A stretch of 11,717 nt of DNA from a virus. Lineage: Duplodnaviria; Heunggongvirae; Uroviricota; Caudoviricetes. The DNA lies in IMG/VR virus record IMGVR_UViG_3300031857_000071, positions 82,271 through 93,987 of that record; one strand, given 5' to 3'. The first letter of the stretch is position 1. Each line of letters starts with the position of its first letter. The notes under the pieces are model-generated. The model was given only the letters and a program-made list of their open reading frames with translations. It was not told the DNA's origin and did not search any database. A program made the translations under genes and the position numbers. Of the stretch, positions 1-11,717 are shown one piece after another.

Positions 1-606
1 TGAATCACGGAGGGAACGACCTTGAACGGCCAGTAGTGTGCCGTCAGTGTCGTAAAAGGGTATAATAAGTCTAGGATCATCTTCTTTCAAATCTTTACCG
101 TGGTCTGGAAGTAACTCATCGATAAAGGTTTTGAAGTCATGTGCATAATATAGTGTGTTATATGTATCCTCTGGAATTTTTCGTCCTATGCAATACTGTG
201 CCGCATAGTGATCCACCGGGAGGTCAATAATTTTTGGTAGATTGATTTCTTTAGGTTTCTTCTTGAACACTGGTGTTTCAAACTTTAATTCCGACTTTTC
301 TGGTTTCGGATAGTTTTGATTTCCAGTTTCTCCATTGGTATAACGTTCCATGGCATATTCTTTAACCATGTTTGCATCAAGTAAATTGATGAAGTTATAC
401 ATTGTGTGGCCAACACCGCAATTCTGACACTTGTAAAAGTAGTCATTCTTTTTGCGGTAAATATAACCACGTGCTTTATGGAGGTGTTTCTGTGAGTCGC
501 CACAGAACGGGCACCGGAAATTATACAGGTCTTCCTTTTTTTGGGTGAACCTGTTTAACTTCGGTGAGAGTAGTTTGAGATATTTTCGATCAATGAAAAC
601 GGACAT
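1..606 (-). CDS. 61: DNA primase, T4 gp61-like (N-terminal 202 aa, runs off window start)
   Basis: Manual translation from ATG at 606: MSVFIDRKYLKLLSPKLNRFTQKKEDLYNFRCPFCGDSQKHLHKARGY...YFYKCQNCGVGH...PRLIIPFYDTDGTLLAVQGRSLRDS. Contains a CxxC...CxxC zinc-binding domain and the IIPF..G..QGR motif typical of T4-like primases. No stop before position 1, so absent from the ORF track. Confidence 0.93.
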   Translation of the reverse strand, partial: MSVFIDRKYLKLLSPKLNRFTQKKEDLYNFRCPFCGDSQKHLHKARGYIYRKKNDYFYKCQNCGVGHTMYNFINLLDANMVKEYAMERYTNGETGNQNYPKPEKSELKFETPVFKKKPKEINLPKIIDLPVDHYAAQYCIGRKIPEDTYNTLYYAHDFKTFIDELLPDHGKDLKEDDPRLIIPFYDTDGTLLAVQGRSLRDS

Positions 607-635
607 AACGATATATCATAATAAAAGGTTCTGTC

Positions 636-664
636 ATTATAGCACATTTTTGTCTGGAGTGCAA
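636..664 (-). promoter_or_regulatory. Host sigma70-type promoter upstream of primase
   Basis: Minus strand reads TTGCAC (664-659), 17 nt spacer, TATAAT (641-636), with an extended -10 TGn immediately before TATAAT. Lies in the only sizeable intergenic gap, 30 nt upstream of the primase ATG. Confidence 0.8.
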
Positions 665-683
665 GACCAGTTCTGGTAATTAA

Positions 684-986
684 TTAAAAAAGTGATAGTA
701 TTTTATCAGAATGTCCGGCAACCCAACCGCCGACACCAATACCGCCAGCAATCATCCACGTCCACTTGTCTTTTAATTTCTTGAGTTCCGAAATGTCCTT
801 GGCCAAAGCGGCATGTTGTTCACAGGAAGCGCCATACATCTTTTCAAGTTCACCTTTTAAATCGTCACGTGTTTTGTCGAGACAATCGTGCATGTCTTTG
901 ACATCTACTTTAAGTGTGTCGATTTTTTCGTTAATATTTTCCACCTTGGTCTCAACAATACCAAGTCTTTCGGTTGTCGTTGCCAT
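684..986 (-). CDS. Coiled-coil protein with C-terminal membrane anchor (100 aa; XhlA/holin-like architecture)
   Basis: Start moved to MATTTERL (ATG 986), just after the upstream stop at 991. Heptad-like helix (VETKVENINEKIDTLKVDVKDM) followed by hydrophobic WTWMIAGGIGVGGWVAG. Confidence 0.65.
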   Translation of the reverse strand: MATTTERLGIVETKVENINEKIDTLKVDVKDMHDCLDKTRDDLKGELEKMYGASCEQHAALAKDISELKKLKDKWTWMIAGGIGVGGWVAGHSDKILSLF

Positions 987-990
987 GATA

Positions 991-1191
991 TTATTTCTTT
1001 TCTGGAACCTTAGTACCTTCAAGTTTCTTATGAACCTTGATTACTTTGCATTCTTGTTGTGGTTTTCCAGCTTTATCGAGAACGGGTTTTCCGTCTTTGG
1101 TAATTTTATCTATACAGACTTTTTCTGTTTCTGCACCAAATGCGGCTGTTGTTGCCAGTGTGATTAAAAGTAACGCTATGAACTTTTTCAT
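991..1191 (-). CDS. Small secreted/periplasmic Lys-rich protein (66 aa, two Cys)
   Basis: Start MKKFIALL (ATG 1191) preceded by SD TAGGAG. Classical Sec signal peptide MKKFIALLLITLATTAAFG|A; mature part has 13 Lys in 47 aa and 2 Cys. Confidence 0.7.
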   Translation of the reverse strand: MKKFIALLLITLATTAAFGAETEKVCIDKITKDGKPVLDKAGKPQQECKVIKVHKKLEGTKVPEKK

Positions 1192-1213
1192 TTTAACTCC
1201 TAGATATTGTTTT

Positions 1214-1435
1214 TTATTTATTACTTGCAAATTTCTCTGATGCAGTAAAACCTAAGCCTGCCACAACAATATACATCATACTGTCAAATAGTTCAGGTGA
1301 TACTGCTTTTCCCAAAAAGGTGTTAGCCATAAATGCAATAGAGCATAGTATGAAGGCCGTGAATGTCACCACCCTCTTGGAACTCCAAGAACCATCGTGG
1401 CTATCTTTCAATAAACTTTTTAGAAATTCCATCAT
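1214..1435 (-). CDS. Small two-TM membrane protein, holin candidate (73 aa)
   Basis: Two hydrophobic segments (VVTFTAFILCSIAFMANTFL; MMYIVVAGLGFTAS), charged termini, located in the lysis block, ATGA overlap with the upstream gene. Confidence 0.6.
   Translation of the reverse strand: MMEFLKSLLKDSHDGSWSSKRVVTFTAFILCSIAFMANTFLGKAVSPELFDSMMYIVVAGLGFTASEKFASNK
1215..1221 (-). promoter_or_regulatory. Candidate T4-like late promoter (ATAAATA)
   Basis: AATAAATA on minus strand overlapping the stop of the 73-aa gene, 24 nt upstream of the ATG at 1191. T4 late consensus is TATAAATA. The motif is short and AT-rich, so chance is possible. Confidence 0.45.
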
Positions 1436-1917
1436 AGTTCAGGCTGTGGTGCTGGAGATGGCGCAAGTTTTCCACCAAATCCCATCGTTACACCTGATGG
1501 TGCAACTGGCATACTGCCATACCCACCAAAGCCACCAACTGCACCTGGTGCAAACGCTGGTTCAACTCTGGAACCCATTGCACCCATTTGTCCGGAGGGG
1601 AAAGATGGTGATGGTGGAGGAGGAAGGCTCGCTTTAGCTTGATTTTCGCTTGCTTGCTTCATCAATGCCAGTTTAGCTTCTGTTTCTTCTTTTGAGCCGC
1701 CGGCCAACATGATACCTGAGAGAGTACCTGTTAAGAACGTTGCGATAGGCACAATCAACTCAAAAAACTTCTGATCGATTGGAGAAATTGCATTAAGTGG
1801 TTGTGTAACAAATATTAATGAATAAAGTACAACAAACACAATACCTGTTAACGTTAGTGCAAGACATACACCAATAAAGAACTTCAGTCGAGCCATCAAC
1901 TGTTCTTCGGTGTACAT
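1432..1917 (-). CDS. Two-TM membrane protein with Pro/Gly/Met-rich tail (161 aa), possible holin or lysis regulator
   Basis: Start moved to MYTEEQL (ATG 1917) to avoid a 77-nt overlap with the upstream gene. TM1 FFIGVCLALTLTGIVFVVLYSLIFV, TM2 LIVPIATFLTGTLSGIMLAGG, then low-complexity PPPPSP...GGFGGYG tail. Confidence 0.65.
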   Translation of the reverse strand: MYTEEQLMARLKFFIGVCLALTLTGIVFVVLYSLIFVTQPLNAISPIDQKFFELIVPIATFLTGTLSGIMLAGGSKEETEAKLALMKQASENQAKASLPPPPSPSFPSGQMGAMGSRVEPAFAPGAVGGFGGYGSMPVAPSGVTMGFGGKLAPSPAPQPEL

Positions 1918-1927
1918 AATAGTTTGA

Positions 1928-2218
1928 TTATTTTCCACAGTTAACTCCTTGTGCTGGCGTTGGTGTAAATGCTGGTGTAGCCATACTTTGATTTTGTTTA
2001 TCATCTGGAGGTCCTAATCTAGGGTCACGTTGTCCCTTGAATACATGTTCGGGGCAGGTTCTTGTTACATCACATGCTGGTTTTTGGCAAATTGCTTTGT
2101 CCCAATTATTCGGGTCTTGGCAAGGATAACGGAATCTATCGCCACCGAAAACTGCTAGTGCAAGTGGGACTGCTATTAATATTGCTAGCCACCTAAAAAG
2201 TTTTAAATCACTATTCAT
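1928..2218 (-). CDS. Single-anchor protein with Cys-rich exported domain (96 aa)
   Basis: N-terminal hydrophobic segment WLAILIAVPLALAVFGG then DRFRYPCQDP...CQKPACDVTRTCP (4 clustered Cys plus a C-terminal Cys). 1-nt overlap with the endolysin stop. Confidence 0.7.
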   Translation of the reverse strand: MNSDLKLFRWLAILIAVPLALAVFGGDRFRYPCQDPNNWDKAICQKPACDVTRTCPEHVFKGQRDPRLGPPDDKQNQSMATPAFTPTPAQGVNCGK

Positions 2219-2844
2219 CAGTGTGCTCCTAAAACATGTAATGCATGTTCATAGTGCTTGATGCGGTCCTCAAGACCGATTGTACCACCGTTGATGCGTT
2301 TTGTCAAGGTAATAATATCACCTTTGTCAGCCCATTGGTTTAGATTATTTGTTTCCCAGAACCAGCAAGCTGATTGTGCGGCACCCTCAAATGTAGCAAG
2401 ATATTCTGATGCTTCATCTGGAGAAATGTGCAGTGATGCGGCAAACCAAGTATAGTTTTGTTTACCCGTTAACTGGATGAGTCCACGACCACAATATTTG
2501 TATCCGTCACCTGATGCTTCATCACCATTACCCATACGGTTAGCATAAACACGATTTGCGATAGCTTCTTGTTTATTTGGACGTGAGCAATACTCATTAG
2601 CAATTGCATCATCCGGAAAATACTTGGGGAAAATCTTACGGAGTGTTGCTGGTCTATAATTTAGATTTTCTTTGAGTGCTGTGAAGCCACCAGATTCGTG
2701 GGCACATTGAGCAATAAAAGCCGCAATACGTTGAGGTGTATTGATTTCATAATCTGGCAATAGTTGAGCCAAAGCATTGTGCCAATGTTCAACGTGAGGA
2801 TTTTTAGGAAGTAATTGTTTTAATTGTTGTAATGTAAGTTCCAT
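2218..2844 (-). CDS. Glycoside hydrolase family 19 (chitinase-like) endolysin
   Basis: GH19 motifs AFIAQCAHESGGF (catalytic Glu), YCGRGLIQLTGKQNY, SACWFW, TKRINGGTIGLEDR. No signal peptide. Adjacent to spanins. Confidence 0.93.
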   Translation of the reverse strand: MELTLQQLKQLLPKNPHVEHWHNALAQLLPDYEINTPQRIAAFIAQCAHESGGFTALKENLNYRPATLRKIFPKYFPDDAIANEYCSRPNKQEAIANRVYANRMGNGDEASGDGYKYCGRGLIQLTGKQNYTWFAASLHISPDEASEYLATFEGAAQSACWFWETNNLNQWADKGDIITLTKRINGGTIGLEDRIKHYEHALHVLGAH

Positions 2845-3107
2845 TATTTTAATCCCTCAAAAATATTTTTTTGCACTTGATACCATTCAATCCATGCATC
2901 ATTTTTCACAGCACATGTATAATATTCCGTATAGTTAACAGTGATAGTTTTTGCTATATCACTTAATTTAGCGTCATCGTTCACTTTGTTTAGTTGTGGA
3001 CATTTAACCAATAAGTGTTTAGGTACTTCTGGAAACTTTGCTACAACAGGAACAGTAGTTGAACATCCGGTTAATAGAGCAACAAATAAGAAAAACAAAT
3101 ATTTCAT
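2844..3107 (-). CDS. Outer-membrane lipoprotein, o-spanin (Rz1-like)
   Basis: Signal II with lipobox LLTG|C, Pro-containing region, further Cys residues (KCP, YTCA). Directly downstream of an i-spanin-like gene. Confidence 0.8.
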   Translation of the reverse strand: MKYLFFLFVALLTGCSTTVPVVAKFPEVPKHLLVKCPQLNKVNDDAKLSDIAKTITVNYTEYYTCAVKNDAWIEWYQVQKNIFEGLK

Positions 3108-3556
3108 TTTGGTGCCTCTGCCGCTTTATTATGTAGTACTATGAATTCTTTAGGAATTTCACACTCACCACCAGGTAAAAACTTTGTGTCGTACTTGACA
3201 ATTTCTTTATCAACATATTTGATAATATCTTGGCCACGTTCTTTGACAATCTGCGTCTTTGTCACAATTTTGGTTTCGATCTTGACGTTCTCTTTTACAG
3301 ATTCAACTTGTGCCGCTTCGACTTTGGCTTCAAGTTCTTTCACTCTAGCCAACCATGCTTCTTCATTCGAGATTGCACCTGACATGTAAGTACCTATCAC
3401 TATGAGAGCAACAGAGCCTAATTGTATGGGAGTTTTGTAAAGATATATTGCCGGAATAGGAATAAATCTAAGCAAGTAGGTTACAGCAAGACCTATCAAA
3501 CCTATACCAAGTATGGCATAGAAAATCCAGAACGGTAACCATTTTAGTATCCACAT
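3104..3556 (-). CDS. Inner-membrane spanin (Rz-like)
   Basis: N-terminal TM segments, then helical coiled-coil (ARVKELEAKVEAAQ...), late Cys (GECEIP). ATGA overlap with the o-spanin. Confidence 0.75.
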   Translation of the reverse strand: MWILKWLPFWIFYAILGIGLIGLAVTYLLRFIPIPAIYLYKTPIQLGSVALIVIGTYMSGAISNEEAWLARVKELEAKVEAAQVESVKENVKIETKIVTKTQIVKERGQDIIKYVDKEIVKYDTKFLPGGECEIPKEFIVLHNKAAEAPK

Positions 3557-3557
3557 T

Positions 3558-3743
3558 TTACATCTTTGGTCGTTTGCGTGTGAATGTTGGTGCCATTACG
3601 ACACGTTTCTTTTTCTTAAGATTAACACCAGGTTCACCACCCTTTTCACCAGTACCTGCAATAGCACCTGTGCTTACTACATTGCTTGGTCCTGGACTTC
3701 CGCCGCCAGCATCTTCTAACATGAATTGCTTGAAAGTTTTCAT
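3558..3743 (-). CDS. Small head-internal protein candidate with capsid-targeting-like N-terminus (61 aa)
   Basis: Begins MKTFKQFMLE| (T4 IPII/IPIII CTS is MKTYQEFIAE). Gly-rich middle, very basic C-terminus KKKKRVV...RKRPKM. Confidence 0.7.
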   Translation of the reverse strand: MKTFKQFMLEDAGGGSPGPSNVVSTGAIAGTGEKGGEPGVNLKKKKRVVMAPTFTRKRPKM

Positions 3744-4126
3744 ATTTTTCTTAGTATTTCGGCCACATTCATATCTACAAGTATATCGGAAGAAATTATA
3801 TCTTTTCCGTTTACACCTTTGATAACGTCTGGCATGTAATTTAGATAAATTAAAAAGGTCTTTAGCACATCATAATCAGATTCATCAATCCTAAAGAACA
3901 GTATTCGTGTTGCTGGTTCTGCACCAAATACATTATAAAGCAAAATTAAATGATTTAAAATTAGGCGTTCTTTCAGAGACTTTGTAATCTTGTAACGCCT
4001 AAACAATCTTTTAAGATATTTCGTGCGTTTCAAGTCTCCTTCAAACTCACTTATAACATAGTGTGGTGATGTATATGCTTTCATCGCATACATTATAAAA
4101 TTATCTTCAGTCAAGTCATCGAACAT
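3740..4126 (-). CDS. Conserved T4-like phage hypothetical protein (DUF7207-like, recalled)
   Basis: Motif pattern FIMYAMKAY...EFEGDLKR.KYLKRL..RY...LKERLILNHLILLYNVFG resembles a widespread T4-like protein. Tiles between neighbours. Confidence 0.7.
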   Translation of the reverse strand: MFDDLTEDNFIMYAMKAYTSPHYVISEFEGDLKRTKYLKRLFRRYKITKSLKERLILNHLILLYNVFGAEPATRILFFRIDESDYDVLKTFLIYLNYMPDVIKGVNGKDIISSDILVDMNVAEILRKI

Positions 4127-4135
4127 AATGATACA

Positions 4136-4157
4136 AAGGGTGACTTACGCCACCCTT
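4136..4157 (-). terminator. GC-rich hairpin with GUAA tetraloop, terminator-like
   Basis: Minus strand AAGGGTGGC-GTAA-GTCACCCTT: 9-bp stem with one G-U pair, starting 4 nt after the stop of the 182-aa gene. U-tract is weak (TTTGTAT, partly within the stem). Confidence 0.6.
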
Positions 4158-4160
4158 GCA

Positions 4161-4709
4161 TTAAATAATAACTGCGCCGTTGCCGGTGATGCTGCCTGCC
4201 GCTACCAATGTTTCATATTGTGTACGATTAGCACGACCACCCATTGTTACGGTGAATGCGGCGTTGCCGGAAACAGGAACTGCTGTAGGTGTGGTGAGAT
4301 ATAGACCACCTGTATTAATAGTGATAGACAACACTGCACCATTCTGTGCTACAGCTACTGTTGCATTTGCGGCTGTGTTACCTGTACCACCATTAGAGAA
4401 TGTTACGAAACTGTTTGTTCCGAAAGCACCTGCGTTTGCGCTGATAGAAAGAACAGGACCCATACCGGCAGTTCTTTGAACCCAACCAGCATGTGCCATT
4501 TTCGTTGCGGCAGGTGTAACTTGTGTATTAGATGCTTCTTGTGTATCGACACCGTAAACACCAACGGCCTCAGAAAATGCTTGTGCTACGTTAGCATTAG
4601 CAAAAATTACATTGGCGTTTGCACGTGTTGGTGCTAAGTTTAAAGCGGTGCCTGCATAAATTGGAACACCAGTGTTTGCATCTGTCATTGTCCAGAAAGC
4701 TGTTGACAT
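4161..4709 (-). CDS. Putative virion structural protein, beta-rich (182 aa)
   Basis: Strong SD AAGGAG. A/G/T/N/V-rich with very few charged residues. Motifs GVYGVD..E, AHAGWV and GGRA.R.QYETLVA resemble T4-like cyanophage virion proteins (recalled). Confidence 0.65.
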   Translation of the reverse strand: MSTAFWTMTDANTGVPIYAGTALNLAPTRANANVIFANANVAQAFSEAVGVYGVDTQEASNTQVTPAATKMAHAGWVQRTAGMGPVLSISANAGAFGTNSFVTFSNGGTGNTAANATVAVAQNGAVLSITINTGGLYLTTPTAVPVSGNAAFTVTMGGRANRTQYETLVAAGSITGNGAVII

Positions 4710-4733
4710 TTGTTTTTCTCCTTGAAAGAATTC

Positions 4734-4747
4734 TATTTACTATTTAT
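4734..4747 (-). promoter_or_regulatory. Tandem T4-like late promoter motifs
   Basis: Minus strand AATAAATAGTAAATAG: ATAAATA (4747-4741) and TAAATA (4739-4734), followed by SD AAGGAG and ATG at 4709. Confidence 0.65.
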
Positions 4748-6741
4748 TGTTTCTGTGAATTTGGTCTGGTCTTAAGAACAGGCTCAATCTCTACGGTATC
4801 ACGTGGCTTTCCTGTCATAGTAGTGCCACCCTGTAATGTGATTTTGGCATTGGGCTTATCGTCTTTTTCCCAATCATACATGCTTTCATTTTTACCCTTC
4901 TTTTTATAGATGGATTTAATGATACGTGCTGATTTCATGTTCTTCTTGCGGTGTTCTGATTCCATAGCCTTAACGGAGTTTGTAGCAGATAGGGGGGAAT
5001 CTTCGATGCCGCCAATACCTTCTTGTACGGTATCTTCTGAGACGGACTTCCAACCACCACCCTTAGACTTGTACCATTTTGATGCCCAACCATTTGCATA
5101 TGCTGAAGGATAAACATCGAACTTGGAACGGGCCATTGATTTTGCTCTGGACCATAGTGCAGGATTTGTTGGCTTATTTTTCTCATCAATTTGTTCGGTT
5201 TCTTCATTTTTAGGTACACAATTTGGTACAACTTTGCCACCCTTCATTTTGGTGCCAACTTGTTTGTGTGTGTCCCAACATGCTTCATCAACTTCTTCTT
5301 CACTGAGTTTACCTTTGCCGTAATTTGAAACATTAACGGGTTTACCACCTTTACCTGCTCTGTCTGCAACTGGATCATGTCTTCTCTTTGTTGCAACTGC
5401 GGCCGCACGTTCACTCTTACTGAGTTCAGCACGTTTTTCTTTTGACATACATTTTGGTTTTGGTTCACCTGGTTCCCTGGCGCACGGACCTGCTACTTCA
5501 CCTTTTGAATTGATTCTTTTCCAATCACCCTCTGGATCAGTTTTGCTAAACCATTTGCGTAAATCTTCACGTGTAATATGGTCATCGGCATCCATATTAT
5601 CGGGCATCTTTTTCAGTTCATTGATTTTTTTAGCATCATTGTCGAACTGTTTTCTAGTAGCTTTCATTATACCAGAAAAGCGTTTGTTGCCTTTTGCAAT
5701 ATCACCGGATTTATCTGCGGCGGATGCTTGAGCACCTGCGGCTTTTTTATAGCGACCTAGAAGGTCGGAGGAAAGTTCATCCAACTTTTCAAGTTCTTCT
5801 TTGATTGCAACAATCTTGTTGTACATGTCCATCGACAATGCACCTTCACCACGCATGTTGATTAGATTTTCAACAACTTTGTGCAGGTCCATATCAGTTT
5901 TCGCATCTTCACGTGCATATTCAAGAACACGAATGAGTAATGGAATATCCATTGTTACTGTATCTTTTTCATCAACAGCTTCTTTAACCTGTTTCTTTTC
6001 TTCGTTCCAATCGTCACCACGTTCACCCATACCAGATGTTTCTTTCACGTGGCGCATCTTGAAAATTTTGAATTCAGAAGAACGTGCATATGCTTTCTTT
6101 TGATTGCCGTCCATGGTCAAAGGATTCAAACCTTTAGACTTAATGAAAGACATTAGAAGGCCTGTTCCAGCTTCATCTAATTGTTCAGATTCTTCATTAA
6201 CTTCTTCACGGTGAACAGTTGCACCTTTGATTTTTTTGGCTACGTTTGTAGCATGAGACTGTGAGCCGAATGATTTCCACTTTTTACCATTAATATGAAC
6301 AGCATGTGGATGATCCGCAGGTTTGTTATAAGAACGTTGTGTCGGTTCATCATCATCTGCATGTCCCATGCGTTGAATCTCACGATTGCTCATACGTGAA
6401 ACATCAACGAAACCGGCTTCAGAAACTTGTTCAGTTTCTTCCTTTTTAATGTTCTGTTTTGCGGCATCAAAAGTGTGACCCACCTTAAAACGCTTGAACG
6501 CATTTGATCGTGCATATGATGAACGCTGTGCAAAAGTCATAAACTCGGGATTGAAGCCAAGCGAACGAATGTACTTCATTAGAAGTCCATCTTCATTCAG
6601 AACTTCTTCTTTGACGGGTTGTTGATATTTTGCAGACCAAGGTTCCATTGGATCCTCATAAGGTGAATCGCCAAGTTTACCCATTACGGATTCTTTTTTG
6701 GCCTTCACCAGGTTCTTGACTAATTTACCGGCTTTGCTCAT
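4744..6741 (-). CDS. Modular head-internal polyprotein candidate (665 aa), includes DUF5872-like module
   Basis: Basic 25-90 aa modules separated by acidic linkers ending (V/I/L)xE (VLNE, QVSE, QLDE, KLDE, KINE, EVDE, QIDE, TVQE). Module KNKPTNPALW...YPSAYANGW..KWYKSKGGGW recalled as DUF5872-like. Confidence 0.75.
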   Translation of the reverse strand: MSKAGKLVKNLVKAKKESVMGKLGDSPYEDPMEPWSAKYQQPVKEEVLNEDGLLMKYIRSLGFNPEFMTFAQRSSYARSNAFKRFKVGHTFDAAKQNIKKEETEQVSEAGFVDVSRMSNREIQRMGHADDDEPTQRSYNKPADHPHAVHINGKKWKSFGSQSHATNVAKKIKGATVHREEVNEESEQLDEAGTGLLMSFIKSKGLNPLTMDGNQKKAYARSSEFKIFKMRHVKETSGMGERGDDWNEEKKQVKEAVDEKDTVTMDIPLLIRVLEYAREDAKTDMDLHKVVENLINMRGEGALSMDMYNKIVAIKEELEKLDELSSDLLGRYKKAAGAQASAADKSGDIAKGNKRFSGIMKATRKQFDNDAKKINELKKMPDNMDADDHITREDLRKWFSKTDPEGDWKRINSKGEVAGPCAREPGEPKPKCMSKEKRAELSKSERAAAVATKRRHDPVADRAGKGGKPVNVSNYGKGKLSEEEVDEACWDTHKQVGTKMKGGKVVPNCVPKNEETEQIDEKNKPTNPALWSRAKSMARSKFDVYPSAYANGWASKWYKSKGGGWKSVSEDTVQEGIGGIEDSPLSATNSVKAMESEHRKKNMKSARIIKSIYKKKGKNESMYDWEKDDKPNAKITLQGGTTMTGKPRDTVEIEPVLKTRPNSQKQ
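6049..6588 (-). repeat. Internal 38-aa duplicated module in the 665-aa protein (copies at 6475-6588 and 6049-6162)
   Basis: GLLMKYIRSLGFNPEFMTFAQRSSYARSNAFKRFKVGH versus GLLMSFIKSKGLNPLTMDGNQKKAYARSSEFKIFKMRH: 20/38 identical without gaps (hand count). Confidence 0.9.
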
Positions 6742-6744
6742 TGC

Positions 6745-7578
6745 TTAGTCCTTTTTAGCGGCCTTTGTTGCTGTAGCATACATTACAGATTTTGCTTTGT
6801 CGCCGTAACGTGATTTGAAACCTGCTAGAGATTTTTTCATACCTTTGACGATGCGCTCTTTCTCGGCAGTTTCACCTTTAGAAAGTTCACGTTCGTCCAA
6901 TTCTTCAACTTCTTCTTGTGTCACACCACGTGGACCACGGTCATCTTTAACACCACCAGCTTTCATCAAAGCGGCACGGTCAGCATAACTAGAACGCTTG
7001 ACATCTTTAGCGGCAGCTTTGACGGCAGGAGATGGGTTCTTAATGTGTTTCATTGCATCAAACTTAGCTTCTTCCAAATCTTCGGTTTCTTCTTTAACGT
7101 TACCTGCAACGTCAATCATAACCTTTTTTGGTGCAAATGGATTTGCTGTTTTACCTTTAACAACTCCAGCCAAAGTATCAGTAGTTACTTTGTTAGGATC
7201 AATTTCTTCCTTTTTCACCTTTTTCTTTTCAAGTGCTTCTATGTCTTTTTGACCAGGACCTTTAACTACTGCAAATGGATCAGCCATGGAATCACGGTGC
7301 GTTTTAGCGGCATTACCATAACGGTGCCCCAAAACTCTTGTTCCAGTGGAAGTAGGAATTTTAACACTTGAGTCTTCTTCAATTTCTTCTTCGTTGACTT
7401 TCTTTTCGCCACGGAGAATTTTGAAATCGTGAGCATCAATCTTATTGTTTTTATTTTTATCGATTTTGTGCTGATTACCCTTCAATGCTTCCATTTTTGC
7501 CTTATAGTCGGCTTCGTTGATATCCTTAATAAGGTCAGCGATTGGGTCCTTTTGGGTGAATACGTTTTTGTTGAACAT
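6745..7578 (-). CDS. Modular head-internal protein candidate (277 aa) with EF-hand-like loop
   Basis: Acidic linkers VNEEEIEE, VKEETEDLEE, EEVEELDE separate basic modules. DKNKNNKIDAHDF loop near the N-terminus; C-terminal module FKSRYGDKAKSVMYATATKAAK. Confidence 0.75.
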   Translation of the reverse strand: MFNKNVFTQKDPIADLIKDINEADYKAKMEALKGNQHKIDKNKNNKIDAHDFKILRGEKKVNEEEIEEDSSVKIPTSTGTRVLGHRYGNAAKTHRDSMADPFAVVKGPGQKDIEALEKKKVKKEEIDPNKVTTDTLAGVVKGKTANPFAPKKVMIDVAGNVKEETEDLEEAKFDAMKHIKNPSPAVKAAAKDVKRSSYADRAALMKAGGVKDDRGPRGVTQEEVEELDERELSKGETAEKERIVKGMKKSLAGFKSRYGDKAKSVMYATATKAAKKD

Positions 7579-7595
7579 TTATTTCTCCGTTTAAA

Positions 7596-7889
7596 TTAGC
7601 AGTTCCATTTGCGTAGTGATAATGCTTTTCTAGTTGGTCTACCTTTTTCATCCTTCATAGGACCTGGCATTCCACCCATTCTAGCACAGAATGATTTTCT
7701 TCTATTAGCCGCTTTGCTTCCAGGTTTCAATTTGGAAGGTGGTGTTGTCACGGCCATCGATAGTTTAGAACCTGGATTCTCACGGCGATAAGAAGCAATA
7801 CCTTTACGGTTCAATCCACCTTCGGGATTTTTACCTGCTTTTCTCTGCCATGCGGCTGATTCTTCTAAAAATTGTTTGAAACTTTTCAT
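7596..7889 (-). CDS. Basic head-internal protein candidate (DUF6321-like, recalled), 97 aa
   Basis: N-terminus MKSFKQFLEE| is CTS-like; the remainder is strongly basic, with AWQRKAGKNPEGGLN, RRKSFCARM and ALSLRKWNC motifs. Confidence 0.75.
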   Translation of the reverse strand: MKSFKQFLEESAAWQRKAGKNPEGGLNRKGIASYRRENPGSKLSMAVTTPPSKLKPGSKAANRRKSFCARMGGMPGPMKDEKGRPTRKALSLRKWNC

Positions 7890-9793
7890 TTCTTTTTCTT
7901 CTTAGGGTTGGTTTCAATCTTATTTAAAGTTTCCATCGGTTCTTTATTAGATGGTCCATGGTCTCCACCGGTGACTCCCATTTCTGTGCTAGGAGAATCA
8001 ATTGATTCTTGTCTAAACTTATTGAAAGATTTGCGTGTCACCTCTGCGGTACTGGTATATTTATGCGCTGTCTGTTCTTTATATGTAACCATACCGAGAC
8101 CGGACATTGGATAAACTGTACCTGAACCACGTGTATCGTATTCAGGTGTAACACCTGCCGCCTTTATCACTTTGCCTGCTTCGGCGCCTGAGGCTTTCTG
8201 CCTCTTGGCTTTCTGTTTGTCGTTGTCTTGTTGGAAACGGGGTTCTTTTGCTGGACTTTTGACGGTGATGGTTGGGCTACTGCTTTCATAGGTTCTGAAG
8301 GTGTAGCTGGAGTTTGAGGTAACTCCTCCGTCTTTAATGTCGTCTGGCTTACCTTGTCTTCTGACGAGTTCACAGCTTGGACAGATGTTGTCGGCAAGTC
8401 TGAAACGCTTGTAAGAACCGCTTTTTTGGTCGGACCGTCCAGAGGATGTGGTTTTGTCTCCGCAGGAGCAACTTGGTCCTTCGGTAAGAACAGCTTTGCT
8501 ATTTGTTTTAGTTTCTGTAACATATTTCTTATATCCCTTTTCTAATGTAGGTTTTGTTATAAAGTTTTCAAACATCTTATTGATGTTATGTTTTTTGTGT
8601 CGAATCATCCAAGATTCGGCTATTTCATTCTCAACAGGGGTATCAAAGAACCAGTTAGTCATTTCGTATATGATAGAAATGTCTTCCTCTTTCTCTGACG
8701 TTTCAATTTCATTTGCTTCATTCAGGTCGATGGAGTTATCAAACTCCAAATACTTCTTGAATTCCTGATTGAATTTTTCTGCCACAAGTTGTGTGACTTC
8801 CCATCTCTCTTGACGTACAGATTCCGCCATCATTCTTTCATGTCCCTGATTACGTTTTCTGGATGATTCATTTGATGTGTTAACAAAAATCATCATCGTT
8901 TCGTAACCAAGTTCTTCGAGTTCTTCACGAATGGCAATAATATTGTATTGTTCGTTTGTTGTGCCAGTGATAATTAAAGGCTGGCGCTGGCGAATTGCTT
9001 CACGGCGGATGTCACGTGAAAATTCATACAATCTGTGTTTATCATTTAGAATTGATATTGCGGTGGTTGAAGTAATCTCAACAGCATTTTGTTCAGCAAT
9101 AGCTTCACGTATGATAATATCTTTACCGGAACCTGGACCACCAGAAATGAAAATGGCTTTGAACATGCCATGATTAACATTCTCATGTATGCCCATTCCA
9201 CCTCTAACATCACGGAACAATTCACGTGCATGTTTTTCTGGAACGTGGTGTGGAATACCCTGTTTGAAAGAATGAAAATCATTGTTCTGTGCATGTTCAC
9301 GCATCTTTGATGCTGACATACCTTCGGTACCCTCTGCATCAGGATCACGTTGGCCAGCAGACTTTACTTCAATCTTTTTGAAATTGTACAATGCACCAGC
9401 ATGGGTTCCATTGTATTGTTGAAGTTTCTTTTCATATTCAGGAATGCGATCTGAGCCAGCAACCATTATTAAGTGGTCATGACCCATTTGATTTAATTTT
9501 GCGGCATGTTGTAAAAACGTTGGATGTTCTTTACTTGATGCTTCAATATTCGCACCAGGAAAGAATCTTTTTGCATGAAGTAACTTCTTTTTAATTTCAA
9601 GTGGATTTTTCTTAGCATCCACGGAATGTGAAATGATAATATGGTGTGGAGCACCATGGTCATGTGCAATTTGTTGTACATGATTGACTAATTTTTCGTG
9701 GCCAATAGTAGGTGGATTCATACGGCCAAAGGCCATGACAACAGGACTATGTGTCTGTGTATCTTCTTCTATTTTTTGTAAAAACTTTTTCAT
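7886..9793 (-). CDS. Fusion: HxGH (cytidylyltransferase/NMNAT-like) nucleotidyltransferase + P-loop kinase-like (Zeta toxin/AAA_33/PNK-like) + low-complexity tail
   Basis: FGRMNPPTIGH (HIGH-type motif), AGSDR, SASKMRE. Second domain has Walker A GGPGSGK (aa 218-224, nt 9142-9122), LGYETMMIFV..S.E.S.KRN and FDNS. N-terminus MKKFLQKIEE. Confidence 0.85.
   Translation of the reverse strand: MKKFLQKIEEDTQTHSPVVMAFGRMNPPTIGHEKLVNHVQQIAHDHGAPHHIIISHSVDAKKNPLEIKKKLLHAKRFFPGANIEASSKEHPTFLQHAAKLNQMGHDHLIMVAGSDRIPEYEKKLQQYNGTHAGALYNFKKIEVKSAGQRDPDAEGTEGMSASKMREHAQNNDFHSFKQGIPHHVPEKHARELFRDVRGGMGIHENVNHGMFKAIFISGGPGSGKDIIIREAIAEQNAVEITSTTAISILNDKHRLYEFSRDIRREAIRQRQPLIITGTTNEQYNIIAIREELEELGYETMMIFVNTSNESSRKRNQGHERMMAESVRQERWEVTQLVAEKFNQEFKKYLEFDNSIDLNEANEIETSEKEEDISIIYEMTNWFFDTPVENEIAESWMIRHKKHNINKMFENFITKPTLEKGYKKYVTETKTNSKAVLTEGPSCSCGDKTTSSGRSDQKSGSYKRFRLADNICPSCELVRRQGKPDDIKDGGVTSNSSYTFRTYESSSPTITVKSPAKEPRFQQDNDKQKAKRQKASGAEAGKVIKAAGVTPEYDTRGSGTVYPMSGLGMVTYKEQTAHKYTSTAEVTRKSFNKFRQESIDSPSTEMGVTGGDHGPSNKEPMETLNKIETNPKKKKK
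8167..8523 (-). CDS. Possible overprinted gene nested in the 635-aa ORF (118 aa, Pro/Thr/Lys-rich)
   Basis: ATG start after purine-rich AAGGGA, amphipathic N-terminus MLQKLKQIAKLFLP, low-complexity linker, basic tail KPRGRKPQAPK. Same strand, different frame. Confidence 0.4.
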   Translation of the reverse strand: MLQKLKQIAKLFLPKDQVAPAETKPHPLDGPTKKAVLTSVSDLPTTSVQAVNSSEDKVSQTTLKTEELPQTPATPSEPMKAVAQPSPSKVQQKNPVSNKTTTNRKPRGRKPQAPKQAK

Positions 9794-10986
9794 ATGTTTC
9801 TGATTCCTGCAAAGTTCCTACGAGAAAATTCTGCACGGTTAACAAACTTGTCAGACTCTTTTTTATGATGGAAAACATATCCTTCTGGATTTGCCGCTTC
9901 ACCACCGTGTTCATGTTGAAATTCTTGGTGTTGATTCATTACATTAATTAAAACATTTTTTGCTTTTTGTAAATGCTGGTGCATTTTAAATAGATTATTA
10001 TAATGTTTTTTGTTTGATTCTACTTTACCCAACTCATCTTTTAATTCAGACTGTTTTGCGGTTCTGTTCTTTTCAACCTTTAACTTATCTATTGCTTTAT
10101 TTTTTGTTGTTTCCAACCAGTTGCTGAAATTTTTATGATTGGGTGTTTCACCTGTTCTAACAGTGTGGTTCATATATGTTTCTAAATGACCGCCTATTCC
10201 GTGATGCAGTTTTGTTCCATCGTACATAACACCACCGTGTGTGTCATGCACAGCTTGTGCGGCAGAGATGTGTTTATTAAATTCAGCACGATCTTTAGGT
10301 CCAAAATGTACTTTTGAAGTGTCCATTCTTGGATCAACAGAAAATACGTCTGAATGTGGTTTAAAGTTTTCGTGGTCAACTTCATGTGAAGCATTTAAAC
10401 TTTGTGCATTTTTACCTGAATATGACAAGTGCGTCACAACACCAATCTTAGCTTTTTTGACTGCATTTGCATGTGTACCATGTGCAGTATAAGTCAGACC
10501 AGATGGATTTGGATGAAAGGAAACTCCACCACCAGCACTCTTTTTATCTTCTTGTGAGAACATCATGTCACCTTGATATACACCACTCTTAGGTGCAATT
10601 TTAGGTAAATGTTGCAATGCATCTTTTAATTTACCCACTAAACCTGGAGCATGGCCATGATTCTTTTCAATGTCAGCAGGAGTGTAGTTAATCTTTGGTG
10701 TCTTATTGAAAGCTGATTTTGATGCTACAAAAAACTTACCATTCTCTGGATGATGACCATAAACAATAGCTGGTGAACCATCATATTTTGTTGTGAGTTC
10801 AGAGGTCTTTTTACCTTGTTGAATATGTTTTGCCGCAGAAGTTAAAGAGTCAATAGCATGTTTAGCACCCTTTTCTCCGTTCTGGAGGGGTCGATCTTCC
10901 ACGTGCGTGAGATGTTTAATCTGACGACTGGCACCTTCTTCGGCCGGATCTTCTTGCTCTGTTAAAAAGGTATTAAATGTTTTCAT
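9790..10986 (-). CDS. ATP-dependent ligase-like nucleotidyltransferase (DUF6267-like, recalled), 398 aa
   Basis: Motif I TTKYDG (K67), Ia-like FFVASK, III-like VYQGDMMF, IV PEGYVF, V-like DKFVNR near the C-terminus. N-terminus MKTFNTFLTE| is CTS-like. Confidence 0.75.
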   Translation of the reverse strand: MKTFNTFLTEQEDPAEEGASRQIKHLTHVEDRPLQNGEKGAKHAIDSLTSAAKHIQQGKKTSELTTKYDGSPAIVYGHHPENGKFFVASKSAFNKTPKINYTPADIEKNHGHAPGLVGKLKDALQHLPKIAPKSGVYQGDMMFSQEDKKSAGGGVSFHPNPSGLTYTAHGTHANAVKKAKIGVVTHLSYSGKNAQSLNASHEVDHENFKPHSDVFSVDPRMDTSKVHFGPKDRAEFNKHISAAQAVHDTHGGVMYDGTKLHHGIGGHLETYMNHTVRTGETPNHKNFSNWLETTKNKAIDKLKVEKNRTAKQSELKDELGKVESNKKHYNNLFKMHQHLQKAKNVLINVMNQHQEFQHEHGGEAANPEGYVFHHKKESDKFVNRAEFSRRNFAGIRNI

Positions 10987-10987
10987 A

Positions 10988-11717
10988 TTAATGTACTTTA
11001 GCAGGCACTACATTCCAGCCATGCACATCAGATTTGAATGCATTGCTTTTTGTTTTCGGTGAATAGTGTGCCAACGTTGTTAAACTTCCATCTTTTTCAA
11101 CCTTATGTATACTCACCCTATCACCGTGTTGTGTTGCGGCATATCTTGAATTTTTATTTTTAAACACTTGATTTAGAGGAGATTCACTTCCAGGTGTAAC
11201 AGTAGCATGTACTTTAGTTACAGATTCGCCTTTAGCATGTACTTTAGACCAAGGCATACTTGTCGTTGGTGTCAAATGATTTTGTAACATTTTACCTATC
11301 ATACTGTGGCCTTCTTGACCGAGATTAGTTGTCAAGTGTGTTAAATGATCGTGTAATTCTGTTGATATTTTGGTTTTAACAGCTCTTGATTTCTCATTCG
11401 CCATAGATTCCAAATCAGTCAACTTTTGATCTTTTGGTTTCTTCTCTCTTGCGGAGTCTAAGATTCTTGCTCTATTTGCCGCAGAAACACCACCATACCC
11501 CATCTGCTTATGCACTTTCTGTAAACCATCTCTAGACACCTTTTCAGTATCGAGAACTCTAGTTTTATGGTGCAACATACCCTTCATATCAATAGCAGGA
11601 TTCTTTGCTGTAATAACGCTAGATTTGCTTGATGATTTCAATGATAAACCTTCATAATGCGATTCATCAGGAGTTTTGGCTAGTGTTGAATTTTTTACTT
11701 CAACTGCAATGTCTGAT
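10988..11717 (-). CDS. Partial ORF, PD-(D/E)xK nuclease-like (5' end outside window)
   Basis: The track's TTG start at 11641 is not the true start: the frame stays open to the window edge, adding SDIAVEVKNSTLAKTPDESHYEGLSLKSSS. The DI...GLSLK pattern matches restriction-like nuclease active-site motifs. His-rich. Confidence 0.55.
   Translation of the reverse strand, partial: SDIAVEVKNSTLAKTPDESHYEGLSLKSSSKSSVITAKNPAIDMKGMLHHKTRVLDTEKVSRDGLQKVHKQMGYGGVSAANRARILDSAREKKPKDQKLTDLESMANEKSRAVKTKISTELHDHLTHLTTNLGQEGHSMIGKMLQNHLTPTTSMPWSKVHAKGESVTKVHATVTPGSESPLNQVFKNKNSRYAATQHGDRVSIHKVEKDGSLTTLAHYSPKTKSNAFKSDVHGWNVVPAKVH

Follow-up and report, generated by a model that had tools for sequence, protein, structure and literature searches.

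In phage T4, the internal proteins IPI, IPII and IPIII and the Alt protein carry a capsid targeting sequence (CTS) (Mullaney and Black 1996, as summarised in PMC9026906 and PMC3012670). The T4 CTS has been defined genetically, with positions 4 and 7 involved in targeting and positions 8 and 10 in processing (PMC9026906, section 2.6); IPII and IPIII start with MKTYQEFIAE and IPI with MKTFKEF. As for the cyanomyoviruses, mass spectrometry detected the T4-GC190 protein in virions of S-SM1 (PMC3037559, section 26 and supplement 3) and gp154 in those of S-CREM2 (PMC10665884). That a cytidyltransferase might be carried in the virion and act on entry has already been published (PMC10665884), and the idea of a packaged pathway, which a first-pass annotation of the DNA described here had proposed for three adjacent genes, is therefore not wholly new. 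Our literature searches on DUF6267, the cyanophage 'cytitidyltransferase', cyanophage capsid targeting and expression timing returned nothing decisive. T4-GC71 and T4-GC190 belong to the core gene set of the most abundant marine myoviruses; their role has been unassigned since 2005-2010.

Here we describe homologues of both genes in an uncultured T4-like phage from water. The overall explanation that we favour, with modest confidence, is that they encode a tagged, packaged and injected pair, made of a ligase-fold protein and an adenylyltransferase-kinase.

The locus and its genomic context

The window, i.e. the whole stretch of DNA analysed, comprises 11,717 nucleotides (positions 82,271 to 93,987 of IMG/VR record IMGVR_UViG_3300031857_000071). 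It belongs to a 56%-complete contig with 140 ORFs, and a near-identity DNA search of the phage collection gave no match to the source DNA. The relevant features are the following.

3558..3743, minus strand: 61-aa protein with the CTS-like start MKTFKQFMLE; mature part of pI 10.7
7596..7889, minus strand: 97-aa DUF6321 protein with the CTS-like start MKSFKQFLEE; mature part of pI 11.5
7886..9793, minus strand: 635-aa protein (CTS-like leader, HxGH adenylyltransferase, P-loop kinase, basic low-complexity tail)
7886..8593, minus strand: basic (pI 9.6) low-complexity C-terminal tail of the 635-aa protein, with a CxC...CxxC cluster and a terminal KKKKK
8594..9178, minus strand: P-loop kinase domain of the 635-aa protein, residues 206-400, Walker A GGPGSGK
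9179..9751, minus strand: HxGH-superfamily nucleotidyltransferase domain of the 635-aa protein, residues 15-205, motifs GRMNPPTIGH and SASKMRE
9764..9793, minus strand: CTS-like leader MKKFLQKIEE of the 635-aa protein; F4, I8 and E10 match, position 7 is Lys
9790..10986, minus strand: DUF6267 protein, 398 aa (Pfam DUF6267, E 2e-92; AlphaFold (AF2) model, pLDDT 93)
10957..10986, minus strand: CTS-like propeptide MKTFNTFLTE of the DUF6267 protein; predicted cleavage after Glu10
10988..11717, minus strand: 3' part of the upstream accessory gene, an ORF open at its 5' end; about 286 aa in its longest homologue

The layout given by the first-pass annotation is correct: three co-directional ORFs lie on the minus strand, with a 1-nt gap between the upstream and DUF6267 genes and a 4-nt ATGA overlap between the latter and the gene of the 635-aa protein. 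The same annotation had placed them in a late block of structural and lysis genes, and not among metabolism genes, which does not hold. A lysis cassette is present, yet the block runs on into genes for the gp61 primase, a sugar epimerase, NrdA and NrdB, and relatives have UvsX and the gp41 helicase ahead of it. The neighbourhood is the gp41-gp61 replication/nucleotide region plus the lysis cassette, and the slot between gp41 and gp61 is the same as in cyanomyoviruses. No head genes were found on the 56%-complete contig. In the window, the T4 late-promoter TATAAATA was not found, and ATAAATA occurs at chance level, as do the hits of sigma-70 and terminator scans; the lack of a late-promoter consensus counts against the packaged-pair explanation.

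A conserved pair of genes

A nucleotidyltransferase domain accompanies DUF6267 at 46 of 47 informative loci, fused to it in 11 cases and adjacent in 35. Fusions in either order account for approximately 36 of the 46 long DUF6267 representatives, and S-PM2 encodes a 591-aa protein in which DUF6267 is fused with the transferase. The conserved unit is the pair formed by DUF6267 and the HxGH adenylyltransferase, adjacent or fused throughout aquatic T4-like myoviruses. A predicted complex between DUF6267 residues 17-398 and residues 12-205 of the transferase domain scored 0.00, which gives no verdict either way.

The upstream gene is a rare accessory that is untagged and does not co-occur with the pair. 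It has eight homologues in the database, the longest of which lacks the tag, but none at the 80 related loci or in G001 and L008, two larger relatives, and it is not similar to the upstream genes of L008 or HTVC008M. It has no Pfam, PHROG or PDB-profile match. Its ESM-Atlas features lie at 0.93-0.95 to clusters partly annotated as RE_HaeIII or RE_HpaII, and as a language-model lead only, it is possibly restriction-endonuclease-like (HaeIII/HpaII/HinP1I-type). Because this gene has no homologue at the related loci, we rejected the three-gene set. What remains of the 'three-gene, four-fold set' initially proposed are the ligase-like, HxGH and P-loop folds and the synteny of the DUF6267 and transferase genes, whereas the nuclease fold and the grouping of three genes are not retained. 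For this window, the gene set is corrected to two, and the context to a replication region rather than a structural block.

The DUF6267 protein and the 'missing' ligase

DUF6267 is the only Pfam family that the 398-aa protein matches; PF01068, PF09414 and PF01653 gave no match. The protein models as a very divergent ligase-like covalent nucleotidyltransferase domain. RNA or DNA ligases make up 20 of the top 22 VIA-align rows for the model, with middling scores (Z 5.8-8.3, 139-210 residues aligned). The nearest structures are RNA ligases, namely NgrRnl 5cot (Z 8.3), Trl1 (Z 7.7) and T4 Rnl2 (Z 7.1), and DNA ligases are found at Z 6-7. The match to the 'RNA ligase domain' cluster of AFDB is middling as well (E 1.5e-3), and so is the Foldseek ligase score (E approximately 0.07), which weighs against the ligase assignment. 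The DUF6267 profile retrieved no ligase from PDB sequences, and single-sequence PDB searches gave nothing useful. The assignment is to be read with VIA Z values of at most 8.3 and with non-significant hhalign comparisons of the family profile with T4 gp30 and T4 Rnl2, whose sole aligned segments are motif III of gp30 and motif IV of Rnl2.

In the family alignment of 95 sequences, motif I, KYDG (KxDG), has K67 and D69 in 93 and G70 in 94 of them, and Lys67 is the putative catalytic lysine. It is followed by QGD140, kept in all 95 sequences, by EGxV (E368 in 94, G369 in 95, V371 in 91) and by K380-x-V-x-R384 (K380 and R384 in 94 each), and we infer from their order and the local hhalign matches that these are ligase motifs III, IV and V. 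A helical insertion of approximately 120 residues (about residues 230-350) precedes motif IV, and no OB or other known nucleic-acid-binding or C-terminal domain was found in the protein. An N-terminal HLxHxED motif is also conserved in DUF6267; it is not among the recognised ligase motifs. Altogether, the AlphaFold model, the fold searches and the conserved motifs bear out the ligase-like fold noted at first pass. Whether the protein also has ligase activity appears to us evenly balanced.

An alternative is to view DUF6267 as the intracellular 'missing' DNA ligase of cyanomyovirus-type phages, which would seal Okazaki fragments, with an adenylyltransferase that supports the cofactor and a tag that is irrelevant or marks a secondary packaged pool. 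Although we consider it unlikely, this explanation would fit the position of the gene between gp41/UvsX and gp61/NrdAB and the presence of DUF6267 in all 16 cyanomyoviruses of Sullivan 2010 (PMC3037559). According to published reviews, cyanomyoviruses have yielded no homologue of g30, with unrecognised distant ones allowed for (PMC2984593). S-PM2 and HTVC008M have DUF6267 and no PF01068 or PF01653 ligase, PF01068 was not found in the complete relative G001, and T4 presents the reverse situation, with gp30 and no DUF6267. However, the relative G005 encodes both DUF6267 and a canonical ATP-dependent ligase, and strict mutual exclusion between the two was rejected on this account. The proximity to RNA ligases and the absence of an OB domain also argue against a replicative DNA ligase, host LigA can serve phages without a ligase of their own (PMC2984593), and a role in replication only would leave unexplained a T4-type tag conserved at its functional positions.

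The 635-aa protein

The 635-aa protein matches phrog_3041 and phrog_395 'cytidyltransferase', and the AF2 model of its residues 1-400 has a pLDDT of 89. By VIA-align, the nearest folds to the transferase domain are PPAT (Z 15.2, rmsd 2.5, 148 residues aligned) and NMNAT (Z 13.5), and its profile matches are PPAT, RibF and MJ0951. H32 of the TIGH motif is invariant, as are S160 and R165 of SASKMRE. The first His of HxGH is replaced by Thr, like in PPAT, whose PKKNPLF loop is matched by KKNPL in the alignment. The protein has no match to PF01467 at E values up to 1; HTVC008M gp130 reaches 20.4 bits for a cut-off of 21, and a few near homologues have a precomputed PF01467 match. In Pfam, the kinase domain matches AAA_33 (E 2e-5, 25.4 bits for a cut-off of 27) and Zeta_toxin (E 1e-3), both under the curated cut-off. 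Foldseek retrieved the kinase of Clostridium thermocellum Pnkp (4gp6, E 4e-6) and thymidylate and adenylate kinases. The C-terminal tail belongs to no Pfam family. Models, fold searches and motifs thus concur with the HxGH nucleotidyltransferase and P-loop kinase folds proposed earlier.

A less probable alternative than the previous one is that the 635-aa protein is NadR-like (NMNAT plus riboside kinase) or CoA-synthase-like (PPAT plus dephospho-CoA kinase) and replenishes the NAD+ or CoA of the infected cell, possibly as a counter-defence, for use by the ligase-like partner. NadR is the top two-domain match, since 1lw7 aligns across both domains in the fold search (E 8e-7; Swiss-Prot NadR, 2e-8). 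The PPAT and NMNAT folds and the shared loop point in the same direction, and the S-CREM2 authors name the family an NMNAT homologue (PMC10665884). Nevertheless, the HxGH-plus-P-loop architecture is generic, because all such bifunctional enzymes, including ATP sulfurylase and PanC/Cmk, score like NadR. Moreover, the kinase domain is missing at 27 of 49 related loci and in the S-SM1 protein, and its top matches are polynucleotide and NMP kinases. To our knowledge, NAD+ cleaved by NADases cannot be restored by NMNAT alone, which also counts against this alternative.

The CTS-like tag and probable packaging

As first noted, both complete genes start with a CTS-like decapeptide. That of the DUF6267 protein matches the T4 tag at positions 4, 7, 8 and 10, and that of the 635-aa protein at positions 4, 8 and 10. 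F4 and F7 are present in the DUF6267, 97-aa and 61-aa proteins, whereas the 635-aa protein has F4 but K7, and residues 8-10 of the four tagged proteins of the window are LTE, IEE, LEE and MLE. Their mature forms are basic. In the DUF6267 model, residues 1-16 have low pLDDT and lie outside the fold. The strict motif is found in 3 of the 140 ORFs of the contig, for 0.04 expected from shuffles; with position 7 relaxed, four ORFs match, all within the window. In G001, a complete, 83%-identical relative of 177 kb, only these two genes among 241 ORFs have the tag.

The DUF6267 tag is present at 76 of 78 IMG/VR loci and is kept in 57 of 150 representatives at 50% identity or less, the other 93 failing the strict test, some of them as truncated gene calls. 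Among 49 tag-bearing representatives, conservation is found at positions 4 (Phe in 47), 7 (Phe or Tyr in 46), 8 (Leu, Ile or Val in 49) and 10 (Glu in 49), and positions 2, 3, 5, 6 and 9 vary. Near homologues of the 635-aa protein start with MK[KST]FL[EQ]K[ILV], and many homologues have Ala instead of Glu at position 10, which, like Lys at the targeting position 7, weighs against packaging. A gp21-type prohead protease was not found on the 56%-complete contig; it is present in G001 (Peptidase_S77), HTVC008M and S-SM1, and the G001 protease has LVE at residues 7-9 of its own N-terminus.

The two proteins found in cyanophage virions are tagged, S-SM1 GC190 starting with MKKFSAFLNE and S-CREM2 gp154 with MKNFSSFLTE. 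S-SM1 GC71 and the S-PM2 protein have no tag and were not detected in virions, so that the tag agrees with virion detection in the four cases checked. A DUF6267 protein is recorded neither in the S-SM1, S-PM2 and Syn9 proteome tables nor in the S-CREM2 virion list, which weighs against its packaging. We consider that the DUF6267 and 635-aa proteins are probably packaged in the source phage, with tag cleavage predicted at residue 10. The packaging claim of the first-pass annotation is thus supported for two genes, by the tag, the gp21-type protease of relatives and the tagged homologues in cyanophage virions, but not for the untagged nuclease-like gene. The least probable of the alternatives, namely that the N-terminal motif is no packaging signal but, e.g., an amphipathic helix, that virion detections reflect carry-over of abundant proteins and that the enzymes act only in the producing cell, would fit the deviation at position 7 of the 635-aa protein, the failed strict tests and the S-CREM2 detection (3 peptides, with carry-over contamination allowed for by the authors; PMC10665884), but it conflicts with conservation exactly on the T4 functional positions amid free variation elsewhere, with the near-exclusivity of the motif in G001 and with its agreement with virion detection.

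Proposed function

In the packaged-pair explanation that we favour, each protein would be built into the prohead core because it has a T4-type targeting sequence. A gp21-type protease would trim the tag after Glu10, and the trimmed proteins, in the manner of the basic internal proteins of T4, would stay with the packaged DNA and enter the host with the genome. As the two enzymes start with the T4 head-loading tag, they are therefore probably injected along with the DNA. In the host, the ligase-like enzyme would adenylylate its own Lys67 and then join nucleic-acid ends or cap them, and the kinase could provide 5'-phosphates as a polynucleotide kinase. The product of the HxGH domain would be an adenylylated cofactor, NAD+ or dephospho-CoA-like, or else some other adenylate; we infer every substrate of the pair. 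RNA healing and sealing, NAD restoration and adenylylation of a target, as suggested at first pass, may likewise be among the activities. A broader proposal, which we put forward as possible though doubtful, is that aquatic T4-like phages, with essentially all marine cyanomyoviruses among them, have a hitherto unrecognised polynucleotide ligase (DUF6267/T4-GC71) whose coupling to a PPAT/NMNAT-type adenylyltransferase is obligate. A T4-type targeting peptide would, in many lineages, load the pair into the capsid for injection, with end-joining or nucleotide capping on the incoming genome or host RNA before phage expression, and the ligase might also be the long-sought stand-in for the absent gp30.

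A ligase fold with intact motifs, near-universal pairing or fusion and a T4 head-loading tag make GC71 and GC190 directly testable candidates, and the same three points are relevant to the missing DNA ligase of cyanomyoviruses, a puzzle already in the literature. If our explanation is true, the T4 capsid-targeting mechanism would serve not just small anti-restriction proteins but also a conserved pair of enzymes.

Comparison with known systems

Like the T4 internal proteins, the two proteins have a ten-residue leader with aromatic residues at 4 and 7, Leu or Ile at 8 and Glu at 10, basic mature forms, a gp21-type protease in relatives and cargo that varies behind a constant tag. Unlike them, the cargo consists of large enzymes rather than small inhibitor or DNA-binding proteins, and in contrast with the hyperplastic internal-protein set of T4, it is a conserved core pair, whose packaging and cleavage are predicted. 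Cyanomyovirus T4-GC190 'cytitidyltransferase', hypothetical T4-GC71 (PMC3037559) and S-CREM2 gp154 (PMC10665884) are homologous (phrog_395, phrog_3041, phrog_455, DUF6267) and occupy the same gp41-gp61 slot. However, in the source lineage the transferase is extended by a P-loop kinase and a basic tail of 235 residues, and the DUF6267 protein is also tagged, unlike those of S-SM1 and S-PM2.

With the ATP-dependent ligases (NgrRnl 5cot, fungal Trl1 LIG, T4 Rnl2 2hvq, T4 Rnl1, archaeal and human DNA ligases), DUF6267 shares the fold and the order KxDG, G(D/E), EGxV, Kx(V)xR; it differs by the lack of a sequence-profile match, the helical bundle of approximately 120 residues before motif IV and the absence of an OB domain. 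As for the 635-aa protein, its domain order and folds are those of NadR, PAPS synthase, PanC/Cmk and CoA synthase, but unlike NadR, it has no HTH domain, has Thr for the first His of HxGH, and its kinase is optional across the family. We know of no report that T4 Pnkp and Rnl1 are packaged. The combination of a kinase and a ligase from a T4-like phage recalls the tRNA repair by these two enzymes against PrrC, with the differences that the present system has no phosphatase domain, no detectable sequence homology to them and an extra HxGH enzyme obligately coupled to it.

Gene content and neighbourhood

The contig in which the window lies comes from an uncultured T4-like myovirus, measures 94 kb (56% complete according to CheckV) and carries T4-type baseplate genes. 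The window occupies its right end, and all genes of the window are coded on the minus strand. ORF calling delineated the following:

10988-11716, minus strand, upstream ORF, 5'-truncated
9790-10986, minus strand, DUF6267 protein, 398 aa
7886-9793, minus strand, HxGH transferase-kinase protein, 635 aa

The tight coupling reported for these three ORFs in the first-pass annotation is borne out, with a 1-nt gap followed by a 4-nt ATGA overlap. They were also placed in a late structural and lysis block. A lysis cassette is indeed present, but the neighbours are replication and nucleotide genes (gp61 primase, NrdA and NrdB). Downstream come a DUF6321 protein, two large basic proteins without known family, a 182-aa protein also assigned to no known family, a DUF7207 protein, a 61-aa protein, the i-spanin, the o-spanin, a GH19 endolysin, four small ORFs yielding no informative match and the gp61 primase, with a sugar epimerase, NrdA and NrdB following outside the window. 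In L008, an 80%-identical relative, UvsX and the gp41 helicase precede the equivalent block, and the helicase gene is immediately followed by a DruA-family gene (2621-3727; Druantia-type Pfam domain).

The lysis cassette is complete and embedded in the replication region:

2218-3556, minus strand, GH19-type endolysin (208 aa), LysC/Rz1-like o-spanin (87 aa) and i-spanin (150 aa)

As for the basic proteins, positions 71-194 of phrog_727 match residues 355-470 of a 665-aa protein (4744-6741, minus strand), and the C-terminal positions 345-430 of phrog_727 match the 97-aa DUF6321 protein (7596-7889, minus strand). From these matches, the two appear to be a single joined protein in other phages.

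Predicted fold of the DUF6267 protein

The 398-aa protein belongs to Pfam DUF6267 (E 2e-92). An exhaustive search of the family gave 150 representatives at no more than 50% identity, and 95 sequences were aligned. Modelled with AlphaFold from this alignment (pLDDT 93), the protein has weak Foldseek matches in the PDB (best E 0.07), nearly all of them ATP-dependent DNA or RNA ligases. A VIA search, independent of Foldseek, had a Naegleria RNA ligase as its top match (Z 8.3, 185 aligned residues), followed by Trl1 (Z 7.7), T4 Rnl2 (7.1), DNA ligases (approximately 6-7) and T4 Rnl1 (6.4). RNA-ligase entries were also retrieved from AFDB/BFVD at E 1.5e-3 and 1.2e-2, DUF6267 members aside. Ligase motif positions are near-invariant in the 95 sequences (K67, D69, G70; D140; E368, G369; K380, R384). 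Comparison of the family with T4 gp30 and T4 Rnl2 by hhalign was not significant, the aligned segments covering motifs III and IV only. On the strength of the model, the DUF6267 protein is a putative enzyme with a predicted ligase fold. It would be an unusual ligase, as it has a helical bundle of approximately 120 residues ahead of motif IV, no OB domain and a conserved N-terminal HLxHxED motif.

The transferase-kinase protein and its pairing with DUF6267

Residues 1-400 of the 635-aa protein were modelled with a pLDDT of 89. The best structural alignment of residues 15-203 is with PPAT (Z 15.2), followed by NMNAT (Z approximately 13.5), and this transferase domain carries (T)xGH and SxxKxRE motifs. 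Residues 206-400 are modelled as a P-loop kinase fold, for which the Clostridium Pnkp kinase domain, thymidylate kinases and adenylate kinases are the nearest matches. The kinase varies among family members. It occurs in 22 of 49 related loci, is encoded by a separate gene in the Pelagibacter phage HTVC008M and was not detected in the cyanophage S-SM1. The C-terminal 235 residues form a basic, low-complexity tail (7886-8593, minus strand) that terminates in KKKKK and contains a CxC...CxxC cluster, which could be a zinc knuckle.

Of 47 informative related loci, 46 have the transferase domain either fused to DUF6267 (11) or encoded by the neighbouring gene (35). Fusions make up about 36 of the 46 long family representatives, with the domains in either order, and the resequenced genome of the cyanophage S-PM2 encodes a 591-aa fusion. 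Fusion and adjacency thus indicate that DUF6267 and the transferase are a probable functional unit.

Putative packaging tag and virion detection

Four proteins of the window start with decapeptides resembling the T4 capsid targeting sequence (hereafter, the tag):

DUF6267 protein, minus strand, MKTFNTFLTE
635-aa protein, minus strand, MKKFLQKIEE
97-aa DUF6321 protein (7596-7889), minus strand, MKSFKQFLEE
61-aa protein, minus strand, MKTFKQFMLE

In the T4 record, IPII and IPIII start with MKTYQEFIAE and IPI with MKTFKEF. IPIII genetics assigned positions 4 and 7 to targeting, and 8 and 10 to processing (PMC9026906). Across the family, tag conservation is limited to positions 1, 4, 7, 8 and 10. 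The strict pattern occurs in 3 of 140 contig ORFs, against 0.04 expected from shuffles, and in the complete 177-kb relative G001 the motif is confined to the two enzyme genes (2 of 241 ORFs). The tag is present in 76 of 78 IMG/VR loci and in 57 of 150 distant family representatives. In the DUF6267 model, residues 1-16 stand apart from the fold, and the mature forms of the window's tagged proteins are basic (pI 8.7-11.5). Genes for gp21-type proteases were found in G001, HTVC008M and S-SM1; the G001 protease has LVE at residues 7-9. In some family members, a short conserved GLxYxGFGRYG-like motif lies right behind the tag, on DUF6267 as well as transferase proteins (S-SM1 locus L016, 5257-6420; representatives P0228, P0239, P0245 and P0248).

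Four cyanophage cases, in which GC71 denotes DUF6267, and GC190 and gp154 the transferase, link the tag to virions:

S-SM1 GC190, tag MKKFSAFLNE, detected in virions
S-CREM2 gp154, tag MKNFSSFLTE, detected in virions (3 peptides)
S-SM1 GC71, no tag, not detected
S-PM2 protein, no tag, not detected

Tag presence goes with virion detection here; because n = 4, the link is suggestive only.

The upstream ORF had been counted as a member of the set. We no longer include it, as it has no homologues in 80 related IMG/VR loci, G001 or L008. Pfam and PHROG searches returned no family, genes at the upstream position in relatives show no resemblance to it, and 5.8 billion clusters contain only eight homologues, the longest of which (286 aa) starts with MANAALEAIK and lacks the tag. 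The only support for the nuclease-like fold proposed for it is a resemblance, in ESM-Atlas features, to clusters with partial annotation as HaeIII/HpaII/HinP1I-type enzymes, and its family profile had no match among PDB sequences. The HTVC008M gene upstream of DUF6267 (L002 7914-8972) has a tag-like start, MLSFTGYSNLSE. An (I/L)SLKS motif is common to that gene and the window's upstream ORF; their overall similarity is not significant.

Proposed function

We favour a packaged and injected module for nucleic-acid end processing, comprising a putative ligase, an optional putative kinase and a putative adenylyltransferase. That the transferase is carried into the host is an idea already published before this analysis by the S-CREM2 authors, who proposed that it may travel into the cell, with contamination as a caveat (PMC10665884). 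Our search of the accessible literature found no paper connecting the capsid targeting sequence with DUF6267/transferase genes.

The main alternative is that DUF6267 is the missing replicative ligase and acts intracellularly. Canonical ligases are absent from S-PM2, HTVC008M and G001, T4 has one, and reviews remark on the ligase gap in cyanomyoviruses (PMC2984593). However, the relative G005 (L102, G005:C1:51180-54773; 51% identity) has a canonical PF01068 ATP-dependent ligase in addition to DUF6267, which speaks against a simple replacement of gp30. A cofactor role, NadR-like or CoA-synthase-like, ranks second. The KKNPL loop of the transferase domain resembles that of PPAT, and NadR is similar to both domains taken together. 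Nevertheless, ATP sulfurylase/APS-kinase-type and PanC/Cmk proteins resemble the two-domain unit about equally, and therefore no single substrate is indicated.

The genes of the proposed module occupy the gp41-gp61 slot, which in cyanomyoviruses houses T4-GC71, T4-GC190 and T4-GC198, a DUF7207 homologue. The hypothetical proteins gp155, gp156 and gp160 of S-CREM2, encoded downstream of the transferase (L113 3992-5226, 6843-7736), were likewise detected in virions, so that this slot may code for several proteins located inside the head.
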